Translations under genes and position numbers: made by a program
Shown: positions 1 through 52,972 of the stretch, piece after piece
Position numbering within the stretch: the first letter of the stretch is position 1
Layout of the letters: the number at the start of each line of letters is the position of its first letter
Origin: Candidatus Krumholzibacteriota bacterium
GTDB lineage: Bacteria; Krumholzibacteriota; Krumholzibacteriia; JAJRXK01
Direction: 5' to 3'
NCBI GenBank assembly: GCA_963727455.1
Contig: CAVSGG010000018.1
Coordinates: forward strand, 1-52,972
DNA length: 52,972 nt
Notes under the pieces: model-generated
What the model was told of the DNA's origin: nothing
Seen by the model: the letters and a program-made list of their open reading frames with translations, nothing else
Database searches by the model: none

Positions 1-1
1 C

Positions 2-1231
2 CCAAAAGGGGTACTGAGCATCTTCTGTCCCCGCCAACTTGACAGGTTCCGGCTGATCGAGCTTGCGCAGCCACAGCATGTGCGTGCCGCTGGAGTCGCG
101 CGCACCGAAGACGATGGAGCGGCCGTCGGGAGAGACGACGGCGGGCGCCGGATTCGCTCCGTTCAGATGAAAGCCGGTGTTTTCCGGTGGCTCGATGGAG
201 CTGCGCACCACACCAAGTCTCGCGCCGTCGGGCGACGAGGCGCCTCGCCCCATCACGAACGAGACGACGAGAGCCAAGGCAAACACCGCCGCGAGTCCCC
301 AGGGAAGCAACCGCGCTCGTTTCGAAAGAGACGACACGCCTTCCTGTGCTTCCTGCGCCAAGGAGGCGTTGAGGGTGAGGCTACTCGCGGGATCCTCGAG
401 CAGGATACGGGCTTCGCCTATGTCTCTCAAACGCAGCTTGGGGTCGCGCTGCAGGCAGCGTTGCAGGAGCAAAGTGAGAGCGGGCGTCAAGTTGCCCGGT
501 AGGCGGTCGAAGTCGAGGTTCTCCTTCAGTACGCCGGCCAAGATCTCCGACACCGATTCGCCGGTGAAGAGCGGCTTGCCACCTAGCATCTCGAAGAGGA
601 TCACCCCAAAAGCCCAGATGTCGGCCCGGCGGTCCACGCGCTTGCCCTTGGCCTGCTCGGGGCTCATGTAGGCCGCGGTCCCCAAGATGGTCCCGGCCTG
701 GGTCATGGCGGCCGTGATGGTGGGGGAATTGACAAGATCGTCCTCGAGGCCTGAATCACCGGAATAGGCGCGCGCCAGCCCGAAATCGAGGATCTTCACC
801 GTACCGTCGGGCGCGAGCTTGACATTGGCCGGCTTGAGGTCGCGGTGCACGATGCCCTCTTCGTGCGCATTTTCCAGCCCCAGAGCCATTTGACGCGCGA
901 TTTCGGTGGCTTCGTCCACCGCGAGAGGGCCCTTTGCCAGGCGTGCGCTGAGGTCCTCGCCCTCGGCCAGCTCCATGACCAGGAAGCTCTGACCCCTATC
1001 CTCTTCAAAGCCGTAGATCGAGGCGATGTTGGGGTGATTCAAGGAAGCAAGGACTTTCGCCTCGCGGCGAAAACGCGCCAGCCGTTCCGGATCGCCGGCC
1101 AGATCGAGGGGAAGGAGCTTGAGGGCAACCTCACGATCGAGCGTGGTGTCGCGCGCACGCCAGACTTCGCCCATGCCGCCCTGACCGATTTTTTCCAGGA
1201 TCTCGTAGTGCGAGAGGGATTTGCCGATCAC
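2..1231 (-). CDS. Hanks-type Ser/Thr protein kinase with TM helix and PD40/TolB-like propeller (runs off the window start)
   Basis: Manual translation from GTG at 1231 gives MIGKSLSHYEILEKIGQGGMGEVWRARD, HRDLKPAN, DFGLA and GTAAYMSPEQ. These are followed by a hydrophobic helix and SPDGRSIVF...LWLRKLD...AQYPFW. Absent from the ORF track because it has no stop inside the window. Confidence 0.93.
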   Translation of the reverse strand, partial: MIGKSLSHYEILEKIGQGGMGEVWRARDTTLDREVALKLLPLDLAGDPERLARFRREAKVLASLNHPNIASIYGFEEDRGQSFLVMELAEGEDLSARLAKGPLAVDEATEIARQMALGLENAHEEGIVHRDLKPANVKLAPDGTVKILDFGLARAYSGDSGLEDDLVNSPTITAAMTQAGTILGTAAYMSPEQAKGKRVDRRADIWAFGVILFEMLGGKPLFTGESVSEILAGVLKENLDFDRLPGNLTPALTLLLQRCLQRDPKLRLRDIGEARILLEDPASSLTLNASLAQEAQEGVSSLSKRARLLPWGLAAVFALALVVSFVMGRGASSPDGARLGVVRSSIEPPENTGFHLNGANPAPAVVSPDGRSIVFGARDSSGTHMLWLRKLDQPEPVKLAGTEDAQYPFW

Positions 1232-1391
1232 AGGATCTTCTACTCGCGTGGTGAGGGAGGCTGTCTGCGTGTAGACTTTTTTCTTGGTCCGGTCGATTAG
1301 GACCGAGACGGTATGCTACGATATCCGCGCCCACCCGTCCATCTTCACAAGGGGAAGGGCAAGGTCTCAAAACCCCAAGGAAGGTTGATTC

Positions 1392-2237
1392 ATGAAGAAG
1401 TACGCTTTGTTACTGCTATTGGCCTTCGGAGTACTCGCCGCGAGTTCTCCGGCCATGGCAAACCACTACACGGAATTCACGCCCACTGCGGATTGCTCGG
1501 GTTGGTGCGTTTCGGGCACGGTCGATCTTGTGGGCGATCCTTACGCAGACATCACCTACACCGTCACGCTCAACGATGGCAATTCTGACGTCAAAACCTT
1601 CAGCGACCAGATCCACATCACGCCCGAAGGACTCAGCTTTAACGTGTGCGCGGACTGGGGAATGGACCTCTGTGGGGACTACACTGCCAGCGGTTCCTTC
1701 GTCTTGCAGGGTCCCAACGGTGGTGACACCAACGGTTTCCAGATCTCCTTTAGCTGCGATTGTCCTCCTCCTCCTCCGCCTCCGTCTGGAGACGCGTGCA
1801 CTCGCACTCCCGGCTACTGGAAGAATCATGACTGGCCGGTCAGCAGTCTGACGGTGGGATGTGAGGAGTACACGATGGCTGAGGCCATGGACGTTCTGTG
1901 GATGCCCGTCCGAGGTGATGCCACGATCATTCTGTTCAAGCATCTCGTTGCGGCCAAGCTGAACGTCCTCAGTGGATCAAGCACATCCATTTCGGACGAC
2001 ATCGACGCGGCCGACGATTTCCTGTGCGATCATCCTCTCTTCAGCAAGCCGTCTGGCGATCTGAAGACGGAATGCAACAGTCTCAAGGACGCTCTCGCGT
2101 ACTACAATGAGAGTAATGACTGCGACGGCGGAGACTACACGAGCGGAGCGGTTCTGCCTCTCAGCTCGTCCAAGACTCCGGCGCAAGGGCAGTCCTGGGG
2201 CTCGGTGAAAGCCTCCTACCAGGACAACAACAAGTAA
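1392..2237 (+). CDS. Secreted Cys-rich protein with poly-Pro linker, TPGYWKNH domain and C-terminal SWGxVKxxY tail
   Basis: Signal peptide MKKYALLLLLAFGVLAASSPAMA. Two domains joined by CPPPPPPPS. Ends TPAQGQSWGSVKASYQDNNK. Followed by a terminator. Confidence 0.85.
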   Translation: MKKYALLLLLAFGVLAASSPAMANHYTEFTPTADCSGWCVSGTVDLVGDPYADITYTVTLNDGNSDVKTFSDQIHITPEGLSFNVCADWGMDLCGDYTASGSFVLQGPNGGDTNGFQISFSCDCPPPPPPPSGDACTRTPGYWKNHDWPVSSLTVGCEEYTMAEAMDVLWMPVRGDATIILFKHLVAAKLNVLSGSSTSISDDIDAADDFLCDHPLFSKPSGDLKTECNSLKDALAYYNESNDCDGGDYTSGAVLPLSSSKTPAQGQSWGSVKASYQDNNK

Positions 2238-2270
2238 TCAGGAAGAACACTCGTAATTTTACGTGAAGCG

Positions 2271-2306
2271 GGCTCGGGGAAACTTCGGTTTCCCCGAGCT
2301 TTTTTT
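2271..2306 (+). terminator. Rho-independent terminator
   Basis: GCTCGGGGAAAC-TTCG-GTTTCCCCGAGC stem followed by a T7 run. Confidence 0.92.
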
Positions 2307-2364
2307 CTGGCGGATCGAGTTTCGTGTTGGAACGAACTAGTTCCTCCTGGCCGAAAGAGGCGTG

Positions 2365-3312
2365 TTACTTCTTCCACGTACCTTCGGCGTTCTTGAGGAA
2401 GCGGTAGAATTCCCCTTGGGTGGAGAGCACGAGCAGACTCTGCGGATCGATCGTCTTTTCGTAGCTCTCCATGGTCTTCAGGAATTCGAAGAAACTGCGC
2501 GTATCGGGAGAACGATCGTAGGCTGCGGCATAGACCGCGGTGGCTTTCGCGTCGGCCTTCCCCTTGATCTCCTGGGCCTCGCGGTAGGCCTCCGAACGGA
2601 TACGCAGAAGTTCACGGTCTTTTTCACCCCGTATTCTGGACGCCTCTCCCTGCCCTTCACTGCGGAAACGATCGGCGATGCGATTGCGTTCGGCAATCAT
2701 GCGCTCGTAGACCTTCTGCTGCACTTCATCGACGTAGTTGATGCGCTTGAATTCGATGTCGAGAATTTCGATCCCCAAATCCCCGGTACGATCGCGGGCA
2801 TTCCTGAGAACTTCCTCGCGCACCGAGTCGCGTCCGGCGGTGATGGGTTCGAGCTTGATCTCGTCTTCGGGGAGGGTATCACCCAGTTCCGGCGTTCGGT
2901 TTGTGCTGCGCACCACCTCGACCAGGTCATACTTGGCGATGGCGTTGCGCGCCTCACCGTCGAGGATATCGTCCAGACGAGTCTGGGCCCCGCGTTCGTC
3001 CCTGAGCCGCTGGAAATACAGCAGCGGATCGGTGATGCGCCAGCGGGCATAGGTGTCCACCCAGATGAAGCGCTTGTCCTTGGTGGGCAGTTGATTCGCG
3101 TCTCCGTCCCATTCCAAAAAGCGTTTCTCGAAACGGTGCACCTTCTGGATGAGTGGCAGTTTCAACTTCAGACCGGGTGTGTTGATGGGATCGCCCACGG
3201 GCTTTCCGAATTGGGTGATGATGACCTGCTCGTACTCTTTCACCACGTAGAAGGGGTTCAGAATCGAGAACAGAACGACGACAGCAATCAGGATGGCGAG
3301 GATCTTCATCAC
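2365..3312 (-). CDS. hflC: FtsH modulator HflC (SPFH domain)
   Basis: N-terminal TM, QVIITQFGKPV...PGL, TKDKRFIWVD, IEFKRINY, RMIAER...RSEG. Directly downstream of hflK. Confidence 0.95.
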   Translation of the reverse strand: MMKILAILIAVVVLFSILNPFYVVKEYEQVIITQFGKPVGDPINTPGLKLKLPLIQKVHRFEKRFLEWDGDANQLPTKDKRFIWVDTYARWRITDPLLYFQRLRDERGAQTRLDDILDGEARNAIAKYDLVEVVRSTNRTPELGDTLPEDEIKLEPITAGRDSVREEVLRNARDRTGDLGIEILDIEFKRINYVDEVQQKVYERMIAERNRIADRFRSEGQGEASRIRGEKDRELLRIRSEAYREAQEIKGKADAKATAVYAAAYDRSPDTRSFFEFLKTMESYEKTIDPQSLLVLSTQGEFYRFLKNAEGTWKK

Positions 3313-4307
3313 TGATCACCCCCCTTCGGAGCATCGAGTTGCTGCAAGTTGAGCAACGGCAGGACTCCCTTGACGCCGTCGTCCACCACCACCTTGTGTT
3401 CGACCTTGGGCAGCACCTTGGTCATCGTCTCCAGATAGAGGCGTTTGCGGGTGACCTCCGGCGCCTTGCGGTACTCGGTGTACAGAGCGTCGAAACGGGC
3501 CGAGTCTCCCTGCGCGCGATTGACGCGATCCAGCGCGTAGCCCTCGGCCTCCTGAATGGTCTGCTGAGCTTCTCCCTGGGCCCGCGGGATGACCTTGTTG
3601 TACTCACTCTGTGCCTCGTTGATGAGCTTCTCCTTTTCCTGCTGGGCCTGGTTGACCGCGTTGAAGGAAGGCTTCACCGGATCGGGCGGATTGACATCTT
3701 GCAGTACGACCTGCTCGATCTTGATGCCGGTCTCGTAGCGTTCGCAGAGTTCCTGGAGACGGGTGTCCACCTCCAGCGCCACTTCTGCGCGGCCCACCGT
3801 GAGCACCTCGTTAACGGTGCGGTCGCCCACCACGCTGCGCATGACCGCCTCGCTCATGTCTCGCAGCGTGTCGTCCACATTGCGGACGCGAAACAGGTAC
3901 TTATAGGGATCGACAATCCGGTACTGAATGACCCACTCGACAACGGCGGCGTTCAAGTCTCCGGTGAGCATGTTCGACTCGCCGCTCAACCCGCGCGTTG
4001 TGAACTGGCTGTTGACGCCGGCGCTCACCGTACGGAATCCGAACTCGGCCTTGAGCTGACGTTGGACCGGGACTTTCAGGGCGGTCTCCACCCCGAAGGG
4101 GATTTTCATGTGCAAGCCGGGATCAGCGGTCCGGACGTACTTGCCGAAGCGCAGCACCAAGGCGACCTCCTCGGGTTCGACGGTATAGAAGCTCGTCGAG
4201 AAGAGGATGAGGGCGAGTACGATGACCACGATGGAGCGGAACACGTTGCCGCCTATGGGATTTCTGTGCATTCGACTCTTGATTTCCTCAAAAACTTCAT
4301 CACTCAT
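3309..4307 (-). CDS. hflK: FtsH modulator HflK (SPFH domain)
   Basis: VLRFGK...PGLH, MLTGDLN, LQDVNPPDPVKPSFNAV, IPRAQGEA, APEVTRKRLYLETM. Confidence 0.95.
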   Translation of the reverse strand: MSDEVFEEIKSRMHRNPIGGNVFRSIVVIVLALILFSTSFYTVEPEEVALVLRFGKYVRTADPGLHMKIPFGVETALKVPVQRQLKAEFGFRTVSAGVNSQFTTRGLSGESNMLTGDLNAAVVEWVIQYRIVDPYKYLFRVRNVDDTLRDMSEAVMRSVVGDRTVNEVLTVGRAEVALEVDTRLQELCERYETGIKIEQVVLQDVNPPDPVKPSFNAVNQAQQEKEKLINEAQSEYNKVIPRAQGEAQQTIQEAEGYALDRVNRAQGDSARFDALYTEYRKAPEVTRKRLYLETMTKVLPKVEHKVVVDDGVKGVLPLLNLQQLDAPKGGDQ

Positions 4308-4432
4308 ACTGAGATCCTCCGAGGGCGATCGTGGGCTTGCGGAGCGGTTCCCGCGGTTGAGCTGGCAGGCGCGATTGGCAGTCTACATGCAGATGGCGGT
4401 CGAGAACACAGAAAGAGTGAAATCGATCTCGT

Positions 4433-4900
4433 GTGCCCATATTGACTTGCAATATCGAATCTGGCAAATTGGAAGGGTCCCTCCCCCTTTCTGTACAGAG
4501 CGTAACCGTGGAACCTCGTCGATCTGAGCACCCCTCAGTCCAGCGGCCGCGTCTCTTACGTACGCTCGCGGCGGTTGTCGACTCGCTGGACCCCGCGCGG
4601 GCAATCGACCGGCATCAACTCGGCAGGGGCGATGCGGTCCTGGTCCAGACCCGGAATTCTCTCTATCGCCTCATGGCCCTGGATGACGGCAACTTCGTGG
4701 TCGAGGGCGGATGGTTTTCACGGAAGGGTGGAGCACCAAGCCGCGTGGGTGTGGTTGGGTGCAGCTTTGGAGGGAGCGCCGTCTGGAGTCAGGTAGTGGC
4801 AGCGCCGGGCCTCTTCCTGGAATTCGGCAACGGGGTGAGGACCACGCGGATTCAGCGCACCTGGATCGAACGCCTCGGAGTGCGCAGTTCGGTCAACTGA
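4433..4900 (+). CDS. Hypothetical protein (start uncertain, possibly GTG near 4508)
   Basis: Globular-looking sequence VQTRNSLY...GGWF...GCSFGGS...GLFLEFGNGVRTTRI that fills the gap between hflK and the globin. Confidence 0.6.
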   Translation: MPILTCNIESGKLEGSLPLSVQSVTVEPRRSEHPSVQRPRLLRTLAAVVDSLDPARAIDRHQLGRGDAVLVQTRNSLYRLMALDDGNFVVEGGWFSRKGGAPSRVGVVGCSFGGSAVWSQVVAAPGLFLEFGNGVRTTRIQRTWIERLGVRSSVN

Positions 4901-4912
4901 AACCTTCCAAGT

Positions 4913-5320
4913 TCAAATTCCCACGTGCCGGTCATAGCCCTTGAGCAGGGTATGTGAAGCCTTCTCCAGGGCGGCGCGCCATTCTCCCGCAAGTTCGTCA
5001 TTCCAGTCGTCGCCCAAGAACTTCTTCAGGGTGGCGAGCATGGAGTCGCACCACACCGGATAAAGATCGGGAGGAATGTTCCAGCGGTGATGCCGGGTTC
5101 CCAAGTGGCGCATGTAGTGGTCGATGGAGGCGTGATCCTTGAGGTAGTGCTGCACGATGGTCGAAAGCGCCATGGTGAGCACCAGCTCCTGGCGCGCCAT
5201 GTCGATTCCCTCGAAGAAGGGCACCACCGTCGGGTTGTTGAGCAGGAAATACTCGTAGAAAGCCTTCCCGAAGGGTTCTCGGGATTCCAGAATGAGTTCC
5301 AGACTCTCAGCGATGTTCAT
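4913..5320 (-). CDS. Single-domain globin
   Basis: FYEYF, PFFEGIDMARQ, proximal His in LGTRH, Y..W.DSMLATL, W..EL..EW. 135 aa. Confidence 0.88.
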   Translation of the reverse strand: MNIAESLELILESREPFGKAFYEYFLLNNPTVVPFFEGIDMARQELVLTMALSTIVQHYLKDHASIDHYMRHLGTRHHRWNIPPDLYPVWCDSMLATLKKFLGDDWNDELAGEWRAALEKASHTLLKGYDRHVGI

Positions 5321-5329
5321 GCCCCCACC

Positions 5330-8113
<2,784 letters not shown>

Positions 8114-8243
8114 TGGAGTATCTTCTCGGAAGGGGGAGAGAGTATCCTAGACGCTTCGGCTCGCAGGGGCAATCCTTTGCCGCGCTCCTTTCGCGGAAGT
8201 TTGGACTCGAACTCTCCTGAGAGGTGAAGCAGGAGGTCTACTG

Positions 8244-8879
8244 GTGCCGCGCAGAATCTTCTTCGATCTGGGCTGGATAGCGGTCCTTGCGTTGGCCCTG
8301 AGCTCTTTGGGAGCGGGGAACGCCGCTGCGCCACGGGGTCAGCTGCCGATGTCCACCGCGAAGAGCGACACCGTAGTGGACAACCCCCAAACCTGGCCGG
8401 TCGTGTTCAGCCGCGTGCTCAGGGTGGCGCCGGGGGCGGCGCGCCAGATCACCCTGGATTGGGATGGTCTCAAGGCGCGGCAGTTCTACTTGCGATTGGA
8501 CGCGGTCGGGCCCTTCGATGCAACGCTCATTCGGGAACACGACGGCTCGAGACTCTTCGACGGTCACATGGAGTCGCATTACGAAACTCTCGTTCCCTGG
8601 GGAAAAGGGGAGGCCGCCGACTTGAGCCTCAGCGTCCACAAGGCCCATCGCGTCGAGGATGAAGACCAGGCGCTCTACGTCACTTTGAGCCTGGCGAGAG
8701 ACGAGGACGAAATGGGGCTTGCCATCTACTCCTTCTACATGAACCGCTTCTTGTGGCTGTACCGCCGTCACGAGCTGGTCGCCGCCAGACGAGCCCTGGA
8801 CAAGGCCTTGATGGAAGATCCCCGAGACAGCCTGGCACTGGCCCTGCGCGAGCGTCTTTCCCGACAGATGGAAAAGTAG
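8244..8879 (+). CDS. Secreted hypothetical protein with C-terminal TPR-like helix pair
   Basis: AGGAGG RBS upstream, signal-peptide-like N-terminus, ends ALDKALMEDPRDSLALAL. Confidence 0.65.
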   Translation: MPRRIFFDLGWIAVLALALSSLGAGNAAAPRGQLPMSTAKSDTVVDNPQTWPVVFSRVLRVAPGAARQITLDWDGLKARQFYLRLDAVGPFDATLIREHDGSRLFDGHMESHYETLVPWGKGEAADLSLSVHKAHRVEDEDQALYVTLSLARDEDEMGLAIYSFYMNRFLWLYRRHELVAARRALDKALMEDPRDSLALALRERLSRQMEK

Positions 8880-8887
8880 CGCTGGCG

Positions 8888-9694
8888 ATGCGACGTCTTC
8901 TGAGAGAACCCCTCCTTCAGTTCCTGGTGCTCGGCCTTCTTCTCTATGCGGCACAACTCGCGTTGCGGCCCGGTCCGCAACGCAAAGTGGTGCTCTCGCA
9001 AAAGGAGTTGAAGCAGAGAGTGCAGAGTAAGGAGGATGCGCTGGGGCGTCCTCTCAGCGAAGCCGAGCTGACGGCGCTCACAGACGAATACACCGACGAG
9101 TTGATCCTCTTACACGAGGCGAAACTCATGAAGCTGGATCGAAGCGATGACGAAGCGCGCGCGCGCTTGATCCACCTGGCGAGAATGCGCCTGGACGAAG
9201 TCGTGCCAGAGCCGAGCCGCCAACAGCTGGAAGTCTACTTTCAGCAGCACTCTTCCGAGTACCGCATGGGCGCGTGGGTCAGTTTCGATCAGGTATTCTT
9301 TGCCTCCGGTTCGCCGGACACGCCGAGCGATCCCGATTCCTTCCTGGAGCGCCTCGCTCGAAGCGAAGATGGGAGAGGACTGGGCGAGCCCGATCCGATC
9401 CTGAACGATCACGCCCGCGAACTCACGCGTTCGCAGCTGCGTTCTCTCTTCGGTCCCGCGTTCGCAGACACTGTCTTTGTCCTTCCCGAATCGGTTTGGA
9501 GTGGGCCCTTTCACTCCACCCAGGGCACGCACTATCTGCGCGTCATCGAGCACCATCCAGCCCCCGTGCCCAAGTTCGAAGAGGTGCAGGCCTATCTGCG
9601 CAAGGACTGGAAAGCCACGAAGCACCGGGAGATCCAGGACCAGAAGCTGCAGGAACTGCGGCGCGAGTACACCATCGTGAAAGAGAAGAGTTGA
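8888..9694 (+). CDS. PpiC/rotamase-like peptidyl-prolyl isomerase domain protein
   Basis: MRRLLREPLLQFLVLG N-terminus, VSFDQVFF, FGPAFADTVF...WSGPFHSTQGTH. Start moved to ATG 8888. Confidence 0.8.
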   Translation: MRRLLREPLLQFLVLGLLLYAAQLALRPGPQRKVVLSQKELKQRVQSKEDALGRPLSEAELTALTDEYTDELILLHEAKLMKLDRSDDEARARLIHLARMRLDEVVPEPSRQQLEVYFQQHSSEYRMGAWVSFDQVFFASGSPDTPSDPDSFLERLARSEDGRGLGEPDPILNDHARELTRSQLRSLFGPAFADTVFVLPESVWSGPFHSTQGTHYLRVIEHHPAPVPKFEEVQAYLRKDWKATKHREIQDQKLQELRREYTIVKEKS

Positions 9695-9702
9695 GTTTGC
9701 CC

Positions 9703-11490
9703 ATGGGGTCAATTCTCGGCGCGTTTTTCGTGGCACTGTCCACTCCGCTCTTCTGGCTTCTGGCACTGGCAATCGTGGTGTCCGGCAGCGACCGCCGGGT
9801 CTTCGTCGGCCTCGTTGCCTTCAGCGCGGGACACGCCCTCGCGTTAGTGGGCGCAGATCTGGGAGTGCGGCTCCCCTCGGCTTCCTTCGCGTCGGTATGG
9901 ATCGCCGCGGCCTGCGCCGTGGTCTTCTCCTCGCGGGTGCGCGCCCGCGAGCCGGAGCGGGGATTTGCCGGCATTTTTCTCGCGGTGGGTGCTCTCTCCG
10001 GTCTCCCCGCGTCGTCTTCTGCTGTGCCCCAGGATGCACTGGTCTCGCTCTTCACTGCCAACCTGGGCTCGGGCCTGGCGGTCTGGGTGGTGGCCCTGGG
10101 AGTTTTGGGAGCGCGAGCGAGCCTTGGGCGCATCGGGTCGCGCTCCCGGGCGCACCTGAACGCGGTGCCCGCGGCTCCGGCCCACCCCGGTAGGCCTTGG
10201 ACGCCCTGGGGGATTTTCCTCCTGGGAGTTCTCAGCGTCATCCTCGGGGCGAACGCATTTCGAGCGTCGCTCCACGCCCCGGTTCTGATGCCCGCGTCCA
10301 TCTTTTCCACCGCGGCGGAGGCGGCGGCCATCCAGCGTCGCAGTGCTTCCGTGCCGCTCTTTCAACGACTCGACGAACCCGCAGTCGCATTTCTCACTCT
10401 CGAGCCGGCTCAACTGCGCGTGGAGATTCTGGTGCGCGCGAAAGATTTGCACTCGTGGCTGGGAAAAGAGTTTTCTTTCGGCGCCACCATCGCCCCCGAG
10501 CAGCAAGAGCAAGTTCTGCAGCAGCTCACGCAGCGCATCGAAAGCGGCTTCGTGCTCACCCTCGATGCTCGAGAACGGAAGCCCAGCTCGACGAAGGCAG
10601 AGTTCGTGACCATCGATCCCAGCGGGATTCTGAGTCGTCCCGCGCCCGTCGTGGAAGGCGTCGCCGACGCGCGCATCGGTCTGAAGTGGAGCTACGACTT
10701 CGTGAGCGCTCCGAAGACACTGGGTTTCCGCTGGCAACTCTTCGCTGAGGGTTTGCAACATCTGTCCATCAACGCCACCACTCCTTGGGGAAACGCGCAG
10801 GCGGTGCTCAGTCCCAGCGCACCGGTCTATCGTCTGCAGCTGGATTCGGCTCGCCTCGCGTTACCGCGCAGGGAACAGGTCCGGGTGAGGCCGCGCTCTT
10901 GGCCTGTGATTTCGGCTCTGCTCGCCCTCTTCGCCGGCGCCCTGATCCTCTTGCGTAAGTTTAGTAAATACAAAGAATTGAAACGGAGGCCCTGGGCCTG
11001 GATCATCGCTCTCAGCCTGGTTCTGGCCTACGGGCTCTATCCTTTCGCCAGGGTCCAAGCGCAGGTTCTGCCCGCGCGCCTGGACACGACGCAGGCCCGG
11101 GTGGTTCTGGGGAGTCTGCTGCGCAATCTGTACCACTCCTTCGATCTCCACGGTGAGAGCGCGATTTACGATCGACTGGCCGACAGCGTCCAAGGAGATC
11201 AGCTCGAGGAGATCTACCTGGCGAACCGGCGGGCGCTCGAGCTGCAAAAGCGTGGCGGCGCGCGCGCCCACGTCGACGCGGTGAGGATCTTGAACATCGC
11301 TTCGGTGAAATCACTGGGGGAGGGGCGCGTTCAGATCGATGCCTCATGGAGCATCTCGGGTTCGGTGAACCACTTCGGTCACACTCACTACCGTCAGAAC
11401 CGCAATCATGCGCTCATCGAACTCGCTGCGGTCGATGGAGTGTGGAAGATCACGAAGATCACGGTGCTCGACGAAGAGAGGGTGCTCTAG
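9703..11490 (+). CDS. HupE/UreJ-like membrane protein with soluble domain and His-rich C-terminal domain
   Basis: AFSAGHALAL and LFTANLG resemble HupE/UreJ helices. The C-terminus has GSVNHFGHTHYRQN. Follows the PpiC-like gene. Start is ATG 9703 or TTG 9691. Confidence 0.62.
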   Translation: MGSILGAFFVALSTPLFWLLALAIVVSGSDRRVFVGLVAFSAGHALALVGADLGVRLPSASFASVWIAAACAVVFSSRVRAREPERGFAGIFLAVGALSGLPASSSAVPQDALVSLFTANLGSGLAVWVVALGVLGARASLGRIGSRSRAHLNAVPAAPAHPGRPWTPWGIFLLGVLSVILGANAFRASLHAPVLMPASIFSTAAEAAAIQRRSASVPLFQRLDEPAVAFLTLEPAQLRVEILVRAKDLHSWLGKEFSFGATIAPEQQEQVLQQLTQRIESGFVLTLDARERKPSSTKAEFVTIDPSGILSRPAPVVEGVADARIGLKWSYDFVSAPKTLGFRWQLFAEGLQHLSINATTPWGNAQAVLSPSAPVYRLQLDSARLALPRREQVRVRPRSWPVISALLALFAGALILLRKFSKYKELKRRPWAWIIALSLVLAYGLYPFARVQAQVLPARLDTTQARVVLGSLLRNLYHSFDLHGESAIYDRLADSVQGDQLEEIYLANRRALELQKRGGARAHVDAVRILNIASVKSLGEGRVQIDASWSISGSVNHFGHTHYRQNRNHALIELAAVDGVWKITKITVLDEERVL

Positions 11491-11512
11491 CGGCGCGCCT
11501 TCGCTTTCGCCC

Positions 11513-11546
11513 AAACGAAAGTGGCCATGTCCAAGGACACGGCCAC
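11513..11546 (-). terminator. Terminator downstream of the 40-aa ORF
   Basis: Minus strand GTGGCCGTGTCC-TT-GGACATGGCCAC followed by TTTCGTTT. A G:U pair favours the minus strand. Confidence 0.7.
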
Positions 11547-11581
11547 TCGTTTCGGAGGAACACTCTTCGTGGGGATTCGGC

Positions 11582-11704
11582 TCAACCCTGACGGTTGAAG
11601 TGAGTACGCAACATGAGCTCCTTCAGCCTTTGTTGCTTCTTCACTTCGGGCGCTTTGTAAATCCTCCGTTTGGGGGAGGGGTTGGCCGTCTGCTGATCCT
11701 TCAT
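11582..11704 (-). CDS. 40-aa peptide resembling a RiPP precursor (lasso/RRE-type leader)
   Basis: MKDQQTANPSPKRRIYKAPEVKKQQRLKELMLRTHFNRQG. AAGGA RBS 9 nt upstream, promoter upstream, terminator downstream. Not in the ORF track. Confidence 0.65.
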   Translation of the reverse strand: MKDQQTANPSPKRRIYKAPEVKKQQRLKELMLRTHFNRQG

Positions 11705-11770
11705 CGCTGTGAGTCCTTAGCTAGCGTGGGGCGTGGCGAGGCTCCGATGGAGACTCGCAGGGACGGTAAA

Positions 11771-11800
11771 AGCGTAGCAGATCTTTGCGCCCTGACTCAA
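11771..11800 (-). promoter_or_regulatory. sigma70-like promoter for the 40-aa ORF
   Basis: TTGAGT-18nt-TACGCT with extended -10 TGn. Confidence 0.5.
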
Positions 11801-11976
11801 GCATCTCTCTTGCGCATTTTTTCACCCTCCGCGATGCGGAGTTTTGGACCCTTATGCGGCGCAATCCGCCACTGATTTCGGCCCACTGGGGAAACTCGGC
11901 CACGGGAGTTGATGGGGCGGGCCCATCTGGAACTTGCCTTGCCGCACGGGCCCGAACGAAGGAGGCTCTCAGAGGC

Positions 11977-13227
11977 TCAGTGGGAAAACTCCGCCCCGAA
12001 ATGCCGGTGATAGAGGAGGGCCATGAGGGTGGCGATGCCCAAAATGAGACCGGCAAGAAGGAAGGGAGCGCCGGGATTGAAGTACTCGAATGCCGCCGCG
12101 CCGACCATCGGCCCGACGACGCGGGCCAGGCTTCCCATGGACTGATTCAAACCCAGGAACGCCCCTTGCCTGTGGGGTGGCGTGGTTCGACTCAGCAGAC
12201 TGTTCAAACTGGGGTTGTTCACACCGAAGCCGAAGGGCATCAGCACGCAAGCTACTAGAACGAAGTGCCAGGTAGAGGCGATACCGATGAGAGTCATGGC
12301 GATCCCCAGCGCCAAAGGGCCGAAGATGATGAGCTTGGTCTCGCCGAAGCGCGGCACTAGACGGCGAATGAGACCGCCCTGAACCAGAGCTGCCATGAGT
12401 CCGATGAAGAACATGTAACGTCCCGCGATGGGAGCGGACGCCATGATCTGATCCATCGTCGCCTTTCCCACACTCGTGTCCATTCCAAAGCTCTGGGGAA
12501 AGCGCGCCAGACCGAAGCGGATGAACATCGATTCGAATCCGGAGAAGCTCAAGATAGCCAGGAAGTACAGCAAGATGACCACGCCGATACGTGGCTGCCG
12601 CAGCGCATCCCCTACGGTTTCGAAGCCGAAAATTCGCGTGACGCGATCGGGCGCGTGCGTCTTGGGCTCGATCAACAGTCGGAAGCCGACGATCGCTGCC
12701 AAGAGACTCAAGCCGGCAGCCACGAAGCCGGGCACTCCCATTCCCACTCCCACCAATTCTCCACCGATGAGGGGGCCGAAGGTGAAGCCCAGCCCGAAGG
12801 CGGCGCCGATGAGCCCCATTCCCTTGGCGCGGTTCTCCGGAGTTGTGATGTCGGCGATGTAGGCCTGCGCGGTGGGCACGTTGGCGCCGAAGAACCCGGC
12901 CAAGAGGCGAGAGGCGAAGAGCATGGGCATGCCGCGGGCCAGTCCGAAAAGGACATAGGCGGCGGAGGTTCCCAGAAGTCCCCCGATGAGAATGGGACGC
13001 CGCCCGAAGCGGTCGGAGAGCCGCCCCCAGAAGGGAGCAAAGATGAGCTGCATTGCGGAGAAAGAAGCGAAGAGCAAGCCGAGGGAAATTTCGTCCGCTC
13101 CGTAGGCTTCGCTGTAGATGGGCAACAGTGGAATGACGATCCCGAATCCCAGAAGGTCGATGAAGACGGTGAGAATCACCGCAAGCAAGGCGCCTCTCTG
13201 AGTCGGATTCTTCGCGACATCGTTCAT
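11977..13227 (-). CDS. MFS transporter, TetA/DHA1-like
   Basis: TVFIDLLGFGIVIPLLP, motif A GRLSDRFGRRP, AQAYIADIT, GFTFGPLIGG. Start moved to ATG 13227. Confidence 0.92.
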   Translation of the reverse strand: MNDVAKNPTQRGALLAVILTVFIDLLGFGIVIPLLPIYSEAYGADEISLGLLFASFSAMQLIFAPFWGRLSDRFGRRPILIGGLLGTSAAYVLFGLARGMPMLFASRLLAGFFGANVPTAQAYIADITTPENRAKGMGLIGAAFGLGFTFGPLIGGELVGVGMGVPGFVAAGLSLLAAIVGFRLLIEPKTHAPDRVTRIFGFETVGDALRQPRIGVVILLYFLAILSFSGFESMFIRFGLARFPQSFGMDTSVGKATMDQIMASAPIAGRYMFFIGLMAALVQGGLIRRLVPRFGETKLIIFGPLALGIAMTLIGIASTWHFVLVACVLMPFGFGVNNPSLNSLLSRTTPPHRQGAFLGLNQSMGSLARVVGPMVGAAAFEYFNPGAPFLLAGLILGIATLMALLYHRHFGAEFSH

Positions 13228-13393
13228 GGAGCGGGCACGATAACAAAGAAATCTCGCCTTCGCCTGTTCTTTTCCCCGCAAGCTAGCCCACGGTCCCCCT
13301 GGCCTTGACACCCGGGTCCAGGTGTGCACCCTTGCCTCATGGCCGTCGTGCAATTTCCCACTTCGCGTGCGGCTCGAAAGGGGATGGAGAGTG

Positions 13394-13693
13394 ATGAAAG
13401 CCGTCGTGTCCGCGCTCGCGATGATCCTGTTCTCGCTCGTGCTGTTTGCTTGCGCGAAACAGTCGCTTCCCGAACCCGAGAGCCAGGGGGCCAAGCTCTA
13501 CGTGAAGTACTGTTCCAGCTCGGGTTGTCACGACGCCATCCCGCCACAGGAATCTTCCTTTCCCTACTGGCGCAATCAGTACGCGCGCTGGAGCGGGAAT
13601 CTCAAACAGAAAGGCATGGCCTATCCCTCGCCCGAGGAGGACGAGATCATCTTGGCCTATCTGAAGAAACACGCCCGCAAATCGAATTACTGA
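13394..13693 (+). CDS. Small lipoprotein, probable c-type cytochrome with CX4CH motif
   Basis: Lipobox LFAC, GAKLYVKYCSSSGCH, C-terminal ILAYLKKHA typical of monoheme cytochromes. Confidence 0.65.
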   Translation: MKAVVSALAMILFSLVLFACAKQSLPEPESQGAKLYVKYCSSSGCHDAIPPQESSFPYWRNQYARWSGNLKQKGMAYPSPEEDEIILAYLKKHARKSNY

Positions 13694-13902
13694 GACTTGG
13701 GGAAACTCCTCGCCCTCCATCTTCGTGATTTTGCGAAAAGATAACCTGTTTCTCCTCTCTTGCGGAGGGCCGCTACTTGTACCAGCCTGTAGATGGGCTT
13801 GGGCGAAGCGGAGTGGCAAACGATTCTGATAGGGCGTATCGCCTTCCCTGTGACTGGCACCCCGGACATCACCCGAGCCCCGCAACTTTCCAATCCCCTC
13901 CC

Positions 13903-13930
13903 TTGCGCGTTGCGGGATGCGGATTAGAAT
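13903..13930 (+). promoter_or_regulatory. Probable ssrA promoter
   Basis: TTGCGC-16nt-TAGAAT ending 11 nt before the mature tmRNA 5' end. Confidence 0.5.
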
Positions 13931-13941
13931 GCGAGAGCCAA

Positions 13942-14297
13942 GGGGGCGAAGGGTTTCGACGGGAGCGGTTGGGCCCCGGATGGCGTGCCGACCACCTCAT
14001 CAATGTCGTTAAAGTGGTGGGAAAACAATAACTGACGAGCCTATGGCTCTTGCTGCCTAACTAAACAGGTAGCCGTTCGCCGCGGATCGGGTCTCCGGGA
14101 TCTGCGATGCGGGCGTCATACACCGGAGACTGGGCGTGGACCCGTCGTCTCAGGGAAAGCGTCGAGAAACAATGGGACTGGCGTCGCGCGGATCTTGTTC
14201 CCAGAGTTACGCGACGCGAGATAATCTGGGGACTACGCACGTAGAGGTCCGTGGTCGTCGTTTTCGGACGCGGGTTCGATTCCCGCCGCCTCCACCA
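13942..14297 (+). ncRNA. ssrA: tmRNA, tag (A)DEPMALAA
   Basis: 5' GGGGGCGAAGGGTTTCGAC; 3' T-arm GCGGGTTCGATTCCCGC and CGCCTCCACCA with G3:U pair. Tag frame 14034-14060 follows ATAACT. Confidence 0.96.
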
Positions 14298-14343
14298 TCT
14301 TTCCCGACGGGGAGTTCCCCGGACGAGCGCCACGCAATCGATC

Positions 14344-15048
14344 ATGTCCAACGAACTTCGGCACCGTCTCGCCGGCGTGCGTGAGCGCGTGGCCAATGCC
14401 TGCGTCCGCGCGCAGCGGGACCCCGAGGATGTCCAGATCCTCGCGGTCACGAAGACTCACCCTGTGGAAACCCTCCTTCAGGCCGTACATGAGGGCCTTT
14501 ACGATCTGGGTGAGAACCGCGTTCAAGAGGCACTCCCCAAGATCGCGAAACTTCCCACCTCTGCGCGCGTTCATCTCATTGGCCGACTGCAGAGCAACAA
14601 GGTGAGCAAGGCTGTCGGCGTTTTCGCGTCCATCGAATCGGTGGACCGCCTCGACCTTCTACAGAAGATCGCGCGTCGAGCCGCGGCGCTTCAGATCGTG
14701 CAAGTGGTCTGGATCGAGGTGGACATCGCCGAGGAAGAGCAGAAGGGCGGGTGCCCCGTCCAGGAGCTTGCGGAGCTGTGGGAGAGGAGCTTGCAAGAAA
14801 GTTCTCTGCAAGTTGTGGGGCTTCTGGGTATGGTGCGGCTGAGCGACGACGAGAGAGCGGCGCGGGCCCGTTTCACCCGTTTGCGCCGCCTGGCCGAGGA
14901 TCTGCGCCGCAAGGATGGCGGGCCAGTGCGGCTCTCCATGGGAATGAGCCGCGATTTCGAATGGGCGGTGGAAGAGGGCAGCCATCAGATTCGTCTGGGG
15001 AGCGTCCTCTTCGGGCCCCGCCGCCCCCGTGGATCGATCGACGGATGA
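14344..15048 (+). CDS. yggS: PLP homeostasis protein YggS/PLPBP
   Basis: AVTKT, LGENRVQE, HLIGRLQSNK, LSMGMSRDF, IRLGSVLFG. Confidence 0.95.
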   Translation: MSNELRHRLAGVRERVANACVRAQRDPEDVQILAVTKTHPVETLLQAVHEGLYDLGENRVQEALPKIAKLPTSARVHLIGRLQSNKVSKAVGVFASIESVDRLDLLQKIARRAAALQIVQVVWIEVDIAEEEQKGGCPVQELAELWERSLQESSLQVVGLLGMVRLSDDERAARARFTRLRRLAEDLRRKDGGPVRLSMGMSRDFEWAVEEGSHQIRLGSVLFGPRRPRGSIDG

Positions 15049-15185
15049 ACCCGCGCCCGAGCGGTGCGGCTGCCAGGAAACTGAGCACTGGCGGTCCCGA
15101 GACGGTCAGGAGCGCGGACTGAGAGTCCGGGGACTCTCCGCTGGGAGGCGGGATCGAGCCGCGCAAGCGCGGAAAGGAGTTTGGC

Positions 15186-15437
15186 TTGCAGATTGCAAAT
15201 CTCCTGACGACGCTGCTGGATCTGTACATGCTGGTGTTGCTCGCCCGTGTTCTTCTGAGTTGGGTGAGTCTGGGCCGGCAGCATCCGGTCGTGGTCTGGG
15301 TCTGGCGGGCCACCGAGCCCTTACTCGGACCCATTCGCTCGGTGTTCGGCATCTGGGGTGGATTGGACTTCAGCCCGATCGTGGCCATTCTGATCCTGTC
15401 CTTTTTGCGCCGACTGATCGTGAGGATCTTACTGTAG
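15186..15437 (+). CDS. yggT: YggT family membrane protein
   Basis: RVLLSWV, TEPLLGPIR, GLDFSPIVA. AAGGAG RBS before TTG. Confidence 0.92.
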   Translation: MQIANLLTTLLDLYMLVLLARVLLSWVSLGRQHPVVVWVWRATEPLLGPIRSVFGIWGGLDFSPIVAILILSFLRRLIVRILL

Positions 15438-15470
15438 GAAGCCCGCCAAGTTCGGGCATGAGGAGGCAGC

Positions 15471-16424
15471 ATGCGCATCACGCCGCTGGACGTTCGCAAA
15501 CAGGAATTCCGCAAGGGCATGCGTGGTCTTGACCCCGAAGAGGTCTACGCGTTTCTCGCCACCGTCGCGGACGAGTACGAAACCGTACTGACCGACAATC
15601 GGCAGCTGCGCGATCGCGTCTTGGAACTGGACGAGAAAGTCTCCGAATACCGCAACATGGAGAAGACTCTGCGCGACACCCTGCTGACGGCGGAGAGAGT
15701 CATGACCGAAGCTCGTGAGAATGCTCGCAAAGAGGCCGAGCTCATTTTGCGCGACGCGCGCGGACAGGCCCAGAACGAATCGCAGAACAGTGTCGCGCGG
15801 GCCGAGGCCCTGCGCGCGCAGCTCCGCGAGTTGCGTACCCAGCGCGACGCTTTCCTGGCGCGCCTCAAAGGTCTGGCCGAAGCTCAGATCGGCCTGGTGG
15901 AGTCCTTCGCGAGCGATTTCCAGGAAGACGATCGTCGGCTGACCCATCTTCAACCCCCCGCGGCCGAGCCGCGAGGCGAGACGCCGGATTTCGAGGAGCC
16001 CCTGCACGATTCCGCTGCGCGGCTACCTTTGAGCGATTCGGCCGTGGCCGAGCACGAGCGGCAGGACGAGCCCAGGGCATCCGGGGAAGCCCAGCCCAGC
16101 TATTCCTCGAGCGATCAGTGGCGTGACTATACGGCCGGCCCACCCTCGGCAGGCCCCCGCCAGAGCGCCGAGCCGAGTCAGGACGTGGAGGAGCACATGG
16201 CCCGCACCGTGGCGGAAATGGCGCAGGCCGCGGGTGCCGAGTCTGGACAAGGAACGCAATCTATGCCACCTTCCCCTGACTCTGGCGGGGAGCTCTCTGC
16301 GAGTCTCGACGCCGAGTCGGCCGAGGAGGAGCCTCTTTCTGCGGCATCCGCCGAGGAGCCCGAGGAGAAGCAGGGTTCGCGCTGGTCCATCTCCCGATTT
16401 ACGCGGAGCTTGAGCGAGTTCTGA
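15471..16424 (+). CDS. divIVA: DivIVA domain protein with long acidic tail
   Basis: MRITPLDVRKQEFRKGMRGLDPEEVYAFL followed by a coiled coil. Confidence 0.9.
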   Translation: MRITPLDVRKQEFRKGMRGLDPEEVYAFLATVADEYETVLTDNRQLRDRVLELDEKVSEYRNMEKTLRDTLLTAERVMTEARENARKEAELILRDARGQAQNESQNSVARAEALRAQLRELRTQRDAFLARLKGLAEAQIGLVESFASDFQEDDRRLTHLQPPAAEPRGETPDFEEPLHDSAARLPLSDSAVAEHERQDEPRASGEAQPSYSSSDQWRDYTAGPPSAGPRQSAEPSQDVEEHMARTVAEMAQAAGAESGQGTQSMPPSPDSGGELSASLDAESAEEEPLSAASAEEPEEKQGSRWSISRFTRSLSEF

Positions 16425-16534
16425 GCTACTGAAGCGGCTCCGCGGATTCTCCACGGCCGGGCCCTTGGGTCCGGTCGTTCCTTTTTCATGGTTCACACCG
16501 GGATCCTCCGGTGATCGCGCCCGGGAGGGCGGAG

Positions 16535-17353
16535 ATGCAACTGAGGGAAAAGATTTCCACGGCCGCGAAATTTTTGCGCGAGCAGTGCTCGAGCAGCCCC
16601 GAATTCGGACTCATCCTGGGAACGGGTCTGGGGAGTCTCGCCGACAAAGTCGATGCGAGATTGGTCCTGCCCTACGACGAGATTCCCGGCTTCGTCAAGA
16701 GCACGGCGCTGAGCCACGCCGGGAACCTGGTTCTGGGAACCCTCGGGGGAAAAGAGGTCATGGCCATGCAGGGCCGTGTCCACTACTACGAGGGCTACTC
16801 CATGCAGGAGATCACCCTGCCGGTGCGCGTGATGCGCGCCATGGGTTGCCACTCGCTGGTCATGAGCAACGCGGTGGGGAGCATGAATCCCAACATCGTA
16901 CCGGGACACATCGGTGTCCTGGTCGATCACATCAACCTCATGGGCGACAATCCCCTCATCGGCCCCAACGACGACGAGCTCGGGCCGCGCTTTCCCGACA
17001 TGTCGCAGCCCTACGACCGCGAGTACATCGAGCGCGCGGTCGAAGTGGCGCTCTCGATGAAACTCCAGTTGCACAAAGCGGTGTACGCGGCGGTGGCCGG
17101 CCCCAATTTGGAAACGGCCGCCGAGTACCGTTTTCTGCGCGCAGCGGGAGCCGACCTGGTGGGGATGTCGATGGTTCCGGAGAACCTGGCCGCGGTGCAC
17201 GGCGGCATGCGGGTCCTGGGCCTGAGCGTGGTGACTGACATGGGTCTGGCCGACGCGCTCAAGCCGGCCAAAGTTGATAAGATCATCGCGATCGCCAACA
17301 GTACCGAACCGCGACTCTCGGAATTCGTCACGCGGTTTCTTCAGGCCTCCTGA
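16535..17353 (+). CDS. punA: Purine-nucleoside phosphorylase (trimeric type)
   Basis: ILGTGLG, MQGRVHYYEGY, DHINL, GPRFPDMS, GPNLETAAE, VGMS. Confidence 0.93.
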   Translation: MQLREKISTAAKFLREQCSSSPEFGLILGTGLGSLADKVDARLVLPYDEIPGFVKSTALSHAGNLVLGTLGGKEVMAMQGRVHYYEGYSMQEITLPVRVMRAMGCHSLVMSNAVGSMNPNIVPGHIGVLVDHINLMGDNPLIGPNDDELGPRFPDMSQPYDREYIERAVEVALSMKLQLHKAVYAAVAGPNLETAAEYRFLRAAGADLVGMSMVPENLAAVHGGMRVLGLSVVTDMGLADALKPAKVDKIIAIANSTEPRLSEFVTRFLQAS

Positions 17354-17364
17354 AGGAGTTCGGG

Positions 17365-20300
17365 ATGGACCAGGCTGCCGGCCAATTCTCTCCTTATCCC
17401 GAAACGCTGGGGGGAAACGACACCCCGGGCGCCGAGGAGCAGGTGCGCGAGTTCTGGCGCGAGAAGGATGTCTTCGTGCGCAGCGAGCGCGGCCGCAGGG
17501 ATCGACCCGACTTCGTGTTTTACGAGGGCCCGCCGACTGCCAACGGTCGGCCCGGGGTGCACCACGTCATCAGTCGGCTGATCAAGGACATCTTCTGCCG
17601 CTACAAGACCATGACCGGGCATCACGTACTCCGCAAAGCGGGTTGGGACACCCACGGCCTTCCGGTGGAGATCGAAGTCGAGCGGCAGCTCGGACTCAAG
17701 AACAAGGAAGCGGTCGAGGAATTCGGGATCGAAGAATTCAACGCTCGTTGCCGCGAGTCGGTCTTCACCTACAAACGGGAATGGGACGAGTTCACTGCCG
17801 GTATTGGATTTTGGCTCGACCTGGATAACCCCTACGTCACCTACGAGAACGACTACATCGAGTCCGTGTGGTGGCTCTTGAAATCGATCTGGGACAAAGG
17901 ACTGCTCTATCGAGGGTACAAGGTCGTGCCCTACTGCGCGCGTTGCGAGACTGCGCTCTCCAGTCACGAGGTGGCCCAAGGGTACAAGGACGTCGACGAT
18001 CCCTCCGTCACCGTGCGCATGAAGGTCAAGGGCCAAGACGATCGGTACTTCTTGGTGTGGACCACCACGCCCTGGACCCTCCCCGCCAACGTAGCGCTCG
18101 CGGTGGGCGAGGAGATCGACTACGTGGCGGTGCGTCACGAAGGCCAGACGCTCATTCTGGCCGAGGCGCGGCTGGGCGATCTGTTCTCCGAGGAGACTCC
18201 CGAGATCGTGGAGCGCATGAAGGGAAAGGAACTCCTCGGCCTCGAGTACGAGCAGCTCATCCCGGTTCTAAAGAGCGATCGTCCCGCGTTCCGCGTCGTT
18301 GCCGCCGATTTCGTGAGCACCGAGGACGGAACTGGAATCGTTCACATGGCTCCCGCCTATGGCGAGGACGATTACCGTATCGGCCAGCAAGAAAATCTGC
18401 CCACCTTACATCCGGTCGGCAAGGATGGTCGCTTCACCGCGGAGCTGGCACCCTACGCGGGGCTCTTCGTCAAGGATGCCGACAAGAAAATCATCGCCGA
18501 TCTCAAGTCGGATGGTCGGCTCTTTGAACAGAAGCAGATTCGTCACAGCTATCCCCATTGCTGGCGTTGTCACACTCCGCTCCTCTATTACGCGCGCGAT
18601 TCCTGGTACATCCGCACCACCGCCATGAAGAATGAGCTGATGGCGGCCAACGCGGCGGTGAACTGGGTGCCCACCGGAGTGGGGCGCGAGCGTTTCGGCG
18701 ACTGGCTGGAAAACAACGTCGACTGGGCGCTCTCGCGGGACCGTTTCTGGGGGACTCCGCTTCCCATCTGGGAGTGCGCGTGCGGCGAGCGAGTCTGCAT
18801 CGGATCGCGGGAGGAGCTGCGCGCGGCCGGAGGCAGCGTGCCCGAGGATCTTCATCGGCCCTTCATCGATCGCGTGTTGCTCTCCTGTCCAAGGTGTAAG
18901 AAGGACATGCAGCGCACTCCGGAAGTCATCGACGTCTGGTTCGATTCCGGTGCCATGCCCTATGCGCAGTGGCACTATCCCTTCGAGAACCAGGAGCAGT
19001 TCGAGCACCAGTTCCCGGCCGATTTCATTTCGGAGGGAATGGATCAGACTCGCGGCTGGTTCTACAGCCTTCTGGCCATCGCCACCATGGTGAGCGGGAG
19101 GAGTTCGTACAACAACGTCCTCACCATCGGGCTCATCCTGGACAAGAACGGCCACAAGATGTCCAAGAGCCGCGGCAACGCGGTCGACCCCATCGAGATT
19201 CTCAGGCAGGAGGGCGCGGATCCGCTGCGCTGGTATCTGGCCAGCGTCTCTCCGGCCTACGCTCCGACTCGTTTCGATCTGGAAGGAGTGAGGGAGAGCC
19301 GCCGCAAAGTCCTGGGAACCCTGGAGAACGTCTTCGCGTTCTTCACGCTCTATGCGAACCTCGAAAAGTACTCGGCCCAGAGCGTGGAAGATCCCGCGTC
19401 CCTCTCCGATCAACTCGACCGTTGGATTTTGAGTCGCTACTACGCGATCGTGGAAGAGGTCAGCGAGAGTCTGCAGGCCTGGGATGCCACGCGCGCTTCG
19501 CGTTCACTCGGTGCGTTCATCGTGGACGAGCTGAGTAACTGGTACGTGCGCAGAAGCCGCCGCCGCTTTTGGAAGAGCGAGATGGGTCCGGACAAGCGAG
19601 CCGCCTTCGACACTCTGTATACCGTGCTCGAAGGAGTCTCGCGTCTCTTGGCTCCCTTCGTACCCTTCATGGCGGAGAGGCTTTACCGTGGCTTGCATCC
19701 CGGCGGTCTGAACACGGAATTCGAGAGCGTCCATCTCGCTGCGTGGCCCAGTTCCCGTCACGAATCGCGTTCGCAGGAACTCGAGGAGAGCATGGCCGCC
19801 GTGCTGCAGGTGGTGAGCCTGGGTCGGAGCTTGCGCAGCGCTCACGAGCTGAAGGTGCGTCAGCCCCTGAGCGAGGGCCTGGTCTTCGGACGCAGTCCCG
19901 TCCTGAAGCGTACGCTGGAGAAGAGCGAGTACGCCGAGCTCATCGAGGACGAGCTGAATCTCAAGCAGATCGCCTGGCTCGAAGATCCCACCCGGGTGGC
20001 CAAGGTCACGGCCAAAGCCAATTTCCGCGAACTGGGCGCCCGCTTCGGCAAGAAGACCCCACTCATCGCCAAGCAGATCGCCGCCCTCGACGCCGAGGCT
20101 CTCGGTCGTTTGCGGGACCAGCAGAGCCTGGCCCTGGAAGTGGAGGGAGAGAAGATCGAGCTGCGTCCGCAGGAGGTCTTCATCCAGGAGGAGGGCCTGA
20201 AAGGCTATGTGACGGCTAGTGAAAGGGATTGCATGCTTGCCTTGAACATCCAACTTGATGAGACCCTGCGCCGGGAGGGACTGGCCCGGGAACTGGTCAA

Positions 20301-20532
20301 CCGCATCCAGAATTTGAGGAAGGAAGCGGGGCTCGCGGTTTCCGATCGGATCTCCTTATATGTGGGCGGCGAAGGAGAAGTGGAATCGGCGTTCTCCGAC
20401 CACCGGCGCCGGGTTTGCGAGGAGACCTTGGCCAGCGAGTTGGCAGATTCGGTGCCCGCGGGCGCCGCCAGTGAGACCTTTGAAATCGACGGCCATTCCG
20501 CCGTCATAGCTCTGAAACGGGCCGAAGGCTAG
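17365..20532 (+). CDS. ileS: Isoleucine--tRNA ligase, type 2
   Basis: FYEGPPTANGRPGVHH, GWDTHGLPVE, WTTTPWTLP, DWALSR, KMSKS. Confidence 0.97.
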   Translation: MDQAAGQFSPYPETLGGNDTPGAEEQVREFWREKDVFVRSERGRRDRPDFVFYEGPPTANGRPGVHHVISRLIKDIFCRYKTMTGHHVLRKAGWDTHGLPVEIEVERQLGLKNKEAVEEFGIEEFNARCRESVFTYKREWDEFTAGIGFWLDLDNPYVTYENDYIESVWWLLKSIWDKGLLYRGYKVVPYCARCETALSSHEVAQGYKDVDDPSVTVRMKVKGQDDRYFLVWTTTPWTLPANVALAVGEEIDYVAVRHEGQTLILAEARLGDLFSEETPEIVERMKGKELLGLEYEQLIPVLKSDRPAFRVVAADFVSTEDGTGIVHMAPAYGEDDYRIGQQENLPTLHPVGKDGRFTAELAPYAGLFVKDADKKIIADLKSDGRLFEQKQIRHSYPHCWRCHTPLLYYARDSWYIRTTAMKNELMAANAAVNWVPTGVGRERFGDWLENNVDWALSRDRFWGTPLPIWECACGERVCIGSREELRAAGGSVPEDLHRPFIDRVLLSCPRCKKDMQRTPEVIDVWFDSGAMPYAQWHYPFENQEQFEHQFPADFISEGMDQTRGWFYSLLAIATMVSGRSSYNNVLTIGLILDKNGHKMSKSRGNAVDPIEILRQEGADPLRWYLASVSPAYAPTRFDLEGVRESRRKVLGTLENVFAFFTLYANLEKYSAQSVEDPASLSDQLDRWILSRYYAIVEEVSESLQAWDATRASRSLGAFIVDELSNWYVRRSRRRFWKSEMGPDKRAAFDTLYTVLEGVSRLLAPFVPFMAERLYRGLHPGGLNTEFESVHLAAWPSSRHESRSQELEESMAAVLQVVSLGRSLRSAHELKVRQPLSEGLVFGRSPVLKRTLEKSEYAELIEDELNLKQIAWLEDPTRVAKVTAKANFRELGARFGKKTPLIAKQIAALDAEALGRLRDQQSLALEVEGEKIELRPQEVFIQEEGLKGYVTASERDCMLALNIQLDETLRREGLARELVNRIQNLRKEAGLAVSDRISLYVGGEGEVESAFSDHRRRVCEETLASELADSVPAGAASETFEIDGHSAVIALKRAEG

Positions 20533-20562
20533 GCCCCATCCGGAACGGCTGTAAGGAGAACC

Positions 20563-20928
20563 ATGCGCACGCGAGATCTGGAGAAGTACCGCAGCCTCCT
20601 CCTCGAGGAGCGGGAACGTATTCTCGAGAGCATCAAGGAGCACGATAGCCAGGTCCGTCAGTACGATGAGATCGAAGGCAGAGTGCACAGCAACCACATG
20701 GCGGATCAGGGTACGGACGAGTTCCGGCATGAGCAGGCCATTCGGTTGTTGCAGAGCGAGAATCGCTATCTCTACCGCATCGAGGATGCGATTCAGCGCA
20801 TCGAAGACGGCACCTACGGCAAGTGTGAACTCTGCGGCACGACCATTTCAACCAAACGACTGACCGCGTTGCCCTATACGCGCTTCTGTATCGATTGCGC
20901 CGAGAAGGAAGATCGCAAGCGCGGATGA
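20563..20928 (+). CDS. TraR/DksA C4 zinc-finger protein
   Basis: HMADQGTD coiled-coil tip, GTYGKCELC...RLTALPYTRFCIDC. Confidence 0.9.
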   Translation: MRTRDLEKYRSLLLEERERILESIKEHDSQVRQYDEIEGRVHSNHMADQGTDEFRHEQAIRLLQSENRYLYRIEDAIQRIEDGTYGKCELCGTTISTKRLTALPYTRFCIDCAEKEDRKRG

Positions 20929-21443
20929 TCCGCATGCGCTCCACCAGTAGCTACGGGCTTGCCACCGGGTTGCTCGTGCTCGACTTCTTGGCCAAGAGGT
21001 TCGTACTGGCGCATCAGGAGACCTTCCGCGCCGGGATTCCCCTGATCGACGGCATTCTCCACTTCACCTACGTTCGCAACGCCGGCGCCGCCTTCGGCAT
21101 CCTTCAGGGCGGGCGCTGGCCGTTCGTGGTCGTGTCGTTTGCCGCAATTCTGGCGCTCAGCTTCGTATTGCGTAAGGGAAGCCGCTCTCGAATGCGCGGG
21201 ATCTCCTATTCACTGATACTCGGCGGCGCGGCGGGAAACTTGATCGATCGCCTCTTCTATGGAGGAAGGGTGGTCGACTTCATCGAGATGAGTTGGCATG
21301 GCCACATCTTTCCCGTCTACAACTTCGCGGACATGGGAGTCAGTATTGGAGCCGTGATTCTCATCCTCGCGCTGCTCTTGGAGCGAGAGGAAGAGCCCTC
21401 GCAGACTCCGAGCGAGGAAGAGCCCCTCACTCATGAAGAATGA
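20925..21443 (+). CDS. lspA: Signal peptidase II
   Basis: NAGAAFG, GGAAGNLIDR, VVDFI, YNFAD. Confidence 0.95.
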   Translation: MIRMRSTSSYGLATGLLVLDFLAKRFVLAHQETFRAGIPLIDGILHFTYVRNAGAAFGILQGGRWPFVVVSFAAILALSFVLRKGSRSRMRGISYSLILGGAAGNLIDRLFYGGRVVDFIEMSWHGHIFPVYNFADMGVSIGAVILILALLLEREEEPSQTPSEEEPLTHEE

Positions 21444-22401
21444 GCCGTTGTGCAAGCGTGCCGTGGCCGGCGAGGAAGACGCCGGCAAACGGCTCGATCT
21501 CTGGCTCGCCAAGACCGACGGCGAACTCTCCCGCTCCCGCATCCAAAAGCTCATCGCAGCTGGCGCCGTGCGCGTGAGGGGAGAGTTGAGGCCGGCCCGT
21601 CATCGCCTCGCGGCGGGGGACCTGGTGGAGTGGGAGATTCCGCCCACACAGCCCAGCACCATGGCGGCGGAAGCGGAGGTGAAGTTCAGCATCGTCCATG
21701 AGGACGAAGATCTTGCAGTCATCGACAAGCCGGCGGGGCTGGTCGTGCATCCCGCCCCCGGCCATGCAGCCGGAACCCTGGTGCACGGACTTTTGGCGCA
21801 GCTGGATGGGTTGAGCGGAGTGGGAGGGATCGAGCGTCCCGGGATCGTCCACCGCCTGGATAAGGACACCTCCGGTCTCATGGTGGTGGCCAAGAACGAT
21901 CGCTGTCACCGCCGGCTCCAGGCCCAGCTCTCCGATCACAGTCTGCATCGGGTCTATCGAGCACTCTGTTGGGGGGTGCCCGAGCCCTTGGAGGGCGAGA
22001 TCGAGGACCCGGTGGCTCGCCATCCGCGCGACCGCAAGCGTCAGGCGGTGGTGCCGGGCGGACGCGCTGCTCACACCCAGTACTGGGTGGAAGAGGAACT
22101 TGCCGGCGCGGCGCTCCTGCGGCTGCGACTCTACACGGGGAGGACCCACCAGATTCGCGTCCATCTAGCCCATCGCGGGCATCCTCTCCTTGCGGACGAA
22201 CTCTACGGCGGAGGGAACCGGCGTCTCAAGGGGGCCCAAGCTTCCCGGCGCAGCGCACTCGCGGCAGCACTTTCCGCTTTGGGGCGCCAGGCGCTCCACG
22301 CGGCGGAGTTAGCCTTCGTGCACCCGGGAAGCGGGGAGAAGGTTCGTTTTCTCTCGCCTCTTCCCCAGGACTTCGAGGCGGCCCTGAGCTGCCTCCGCTA
22401 G
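21433..22401 (+). CDS. rluD: RluA/RluD pseudouridine synthase
   Basis: S4 domain, DKPAGLVVHP, HRLDKDTSG, TGRTHQIRVH, QALHA. Confidence 0.93.
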   Translation: MKNEPLCKRAVAGEEDAGKRLDLWLAKTDGELSRSRIQKLIAAGAVRVRGELRPARHRLAAGDLVEWEIPPTQPSTMAAEAEVKFSIVHEDEDLAVIDKPAGLVVHPAPGHAAGTLVHGLLAQLDGLSGVGGIERPGIVHRLDKDTSGLMVVAKNDRCHRRLQAQLSDHSLHRVYRALCWGVPEPLEGEIEDPVARHPRDRKRQAVVPGGRAAHTQYWVEEELAGAALLRLRLYTGRTHQIRVHLAHRGHPLLADELYGGGNRRLKGAQASRRSALAAALSALGRQALHAAELAFVHPGSGEKVRFLSPLPQDFEAALSCLR

Positions 22402-22423
22402 AACTTCCTTGTATCCCTGGGGC

Positions 22424-22452
22424 TGGACAGTCTCTGGCGCACCCGCTACGCT
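22424..22452 (+). promoter_or_regulatory. sigma70-like promoter for the STAS gene
   Basis: TGGACA-17nt-TACGCT in the intergenic gap. Confidence 0.5.
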
Positions 22453-22561
22453 CCTCTTCACTTCTCGGCGGCTTCGGCCGGGTCGGAGACGAGTCGTAGG
22501 AAGGTCTGAGACCGCTACCGGGGATCCGGGCTTAGAGAGCGAATGGAAAGGACGTAGGTCG

Positions 22562-22906
22562 ATGAAGATCAAGGAGCGCGAGCGCGATGGCGTGGTGGTT
22601 CTCGAGGTCAGCGGGAAGATCATGGGAGGCCCAGATTCTGAGCTTTTTTCCACGACTCTGAAATCCCTGGTTCACGAGAAGAAGTTCAGGGTACTCGTGG
22701 ATCTGGGGAACGTAACCTGGGTAAACTCCACCGGGCTGGGAATCTTGATTTCAGGCTATTCCACCATGAAGCGGAACAACGGTGAAATGAAACTGGTCAA
22801 CGTTTCGGACCGTATCGACAGTATCTTTATGGTCACCAAGCTTTACTCGGTCTTCGACTCGTTCAAGACCGAGGATGAGGCCATTGCCAGTTTCGCTGTC
22901 GAGTAG
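22562..22906 (+). CDS. STAS domain anti-sigma factor antagonist
   Basis: VLVDLGNVTWVNSTGLGIL phospho-Ser motif. 114 aa from ATG 22562. Confidence 0.9.
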   Translation: MKIKERERDGVVVLEVSGKIMGGPDSELFSTTLKSLVHEKKFRVLVDLGNVTWVNSTGLGILISGYSTMKRNNGEMKLVNVSDRIDSIFMVTKLYSVFDSFKTEDEAIASFAVE

Positions 22907-22949
22907 GAACCACCCTTTTCCCCGATCCCCCCTGCTGAAGAAGAGACGC

Positions 22950-23378
22950 GTGAAGATCGAACTGACGATTCCGAGCTCTCACATGATGTTGGGAATTCCC
23001 GACGCGGTGATCCAAGAACTTGGTTCCGAGTTGTCATTCTCCCAGGCCGAATTGGATGAGCTCTCCACCTCCGTGATCGAGGGTTGCACCAATGCCCTCG
23101 AACACGGCAACCACATGAAGACCGAGACGCCGGTTCGCATCTCCATCGACTTCGAGCGCACCCGGATCGAAGTGACCATCTACGACGAGGGGCCGGGATT
23201 CGACTTCGAGAGCATCGATTTCTCCCAGGAACCGGCCGACTTGATGCAGGAGCGAGGCCGCGGAATCTACATCATGTTCACCTACTGTGACGAATTGAGC
23301 TTCTCGCGCAATAATGGAACGTTTGCCGTCAAGATGGTAAAGATGGCCAAGGAGAGTTCCGTCGAGAGCGAAAGCTGA
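22950..23378 (+). CDS. RsbW-like anti-sigma factor / Ser kinase (HATPase_c)
   Basis: EGCTNALEHGN, DEGPGFD, ERGRGIYIM. Confidence 0.88.
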   Translation: MKIELTIPSSHMMLGIPDAVIQELGSELSFSQAELDELSTSVIEGCTNALEHGNHMKTETPVRISIDFERTRIEVTIYDEGPGFDFESIDFSQEPADLMQERGRGIYIMFTYCDELSFSRNNGTFAVKMVKMAKESSVESES

Positions 23379-23397
23379 GGCGTGCCTGGAGGATGGC

Positions 23398-23835
23398 ATG
23401 GCAGTGATCCTCGCTCTCGATCCCGGACTTCGCCGGACTGGCATCGCCCTCTGTGATCCTACTGGCACATTGGCGCGCCCCCTTCTCACCCACGATCGCC
23501 GAAGCGATGGATCTCTCTTGGAACTGATTGCTTCCCTGTGTGAGGAACATTCGGTCGAGAGGGTTCTGGTGGGCCTGCCTCTGACTCAAATGAAAGAGGA
23601 GGGGGCGACCGCGCAGGCCGCGCGCGGATTGGCGGAGAAGATCCGATTGCGGGTGGAGCTTCCCGTCGAACTCGTAGACGAGCGCTACAGTAGCCTCGAG
23701 GCCGACCGTATCCTGGCGGGCAAGAAGGCCCCCAAGGGTCGGCGCGACGCAGTGGCTGCAGCCCTCATTCTCCAAACTTGGTTGGATGCCCCCGGGCGCG
23801 AAGGCCCTTCGACACCTCGAGGGCCCGGTTCATGA
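23398..23835 (+). CDS. ruvX: RuvX/YqgF pre-16S rRNA nuclease
   Basis: ILALDPGLRRTGIALCD, VGLP, DERYSS, DAVAAALILQ. Confidence 0.93.
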   Translation: MAVILALDPGLRRTGIALCDPTGTLARPLLTHDRRSDGSLLELIASLCEEHSVERVLVGLPLTQMKEEGATAQAARGLAEKIRLRVELPVELVDERYSSLEADRILAGKKAPKGRRDAVAAALILQTWLDAPGREGPSTPRGPGS

Positions 23836-24866
23836 GGAACGTGCGCCTCAGAATCCTCTTTTTGGTTCTCCTCGCCTTGGCTCTCTCGGCCATGGCCGTG
23901 ATCCACGGTGTCTTGTACGAGGAGCACGGCGAAGGGGAGAGGTCCATTCGTCGAGTCGAAATTCCCTCGGGCACGAGCGTACGCAGTGCTGCCACGCGCC
24001 TGGCCGAAGCAGGTTTGCTCGATGCCCCCTGGAAGCTGCGCGCGGTGTACTGGTTGCAGGGAGCGAGGCGGACCATCAAGGCGGGAACCTACGAGATTCG
24101 CTCGGGGCACAGCCCGGCTGCCCTGCTTGCAATCCTGGAATCGGGGCGGGTCGCCACGATCGAGGTCACGATCCCCGAGGGGCTGAGCTTCGACGCGACC
24201 TGCCGTTTGCTCGCGGACAGTCTCGCCTTGAACGTGGACAGTCTGCTGGCTCTGTGCCAGCACCCAACCACGAAGTGGAGCCATGAGTTGGATCTGCCGC
24301 CCGGTGCAAGTCTCGAGGGTTATCTCTATCCCGAGACCTATCGTTTCGATCTGGGGGTGACGGCCCCTCAGGTACTGCAGACGATGCTCCAGGGATTTCT
24401 GAAGATCTTCGACGCACCCTTGCGTGCCGCCATGGACAGCTTGGGATTCAGTATTCATGAGGTGGTGACGCTGGCCTCGATCGTGGAGGCGGAGACGGGC
24501 GTAGCTTCGGAGCGCGCGAAAGTGTCTGCCGTGTATCACAACCGGCTGGCCAAACACTGGAAGCTCGAGGCCGATCCTACCGTCTCTTACGCGACGGGAA
24601 TCCCCGGGGAGAAACTGAGTACCAAGGATCTCAAGTTCGACTCGCCCTACAATACGTATCGCTATTTCGGGTTGCCGCCCGGACCCATCAACAGCCCCGG
24701 GAGGGCGGCAATCGAGGCAGCGGTGCATCCCGAGAAGGGATTCGAGGCAATGTACTTCGTGGCCGACGGAAAGGGTGGCCATGTCTTCAGTCGTACCTGG
24801 CAAGAACACCGGGCCGCGGTGCGGGCGTATCGGTCTGCGCAGCGGACGGGCGGGAACGAGAGGTGA
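23832..24866 (+). CDS. mltG: Endolytic transglycosylase MltG
   Basis: TIPEG, LEGYLYPETY, LASIVEAE, DSPYNTY, GLPPGPINSPG. Confidence 0.95.
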   Translation: MRNVRLRILFLVLLALALSAMAVIHGVLYEEHGEGERSIRRVEIPSGTSVRSAATRLAEAGLLDAPWKLRAVYWLQGARRTIKAGTYEIRSGHSPAALLAILESGRVATIEVTIPEGLSFDATCRLLADSLALNVDSLLALCQHPTTKWSHELDLPPGASLEGYLYPETYRFDLGVTAPQVLQTMLQGFLKIFDAPLRAAMDSLGFSIHEVVTLASIVEAETGVASERAKVSAVYHNRLAKHWKLEADPTVSYATGIPGEKLSTKDLKFDSPYNTYRYFGLPPGPINSPGRAAIEAAVHPEKGFEAMYFVADGKGGHVFSRTWQEHRAAVRAYRSAQRTGGNER

Positions 24867-24868
24867 GC

Positions 24869-24897
24869 TTGACGGCGGGCCCGCGTTCTTCTAGCGT
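24869..24897 (+). promoter_or_regulatory. sigma70-like promoter for the small ORF / tRNA-Val unit
   Basis: TTGACG-17nt-TAGCGT. Confidence 0.55.
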
Positions 24898-24926
24898 GAC
24901 GGTCGGCCGAGGAGGGATGGACTGCA

Positions 24927-25103
24927 GTGAATTGGAAGCGTGATCATTGGCTCTTCATGGGCCTCCTCTCGATCGTATTGGGCTTCTTGCTTCTCGGGCT
25001 CTTTCGCAGCACGACGCTCTCCAGCATTCTGCTGGTGGGCGGATACTGCGTGCTCGTGCCGGCATATCTGTGGACGCGCTACCGTGGGGACGTGGGCGAA
25101 TAG
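24927..25103 (+). CDS. 58-aa two-TM membrane protein (DUF3098-like), overlapping tRNA-Val
   Basis: MNWKRDHWLFMGLLSIVLGFLLLGLFRSTTLSSILLVGGYCVLVPAYLWTRYRGDVGE. GGAGG upstream. Not in the ORF track. Confidence 0.72.
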   Translation: MNWKRDHWLFMGLLSIVLGFLLLGLFRSTTLSSILLVGGYCVLVPAYLWTRYRGDVGE

Positions 25104-25170
25104 CTCAGCTGGTTAGAGCACCTGCCTTACAAGCAGGGGGTCACAGGTTCGAGTCCTGTTTCGCCCACCA
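25094..25170 (+). tRNA. tRNA-Val(TAC)
   Basis: GGGCGAA/TTCGCCC acceptor stem, anticodon loop CTTACAA, GGTTCGAGTCC T-arm, encoded CCA. Confidence 0.97.
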
Positions 25171-25356
25171 CTTTGCGATCCGCGACCCATCGGCTGCCCC
25201 TCTCCGGCCGGCGGCCAGGTCCTCCGGCAGAAGCAAGCTGGGCGGCGGAATTCCGACCAGCCCGGGGCCTGAGACGGCACGCGCCGCGACAACAAGAACT
25301 CTCCTAACTTTAACGAAACCTATACCTTACTCACACCGAGAGCCCGATCTGCGTGG

Positions 25357-25386
25357 TTGACATTTCGCCGGAGCGCGTGATACACT
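25357..25386 (+). promoter_or_regulatory. Strong sigma70-like promoter of the secreted-protein cluster
   Basis: TTGACA-18nt-TACACT with TGn extension. TAGGAGG RBS precedes 25510. Confidence 0.6.
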
Positions 25387-25509
25387 CGCTCCGTCGAGTA
25401 TTGGATCGAAAGAGTGGAAGGAGGCTCAAAAGCAGGGAAATACGCGATTGTCCAAGCAGCTTGGTAATTCTACCGAGTAGCTGATAGAACCGTTTAGGAG
25501 GTGTCCTAG

Positions 25510-26142
25510 ATGTTCAAGAAGAGGCTATTCAGTCTCGTACTCACTGCGGGCCTGATTTTGGGTCTTGCTGGCCTCGCAATGGCCGGTGTCCCCGATGCTG
25601 GGAAGAGCGTTGCCTACACCAATGGTGGTGTGGCGACGATTACCCCTGGTGGTGCGGCCCCGAGTCTCGCAAGCTATAACGTGGTTGTCACAGTCACGGT
25701 TCGCGACGGAAATAACCTGCCGATTCCGGCATATCCTGCGCAAGATATCTGGCTGGATGACAATGGCAGCGCCGACATCAACCTTTGCCAGTCCGGTGGC
25801 ACCGCGGATGCGGCGACCGACGGCGCTGGCTTCACCACGATCAGTGGCGTCTTGCGCGGTGGGGGTGCTACGCAGTCCGGCATGGCCGTGTACGTAAGTG
25901 GTGTTGCGGTTGAGGGACCCAATGGGACTCCTGGTGTTGCCAAGAGCCTCGCCATCGATGTCAACAGCCCCGACATGAATAAAGACCGGGCTGTAGACTT
26001 GAGTGACATCGCTCTGTTTGCGGCCGCTCTTCAACCGCCGCACAATGGTTTCGCAGCTGATTTCACCCATGATACGCCCAACAACGTAGACTTGAGTGAC
26101 ATCGCTCTTTTCTCGTCTTGGATCGGTGACTCCTGTCCGTAA
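25510..26142 (+). CDS. Secreted Ig-like protein with C-terminal dockerin-like domain
   Basis: Signal peptide; beta-rich VTVTVRDGNNLPI...ATDGAGFTTI; two Ca-loop/helix repeats DMNKDRAVDLSDIALF and DFTHDTPNNVDLSDIALF. Confidence 0.8.
   Translation: MFKKRLFSLVLTAGLILGLAGLAMAGVPDAGKSVAYTNGGVATITPGGAAPSLASYNVVVTVTVRDGNNLPIPAYPAQDIWLDDNGSADINLCQSGGTADAATDGAGFTTISGVLRGGGATQSGMAVYVSGVAVEGPNGTPGVAKSLAIDVNSPDMNKDRAVDLSDIALFAAALQPPHNGFAADFTHDTPNNVDLSDIALFSSWIGDSCP
25993..26108 (+). repeat. Exact 23-bp direct repeat encoding the two dockerin halves
   Basis: GTAGACTTGAGTGACATCGCTCT at 25993-26015 and 26086-26108. Confidence 0.95.
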
Positions 26143-26250
26143 ACGAGAGACTGTGAGGTTTTGGGTGCGGTCTGCGCACTCGTTTTCGAGCAAGCGTGCG
26201 CCAGTGTTCACATAACAACCATTGGCTCACCTCTCTAAAGGAGATGGCTC

Positions 26251-26823
26251 ATGCTTAAGAAGGCAATGTTTCTCACCCTCGTCCTGCTCGTAGGGGTCGT
26301 AGCGGCTGCTTCAGCGCAAACTGGCTGCACGCTCGGTGTCTATGCGGACGAAGGAGGGACGAACCCGGTCGTATTCCCAGTACGTGATTACGGCAGCACA
26401 ACTGCGACCTTCGACGTGTATTATGTAATGCGCGTCGAAGATGTGGTTCTGGGTGCTGCTTGGTACCGTGACATCACTGGCTTCCAGGCCGTGACGCAAT
26501 CCATCGATTGGCAGTCGTACGGTACCTTCCTGGATGAGCAGCCCGAGGGCTGGCGTATTGGGCTTGGTACGTGTCAGGTGGGGTACGGTGGCGCTGCCAT
26601 CACCCTCCTGAAGGAGACTATCACGATTCTGGATGATTACTCTGGAGGTACCGGGACGATCCAGGTTATCCCGAACATAATCCAGCCACCCACGAACGTG
26701 ACAACGTACGCAGATTGTACGGGTGTCCTAAAAGAATGCCCCACTATGGGTTCTTTGACGATTGAGAGCGTCATTCCCGCCCCTGGCAAGAGCTTTGGTG
26801 CGGTGAAGGCTCTGTTCAAGTAA
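26251..26823 (+). CDS. Secreted beta-rich (possibly cohesin-like) protein with SFGxVKxxF tail
   Basis: AAGGAG RBS, signal peptide, LGVYADEGGT...FDVYYV, ends IPAPGKSFGAVKALFK. Confidence 0.82.
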   Translation: MLKKAMFLTLVLLVGVVAAASAQTGCTLGVYADEGGTNPVVFPVRDYGSTTATFDVYYVMRVEDVVLGAAWYRDITGFQAVTQSIDWQSYGTFLDEQPEGWRIGLGTCQVGYGGAAITLLKETITILDDYSGGTGTIQVIPNIIQPPTNVTTYADCTGVLKECPTMGSLTIESVIPAPGKSFGAVKALFK

Positions 26824-27032
26824 AGTAGCTTTTGGCCCCCAAGGCGCCATTTGCTATCGCGATCGCAACGGGTGGGTGGCGGAGAGTCCCGAGGGACTGG
26901 ACGCCATCCGCCAAAATTCCGCCTGAGATCTGCTCAATAAGGGGCACATTGAAGGCACATCAAAGGCATCCGTGGGCTGAGATCCTTGTGGCTCCCCACC
27001 GCCTTGTTGTCATGACAACGGAGGACTTCTTC

Positions 27033-27704
27033 ATGAAGAAGCTAATGATTCTCACCGCAGTTCTCGGCATCCTCGCCATGGCTTCCATGTCGTTTGCCCA
27101 GAACATCGGTTTGACGTTCGACGAGGCCGGGACGACCACGGTCATCGACGGCCGCTCGGAAACCATCCCCAATCCTGACTTTTTCAACCTCCCCTCGGTC
27201 AACGTGTGGGTCGTCGCGTACGACCTTTCCGAGCTCTTCGGGTACGAGTACAATGTGTCCAGCTCGGACGCTACGGCCAACGCCGCCACTCCGGTCGTCT
27301 ACCCCTCAACGGCGCAGGACTTCGGCAACCATTCGATCGGTGACGTTCGTGCCGGTACCGGGGTTTGCTTCCACCAGGGAGATGCCGAGGCGGGACCCGA
27401 TCCCACGCACATCCGCCTGGCGAAGCATACCTTTACCTGGGGTGCCCTCCCGACGCTGGACGTGCTCTACTGCATCGGACCCTCGATCGGTTCGGGTGCG
27501 AGTGTTCCGCAGTACGCCATGTGCAATCAGGACGCGACCAAGGGACCCTTTGGAATCGCGAACGTTTCCCAGGACACCTGCACCCCTAACGGTTGCGCGG
27601 CTGTCGTTTTCGAGTGGGATGATGCCACGACTCCTACCAACTGCCAGCGTGACGTTGTCGGTTCGCAGGAGAAGAGCTGGGGTTCTTTGAAGTCCAGTTT
27701 CTAA
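27033..27704 (+). CDS. Secreted beta-rich (possibly cohesin-like) protein with SWGxLKxxF tail
   Basis: GGAGG RBS before ATG 27033, signal peptide, IGLTFDEAGT...VNVWVV...LFGYEY, ends VGSQEKSWGSLKSSF. Confidence 0.82.
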   Translation: MKKLMILTAVLGILAMASMSFAQNIGLTFDEAGTTTVIDGRSETIPNPDFFNLPSVNVWVVAYDLSELFGYEYNVSSSDATANAATPVVYPSTAQDFGNHSIGDVRAGTGVCFHQGDAEAGPDPTHIRLAKHTFTWGALPTLDVLYCIGPSIGSGASVPQYAMCNQDATKGPFGIANVSQDTCTPNGCAAVVFEWDDATTPTNCQRDVVGSQEKSWGSLKSSF

Positions 27705-27742
27705 GCTAGATCTGAGCGATTCTTCCTCATCGAGGAAGCTGA

Positions 27743-27777
27743 CGCGGCTCCGAGAACTCGGAGCCGCGCTCATTTTT
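27743..27777 (+). terminator. Probable terminator
   Basis: CGCGGCTCCGAG-AA-CTCGGAGCCGCG followed shortly by TTTTT. Confidence 0.75.
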
Positions 27778-28077
27778 GCCCCGAGGGGATCTGGCCTGTT
27801 GCGAAGGCCCTCCAATTCGTATATTGCCAACGCTCCATCCAATTGGAGCGGCAGGAGTTCCCAAATCGAGCCGCCGCGGGAATTCCCTTGACCTCACCGG
27901 GGGTGCATGGTACTTGAGACCTGATTCCATGGGATGCGCGGCTTTCCTTCGTTGGCGAGGCGGCGTGGTTTTTTGAGCCGCGACGTGGAAATCTGGACAA
28001 TCGTGGCTCTTATCCAAACGGCCCTGCGCGCGAGTTCGCTGCGCGGATGGGCCCGGGATCTTCAGAAGGAGTTTGGT

Positions 28078-28833
28078 ATGAGGAAGACGGCCATCGGCGT
28101 TCTGCTTGTCTTGGCGATGGCAGCGGGGTGGTTTACCCCCGCCGCAGCATCTGCTCCGCCTTACAATCCATGGGGCTGGATGTACCTGAGTACGGAGCAG
28201 GGACACTACACCTGCAGTGGTACCTACAACGCTGGCGATAACCTGCAGATTTTCGTTGTTCTCGAGTGTCCCAACTGGGGTAGTGCCGACGCCTACTTCG
28301 CCATGGAGGCAGGAGTCACCTATCCTACGCAGCTTTTCAATACGCGCTTGGGCGCCGATGAAGCCCCAAATGCGCAGTTCTTCCTTGCCAGCTGCACCGG
28401 CGGGCACTGTTCGTGGGCCATGGGTACGGGGACACCGATCTATACCAATCCATGGACAGCGGTGACTTTGGAATTCGTCGGTTTCAACGATTTGGTGAAC
28501 CTCGGTTTCAGCCTGACGCCGCGGGACGACTATAGTTTGCCCACCTTGGGCGGCCCCGGCTGGGCGTACTACGATCCACAGAATCCCGTAACACTTCCGC
28601 TGCAGGCCGGCGACGGCACGGACGCGCATCCGGGGTGGCAACAGGGTTTCGTCATGGTGAACTACGATAATACCGCCGCGATGACGAATGATGCTAATTT
28701 CCCGGATACGGTCTTCCGCGATGACGGATCGGGAGCTCCCTGGCCGCTTTTGAGCGAGGGCGACCCCTGCCTTCGCAACAAGATCGTTCCCTCCCAGGAG
28801 ACCTCCTGGGGCTCCCTGAAGGCGGCCTACTAG
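28078..28833 (+). CDS. Secreted beta-rich protein with SWGxLKxxY tail
   Basis: AAGGAG RBS before ATG 28078, signal peptide, LQIFVVL...AMEAGVTYP, ends VPSQETSWGSLKAAY. Confidence 0.82.
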   Translation: MRKTAIGVLLVLAMAAGWFTPAAASAPPYNPWGWMYLSTEQGHYTCSGTYNAGDNLQIFVVLECPNWGSADAYFAMEAGVTYPTQLFNTRLGADEAPNAQFFLASCTGGHCSWAMGTGTPIYTNPWTAVTLEFVGFNDLVNLGFSLTPRDDYSLPTLGGPGWAYYDPQNPVTLPLQAGDGTDAHPGWQQGFVMVNYDNTAAMTNDANFPDTVFRDDGSGAPWPLLSEGDPCLRNKIVPSQETSWGSLKAAY

Positions 28834-28865
28834 GAGTCTTCGGTTCGATCGTGAATCAGTAGGAG

Positions 28866-28893
28866 GAGGAGAGCCCGCGGGCTCTCCTCTTTT
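28866..28893 (+). terminator. Rho-independent terminator
   Basis: GAGGAGAGCCC-GC-GGGCTCTCCTC then TTTT. Confidence 0.8.
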
Positions 28894-28931
28894 CGCGCCC
28901 ATGGCGGCCGTCGGGGGAAAGCGGCTCCGAA

Positions 28932-28961
28932 TTGACCCGGGCTTCCCTCTGCGCCTATACT
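28932..28961 (+). promoter_or_regulatory. sigma70-like promoter of the C25 peptidase gene
   Basis: TTGACC-18nt-TATACT. Confidence 0.6.
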
Positions 28962-29079
28962 TGCATCATGGCTGCCGGCCGGCCGGCCTGGGTGGGCTCG
29001 CGCTGAGGAGTGAATCCCGCGGTGGGGTCCCGGTGCCAGCTCCCTCCCCTGAAGAACCCTCTGAGACAAGGATCGGCTC

Positions 29080-32000
29080 ATGCCGCGTCATATCCGTTTG
29101 CTCCTCTGCCTCGCCGTGGTTCTGACCCTGCACGCTCGAGCCGCTTGGTCCAGTGTTGCTCCTAGCGGATGGCAATTGCTGGAGAGTACTCCCGAGCGTC
29201 TTCGTCTGCGCATCGAGGTGCCGCCCGCTAGCGTAGAGACGGTAATGGTGGGGGGGAGAAGCTACTCCGCGCTGAGCGTCCCCGGGTATTTGCCCCTGGG
29301 CGAACCGGGGCTTCCCCTCTTGCCCCAACGCGGGGCGTGGATCGGGCTCCCTCCCAGTGGAGAGGCACGGGTCGTAGTGGAGCAAGTGACCACTCGCCCC
29401 CTGCAAGTTGCTCGTCTTTTGCCCTATCCCACCCCCGTCGCTCCCACTCCGGGGGAACGGCTCCAACTGGAGAGTGTGGCTGAAAAGACCGTGGAGGGCC
29501 CCGGCTATCTCAGCTTCTCCAGTGGAAGCGACGAACTCGCGACCCTGGGCAGTGCGGTCTGGTCGCACGGGCAGCGCATGGCACCGCTCCGGCTTCGACC
29601 CTTCCTGGTGGACTCACCGAGCGGGCCGGTTCAACAAATCAGCTCGGTGGAGATCGTGGTCGAATTCCCTTCGGCGAGCGTGAGCGCTCCCGCAGCGGGT
29701 AGTTTGGACGCGGAGACTCTCGCCCGTGTTCTGAACCCGAAGATCGCGGGGCGCTGGCATGCGGAGAGCCCGCAGACGCGACTTCGACGCTCTGCGGTTC
29801 TTGAGGCTTCTCAGCTTCAGAAGTCCGCTACGGCGGCTCGCGCGGCCGATGAGATCATTCCCATGGACGAGTTGACTCTCTTGAGTGACGAGTATCGAAT
29901 TCCCGTCGCCACGAGCGGGTTGGTTCGCCTTCACCTGGTGGACCTCTTCGGTACCCTCGGATTTCCCGGAGGGATCCGCCATGAACAACTCAGGTTGTAC
30001 CAGAAGCGGCCCTCGCCTCCGGGAAGCAGCAGCTACCCCAATCCCCTGAGCGTCGACGTTCCTTTCCACTTCTTCGGCAACCCGGATCCCCAGAGCGAAA
30101 TCACCAGCAGCGACATCATCATCTTCGAGGCGACCTCTCTCGCGCGCGACAATGTCGTGCGGACAGTGGGAGCGGGGAGCTTCCCGGCGGCCATGAGTGA
30201 GAGAGCGGACAACTACAACGCGAAGAACGTGTACTGGTTGGCCGCAATCGAGCCCAGCCTCGGAGCTTGGGCCAGGATGGACTCAGAGAGCTTTGGCGCT
30301 GCCAGCGGCACGCTGCACCAGTACTACGATTACGAGGAGAGCTTCAGTCAGGACGTCTATTACCAGCCGCATCCGGCGAAGGTGGAGGACACTTGCTACC
30401 TCTGGAATTCCCCGTTCGCCACAGATACGAGGCTTCCTCTCAGGCTCAGACCGCTCGACCCGAGTTCTCCCATCGTGGTGCGATGGGTATTTGCCAGCAG
30501 TTTACATTCTCCGGTGACCGCCCCGGTGGGCCAAGAGCTGGCGACCAGTTTCTATCTGGAAAACGAGGACGCCAGCGATCGCACCCTACTGAAAACCCTG
30601 AACATCGGCGATGCCACCGGCGCCGGCAATCCAGGAACCTACAGTACTCCCACGGCGGTCAGCGATACGGTTGCCGCGGGAATTTTCGCGGCGGGTCCCA
30701 TCCGCTTTCGCTTCCACAACGTGAGCGAGAGTAGCTATTTGTCTCACTACGCTATGCTCGACAGCGTGAGCCTCCGCTATCGCGCAGCTTACGCGGCGGA
30801 CTTCAATCGAGCGGTTTTCAACACGGGGGTGGTTTCCCAAGAGGCCAGTCTCTCCATTCCGGGTTTCGATTCGCCGGAGATCTTCCTGCTGGAGACGAGC
30901 GATCCCCGGGCTCCGCGTTGGGTCGATCTCGCCCCGGAGAATCTGGTGGACGATGGTGGTTCGACTTCGCTCAGCTTGCAAATTCCGCCGCAGGGACAAT
31001 CTCCGCGCTCCTTCGTGGCCTTGGCTTCGGTAGAGATTCCCCGGATCAATCAGACGGAAATCTCGCGCACTTCCACGACGGTTCTCACCGCGAGCATGGA
31101 TCCCTCACAGGTGTTGGTGATCGGACCCCGGCAGTTCGAGAGCGCCATGCAGCCCTGGCTCCAGTGGCGTCGCGACCACGATCGTGACGGTTGGAACTAC
31201 GCCTACGTGGACGTGCAGGAAATCTTCGACCAGTTTTCCGGAGGACTGCGCGCACCCTCCGGCATCAAGGAGTTTCTGCACTACGCCTATAGCATGTGGG
31301 ACGCGAAGGCGGTGATGCTGGTCGGAGATGCCAACGAAGACCATCGTCGCATCGTGCGCGAGAACAACCAGATTGCCGGACCAGAGGATTTCGTTCCCTG
31401 TCCGGTCCATCTCCAGTACTACGGAGATTTCGAAGTCATAGCTTCGGACAAGTGGTATGTGCTCTTCGACATCAACGACACTCGCTATCCCAGCTTGCTC
31501 AACAAGGGACCCGACATGCTATTCGGTCGTTTGCCGGTGCATGACGCGGCCGAAGCCGCCTCCGTGGTGGCCAAGATCATCGCCTACGAGCAACCCACGG
31601 CAGCACAGACCTGGCGCAAGCGCGCAATCATGGTGAGCGATGACGCCTACAGCACGGGGTTGTTCTTGGGAACGGGTCAGGAACAGGTCTACGAGAAGCA
31701 CAGCAGCGAGCTGCGTTTTCAGTCCGTGCAGGCGCAGCTGGCAGATCAGGAGTCGAATTTCCTGGACGGCGCCATCGACGGTACGACTTGGGCCTTGGAT
31801 GATTTTACTTCGCAAATTCGGGGAACGGACACCTCTTACCCCATCAGTTTCCTCAACTATGTGATCGACGAAGTGGCATCCACCGTCCGTCCCCAGTTCC
31901 TGGCCACGCTGGGACAGGGTGCCTTTTTCGTGAGTTATCAAGGTCACGCAGCCTTCAACGTTTTTGCTCACGAAAGGCTCTTCGAATACCGGCCGGGGTC

Positions 32001-33378
32001 CCCTTCACCGGTGGGAACCATCGGAAACGACGGCAAGCCATTCCTGTTCTTCGGTATGGGCTGTCACATCTCGGATTTCATTCGTCCCTACGATCTCGCC
32101 TCGAACGAATCGCGTAGTTTTGGGGAAGCGCTGCTGCTGCATCCCACCGCCGGCGCAATCGGGGTCTACGCGAGTAGCGCCTTCGAATTCCTCTCACCCA
32201 ACGTTAGCTTTGGAATCGTGATAGGGAATGCGTTCTTCGGCGATACGAGCGACGGACAGGTTCTGGGAGCCAACGATGCTAAGTGGATCGTCGGCGATGT
32301 ACTGGCGCAATCGGAATGGGACCTCCTCTCGGCAGCGTCGGCGCAGATCCCTCAAATGATTGCTCAGTATGAATTGCTGGGTGATCCTCTCCTGCGTTTG
32401 GATGCGGCGCCACCGCGCGTGAGCGTCAAGAGCGATGGCGTAGATGTTGCGGATGGCGCCTCGGTACTCCCCGCTGGGGGATCGCGCACTCTCTCGTTGA
32501 GTGTGGGCGCCATCGATGAATCGGGCGTGGACCGCATCGAGTTGCGTGGGATCTCCGACGGGCAGACCACCGAGCTGAGCGAGCTCCTGGTGGCCCAGAG
32601 CGGGGCGGGAATTGACGCCCGTAACGCATTGTCAATAGCTAACTTGCCAGTACAAGCTCGGGGACGCGATGGCGGCGTCAGCTACCAGCTGCAGGTCTAC
32701 GATCGGGCCTATCCGCAGCGCCGTCCCGCAACCTTCAACTTCAAGGTTCCGTTCGAGCTCGCGGTGGACGTGGATGGCGAAGCTCTACCGTCCGAAGGAC
32801 ACGAAGTACCAGCTGGCACCACCAGCGCATTCGCGCTCGACTTCACGAGTCCCATCACCTTGAGTGACACGGAGATCGAAGTGGAGCTCACGGGTCTCAC
32901 GCTACAGGGCACCCTCGACAAACAGATGCAGGACGGCGAAGGTCGTCACTGGATCGTGAGTTTTCAGGCGAGCGGTTCGGCGGGGAGCCAGCAGCAGAGC
33001 ATCCTCTTGAAGCTCGCAGGAAGCGAGACCGAAATTTCCTTGGCCGGATCCATTGCTCCAGTCGCTCTCGCGATCAAGGATCACTTTCCCATTCCCAATC
33101 CCGTCGATCCGGCGCAGGGTGGTGCTAAGATCGTGGTGGATCTCACGGTTCCCGCAGCCTGGGCGCGAGTGACGATCTACGACCTCAGCGGGAGACCGGT
33201 GAAGAGCTGGACGGACGATGCTCTGGGATCCGAGACGACCATCGTCCTGCACTGGGATGGACGGGATCGTAGGGGTGACGAGCTGGCCAACGGCACGTAT
33301 CTCTATCGAGTCGAAGTGGCGGGACAGGATGGTCAAGTGCACGGCGGCGACACGGGTCGGATCGTCATCATGCACTGA
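29080..33378 (+). CDS. C25 (gingipain-family) cysteine peptidase, PorU-sortase-like, with C-terminal FlgD-Ig/T9SS-CTD-like domain
   Basis: Signal peptide; propeptide-like GEPGLPLLP; EIFDQFSGG, MLVGDA, SDKWY, GRLPV, catalytic-type YQGHA and MGCH, YELLGDP. C-terminus PIPNP...IYDLSGRPVK...WDGRDRRGDELANGTYLYRV. Confidence 0.88.
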   Translation: MPRHIRLLLCLAVVLTLHARAAWSSVAPSGWQLLESTPERLRLRIEVPPASVETVMVGGRSYSALSVPGYLPLGEPGLPLLPQRGAWIGLPPSGEARVVVEQVTTRPLQVARLLPYPTPVAPTPGERLQLESVAEKTVEGPGYLSFSSGSDELATLGSAVWSHGQRMAPLRLRPFLVDSPSGPVQQISSVEIVVEFPSASVSAPAAGSLDAETLARVLNPKIAGRWHAESPQTRLRRSAVLEASQLQKSATAARAADEIIPMDELTLLSDEYRIPVATSGLVRLHLVDLFGTLGFPGGIRHEQLRLYQKRPSPPGSSSYPNPLSVDVPFHFFGNPDPQSEITSSDIIIFEATSLARDNVVRTVGAGSFPAAMSERADNYNAKNVYWLAAIEPSLGAWARMDSESFGAASGTLHQYYDYEESFSQDVYYQPHPAKVEDTCYLWNSPFATDTRLPLRLRPLDPSSPIVVRWVFASSLHSPVTAPVGQELATSFYLENEDASDRTLLKTLNIGDATGAGNPGTYSTPTAVSDTVAAGIFAAGPIRFRFHNVSESSYLSHYAMLDSVSLRYRAAYAADFNRAVFNTGVVSQEASLSIPGFDSPEIFLLETSDPRAPRWVDLAPENLVDDGGSTSLSLQIPPQGQSPRSFVALASVEIPRINQTEISRTSTTVLTASMDPSQVLVIGPRQFESAMQPWLQWRRDHDRDGWNYAYVDVQEIFDQFSGGLRAPSGIKEFLHYAYSMWDAKAVMLVGDANEDHRRIVRENNQIAGPEDFVPCPVHLQYYGDFEVIASDKWYVLFDINDTRYPSLLNKGPDMLFGRLPVHDAAEAASVVAKIIAYEQPTAAQTWRKRAIMVSDDAYSTGLFLGTGQEQVYEKHSSELRFQSVQAQLADQESNFLDGAIDGTTWALDDFTSQIRGTDTSYPISFLNYVIDEVASTVRPQFLATLGQGAFFVSYQGHAAFNVFAHERLFEYRPGSPSPVGTIGNDGKPFLFFGMGCHISDFIRPYDLASNESRSFGEALLLHPTAGAIGVYASSAFEFLSPNVSFGIVIGNAFFGDTSDGQVLGANDAKWIVGDVLAQSEWDLLSAASAQIPQMIAQYELLGDPLLRLDAAPPRVSVKSDGVDVADGASVLPAGGSRTLSLSVGAIDESGVDRIELRGISDGQTTELSELLVAQSGAGIDARNALSIANLPVQARGRDGGVSYQLQVYDRAYPQRRPATFNFKVPFELAVDVDGEALPSEGHEVPAGTTSAFALDFTSPITLSDTEIEVELTGLTLQGTLDKQMQDGEGRHWIVSFQASGSAGSQQQSILLKLAGSETEISLAGSIAPVALAIKDHFPIPNPVDPAQGGAKIVVDLTVPAAWARVTIYDLSGRPVKSWTDDALGSETTIVLHWDGRDRRGDELANGTYLYRVEVAGQDGQVHGGDTGRIVIMH

Positions 33379-33429
33379 GCCCCCCGGAACGCTCCGAAAG
33401 GGCACGTAGAGCCCCTTTTCCCGCACTCT

Positions 33430-34383
33430 TTGGAGGTGAGTCCGCTGAAGACTCCGCCCGATGATGCTGAGCTGTTTTCGGTCCTGCGCTCTCTGACCAC
33501 GGAGGCGCGGAATCCCCGCACACAATCGATCGATCTCGCCGACACCAAGGAGGTGCTTTCCCTCATCCATCAGGAAGATAGGGGAGTGGCGGATCGGGTG
33601 GGCGCGGCCATTGGCGAGCTGGCGAAGATCGTGGAACGAGTCAGCGCGGCTTTCCTGGCGGGCGGTAGCCTTTACTACGCGGGGGCCGGCACCTCCGGGC
33701 GGCTGGGCGTTCTCGACGCAGCCGAATGTCCCCCGACCTTCGGTACGCCACCCGAGCAGGTTGTGGGGCTCATTGCCGGTGGTCACGAGACTCTGGTGCG
33801 CAGTCGCGAAGGGGTCGAGGATCGAGAGTCCGAGGGCGCCGCAGCGGTGGACGAGCATCGGCTGGGAGCGAAAGACGTTCTGGTGGGAATCTCGGCCAGT
33901 CGCCGGACTCCTTTCGTGCATGGAGCCTTGAAACGCGCCAGAAAGAGAGGGGCCTGGACCGCGTTTTTGGTGTGCAACGCGGCGGCAGGCCAGACGGAGG
34001 ATGTGGCCGATTTGGTGGTGGAGATCGTCGTTGGTCCCGAGGCCATCACGGGCAGTACGCGTATGAAATCGGCGCTTGCCCAGAAGATGGCGCTCACCAT
34101 GATCTCTACGGCTGCCATGGTGAGGATCGGCAAGGTCTACGAGAATCTCATGGTCGACTTGAGACCAACTAGCAAGAAGTTGATGGAACGCGCCAAGGGG
34201 ATCGTCATGCATCTGGGCGGAGTCGACTACGGAGAAGCATCGCGCTTGCTTCTGCGCAGTGATTGGAGCGTCAAACCCGCGGTCATCATGGCGGCACGTG
34301 GTCTGAGCCTCGAGGAAGCCAATGCTCGCTTGGAGAGAGCAGAGGGCTTTCTGCGCCGCGCGCTTCAGGAGGAAGCGAAGTGA
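33430..34383 (+). CDS. murQ: N-acetylmuramic acid 6-phosphate etherase
   Basis: TEARNP, GAGTSGRLGVLDAAECPPTF, GPEAITGSTRMKS, GKVYENLMVD. Confidence 0.97.
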   Translation: MEVSPLKTPPDDAELFSVLRSLTTEARNPRTQSIDLADTKEVLSLIHQEDRGVADRVGAAIGELAKIVERVSAAFLAGGSLYYAGAGTSGRLGVLDAAECPPTFGTPPEQVVGLIAGGHETLVRSREGVEDRESEGAAAVDEHRLGAKDVLVGISASRRTPFVHGALKRARKRGAWTAFLVCNAAAGQTEDVADLVVEIVVGPEAITGSTRMKSALAQKMALTMISTAAMVRIGKVYENLMVDLRPTSKKLMERAKGIVMHLGGVDYGEASRLLLRSDWSVKPAVIMAARGLSLEEANARLERAEGFLRRALQEEAK

Positions 34384-35441
34384 GAACTCTACTGTCGCTC
34401 TCTCTTCTCCTGCTACTTTCGGCTTGCCAGGCCAAGAGCGAGCAAGAGGAGGCCTCCCCGCGCACCCTTCCCGTCGAGCACCGGGAACTGACCCTCTCGG
34501 TTCTCAGTGATTCGGCTATGGTGGCTCGGGCAGGTGGGGAGTGGGCAAGCCAGGAAGGAGTGGATCTGAAGCTGTTTCCTCGCGGCGTGGAACAGGCTCC
34601 TCCACCGGAGGTCGCTCTGGTCGAAGCCGAAGACGGTAGTGATTCGCCGTGGCTCTTGGCTCCCAGCGGACTGTTGGTGAGACTCGATCTGCTGGAGTCG
34701 GCCGGTCTCTCGACCAATCCGCCCGACTCATGGCAAGCTCTCGCGGTTCTGGTGAAGGCGCTGGACCGGCAGGGGAAAGCGCTGGGGATCCCCAAAGCCA
34801 GTGAAGGTCTGCACCGGCTCTTCCTTCCGCTGTACTGGGCCGCGCGCGATGCCCAGGAGAGCCGAGTGCCCCGTCTGGATGCACCCGCGGCCGAGGGAGC
34901 CCTGGCCTTTCTGGTGACTCTTTCCCAACGCGCGCTTCGCGCGACTCCTGGCGAGTTGGAGCAGTCGTTCTTGGAAGGAAAGCTGGGGCTCTTGGCCTGC
35001 GATCTCGCCGCCGCGCGGCGACTCCAGGCTCAGGCGCCTCGTTTTCGTCTTCAGTTGTGGCCCTGGCCGGCCGAGGAGGGGGGCCGACCGGGCGTTGCCC
35101 TGGCCCGGACCCGCTCGTGGGAGGTCCCCCCGGATTCCCCTCAACCGGAGCTTGCGAGTTCTCTGAAGGCCGCATTCGCTTCGGTGCAAGCGGCCAAATC
35201 GATCGAGGAATCCCAGGGCGGCTGGATCCCCGCGGTGGAGAGCGAAGGGGTGAAACCACCGGTTCTCCTCGCGCGCTTGCCCGGGACCTTGCATCCCTGG
35301 CCTGAGGGCGAGAACGCGCTTCTTCTCTCGAACTTGCTCGACCGCGCCTGCGACGCGGCTCTCGACCGGCGCCGCAGCCCGCGCGCGGCCCTGGCCGAGG
35401 CCAAGGCGGCATTTGATTCGAAGGCTGACTTGTCGCCGTGA
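34380..35441 (+). CDS. Lipoprotein, divergent extracellular solute-binding protein
   Basis: Lipobox LSAC, RLDLLESAGLSTNPPDSWQAL, FLEGKLGL. GTG overlaps the murQ stop. Confidence 0.65.
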   Translation: MRTLLSLSLLLLLSACQAKSEQEEASPRTLPVEHRELTLSVLSDSAMVARAGGEWASQEGVDLKLFPRGVEQAPPPEVALVEAEDGSDSPWLLAPSGLLVRLDLLESAGLSTNPPDSWQALAVLVKALDRQGKALGIPKASEGLHRLFLPLYWAARDAQESRVPRLDAPAAEGALAFLVTLSQRALRATPGELEQSFLEGKLGLLACDLAAARRLQAQAPRFRLQLWPWPAEEGGRPGVALARTRSWEVPPDSPQPELASSLKAAFASVQAAKSIEESQGGWIPAVESEGVKPPVLLARLPGTLHPWPEGENALLLSNLLDRACDAALDRRRSPRAALAEAKAAFDSKADLSP

Positions 35442-35464
35442 GCGACTGCGTCTAGCATCTCGAC

Positions 35465-36667
35465 ATGCTTGCCGATCTTCTGCGGGAACGCTTCGCGGCG
35501 CGGCCTCTCTTCGCCGCGGGACTCATGTCCGGCACCAGTCTGGACGGTGTCGATGTCGTGCTCATGCGTCTGGAACCGCCCGAAGACCCGCGCCAGTGGC
35601 AAATCGTGGCTTCCTGGAGCGGACCCTTCCAAGAGGTGGGGGCGGAGCGTCTGCGCGCCATCGCGCAGGGAGGAAGCACCGACGCCGGCGAGCTGAGCCG
35701 CGTGCGTATGGCAGTCGCGCGCGACTACGAGCGAGCGGTGCGCGAGGTCTGCCGCGAGGCGGTATTGCGACCCGAGGAACTCCTCTACGTCGCGGCGCAT
35801 GGGGTCACCTTGTGGCACGCCCCCGCAAAGGGCGGCGGACACACCTGGCAGATTCATGCGGGACCCGCTCTGGCCACCTGGCTTTCGACCATCGTCATCG
35901 ACGATTTTCGCACCGCCGACGTGGCGGCCGGGGGACACGGCGCGCCCCTGGCTCCGATCGCCGATCTCCGTCTACGAGTGCATCCGGAGGAGGACCGTGT
36001 CATTCTGAACTTCGGCGGCGTCGCCAATCTCACCGCGCTTCCCGCGGGCGCCAAGGATAGCAGCGAGATCTGTTGTGGCGACGTCGGTCCGGCCAATTTG
36101 CTCCTGGATGGACTCAAGCGGCGCCAGACCGAAGGGCGAGAACACTTCGACCGCGACGGCAAGCTGGGACTCTCGGGTGTCCCCGATCGACAGCTCGTGC
36201 ACGAGATGCTGGAAGAGGGTTGGGCTCGGCTTCCGCTTCCCCGTTCCTTCGGACGCGAGCAGTTCGGCGCCACCTATCTCGAGGGCTATCTCCATCGGGC
36301 AGCCAAGCTGAGTCCGGCCGACCAAATGGCCACCCTCGTGGCGATGGAAGCGGGCAGTGTGCGGATCTTCCTGGAAGAACTCTGCGGGAAGTGGCGAAGT
36401 CGCGAGCAACATGCGCTGGGGATCTACCTCTGCGGCGGTGGAAGGCACAATCACGCGCTGGTGGACGCGCTGGAACTGGAAATGCCCTACGCGAAGATCA
36501 ATGGCATCGAAGCCCTCGGCACTCCAGCTGATTTCAAGGAGGCCGTCGATTGGACCCTCTTGGGTTGGTTGACCCTCAATGCGCAAGGGGCGGGCCAACC
36601 GCATTTGACCGGCGCGGATCGCGAGCTCGTTCTGGGATCCATTCACGCCCCCACCTTGTTGCGATGA
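35465..36667 (+). CDS. anmK: Anhydro-N-acetylmuramic acid kinase
   Basis: GLMSGTSLDGVD, DFRTADVAAGGHGAPL, NFGGVAN, DVGPAN, CGGGRHN, KEA. Confidence 0.95.
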   Translation: MLADLLRERFAARPLFAAGLMSGTSLDGVDVVLMRLEPPEDPRQWQIVASWSGPFQEVGAERLRAIAQGGSTDAGELSRVRMAVARDYERAVREVCREAVLRPEELLYVAAHGVTLWHAPAKGGGHTWQIHAGPALATWLSTIVIDDFRTADVAAGGHGAPLAPIADLRLRVHPEEDRVILNFGGVANLTALPAGAKDSSEICCGDVGPANLLLDGLKRRQTEGREHFDRDGKLGLSGVPDRQLVHEMLEEGWARLPLPRSFGREQFGATYLEGYLHRAAKLSPADQMATLVAMEAGSVRIFLEELCGKWRSREQHALGIYLCGGGRHNHALVDALELEMPYAKINGIEALGTPADFKEAVDWTLLGWLTLNAQGAGQPHLTGADRELVLGSIHAPTLLR

Positions 36668-38097
36668 AGCGCGCACTCTGCAGCCTGTCGCGGATGCTGC
36701 GCGAATCGCAACTTGCGCTGGTGAGCGTGGTCGTACTGTGCTCCTTCGCTCCCTCCTGTTCTCACCCGCCGGCTCCGCGCGTGGACGGCAAGGAGATCGA
36801 GCAGGATCAGGGGACGCTTCCGCCATGGGACGACGAAGGGATCCCCCTTCCATCGGACGAAGAAGAAGCAAGGGAGAAGGCACCACTGTTCGTGCCGGGA
36901 GGTGACGCGGTACGGATTGGTCTCTCCGCGGGTGAGCAGCGGATCGAACTGCGAGTGGAGCGCCCCATCCAGATTCTGGATCTTGGGGGCAAGAGCTATG
37001 GTCGCGATCTCGGGCCGGGACGCGTTCGCATCAGCTCCGCTCACCGAGGTCTGGTGCTGGACGGACCCGGCTTCGATGCCTTGGGAGTTCCCGGTCGGGG
37101 AGTACTCCTGCGGGGCAGGAAGGGGGAGGCCAGTTTCTCGAGCGGAGGAAACGTCTATGCCGGTGATGCGCTCATTGAGCGTCAGGCGGACGGCCGCCTT
37201 GCTTTGGTGAACGTCGTCGACCTGGAGAGCTACTTGCGCGGAGTCATTCCCTGGGAGATCGGGCGACCGGGGAGGGAGTCGATGGAAGCGGTGAAGGCCC
37301 AGGCAATCGCGGCCCGCACCTACACCGTGGCGCATTTGGGGAGGCGCGAGGAGCTGGGTTTCGATCTGTGGGACAACGTCGCCGATCAAGTCTATCGGGG
37401 GATGACCGGCGTCAGCGAGGTGACCGACCGCGCGGTAACGGAGACCCGTTCGGAGGTGCTGCGCTATAAGGGAGAAATCGTGCAGGCGTACTACTGCAGT
37501 ACCTGCGGCGGCCACACCAGTGCCATCCAAGACGTATGGCCGCGAGAAGCCGTGCCCTACCTGCAAGGAGTGCGCGACGCTCCTGAGGGCGAGGGCTCCT
37601 GGTGCCGCGAGAGTCCGCACTTTCGTTGGACGGTGGCCTGGAGCGCCCTGGAATTGGGGGAAATCGTTCGCGCGCATCTTCCGGCAGAGGTCGATCCGCG
37701 TTTGAGCGCGCGCCAGGTCGGCGTGCTCGAGGGACTCGAGGTTCTCGAACGCGATCGCAGCGGCCGCGTTCGCCGTCTGCGCGTGAAAACGAGCACCGGA
37801 AGTTGGGAAGTCGTGGGGGATCGAATCCGATGGGTGCTCCGGCCGGCCCACGGACGATTCGACATCCTGCGCAGCACGCTCTTCAGTTTGCAGGAATATC
37901 GCGACGCGGAGGGCGCTCTGATCGGCGTGCGAGTTCAGGGCGGCGGCAACGGCCACGGAATCGGTATGTGCCAGAGCGGGGCTCTTGCCATGGCTCGCGC
38001 CGGAAGAAGCAGCGAGAAGATTCTGCAACACTATTACCCGGGTACCCAGGTCGAGTCGTTGCATGGCGGACGCAAGGAATGGGCGCGGGCACGATGA
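36664..38097 (+). CDS. SpoIID/LytB family lytic transglycosylase (probable lipoprotein)
   Basis: LESYLRGVIPWE, KAQAIAARTY, QVYRG, GGNGHGIGMCQSGA, ILQHYYPG. Confidence 0.92.
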   Translation: MKRALCSLSRMLRESQLALVSVVVLCSFAPSCSHPPAPRVDGKEIEQDQGTLPPWDDEGIPLPSDEEEAREKAPLFVPGGDAVRIGLSAGEQRIELRVERPIQILDLGGKSYGRDLGPGRVRISSAHRGLVLDGPGFDALGVPGRGVLLRGRKGEASFSSGGNVYAGDALIERQADGRLALVNVVDLESYLRGVIPWEIGRPGRESMEAVKAQAIAARTYTVAHLGRREELGFDLWDNVADQVYRGMTGVSEVTDRAVTETRSEVLRYKGEIVQAYYCSTCGGHTSAIQDVWPREAVPYLQGVRDAPEGEGSWCRESPHFRWTVAWSALELGEIVRAHLPAEVDPRLSARQVGVLEGLEVLERDRSGRVRRLRVKTSTGSWEVVGDRIRWVLRPAHGRFDILRSTLFSLQEYRDAEGALIGVRVQGGGNGHGIGMCQSGALAMARAGRSSEKILQHYYPGTQVESLHGGRKEWARAR

Positions 38098-39590
38098 GCG
38101 TTCCGTTGCCCGTTCTCGTCGGACTGGAGGGCACGACACTTTTATCCGAGGAGGAAGAGGCCCTCCGTCGTTTTCGTCCCCGCGGTATTCTTCTCTTCAA
38201 GCGAAACGTGTCTTCCCGCGCGCAATTGAAAGAACTCTGCTCGAGGACTTCGAGCATTCTGCAGGAGAGCAACGCCCTACCTCTGATCGCGGCCGATCAC
38301 GAAGGGGGACCGGTCAGCGTATTGGGCGCTGCGTTGGGGATACCTCCTTCGGCCCGCGCACTAGGGCTAGCGAACGATCCCGAACTCACGCGTCGCGTCC
38401 ATCGGGAGAGCGCGCGTCGCGCGCGGGAGTCCGGAGTAAACTTCCTCTTGGCGCCGGTGGCCGATGTGAATCGTCCGGGCAACCCGGTGATCGGAATTCG
38501 CGGGTTCTCCGAGGAGAGCGGGCAAGTCGCCGCGCAGGTGAGGGCGGCGGTGCAGGGACTCCGTGAGGGAGGGGTTTATTGCTGCGCCAAGCACTGGCCG
38601 GGTCACGGTTCCCCGAGCAGTGACAGCCACCGGGAAAGCACGAGCCTCGCACTGGAGTTGAGGGAGTGGGAGGCGATCGACCTTCCGCCGTTTCAAGCCG
38701 CGGTCCAGGCGGGGGTCCCTGCTCTCATGGTGGGGCACCTCGCTTTTCCCGAGCTGGATGACAGCGGGGCGGTTGCCCCGCTCTCGCGCCGCATGCTGAC
38801 GGAGTGCAGGAACAGATTGGGATTTCAGGGTATCCTGGTGAGCGATGCCTTGGAAATGGCGGGCTTCGGCGCTGCCGATCCCGCTGCCGCTCTCGACGCG
38901 GGAGTCGATCTCCTGCTGTTTGGCAAGACCCTACTCTCGCTGCAGGACGAGCTGAATCTCTTGACGGGCCAAATGGAGCAAGGCTCCGCGCGCGTTTTCG
39001 ATTTTCCCCATGCGCTCCGGGAACCTCCGCAGAGCGCGGACGCAGAGTCGTATGCTCGCGCTGCAGAGAGTGGTGTTCGCATACACGGTCGCATCGCTTG
39101 GGACCTGGTGTCTTGGGTTCTATGGGATGGAGTGAGCGGCGATCGGTTGTATCCATTCGCGGATCATGGAACGGAGAACCAAGCGGATGCGCCGCTCTTG
39201 GTGCGGGATGAGGGAAGTGAATCTCCTCTGGGGGATTCTCTCGCGCGAGCTCTGAAGCTGGCGGCGCGGGCAACGGGGCGCTGGAACCCTCACGAACATG
39301 AGTTGGAAGCTGAAGCCCTCTCAGAGAGCATTCCCTGGCCTGAGCACGGGGAGGGCTTGCTCATTGCAAGTCTGCGTCCCCTACCCCGTCCTCTGCTTTG
39401 CGAGCTGAAGGCGCGCCTCAGCGAGCCCTCGGCAAGACCGGCATGGGTAATCTGCCTGGGCGCTCTGCCCATCGCGGTGAGCGAGTCGGAGTCGCCGTGG
39501 CTGCACCTTCCCGGAGTTTGCGAGCGGGATTTCAAACTTCTTTCGCCGATCCTGCAGGGTGGCGTTGACAGGGGACAGCCTCGTTGCTAG
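38094..39590 (+). CDS. nagZ: GH3 beta-N-acetylglucosaminidase
   Basis: GILLFKRN, DHEGG, KHWPGHG...DSH, SDALEM. Confidence 0.88.
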   Translation: MSVPLPVLVGLEGTTLLSEEEEALRRFRPRGILLFKRNVSSRAQLKELCSRTSSILQESNALPLIAADHEGGPVSVLGAALGIPPSARALGLANDPELTRRVHRESARRARESGVNFLLAPVADVNRPGNPVIGIRGFSEESGQVAAQVRAAVQGLREGGVYCCAKHWPGHGSPSSDSHRESTSLALELREWEAIDLPPFQAAVQAGVPALMVGHLAFPELDDSGAVAPLSRRMLTECRNRLGFQGILVSDALEMAGFGAADPAAALDAGVDLLLFGKTLLSLQDELNLLTGQMEQGSARVFDFPHALREPPQSADAESYARAAESGVRIHGRIAWDLVSWVLWDGVSGDRLYPFADHGTENQADAPLLVRDEGSESPLGDSLARALKLAARATGRWNPHEHELEAEALSESIPWPEHGEGLLIASLRPLPRPLLCELKARLSEPSARPAWVICLGALPIAVSESESPWLHLPGVCERDFKLLSPILQGGVDRGQPRC

Positions 39591-39593
39591 ATT
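39565..39593 (+). promoter_or_regulatory. tRNA-Asp promoter
   Basis: TTGACA-17nt-TAGATT, overlapping the nagZ stop. Confidence 0.7.
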
Positions 39594-39641
39594 CCCTCTC
39601 CGCTTCGTCTTCGGGCGACGCATTGCGCCGTAATGGCATTC

Positions 39642-39719
39642 GGGGGCGTAGTTCAGCTTGGTTAGAACGCCGGCCTGTCAAGCCGGAGGTCGCGAGTTCG
39701 ATCCTCGTCGCTCCCGCCA
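39642..39719 (+). tRNA. tRNA-Asp(GTC)
   Basis: GGGGGCG/CGCTCCC acceptor stem, CCGGC-CTGTCAA-GCCGG anticodon arm, TTCGA T-loop, GCCA end. Confidence 0.96.
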
Positions 39720-39729
39720 TCTTTCGATG

Positions 39730-39761
39730 AGCCCGCTCCTTTGGGGGCGGGCTTTCGCTTT
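39730..39761 (+). terminator. Terminator after tRNA-Asp
   Basis: AGCCCGCTCC-TTTG-GGGGCGGGCT then TTCGCTTT. Confidence 0.78.
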
Positions 39762-39925
39762 CCCGAATGTGTCCCGGGAATACTGGCGGCCGAGAGGGTT
39801 TTGACACACATTTATCAACGGTGCTGGCACTGCCTGACCCTCCACCTAGGCGAGAGCCGCACCTGACCAAAGTGCCCTCCGGTGCCGTGCCGGAGGGCGC
39901 GCTCGTTTCGGGCATCAAGAGCGCT

Positions 39926-40510
39926 TCAAGCCGGGAGATCTTCAGGCCGATTCCAGTTGCGGAGTACACTCGCGTCGTCGACTTCCACTCTTCTCAGTTC
40001 GCTCCCGTTCAAGCCGCGCAAGCAATCGCGCAGGGAGTCCGCGGCTTCCCAATTCAAGCGTGACAGGGCGTTGCGAGTGAGGGCGAGGGGGTGGCCACCT
40101 CGTCCTCGATGTACGGGCTTGGCCACGAGTGCGTGGGCGAGTGCGGTTTGCAATTTACCCAGGACCGACGAAGCGATCGGACCGGTGTCGATCGGCTGAA
40201 GAAAGAACGCGCTGCATTCTCGACTCTGTGCGATGCGAAACGCTCGGCGCACGCTTTCCATCATGGGCGCGCTCGCGTCGTTGCCCGCGTGGAGGACGAG
40301 CCCCTTCGACTCGATGGACCCTTTCAAATTCTCCGCCACCTCATCGTTGAGGATGGCGTGGATCTCAGGAACTCCGAATTCGAGATACGCCGTGGCGATT
40401 CGCTGCAGGAGAAGCGAACCCTCGATCCTCAAGAGGGCCTTGGGAGAACCCATGCGCCGGCCGCGACCGGCGGCCAGTACGAACGCGGCACTGATCTCAG
40501 TCGCCATCAT
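39926..40510 (-). CDS. MocA/MobA-like nucleotidyltransferase
   Basis: VLAAGRGRRMGSPKALL, QPID, GRGGHP, NWNRPED. Confidence 0.85.
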   Translation of the reverse strand: MMATEISAAFVLAAGRGRRMGSPKALLRIEGSLLLQRIATAYLEFGVPEIHAILNDEVAENLKGSIESKGLVLHAGNDASAPMMESVRRAFRIAQSRECSAFFLQPIDTGPIASSVLGKLQTALAHALVAKPVHRGRGGHPLALTRNALSRLNWEAADSLRDCLRGLNGSELRRVEVDDASVLRNWNRPEDLPA

Positions 40511-41375
40511 CCGCGTGGGAGATTGAGGGTGACAGAGAAGGAGGGGACTTTGGCGCGCCGCGCCCGTGGTGAATCCGATTCAGCGAGGCCATACTGGCAC
40601 TGAAGATCTTCTCTTTTCGTCCACGGTGGTGGGCGATGAGCTCCGCGACGATGGACACGGCGATTTCACTGGTGGTGATTGCGCCAATGTCCAAGCCGAT
40701 GGGCATGTTGACCCGGCTGAGTTGCTCCTCGCTGAAGCCCTTCGCTTTACAGCGCGAGATGGCCCGTGTGACTTTCGAGAGACTACCGATGACTCCCAAA
40801 TATTCAGGCGGGGATTTCAGGTAGTGCTCGAGGACGGCTTGATCCTGCTCGTGTCCACGGGTGACCACGACCACATAATCGCGCGCGCCCACCGCGAGAT
40901 CCTCGATCGCTTCTTCGACGCTCGAGTTGAGAATTTGCTCGACCGTAGGGAAGCGTTGTGGGTTGGCCCAGTCTTCCCTTTCGTCGATCACCGTGACCTG
41001 AAAACCGCACTGGGAGGCGAGAGCCGCGGTGGGCTGTGCGACGTGTCCGCCTCCGTAGACGAGGAGGCGTCGCGTGGGTTCGAGAACCTCACAGAAAATT
41101 TGCATCACGCCGCCACAGCACATTCCCAGCTCGGCGCTGAGATTGTACTCGAGAATGCCACTCTTGCGCCTTTCGAGCAGGGCTGCCGCGTCCTCCAGCG
41201 CGGCCGCCTCCACGGCGCCGCCGCCGATGGTGCCCTCGAAACTCCCGTCCTGGCGCAGCAGCATGGACGCTCCCACTTTTTGGGGACCTGAGCCATCGAC
41301 CCGGATCACCTTCAAGTGAGCCACGGTTTCGCCACGCTTCAGGGCCTCTTCGATTCGGCGGTAGAATTCGTGCAT
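40497..41375 (-). CDS. xdhC: XdhC/CoxI molybdoenzyme maturation factor
   Basis: GSGPQKVGASM, GTIGGGAVE, LGMCCGG, GGGHVA, YLGVIGS, PIGLDIGA. Confidence 0.9.
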   Translation of the reverse strand: MHEFYRRIEEALKRGETVAHLKVIRVDGSGPQKVGASMLLRQDGSFEGTIGGGAVEAAALEDAAALLERRKSGILEYNLSAELGMCCGGVMQIFCEVLEPTRRLLVYGGGHVAQPTAALASQCGFQVTVIDEREDWANPQRFPTVEQILNSSVEEAIEDLAVGARDYVVVVTRGHEQDQAVLEHYLKSPPEYLGVIGSLSKVTRAISRCKAKGFSEEQLSRVNMPIGLDIGAITTSEIAVSIVAELIAHHRGRKEKIFSASMASLNRIHHGRGAPKSPPSLSPSISHADDGD

Positions 41376-41518
41376 CTTGGACCTCGATCTCAAACACTGG
41401 TCCCGCAGGGGCCTTGGCTCTATTTTAACAGTCTAGGACCATGCGCGTCCGATAGTATTCAAGGTAGGAGAGGGAGCGGTCAACTGCCCCTCACGACTCC
41501 CACACTCAGTACGGAATC

Positions 41519-42490
41519 ATGTCGTCCAAAGCTCGCTCTTACTGGGCCTCCTCCAAGGACCTTCGACGGGAACTGGGGGAGGTTCTGGATCAAAACGAGT
41601 TGAAAGCCCTGCACCGGCGTAGCGCACCGCGGCATTTCGTCGTGGCCCTGCGTCTGGTCGCGGTCACTGCACTGTGTATCTTCGCCCTGCTGCGCTACGA
41701 CCTGGGATACTTCTGGCCTGTGCCCGCGATCCTGCTCGGTTTCTGCTACTTCGACTACACCGTGCTTTTGCACGAGGTGGTGCACAAGACGGTATTCCAG
41801 CGCTCACGGCCGCGCTGGTTGCGCGCGCTCGGCATTCTGTACGCGGTACCGAGCGGGATTTCCGCCTCCCAGTTCACGCGTTGGCACCTGGATCACCACG
41901 ACAACCTGGGAGACGATGTGGACGATCCCAAACGCCACTGGCTCAGCCCGAAAAAACGCTCGCGCCTGCTGAAAGCTCTCTACTGGACTCCGCTTCTCAT
42001 TCCCATCTACTTCACGGCCGCCAAGCGGGAGAGCGTCTCCTACGAGCCTTCGCTGCAGCGCACCATTGCCATTGAGAGGGGAGTGACCATTCTCTTCCAT
42101 TTGGTAGCCTTGGCCGCCCTCTTTTATTGGGGAGGATTCTCTGCGGCGCTGAAGGTGTATCTGGTGCCCTACCTGCTGGTGTTTCCCGTGGCTTTCAGTC
42201 TCAATCGTCTGGGCCAGCACTACGCCATCGATCCCTCCGAAGTCGCACGCTGGAGTACGCGGATCGACGGCAACTTCTTCTGGCGCTGGATTTTCCTGAA
42301 CTCCAACTACCATCTCGAGCATCACTACTTCCAGAACGTGCCGCTGTACAATCTGAAACGTCTGAATCGAATTCTCCGCGCATTTTATGAGTCCCACGGG
42401 ATTCCCAACTACGGCTACGGCCGGATTCTCAGAGCGTGGTTCGTGGACAACGAAGCGCCGCACACGCGCTGGGCCTGCGAGAACGAATGA
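41519..42490 (+). CDS. Fatty acid desaturase family protein
   Basis: Three His boxes HEVVH, HLDHH and HLEHH, plus TM segments. Confidence 0.9.
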   Translation: MSSKARSYWASSKDLRRELGEVLDQNELKALHRRSAPRHFVVALRLVAVTALCIFALLRYDLGYFWPVPAILLGFCYFDYTVLLHEVVHKTVFQRSRPRWLRALGILYAVPSGISASQFTRWHLDHHDNLGDDVDDPKRHWLSPKKRSRLLKALYWTPLLIPIYFTAAKRESVSYEPSLQRTIAIERGVTILFHLVALAALFYWGGFSAALKVYLVPYLLVFPVAFSLNRLGQHYAIDPSEVARWSTRIDGNFFWRWIFLNSNYHLEHHYFQNVPLYNLKRLNRILRAFYESHGIPNYGYGRILRAWFVDNEAPHTRWACENE

Positions 42491-42551
42491 GGCCACCCCG
42501 CTCGGAGGTGGCCTTCAAGATTCCGTCCAATTTCTGAGCAAGAACTTGCGC

Positions 42552-42788
42552 TCAGATCTTCTGACCGCGCGCGCGCAGTTCGCGCAATACGGTGGAGATT
42601 CCCTTCTTGGAGATGGTCTTCATTCCCTTGGCACTGACCGTGAGGCTGATCCAACGGTTCTCCTCGGGGACCCAAAAACGCTTCTTGTGCAGGTTGGGCA
42701 AAAAGCGACGCTTGTTCAGATTGTGGGCGTGCGAGACGTAGTTCCCGGACATTGGGCGCTTTCCCGTCACCTGGCAGATTCGCGACAT
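42552..42788 (-). CDS. rpmB: 50S ribosomal protein L28
   Basis: [46 protein letters not shown]. Confidence 0.97.
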
Positions 42789-42892
42789 ACTCTTGACTCC
42801 TCGTTCGCTCTTGGGCTTCCGCTGTCCTGCGCGGTCAGGCCGGGAGATTGACATCCGATACACTGCGCTCCTGTCCAGCCCAGCGGCCTACT

Positions 42893-42920
42893 AGTATATC
42901 GATGTGGGCGGCCATTGCAA
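42893..42920 (-). promoter_or_regulatory. rpmB promoter
   Basis: TTGCAA-16nt-TATACT on the minus strand. Confidence 0.6.
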
Positions 42921-42963
42921 GGCGGGTGGCCCCGGAAGGGGCCTGAGGGCAGCCAGGAAGCGC

Positions 42964-43395
42964 TCAGTCGTCCCCGAAGGGGTTGGCCGGTCCCTTGCGC
43001 TGGAAGTTCTTGAAATCGTCGTCCAGGGAGGCGATGCGCTTTTTCTTCGCTGGTTCCTCGCCCTCGCGAAAGAGCGTTTCCAGCTTGGCCTGCTCCTGCG
43101 CCATCTTTTCGTCGAAGGCCTTGATGTCTTCGGCCAGGCCGCTGTCGTCCTCCGCTTGGGGCAGAGTTTCCAGTTTGAGATGGTCGCGGATCTCGAAGCG
43201 CTCGTCATATGCGGAGCCCACGCGAACCAGGATCTCGTCGTCCACCAAACCGCGCAGGAGGAACCCGACCTTCTCGTGCGGCCAGTCGAGGAACTCGCTG
43301 ATTTCTTCGGCCTTGGGAGGGTGATGACTCAGATGCGAGAGCACGCGGACGCAGGCCACCAAGAGATGTCCTTCTTGATACCTTACCTTGATCAT
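42964..43395 (-). CDS. Hypothetical protein (possible winged helix plus acidic coiled tail)
   Basis: GAGG RBS; PPKAEEISEFLDW...LRGLVDDEIL; ends NPFGDD. Confidence 0.7.
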   Translation of the reverse strand: MIKVRYQEGHLLVACVRVLSHLSHHPPKAEEISEFLDWPHEKVGFLLRGLVDDEILVRVGSAYDERFEIRDHLKLETLPQAEDDSGLAEDIKAFDEKMAQEQAKLETLFREGEEPAKKKRIASLDDDFKNFQRKGPANPFGDD

Positions 43396-43530
43396 CGCCT
43401 CTTCCTTTCGCCGCTACGGCTATGCTAGCTCTGAGTCCCTTCCCGCGCCAAGCAGGAAGCGGCCCCTCTTGCGTAGAATTCCGCCTGAGGCCTACTCTCA
43501 AGAGAACCCCCGTCTCCTTCGGAGGAGAGC

Positions 43531-45813
43531 TTGCAGATCTGGGCTTGGATTGTTCTGGCGCTCGTGACCCTGTCGCCTCCGGCGCTCAAAGGCGCGGACG
43601 AGTGGCCCAGCGGACAACTCACTCCGCGGGTGGATCGGCCTCCCTTGGTGGGCGAGGGGCTCGGACGCAGCGTGCTGCTGTCCCGGATCGACAGCCTCAC
43701 CACCCTCTATCACGACGAAACTCGCGCCGACCGCGGCCAGCTTGCCTACCGCATTGCCCAGCTCTATCTGTCGACCGGTTTGCTCAAGCATCACCGCATT
43801 GCCCTGGACTATCTCGAGTCCGCGACGCAGGCTGATTCCTCTCTCTTCGGCGCGCAGAGACTGCGCGCCTCCCTGGCCCAATCGATGAAGTACAGCGGTC
43901 AGGCGCGAGAATGGTATCGCGATCTGTGCCGCGCGTTCCCCGCCGACGGACGCGCCTGGCGGCTCCTGGGTGCCTTCCATTTCGAACAGGGGCGAAGGGT
44001 CCTCGATCGGGACGAGTTCGAGCGGGCCGCGACGGCCTACGCCCACGCGGTGAAGGTCGACTCCACCGACTGCCGGGCACGTCTGGGACTGGCTGCGAGC
44101 CTCATCGGATTGGGGAAGTACGACAGGATCCCACAGCTCTTGGCGCCGGTGGCAGCGGAGAAGGCATACTCGCAGTCCGCACTCCTGATGAGTGGCGCCG
44201 CGCAGCGCGCACTGGGAGAGGAAGAGCAAGCCGCCCACGATTTTCAGCAGGCGCTCGCGCACGCTTCACCAGAGATGCGAGAAACGTATCTCTACGGACG
44301 CGAGTTCTTGGACAAGAGTGAAACCATCCGCCACTTCGCCGCGCGCCTCGACCCCGAGCTGCTGAAGCAGGGAATGAGGCAAGTCGATCCGCGGTGGATC
44401 GAGGCGAGGGGCCTCGACCTGAAGAAGGCCCTCGGGGACAGTCTCGTCCTGCGACAGGCTCTCGCGGAATACTGGCGCGCCAACAACCCCTGGCCGTCGC
44501 ACGTGACGAACATGAGCCGCTTGGAGTACTGGCGGCGATTGGTGGAGGCGGAGGTGCTCTTTGGACGACCCGAGGAGGGGGTGGCCGGCTACCACCGCCA
44601 GCCAGGGGTGGCCTGGGTGCGCTGGGGGCGGCCCGAGAAATCCATGTACTTGCCGCCCTCCCACGCGGGACGCCTGGACGATCTGGCGCCCTTCGCACTC
44701 GATCGGAACATGGTGTTGCCTCAGCCGGAAATTCCCGTGTGGGTCTGGGGCTACCGGCAGGGGCATTACCGCTTTGCGCTGGTGTTCGAGGACCTGGCGA
44801 TGAACGGGAACTGGAGCGCTCAGAAATCCACCGCGCATCGCATGCGGCTGGCCGAGAGGGCGGCTCCGCTGGCCGTCCCTGCCTCCTCCGGATCCGAGCC
44901 CGGCTGTCGGGTTTCGCTCGCTTCCGCCGCCTTCTACCGGCCCAAGGGTGAGGCGACCCTGGAGAGTTATCTGGAGATCGAGAATACCCTTCCGGACAGC
45001 CTCGTCGCGAGTCTTGGTCGCGCAGAGGATGCCCACCGACGCAGCTTCAAGGTGGAGTACGCCATCTTCGACGGGAAGCAGCGGCGCATCGACTATCGCC
45101 AGAGGACCCTGGGACCGAAGGACCGCCGCGACGCCTTGCGTGGCACCCTTGGACTGCCCGCACTCGAGGAGGAGAATGACCCCTGGCTCGCGCAGTTTGC
45201 GGCCGATCTGAAACCCGGTTCCTACCGCGTGGCGGTCGACGTGAGCGGGCCCGAGGGGGAGGACCATCAGTCTCGGGAACTCTCACTTCTCATTCCCGAA
45301 CGACCGGCCCGCGAGCTTTCGATCAGCGATCTAGAGCTGGCCTCCACCTTCGAGGCCCTCCAGGGCGAGAGTTCGCTTCCGTCCTCCATGGTCAAGCACG
45401 CCTTCGGCATCCTGCCGTTGCCCAATGGGGTATATTCCGCCCAGGAGTCGGTTCTCTATGTGTATTACGAGATCTACTACCTGTGTCAGGACAAACAGGG
45501 CCAGACCCGTTTCGACGTGGCCTACCGGGTGTACCGCCGCAAGGACAAGGACCACAGCCGCGTCCTGACCCATCGGGTAGTGCAGGGTCTCAGTAAAGTC
45601 GATCCACTGTCGCTGAGCTATCTGGAGGAAACGACCGCGCTGTCTCCCCACAAACATGTGGTGAAGGGGGGAATGGTGGACATCAGCGGCCTTCAGAGGG
45701 GGCGGTATGTTCTGGAAGTGGCGGTGCGCGACCGGGTGTGTGATCAGGTGGCGCGCTCGTATGTTGCTTTCAGTAAGCAAGAAGGGCCGAACCCAGGAGC
45801 CCCAGTGGAATGA
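43531..45813 (+). CDS. Secreted TPR protein with degenerate GWxTD domain
   Basis: Signal peptide, TPRs, EYWRRLVEAEVLFG...GYHRQPGVAWVRWGRPE, LSISDLEL, LYVYYEIY, GRYVLEVAVRD. Confidence 0.8.
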   Translation: MQIWAWIVLALVTLSPPALKGADEWPSGQLTPRVDRPPLVGEGLGRSVLLSRIDSLTTLYHDETRADRGQLAYRIAQLYLSTGLLKHHRIALDYLESATQADSSLFGAQRLRASLAQSMKYSGQAREWYRDLCRAFPADGRAWRLLGAFHFEQGRRVLDRDEFERAATAYAHAVKVDSTDCRARLGLAASLIGLGKYDRIPQLLAPVAAEKAYSQSALLMSGAAQRALGEEEQAAHDFQQALAHASPEMRETYLYGREFLDKSETIRHFAARLDPELLKQGMRQVDPRWIEARGLDLKKALGDSLVLRQALAEYWRANNPWPSHVTNMSRLEYWRRLVEAEVLFGRPEEGVAGYHRQPGVAWVRWGRPEKSMYLPPSHAGRLDDLAPFALDRNMVLPQPEIPVWVWGYRQGHYRFALVFEDLAMNGNWSAQKSTAHRMRLAERAAPLAVPASSGSEPGCRVSLASAAFYRPKGEATLESYLEIENTLPDSLVASLGRAEDAHRRSFKVEYAIFDGKQRRIDYRQRTLGPKDRRDALRGTLGLPALEEENDPWLAQFAADLKPGSYRVAVDVSGPEGEDHQSRELSLLIPERPARELSISDLELASTFEALQGESSLPSSMVKHAFGILPLPNGVYSAQESVLYVYYEIYYLCQDKQGQTRFDVAYRVYRRKDKDHSRVLTHRVVQGLSKVDPLSLSYLEETTALSPHKHVVKGGMVDISGLQRGRYVLEVAVRDRVCDQVARSYVAFSKQEGPNPGAPVE

Positions 45814-45970
45814 AGCCCCTCCCCGCGGCACGGTTGGATGCGCGGGGTTCCCCCTCCCCCCGCACCAACAGGTGCCGCCCTCAGGATATGGGCGACCACC
45901 AGAGGCTCCTGGGTTCAGCCCAGGATAACCAGGTCCGATACTTGAAGTTAGCGGATCCGGCCTTGCTCCC
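45772..45970 (-). ncRNA. Candidate structured ncRNA (rod-like, 6S-sized; family unassigned)
   Basis: Nested inverted repeats: 45961-68/45775-82; 45904-21/45784-801 (18 bp); 45872-78/45825-31; inner GTTGG/CCAAC. G:U pairs favour the minus strand. Promoter-like element upstream. Confidence 0.5.
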
Positions 45971-45974
45971 CTCA

Positions 45975-46003
45975 GGTATACGACGCTCTCGATCGAACGT
46001 CAA
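45975..46003 (-). promoter_or_regulatory. Promoter-like element for the candidate ncRNA
   Basis: TTGACG-17nt-TATACC on the minus strand, with no credible CDS downstream. Confidence 0.45.
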
Positions 46004-46109
46004 GTCTGCTTCGAAAACGAGGGAGCTTCCTCTTGCCGCCGGCCTTTGCTCGTCGTAGAAAAGCAGGGGCCAAAGGCCGGAATTCTCCTCTCTTGCATGC
46101 GAGGCCGTC

Positions 46110-47345
46110 GTGTCGCAGCGTTCCATCAAGTCGCTCCGCCATCGTGATTTCTACCGCGATCTCGAGAAGCTCCTCACCCAGATCGATCAGGCTCGGGGCT
46201 TCGAGGAGATGCTCAGCGATCTGCTCGAGAAGGTCATCAAGAGCTACGCGGAGTTCATCGGACTCGAGTCGGCGCGACTCTACCGCGACGAAGGCGACGC
46301 CTACGTGGTCTTACGCTCCTTCGGCGCCAAGGGCACTCAGATCGTGGGCTTTCGGGTCGACCGGGGTTACGAGGTGCTCCGGCAGCTCCCGCCGCATCAG
46401 ACGCGCTATTTCGCTCCCGATGATCCGGCCCTGAATCCCGAACTCGAGAAGGCCCTGGGCGTTCGGCACTTCGCCGCCTTCCTCGTGGGACCCGCGCGCG
46501 ACTACATTGCTGCCTTCGGTTTGAGCGAGGACGCCGACGTGCAGGAGGCGATGCTCATTCTGAGTACGCTGCGGCACGCCATCGACACTCGTCTGAGGCG
46601 GAGCGAGCTGGAGGGTCAACTGCAGGAGGCGCACTCGATCCAGACCAGCCTCTTTCCCGGGCGCAGCTTCGAGTTCGATGGCTACGAGATCGCGGGCCAG
46701 AGCCTCCCGGCTGATCAGGTCGGTGGAGACATGCTCGACTATCTCCCGATCAGCGCCAACCTCCTGGGCCTGGCGGTGGGCGACGCCTCCGGGCACGGTT
46801 TGCCGGCAGCCCTGCAGGCGCGCGATGTGATCACCGGTCTGCGGATGGGAGTCGAAAAGGATCTGAAGATCACGGCCGTTTGCGAGCGCTTGAACCGGGT
46901 CATCCATCGCAGCGGGCTGACTTCACGCTTCGTCAGCCTCTTTTTCGGGGAACTGGAACTCAACGGCAATTTCGTCTACGTCAACGCGGGGCACGATCCA
47001 GCTCTTCTCTTGCGCAGAGGGAAAAGAGGACAACTCTTGAAGTCGACCGGTCTCGTGCTCGGTCCGGTGAAGGACCTGGAATACCGCCGTGGACTGGTGA
47101 ACATCGAACCGGGCGATATGCTGGCCCTATACACCGACGGTATCGTGGAACGCCAGGGTCCCGACGGTGAGTACGGCCTTGCGCGTCTGCGGTCGCTGCT
47201 CCAGCGCGAGTTGGATGACGACCGTCCCGTGCAGGAGATTCTGGATGAAGTGTTCGAGGACGTGAGGAGTTTCGGGCAGGGTCAGGCCTGGGCGGATGAC
47301 GTCACTTTGATGCTCGTTCGTCGCAAGCCGCTCGCGGACAAGTAG
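46110..47345 (+). CDS. PP2C/SpoIIE (RsbU-like) phosphatase with GAF-like N-terminus
   Basis: VGGDMLD, GDASGHGLPAAL, YVNAGH, YTDGIVE, DDVTL. Confidence 0.92.
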   Translation: MSQRSIKSLRHRDFYRDLEKLLTQIDQARGFEEMLSDLLEKVIKSYAEFIGLESARLYRDEGDAYVVLRSFGAKGTQIVGFRVDRGYEVLRQLPPHQTRYFAPDDPALNPELEKALGVRHFAAFLVGPARDYIAAFGLSEDADVQEAMLILSTLRHAIDTRLRRSELEGQLQEAHSIQTSLFPGRSFEFDGYEIAGQSLPADQVGGDMLDYLPISANLLGLAVGDASGHGLPAALQARDVITGLRMGVEKDLKITAVCERLNRVIHRSGLTSRFVSLFFGELELNGNFVYVNAGHDPALLLRRGKRGQLLKSTGLVLGPVKDLEYRRGLVNIEPGDMLALYTDGIVERQGPDGEYGLARLRSLLQRELDDDRPVQEILDEVFEDVRSFGQGQAWADDVTLMLVRRKPLADK

Positions 47346-47363
47346 CGGACGGAGGGACAATCC

Positions 47364-48188
47364 GTGGGATCCATCGTCGTTGCCATCCCTTTCTGGGGAA
47401 TGGTCCCGGTCTACGGACTGGCGTTCCTCTTGTACGCGTGGGCCTTCGCCAAGAACGACCCCGCAATCTACCGCGGGGGCCGCATCGTGCTGGCCTTGGC
47501 CGCCTTCGCCCACCTTTTCACCCTCTTGAATTTCGGACGAGTGCGCGGAGAGTGGCCTCCCGTCAGCGGCGGCGAGAGTCTCGTGATCCTCGCCAATTCG
47601 ATTTCCTTCATCTACCTGTACCTCGAATTTCGTTCGAGTGCACACGGTTTGGGGATCTTCGCCACCTTCATCGTTCTCTGTTTCCAGATCGTCGGCAGTA
47701 TCATCGGTCCCGCACTTTCGGTGCCGGAGATCCTGCGCGGGGTGGGCTTCGGACCGCACGTGGCCTTCAACATCACTGCCTTCGCGTCTTTCACCATCGC
47801 CGCCGCGACCGCCCTCACCTACGTGCTGCAATACCGGCAGCTGCGTAGTCTGCGCCCCGGTCCCTTGCTTTCTCGACTGCCTTCTCTCGAACAGCTCGAC
47901 CACATGAGCCATCGGTCCACCCTCATGGGATGGGTCTTCTTGAGCATGGGTTTGGTGCTCGGGGCCAAGCTGGCCGAACAGGTTTGGGGAAAGGCGTGGC
48001 AGTGGGACCCCAAGCAGTGCACCACGCTCCTGACCTGGATGATCTTCGGCTTCGCCCTCTTTCTGCGTCGTTTCCGGGCCTGGCAGGGGGGGAAGATGGC
48101 TGCGGTGACCATCATCGGCTTTCTGTCCATCATCCTCGCGTTCGTGTTGTTCAACGGGCTGCTGCCCTCTGCCCATCACTTCACGTAG
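47364..48188 (+). CDS. ccsA: CcsA/HemX-like cytochrome c assembly / heme-handling membrane protein
   Basis: Multiple TM helices, LPSLEQLD, WWD motif WGKAWQWDPK, terminal HHF. Upstream of hemA. Confidence 0.82.
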   Translation: MGSIVVAIPFWGMVPVYGLAFLLYAWAFAKNDPAIYRGGRIVLALAAFAHLFTLLNFGRVRGEWPPVSGGESLVILANSISFIYLYLEFRSSAHGLGIFATFIVLCFQIVGSIIGPALSVPEILRGVGFGPHVAFNITAFASFTIAAATALTYVLQYRQLRSLRPGPLLSRLPSLEQLDHMSHRSTLMGWVFLSMGLVLGAKLAEQVWGKAWQWDPKQCTTLLTWMIFGFALFLRRFRAWQGGKMAAVTIIGFLSIILAFVLFNGLLPSAHHFT

Positions 48189-48196
48189 GAGGCGCC

Positions 48197-49465
48197 TTGC
48201 CGATCCTCCTCCTGGGACAGAACCATCGCACCGCTCCCGTCGAGCTGCGCGAACGGCTCGCCTTCGACGACGCGAAGACGAACGTGCTGGCGAAGTGTCT
48301 CAAGGAGGACCCGGAGATCAGCGAGGCGGTCGTGGTCTCCACTTGCAATCGGATGGAGATCTACGCGGTGGGGGAGGAATCCGAACGGGGGCTGGCAAGG
48401 CTGGGAGAACTCCTGGAGCAGGTGCACGGAATTCCGCTGGAGAAGATCGCAGGCTCGCTCTATCGCGAGACGGATGACGAGGCCCTGCGGCATCTCTTTC
48501 GGGTGGCCAGCGGGCTGGACAGCATGGTTCTGGGCGAGGGGCAGATCCTCTCCCAGGTGAAGGCGGGCTACGCGAACTCGCGCGATCTGGGGCTGACGCG
48601 AGAGATTCTGCATCGCACCTTCAACCAGGCCACGGCGTGTGGAAAAAAGGTGCGCACGGACACAAGGATCGGCGAGGGCGCGGTCTCAGTAGCCTTCGCT
48701 GCGGTCGAGCTGGCGAGGAAGATCTTCCAGGACCTCAGCAAGGAAAAGGTCCTGCTCATCGGGGCGGGAGCCACCGGCCGCAAAGTGGCCCATCACATGA
48801 AGGTCTTCGGGGTGGAGGACGTACTGGTCACCAACCGCACTCTGGAAAGGGGGCGGGCTCTTGCGGACGATCTGGGTGCAACGCTGGTTCCGTGGGAGAA
48901 CTTTGGCGCCTATCTCAACGAGGTTGCCATCGTGGTCACCGCAGCATCGGTGCAGCGACCGCTGTTTACCATGGAGACGGTGCAACGGGCCCTGGAAGGT
49001 CGTGGACGGCGTCCTTTGTTTCTCATCGATCTGGGAGTTCCGCGCAACATCGATCCCACGATCAGCAAGAAGGCCGGCATCTTCCTCTACAACGTAGACC
49101 ACCTCGAAGGAATCGTGGCGGAATCGTCAGCCAAGCGGCGCGGAGAAGCGGAAAAGGCCGAGGAGATCATTGACGAGCAACTCTGTCAGCTCTTGGAGTG
49201 GCTGGCTTCACGCTCGATGACGCCCACGCTGAAGCAGCTGCGGCAGCGTCTGGAGGAAATCCGCTCCAGCGAGGTGGCTTTGGCGAGCAATCGACTCGAT
49301 GAAAAATCGCTGGCGGAGCTGGAGCGTGTGAGCCACCGCATCGTGAACAAGATTCTGCACACCCCGACCGTTCGCATGAAGGACCAGGCGGCCAAGGGGG
49401 AGGGGGCGTCGATCATTCAGCACGTCCGTCACCTCTTTGGCCTGGACGACAAGTCGCTGCGCTGA
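48197..49465 (+). CDS. hemA: Glutamyl-tRNA reductase
   Basis: NHRTAPVELRE, STCNRME, SGLDSMVLGEGQILSQVK, IGAG, DLGVPRNI. AGGAGG RBS before TTG 48197. Confidence 0.96.
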   Translation: MPILLLGQNHRTAPVELRERLAFDDAKTNVLAKCLKEDPEISEAVVVSTCNRMEIYAVGEESERGLARLGELLEQVHGIPLEKIAGSLYRETDDEALRHLFRVASGLDSMVLGEGQILSQVKAGYANSRDLGLTREILHRTFNQATACGKKVRTDTRIGEGAVSVAFAAVELARKIFQDLSKEKVLLIGAGATGRKVAHHMKVFGVEDVLVTNRTLERGRALADDLGATLVPWENFGAYLNEVAIVVTAASVQRPLFTMETVQRALEGRGRRPLFLIDLGVPRNIDPTISKKAGIFLYNVDHLEGIVAESSAKRRGEAEKAEEIIDEQLCQLLEWLASRSMTPTLKQLRQRLEEIRSSEVALASNRLDEKSLAELERVSHRIVNKILHTPTVRMKDQAAKGEGASIIQHVRHLFGLDDKSLR

Positions 49466-49504
49466 ACGCGGCGCTCGGGGCACCTACTGGCGGGGATTTG
49501 GTCC

Positions 49505-50293
49505 ATGAGCGAGAGACTTTCCGGACTACGTTTGTGGGTAACCCGTCCCGAGCCTGCCGCCACCCGTACCGCCCGGCGCTTTCTGCGAGAAGGCGCCAGC
49601 TGCCGCCTGGAGGCGACAGTCAGCCTGGAGCCGGTGCGCTTGGGCCACGCAGAATGCCTACGACTGCGCGAATTCCTTCCTGGAGCCAGGCTGCTCTTGA
49701 GCTCGGCAAACGCCGCGCGCTACCTCCTCGACGCCGTCGATGCCGAGGAACCGCTGAAGGAACAGCTGCTGCGTATGCCTGTCTCGGCGGTGGGAGAGAG
49801 AACGGCGCGTGCCGCGCACTCTCTGGGCTATCAGGTAGAGCACGTGGCTTCGGTCTCACTTGGTCTCCAGCTGGCGCGAGAACTCGTGGAGAAGGACGCG
49901 AGCTCGCGCGTGCTCCTGCCGGGAAGCGATCGACGCCGCCCGGAGGCGGAGGCGCTTTTACTGGACCAGGGTGTCGAAGTGTTCCCGCTGTGCGTCTACC
50001 ACACCCTGACCGCCGACTCCCTGTCTCCCGCGCTCGTCGAGGAGCTGAGGGACGGCCAGCTGGACGCCAGCCTGGTCTATTCCCCCTCGGCCGTTTCGGG
50101 GATGCGGGCCGGAGCGTTGGCGGCTGGACTGAAGCCGCGACAACTTCCCCCATGCCTCGCCCTGGGCAGCACTACCGCCTCTCAAGTGGTCAAGGAGGGT
50201 CTAGCTTTGGCTGCGGCTCCACTCGCGCCGGGTGAAGATGCCCTGGTGGAAGCCAGCGTGAAATGGTGGGCGGGCAAGCGAGCTGGCTCGTGA
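49505..50293 (+). CDS. hemD: Uroporphyrinogen-III synthase
   Basis: WVTRP, SSANA, AVGERTA, VYHT, YSPSAV, LGSTTA. Confidence 0.88.
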   Translation: MSERLSGLRLWVTRPEPAATRTARRFLREGASCRLEATVSLEPVRLGHAECLRLREFLPGARLLLSSANAARYLLDAVDAEEPLKEQLLRMPVSAVGERTARAAHSLGYQVEHVASVSLGLQLARELVEKDASSRVLLPGSDRRRPEAEALLLDQGVEVFPLCVYHTLTADSLSPALVEELRDGQLDASLVYSPSAVSGMRAGALAAGLKPRQLPPCLALGSTTASQVVKEGLALAAAPLAPGEDALVEASVKWWAGKRAGS

Positions 50294-51936
50294 GGAACTC
50301 TCGCATCAGGAGGGTTCCCGCCTGGCCGCTCCTGGTGGCGGCGGCGCTGGTTGGCCTGGGTCTGTTTCTGCTCAGGTTCTCTTTCGGCGCGACCCCTCTC
50401 GCCCTGCCCCTGGACGACGCCTACATCCACAGTGCGTTCGCCTCGCATCTGGCTCGTGATCACACCTGGGGACTCTTTGCGGCGCAGCACAGCAGTGGCG
50501 AGAGTTCGCTGCTGTGGCCCTGGTTGCTGGCACCGGCGGAGCTGGGAGGGTTGCATTGGGCGCCACAGTGGGCCCTCATGCTGGGCGCGCTCGCCTTCCT
50601 TCCGTTGCCCTTTTTGTGCGCGAGCCTGGCGAGCACGCGTACGCGTGCGCTCTTGCTCGGTCTGGGCTTCGCCTTTTGCGGACCACTTCTTTCGCTGGCG
50701 CTCTCGGGGATGGAATCGCTTCCCGCCTTGAGCTTGGGGCTGGCCTCCCTTCTTCGCTACCGGCGCGGCGATCTTCGCGGAGCGGGACTCTTCGCGGCGG
50801 GCGCGGTGTTTTTGCGGCCCGACGCACTCTTCTTGCTGGGGGCTCTGGCCTTGGTTTCGCTTTGCTCAGAAGGAGTAAGGCCCGCGGCGAATTCTCCCAT
50901 CCCTGCTCCACGAAGAACTCAGCGTCTCCGGAGCCTCCTGCCCGGTGCGCTGCTCGCTATGAGCGCGCTGCTGCTACTCTTTGCCCTCCAGGGCTTTCAA
51001 GCGCCGACCACTCTCGAGGGGCGCCGATGGCTGATGGGCTTGCCTGTCGAGCTGAGTTGGCACACGCTCGGCGCGTCCGCGCCGCGTCTGCTCCAGGAAT
51101 GGCTGCACGCTCTGGGAGCGGACTTCGGTTTGGGGCGCGTGGTGTTCACGCACCCCGGCTCCTATCTCACCCTTCTCCACCAGCTCTGGAAATTCGTCTT
51201 TCCGCTCACTCTCCTGGCTGGATTCCTCGCTTGGTCTCGCCGGTGGAGAGAGGAGAGAAGCGGCCCGCTGACGGTGCTCTTGGTCTGGACTCTGTCATCG
51301 CTCCTCTTCTACGCGCTCCTGCTTCCCACTCGCGGGCATCTCGGTCGCTACCAACCCCAGCTCTATCCGCTGCTGTTCTTCTTTGCAATCGAGGGGGTCG
51401 TCTTCCTGCGGCGGCTGCCCCGCGGAGGCAGGTGGATCGCAGGCGCGGCGAGCGTGCTCCTGGTGGCCGGACTTCTCGCGAGCACCGTGGAACAGAGCGG
51501 ACTATGGTGCGCCGCGGTACGCCATCTGGAGAGGGTGCATCTGCGCGCTGCCTCGTCCCTAGCTACCATTTTGCCGCGCGATGCTCACCTGGCCGTCTTC
51601 GACGTGGGCGCGGTCGCCTACGAAGACCGGGGACCGATGATCGATCTGAGCGGCCTTTCCGATCCTGAGATCGCCCGCGCTCTCTCCTCTGCGTCCGATG
51701 GATCCGTGCGGCGAATTCTCCAGAGGCGGGGGGCGACGCACCTCCTCTTGCCCGTGCTGCGGGACGGGGCAAGCGATGGTCTGGATTGGCGTTTGGGTTT
51801 GCGTTCCCCTGGAAAACTTCGACTCGAGGAGATTCGGCGCTGGGAGAGCCCACTGGCCGCCTGGGGACCCGCCTTTGCTTACACCGGGAATGCCTTCCGT
51901 CAGCTCGTTCTCTACCGGCTCCGCTGGGTGGATTGA
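50290..51936 (+). CDS. Polytopic membrane protein, GT-C glycosyltransferase-like
   Basis: PLDDAYIH after TM1, SGESSLLW, LSGMES, RPD, DVGAVAY...IDLSGL. Confidence 0.7.
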   Translation: MRNSRIRRVPAWPLLVAAALVGLGLFLLRFSFGATPLALPLDDAYIHSAFASHLARDHTWGLFAAQHSSGESSLLWPWLLAPAELGGLHWAPQWALMLGALAFLPLPFLCASLASTRTRALLLGLGFAFCGPLLSLALSGMESLPALSLGLASLLRYRRGDLRGAGLFAAGAVFLRPDALFLLGALALVSLCSEGVRPAANSPIPAPRRTQRLRSLLPGALLAMSALLLLFALQGFQAPTTLEGRRWLMGLPVELSWHTLGASAPRLLQEWLHALGADFGLGRVVFTHPGSYLTLLHQLWKFVFPLTLLAGFLAWSRRWREERSGPLTVLLVWTLSSLLFYALLLPTRGHLGRYQPQLYPLLFFFAIEGVVFLRRLPRGGRWIAGAASVLLVAGLLASTVEQSGLWCAAVRHLERVHLRAASSLATILPRDAHLAVFDVGAVAYEDRGPMIDLSGLSDPEIARALSSASDGSVRRILQRRGATHLLLPVLRDGASDGLDWRLGLRSPGKLRLEEIRRWESPLAAWGPAFAYTGNAFRQLVLYRLRWVD

Positions 51937-51992
51937 GGCGCGGGGCGCCGGCCGGTTGGACAGTGGAGGCATGCTCCGTATACTTTTGCGCC

Positions 51993-52631
51993 ATGCAAAT
52001 CAGCGAGATCTTCTACAGCATTCAGGGCGAGGGAAGCCGTCGTGGCCTCCCCTGTGCCTTCGTGCGCCTGGTTGGTTGCCCACTGCGTTGCCGCTGGTGC
52101 GACACGAGCTACGCCTTCAGCGGGGGGCAGGGGATGTCGGTGGAGGAGATCCTCGGGCAGGTGAATTCCTACTCCACCCGAATGGTCTGCGTGACCGGTG
52201 GGGAGCCGCTAGCCCAGCCCGAAGCGCATGAGCTCATGCGGCGCTTGGCAGACGCCGGCTACACCGTGCTTTTGGAGACGAGCGGGGCCTTGGATCTGAG
52301 CGAGGTCGATCCGCGCGTCGTTCGCATCGTCGATCTAAAGGCGCCGGGCAGTGGGGAAGAGGGGAGGAATCTCTGGTCGAACCTGGATCTGCTTCGCAAG
52401 AGCGATGAGATCAAAATCGTTCTTCTCGATCGCGGCGATTATGAGTGGGCCAGAGAAATTTTGCAGCGGCACCAACTTGCCTCGAGAGTGCGTACGCTTC
52501 TCTTCAGTCCGGTCCACGGAGTGCTGGATCCCGCGCTCCTCGCGGCTTGGATTCTCGAGGATAATCTGCCGGTGACCCTGCAGTTGCAGCTGCACAAGCT
52601 CCTGTGGCCGCAAGTGACCCGGGGGGTGTGA
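51993..52631 (+). CDS. queE: 7-carboxy-7-deazaguanine synthase (radical SAM)
   Basis: EIFYSIQGEG, CPLRCRWCDT, TGGEPL, ETSG, QLHK. Confidence 0.95.
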   Translation: MQISEIFYSIQGEGSRRGLPCAFVRLVGCPLRCRWCDTSYAFSGGQGMSVEEILGQVNSYSTRMVCVTGGEPLAQPEAHELMRRLADAGYTVLLETSGALDLSEVDPRVVRIVDLKAPGSGEEGRNLWSNLDLLRKSDEIKIVLLDRGDYEWAREILQRHQLASRVRTLLFSPVHGVLDPALLAAWILEDNLPVTLQLQLHKLLWPQVTRGV

Positions 52632-52972
52632 AGATGTCCATTGCCGTGGTGTGCTTGAGTGGCGGGCTGGATTCGTGCGTGACACTCGCGACCGCGCTGA
52701 AGCAGCACGACGAAATCGCGGCCCTGCACTTCAGTTACGGTCAGCGCACGGAGAAGCGCGAACGCAGGGCATTCGAAGAAATCTGCGATCACTACCGCAT
52801 TGCACGTCGGCTGCGCGCGAAGCAACCAGCTCTACGAGAGATCGGAGGCTCCGCTCTGACCGATAAGGAGCTACAGATTCCCCGCCAAGCGAGTTCCACG
52901 GATGCAGGTTCTGAATCCCCAGAGGTTCCCATCACCTACGTACCGTTTCGGAACGGTCAGATCCTGGCGCTG
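52628..52972 (+). CDS. queC: 7-cyano-7-deazaguanine synthase (runs off the window end)
   Basis: AVVCLSGGLDS, FSYGQR, IGGSALTD, TYVPFRN. Start is GTG 52628 or ATG 52634. Confidence 0.95.
   Translation, partial: MKMSIAVVCLSGGLDSCVTLATALKQHDEIAALHFSYGQRTEKRERRAFEEICDHYRIARRLRAKQPALREIGGSALTDKELQIPRQASSTDAGSESPEVPITYVPFRNGQILAL

Follow-up and report, generated by a model that had tools for sequence, protein, structure and literature searches.

Where three consecutive genes for small, apparently exported proteins end in the same short sequence and are followed by the gene of a family C25 cysteine peptidase, two questions arise: whether the shared C-terminal tail is a protein-sorting signal, and whether the neighboring peptidase is the enzyme that reads it. 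Such a cluster is present on a 52,972-nucleotide stretch of DNA from a Candidatus Krumholzibacteriota bacterium. The whole stretch was analyzed and is referred to as the window; its features are listed in Table 1.

Table 1. Positions of the tail genes, the peptidase gene and associated features in the window
Feature	Position (nt)	Strand	Description
Further tail protein	1392..2237	+	281 aa, ends ..SWGSVKASYQDNNK, tail profile 21.2 bits
Dockerin-like gene, first of the cluster	25510..26142	+	210 aa, signal peptide, two DLSDIALF repeats, without tail
Tail protein 1	26251..26823	+	ORF, 190 aa, ends ..GKSFGAVKALFK
Tail of protein 1	26767-26820	+	roughly the last 18 residues, ..IPAPGKSFGAVKALFK
Tail protein 2	27033..27704	+	223 aa from MKKL, ends ..EKSWGSLKSSF
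Tail of protein 2	27651-27701	+	..VVGSQEKSWGSLKSSF
Terminator-like hairpin	27743..27768	+	11-bp stem, 9 G-C pairs, then T run; directly 3' of tail gene 2
Tail protein 3	28078..28833	+	251 aa from MRKT.., ends ..ETSWGSLKAAY
Tail of protein 3	28780-28830	+	..IVPSQETSWGSLKAAY
C25 cysteine peptidase, PorU paralogue	29080..33378	+	1432 aa
C25 catalytic domain	31114-32400	+	Pfam match
Catalytic His956 (candidate)	31945-31947	+	YQGHA
Catalytic Cys995 (candidate)	32062-32064	+	GMGCH
Probable T9SS-type C-terminal domain of the peptidase	33094-33327	+	profile match

Definition and distribution of the C-terminal tail

The earlier note had described a gapless shared tail on three consecutive proteins of the cluster at 25510..33378. 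The shared tail was recovered, and the three proteins end in [ST]-[WF]-G-x-[LIVM]-K-x-x-[YF], but the first of them has one K more than had been written. The tail is borne by the three small proteins but not by the product of the cluster's first gene, which lies inside the same interval. The start of tail protein 2 was set at its MKKL.. codon (27033) by alignment with homologues.

A 17-residue profile of the tail was run over the 2942 gene calls of the window's genome. The 37 best matches (17.5-29.6 bits) all lay within 6 residues of the C-terminus, and the best internal match reached 4.9 bits. Tail protein 3 was the top match at 29.6 bits, and tail protein 1 scored 20.7 bits with a match ending 1 residue short of the end. 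The further tail gene of the window has no C25 gene beside it, and no Pfam family was found for its product. Among the 31,019 stop-to-stop open reading frames of the genome, the motif [ST][WF]G..K..[YF] occurred 34 times at most 5 residues from the end and 4 times internally, which establishes that the tail is more than a chance resemblance. Some 49 predicted proteins of this genome bear it, and they come from at least 25 groups that are unrelated by BLAST.

The consensus of the tail spans ~17 residues, x-[VI]-[PA]-[TA]-[EQ]-[ED]-x-[ST]-[WF]-G-x-[LIVM]-K-x-[LAMS]-[YF], with 0-3 further residues in most cases. Among 150 tails, 0-3 residues followed the motif in 141 and the maximum in any was 9; 77 had 1-9 residues past the aromatic position, and the first extra residue was R or K in 38 of these. 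Across eight families (25 tails), G and K were invariant and W reached at least 90% conservation; W, G and K were nearly invariant over unrelated passengers, and the acidic, Pro/Thr-rich stretch ahead of the tail was likewise conserved. Cys was absent from the 8 residues before W and present in the stretch -14..-7 in 86 of the 150 tails. No hydrophobic helix or basic cluster followed the motif in any of the 150, which bears out the earlier description of a tail without a TM helix. Pfam and NCBIfam had no model for the tail when 8 tail proteins were searched to E 10, TM-helix sorting-signal models included, and the paper searches gave no description of the tail. The tail is a previously undescribed short C-terminal motif, and it is real and modular.

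The genome search for the tail covered the 208 genomes of the window's phylum. A relaxed DNA pattern matched in all 208, typically 10-90 times per genome vs 0-3 times for the control; genomes of family f2 had 3-32 matches. A strict pattern, with W required and a stop directly after Y/F, matched in only 87 of the 208, and the genomes that it missed carry varied tails, with F for W, S or T for G, or 1-2 extra residues. The ESM Atlas clusters near tail protein 2 were labelled Krumholzibacteriota only, which says nothing on the tail itself.

Tail-bearing proteins and the T9SS C-terminal domain

All three small window proteins start with a signal peptide that is evident by inspection, and two of the three have no evident lipoprotein signal. 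In tail protein 1 a Cys lies five residues after the ..ASA of the signal peptide. The co-occurrence of tail and signal peptide extended to the whole genome, where a crude heuristic flagged 35 of the 49 tail proteins vs 846 of all 2942 proteins. Judged from their N-termini, the tail proteins look exported.

BLAST left 36 tail proteins in 25 unlinked groups, the largest with 7 paralogues, and the passengers of the tail include Cohesin, Beta_helix/NosD and LTD domains and one C25 domain. Among β-helix homologues 72 of 88 retained the terminal tail, and among DUF4114-like homologues 111 of 120 did so, and the orthologues of tail protein 1 in L033 and L037 bear the same tail. For tail protein 2, 29 homologues were found, none with a name; in an alignment of 19 sequences W217, G218, L220 and K221 were invariant. 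The AF2 model of this protein had a pLDDT of 83.7 overall and of ~90 in the core (residues 25-193). Residues 210-216 fell below 50, and residues 212-223 were drawn as a helix of low confidence, with the tail unpacked. As modelled, the tail appears to hang on a disordered linker outside a cohesin-like β-sandwich.

Cohesin modules were the top Foldseek matches of tail protein 2 (E 6e-5, TM 0.5-0.68, target-normalised). No Pfam family, Cohesin (PF00963) included, was found in it at E ≤0.01, and the likeness is one of fold only. Two other tail proteins, outside the cluster, match Pfam Cohesin. The product of the cluster's first gene scored 13.8 bits (E 0.068) against Pfam Dockerin_1 (PF00404), the cut-off being 22.9; its positional orthologue in L039 reached 26 bits, and four other positional orthologues gave no Dockerin_1 match. 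A gene with an end of the ..NLSDF..H..C type precedes the tail genes in L060-L065, L069-L071 and L039. The anchoring scaffoldins of cellulosomes also place a cohesin module before an anchoring signal, as in Ruminococcus flavefaciens ScaE with LPXTG, and the cohesin-like tail proteins and the dockerin-like first gene resemble this arrangement; however, the window proteins match no Cohesin model and no carbohydrate-active enzymes were seen in the cluster. A classical cohesin-dockerin system was rejected, the genome-wide search having given 0 Dockerin_1 matches and 1 Cohesin match.

PorU sorts cargo bearing the T9SS C-terminal domain (CTD) in Porphyromonas gingivalis and Flavobacterium (PMC8545088, PMC4804311). 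The cargo described there, like the tail proteins, has a Sec signal peptide and a C-terminal signal without a TM helix, but the CTD is a folded β-sandwich of 70-100 aa, unlike the ~17 linear residues of the tail. The window's genome has SprA, PorU, a PorV-like gene and 51 CTD matches over the cut-off. Its 49 tail genes and 53 CTD genes do not overlap at all, and the CTD model TIGR04183 had no match in the three window tail proteins, nor in 8 tail proteins at E ≤10. Homologous passengers nevertheless end in either signal: the β-helix homologue P0105 aligns exactly to the start of the tail linker and then runs into a CTD, and in three paralogue pairs inside the genome one member has the tail and the other the CTD. 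Because the two signals interchange in this way, the role of a sorting signal, which the earlier note had proposed for the tail, fits.

Tail genes lie directly beside CTD genes 8 times vs 1.7 times expected, a number reached in 0 of 5000 random sets. Six of these pairs are co-directional; the genes overlap by 4 bp in one pair and lie 43-247 bp apart in the rest. The 286 neighbors of tail genes also included 5 periplasmic adaptor (MFP)-like proteins, 4+3 ABC transporter ATPase and permease components and 5 Ser/Thr kinases, and groups other than the CTD proteins were not judged enriched.

The C25 peptidase and its linkage to tail genes

The assignment of the peptidase to family C25 was upheld by a match of Peptidase_C25 (PF01364) to residues 679-1107 (192.8 bits, E 1.4e-56, cut-off 23); the genome has 7 C25 genes, this one included. 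The proposed catalytic His and Cys, His956 and Cys995, did not vary in any of the 16 clade members compared, nor in the 14-row alignment A3. The aligned positions are also His and Cys in the genome's PorU and in 4 of the 5 other paralogues; the fifth has Ser for Cys. By sequence, the catalytic dyad of the clade is intact. The FlgD-Ig/CTD-like C-terminus was also recognized: FlgD_ig matched residues 1345-1414 with 30.5 bits (cut-off 27), and TIGR04183 (cut-off 23) gave 21.4 bits by hmmscan and 25.9 bits, over the cut-off, in the genome search. PorU of the T9SS likewise belongs to family C25 and has a CTD, which the peptidase probably shares.

An identity with PorU itself, however, did not hold. 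The model NF033707 gave 134-165 bits vs a cut-off of 420, so the peptidase is not PorU; the genome's true PorU lies on another contig (C5:368695-372117) and scores 449.3 bits. Directly after the true PorU lies the best PorV-like match (100.6 bits, cut-off 250). The window contains no PorV-like gene, all 8 genome matches being on other contigs. A PorU2-related identity (NF052324) was rejected at 78.5 bits vs a cut-off of 450. In a FastTree analysis of the catalytic domain (443 columns, midpoint root), 26 clade members stood apart from the PorU of this genome and the 5 other paralogues (support 0.992), and the branching inside the clade tracks families. This points to a separate, vertically inherited paralogous clade and to an ancient paralogue of PorU. 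The clade has the motifs QGHAN and GCH in place of GHGS and SCD, and the N-terminus of the peptidase diverges between families.

The adjacency of tail genes and peptidase is conserved in families f1, f3, f4, f5, f7, f8 and f9 of the phylum. In 26 of 31 loci co-directional tail genes are upstream of the peptidase, with gaps that are mostly 55-380 bp, and 1-7 small β-sandwich genes form tandem arrays before it. When loci were chosen by the peptidase alone, tail genes were directly upstream in 15 of 20, or in 16 of 20 if the variant tails of L070 are counted; when f3 loci were chosen solely for tandem tails, the peptidase was just downstream in 4 of 8. The exceptions are f2 (3 loci) and one f9 genome, where no tail gene accompanies the peptidase in the locus analyzed; family f2 has both tails and peptidase, but apart. 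Of the ~49 tail genes of the window's genome, only 3 adjoin the peptidase. The other six C25 genes have no tail-protein gene directly next to them, and one of the six itself bears the tail.

With the N-terminal half of the peptidase as query, no clear orthologue was found in f3 or in genus g33 of f5. With the catalytic region as query and tblastn on the f2 loci, the peptidase was found across the families sampled. A patchy occurrence of tail and peptidase was rejected as an artefact of the strict pattern and the divergent N-terminal query. The tail and this C25 clade both occur across the families sampled, so the proposed co-occurrence test has no presence/absence contrast inside the phylum.

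Part of the conserved adjacency may be general collinearity, because synteny in f1, f7 and f8 extends to the flanks of the cluster (RuvX, MltG and tRNA-Val). Since tail genes are generally enriched beside CTD genes, the peptidase may count as merely one more CTD protein. The tail genes beside the peptidase, of which the modelled one is cohesin-like, could also be tied to it for reasons of their own and not via the tail. The cluster may not be a single operon, because a strong terminator-like hairpin follows tail gene 2 and a promoter-like site precedes the peptidase gene; terminator-like sites overall, at 6 vs 5.7 in shuffles, were not above expectation. Contigs from an RNA library (X5) cover 25621-27697 and two short pieces of the gene of tail protein 3. 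None lay on the peptidase gene, an absence that proves nothing, and such libraries can contain DNA.

Candidate roles and partners of the tail

We tentatively favor the reading that the tail is a modular sorting or anchoring tag of Sec-exported proteins and an alternative to the CTD, with the neighboring C25 peptidase as the leading candidate partner. A dedicated partner would read the tail, and the passenger would be sorted to, or fixed at, the cell envelope or surface. The peptidase should itself be delivered to the surface, because it probably bears a CTD of its own; it may bind the tail, cleave in or before it, and release or transfer the passenger, as PorU does with CTD cargo. Cleavage, transfer and the export of tail proteins are predictions here. 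A complex prediction with residues 540-1200 of the peptidase and residues 24-224 of the tail protein, both as alignments, gave a score of 0.01 and a mark of 0.32, which count neither for nor against binding. If the tail proteins stay periplasmic, a surface enzyme could not reach them, which counts against the peptidase as partner, and we know of no outer-membrane route for tail proteins.

LPXTG/sortase, PEP-CTERM/exosortase and GlyGly-CTERM/rhombosortase are sorting signals with a TM helix and with enzymes of their own. As in these systems, a short C-terminal motif stands on many unrelated exported proteins per genome, and the gene of the candidate enzyme adjoins few of its presumed substrates. 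Unlike them, the tail has neither a hydrophobic helix nor a basic cluster after the motif, and the candidate enzyme would be a soluble, CTD-bearing C25 peptidase and not a membrane enzyme.

It is somewhat unlikely that the tail is instead an uncleaved, non-covalent docking tag by which a receptor at the surface or outer membrane keeps the passenger at the envelope. A CTD protein from an adjacent gene or a PorV-like barrel could serve as this receptor, and the peptidase cluster would be one of several pairs of tail and CTD genes. The excess of tail genes directly beside CTD genes, with six co-directional pairs, the 8 PorV-like matches and the location of most tail genes far from the peptidase are consistent with such docking, and the near-invariance of W, G and K over unrelated passengers argues for a protein reader rather than a lipid. 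However, no receptor candidate recurs by tail genes except CTD proteins as a class, and docking leaves unexplained why the peptidase stands right after tandem tail genes in seven families.

A tether that needs no enzyme, with the tail as a short amphipathic in-plane membrane anchor of exported proteins, is improbable. Short amphipathic anchors are known from E. coli PBP5, as C-terminal helices, and from MinD, as its membrane-targeting sequence. The AF2 helix of low confidence at residues 212-223, the W/F, [LIVM], [LAM] and Y/F that on reading the motif fall on one helical face with Lys beside them, and the basic residues that often come after the tail would all suit an anchor of this kind. Amphipathic anchors, however, usually conserve amphipathicity and not identity, whereas here the residues themselves are kept, G and K in all of the 25 tails (eight families) and W in at least 90%, and the acidic Pro/Thr-rich stretch before the tail is conserved too; nine residues would also be very short.

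In type V pili of Bacteroidota, which involve an exchange of C-terminal strands, the pilin is cut by a gingipain (family C25); by this model the small proteins would build a surface polymer, with the tail as donor strand and with maturation of the subunits by the C25 peptidase. The cluster resembles it in combining a C25 peptidase with tandem genes, directly ahead of it, for small β-sandwich proteins with a conserved C-terminal segment, and the tail is readable as a strand with alternating small and hydrophobic residues. Such a polymer is nevertheless very improbable: β-helix, LTD, C25 and many other non-pilin passengers across the genome end in the same tail, the modelled fold is cohesin-like and not type V pilin-like, AF2 gives a helix and not a strand, and a lipoprotein signal is not evident in two of the three window proteins. 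Scarcely credible, finally, is a periplasmic quality-control tag for a PDZ or tail-specific protease, or the conserved end of one large paralogous family: the tail has an aromatic end like that of outer-membrane-protein C-termini, which DegS reads, and the largest BLAST group does hold 7 paralogues, but the residues past the aromatic position in 77 of the 150 tails make a reader of the free carboxylate unlikely, the 25 unlinked groups comprise several different Pfam folds, and we know of no case in which a degradation tag is built into 10-90 proteins of each genome and kept throughout a phylum.

The favored sorting or anchoring tag, with the C25 peptidase as leading candidate partner, has a stronger form, in which Krumholzibacteriota would possess a second surface-sorting pathway beside the T9SS, with a ~17-residue linear tag on 10-90 exported proteins per genome that is processed by a dedicated PorU-paralogous C25 sortase. 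In this full form we regard the proposal as unlikely; if true, diderm bacteria would have a first example of a sortase-type system whose tag is a short soluble peptide.

From C-terminal sorting signals one can predict which proteins of unculturable bacteria are secreted or reach the surface, and every known class of such signals (LPXTG, PEP-CTERM, the T9SS CTD and others) has brought with it a separate enzyme and a biology of its own. A sizeable share of the exported proteins in a whole uncultured phylum is marked by the tail and missed by current annotation, the carriers being mostly annotated as 'hypothetical'. Even without the link to the peptidase, a tail profile would improve the annotation of Krumholzibacteriota genomes at once. 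If the tag is read by a PorU paralogue, the C25 'sortases' would have diversified to read very different signals, and a very small tag would be usable for surface display or processing. The finding that tail genes usually lie just upstream of a second PorU-like cysteine peptidase suggests a new way of sorting proteins to the surface.

Organization of the gene cluster

Five genes running in one direction were found at positions 25510-33378 of the window. The earlier note had described three consecutive proteins sharing a C-terminal tail and followed by a large C25 peptidase gene, and this arrangement was present as claimed (tail genes at 26251-28833). The tail is a motif of ∼17 residues with the core [ST]-[WF]-G-x-[LIVM]-K-x-x-[YF]. 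The four small proteins of the cluster obtained no Pfam or NCBIfam name. Because of the hairpin after the second tail gene and the promoter-like site before the peptidase gene, "gene cluster" is a safer name than "operon".

Features of the gene cluster in the window
Feature	Position	Strand	Description
tRNA-Val (anticodon TAC)	25094-25170		between MltG-like gene and cluster, upstream of cluster
First cluster gene	25510-26142	+	210 aa, signal peptide, two DLSDIALF-type repeats, no tail
Tail protein 1	26251-26823	+	190 aa, C-terminus ..GKSFGAVKALFK
Tail protein 2	27033-27704	+	start at the MKKL codon according to homologue alignment; C-terminus ..EKSWGSLKSSF
Terminator-like hairpin	27743-27768		strong; 3' of second tail gene
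Tail protein 3	28078-28833	+	C-terminus ..ETSWGSLKAAY
Promoter-like site			5' of peptidase gene
C25 peptidase	29080-33378	+	1432 aa; Peptidase_C25 and FlgD_ig matches

Contigs from one RNA library cover 25621-27697 with 0-4 differences each and end just before the hairpin, which is a weak hint of expression since DNA can be present in such libraries. At locus L065, from family f8 of the phylum, ORFs with a tRNA-suggestive translation occupy the position equivalent to the tRNA-Val. At the start of the window, a Ser/Thr protein kinase gene (2-1231, minus strand) is divergent from an adjoining tail gene (1392-2237, plus strand). Kinases of the same BLAST group lie at most four genes from tail genes elsewhere in the genome (the start of contig C1, ∼300 kb on C9 and ∼142 kb on C12), and kinase genes near tail genes were not judged enriched.

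The tail in the genome and the phylum

The genome comprises 3.46 Mb on 18 contigs, with a completeness of 88.9% and a contamination of 6.7%; the window is contig C18. Among its 31,019 stop-to-stop ORFs, the motif was located within 5 residues of the end in 34 and internally in 4. A 17-residue profile built from tails was applied to 2942 rough gene calls from a codon-usage model. The best 37 matches (17.5-29.6 bits) all lay within 6 residues of the C-terminus and matches 38-44 (9.1-5.5 bits), mostly with I/M/L for W or S for G, were terminal too; the highest-scoring internal match reached 4.9 bits. The tail is thus enriched at C-termini, a check for which the earlier note had asked. At a profile score of at least 2.5 and within 10 residues of the end, 49 tail proteins were obtained. 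Their proposed co-occurrence with signal peptides was also supported, as a crude heuristic flagged 35 of the 49 and 846 of all 2942 proteins. With start codons picked to favour signal peptides, 34 of 41 were flagged, a biased figure with 2 evidently false ORFs among the 41.

In 15 of the 49 tail proteins, a simple expression found Gln directly after an A-x-A-type cleavage site (e.g., window 27033-27110). This resembles the "Q-rule", which PMC5837995 describes for Bacteroidetes and not for the whole FCB group. On contig C7, no stop codon separates an AcrB-family ORF (174367-178344, minus strand) from the tail-protein gene that it runs into, whose own signal peptide lies ∼1100 residues into the ORF. 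A copy of the gene for tail protein 2 at C17:18296-18967 (98% identity over 173 aa), situated in a three-gene tail cluster without C25 gene, could be a recent duplication or, given the contamination, stem from a second strain in the bin.

The anatomy of the tail was derived from 150 non-identical sequences, of which this genome contributed 47 and other genomes 103. The eight residues before W/F were P, V/I, P/A, T/A, E/Q, E, x and S/T, and the core was [WF]-G-x-[LIVM]-K-x-[LAMS]-[YF]. No residue followed the aromatic in 73 tails, one in 42, two in 16 and three to nine in 19, the commonest first extra residue being R or K. Cys was absent from the 8 residues before W and present at -14 to -7 in 86 of the 150 tails, which looks like the end of a folded domain. 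When 25 tails representing eight families were aligned, G and K proved invariant and W at least 90% conserved. The cluster tails of locus L039 (genome G109, family f7, genus g51) read T-W-T-x-[LV]-K-N-L-F-D, with Thr for the otherwise invariant Gly. The AlphaFold2 model of tail protein 2 (19-row alignment, mean pLDDT 83.7) contained a confident β-sandwich at residues 25-193, a linker (210-216) with pLDDT <50 and, for the tail, a low-confidence helix that was not packed against the domain. In the PDB, Foldseek matched the core best to cohesin modules, with E 6e-5, a probability of 1.0 and a target-normalised TM of 0.5-0.68.

A relaxed DNA pattern, [ST]-W-G-x-[LIVM]-K-x-x-[YF], matched in 208/208 genomes of the phylum (Candidatus Krumholzibacteriota, of which no culture is known), typically 10-90 times per genome as against 0-3 times for the backward control. 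A minority of genomes stayed at control level, for example those of g51 (1-8 matches), whose T-W-T cluster tails are outside the reach of the pattern, and G016 and G154 (1 each).

Passenger domains and exchange with the T9SS C-terminal domain

After removal of signal peptide and tail, 36 tail proteins fell into 25 groups that BLAST did not connect at E 1e-3. Tail protein 2 belongs to the largest, which has 7 members. The observation of the earlier note is confirmed and widened. No Pfam family was found in 24 of the 33 tail proteins scanned; passengers identified in the others included Cohesin (2), Beta_helix/NosD (3) and LTD (1), besides an OB-fold match and a DUF4114 close to threshold. In public metagenomes, 29 homologues of tail protein 2 were found, and the tail was kept in 19/19 aligned sequences with W217, G218, L220 and K221 invariant. 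It was likewise kept in 72/88 β-helix and 111/120 DUF4114-like homologues, most of those without it being truncated or near-variants.

None of the 49 tail genes coincided with the 53 genes of the genome that encode a T9SS C-terminal domain (CTD), and tail proteins, at a median of 243 aa, were shorter than CTD proteins, at 824 aa. Passengers were shared between both classes. P0105, a β-helix homologue, aligns from residue 9 to residue 366 with the tail protein of C6:8380-9540; the alignment ends at ..F-x-P-[FM]-x-D, where the tail linker begins, and P0105 continues with a ∼100-aa CTD with a FlgD_ig match. Three further cases were present within the genome itself. One is a 405-aa C25 peptidase (C17:46077-47294) that ends in the tail variant ..SLGGLKARFGRH, shares 44% identity across 352 aa with a C25 peptidase on C10 that has a CTD, carries Ser at the position of the catalytic Cys of other paralogues and is directly followed by a CTD gene. 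The other two are tail proteins with passengers homologous to those of CTD proteins. The swap of tail and CTD, based on these four cases, is the "choice of anchor" behaviour that sorting signals would be expected to show. As a caveat for the linkage to the peptidase described below, tail genes were enriched beside CTD genes in general (8 observed, 1.7 expected; 0 of 5000 random sets reached 8).

The peptidase and its linkage to tail genes

The 1432-aa protein matched Peptidase_C25 at residues 679-1107 (E 1.4e-56) and FlgD_ig at residues 1345-1414. It had been described as a PorU-like C25 peptidase, of which family membership and a paralogous relation to PorU held; it is not PorU itself, with 165 bits on the PorU model against a cut-off of 420, since a separate gene on contig C5 (368695-372117) passes that cut-off with 449 bits. 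Assignment as PorU2-related was rejected as well (78 bits, cut-off 450). PorU and the CTD are described in PMC8545088 and PMC4804311. The genome has seven C25 peptidase genes, a SprA match of 555 bits summed and 54 hits for the type A CTD model, of which 51 exceed the cut-off. Directly 3' of the C5 porU gene lies the strongest PorV-like hit, which at 100.6 bits misses its cut-off. C5:368125-373242 contains a true porU and then a PorV-like gene as in Bacteroidota; several other PorV-like genes adjoin CTD genes.

In a FastTree phylogeny built on 443 columns of the catalytic region, 26 of the 32 sequences, drawn from families f1-f5 and f7-f9, formed a clade apart from the PorU and five other paralogues of this genome (support 0.992), with internal branching that matches the families. 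The catalytic His, in Q-[GST]-H-[AS]-[NA] (QGHAN in most members), and the catalytic Cys, in G-C-H, are invariant in the clade; the corresponding motifs of PorU are GHGS and SCD. In a close relative, the orthologous gene (L037:12069-16353; G025:C6:50926-54517) is split into two frames, with one TAG within the match.

The supposed adjacency of tail genes and peptidase was conserved across related genomes: 1-7 tail genes lay upstream on the same strand in 26 of 31 clade-member loci, although RuvX, MltG and tRNA are likewise syntenic upstream in f1, f7 and f8. The last tail gene mostly ends 55-380 bp before the peptidase; in five cases the distance is larger, at 1.0-3.6 kb. Locus choice affects these counts. 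Among the 20 loci picked via the peptidase alone, tail genes were present in 15 by the strict expression, or in 16 counting L070, whose variants end in SL-I/C in place of the aromatic, and absent from four (three f2 loci, one f9 genome). The peptidase was just downstream in 4 of 8 f3 loci picked only for tandem tails and in 3 of 6 loci of f5 genus g33 picked by tail-pattern matches. Many loci of the clade have a dockerin-like gene 5' of the tail genes; one of six such genes tested passed the Pfam Dockerin_1 cut-off.

Because tail genes hold a conserved position before a catalytically intact enzyme, this PorU paralogue is the best candidate partner of the tail, a pairing we put forward tentatively and consider less likely than not. 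The main rival reading takes the tail for a docking or anchoring tag that stays uncleaved; the peptidase would then be linked only to the proteins encoded beside it. Of all tail genes in this genome, just the three in the window adjoin the peptidase of the clade, and no C25 gene of the clade was found in tail clusters L034-L036, L043, L044, L047, L049, L051, L054, L058 and L059. The catalytic region matched in 206/208 genomes at E up to 1e-10, mostly at clade level, and weak f2 matches were clade members by tblastn and tree. As tail and clade both occur across the families sampled, the phylum offers no presence/absence contrast.

Systems for comparison are the LPXTG and PEP-CTERM signals, ScaE, type V pili, PBP5 and MinD. 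No NCBIfam model touched the tail at E up to 10, no Pfam model for it was found, and full-text searches brought up no study describing such a tail or protein sorting in Krumholzibacteriota. The tail is very probably a true modular signal and not an ending peculiar to one family, and we lean towards a role in sorting or anchoring. Absent from the database models and the literature found, it is a phylum-wide modular C-terminal tag.
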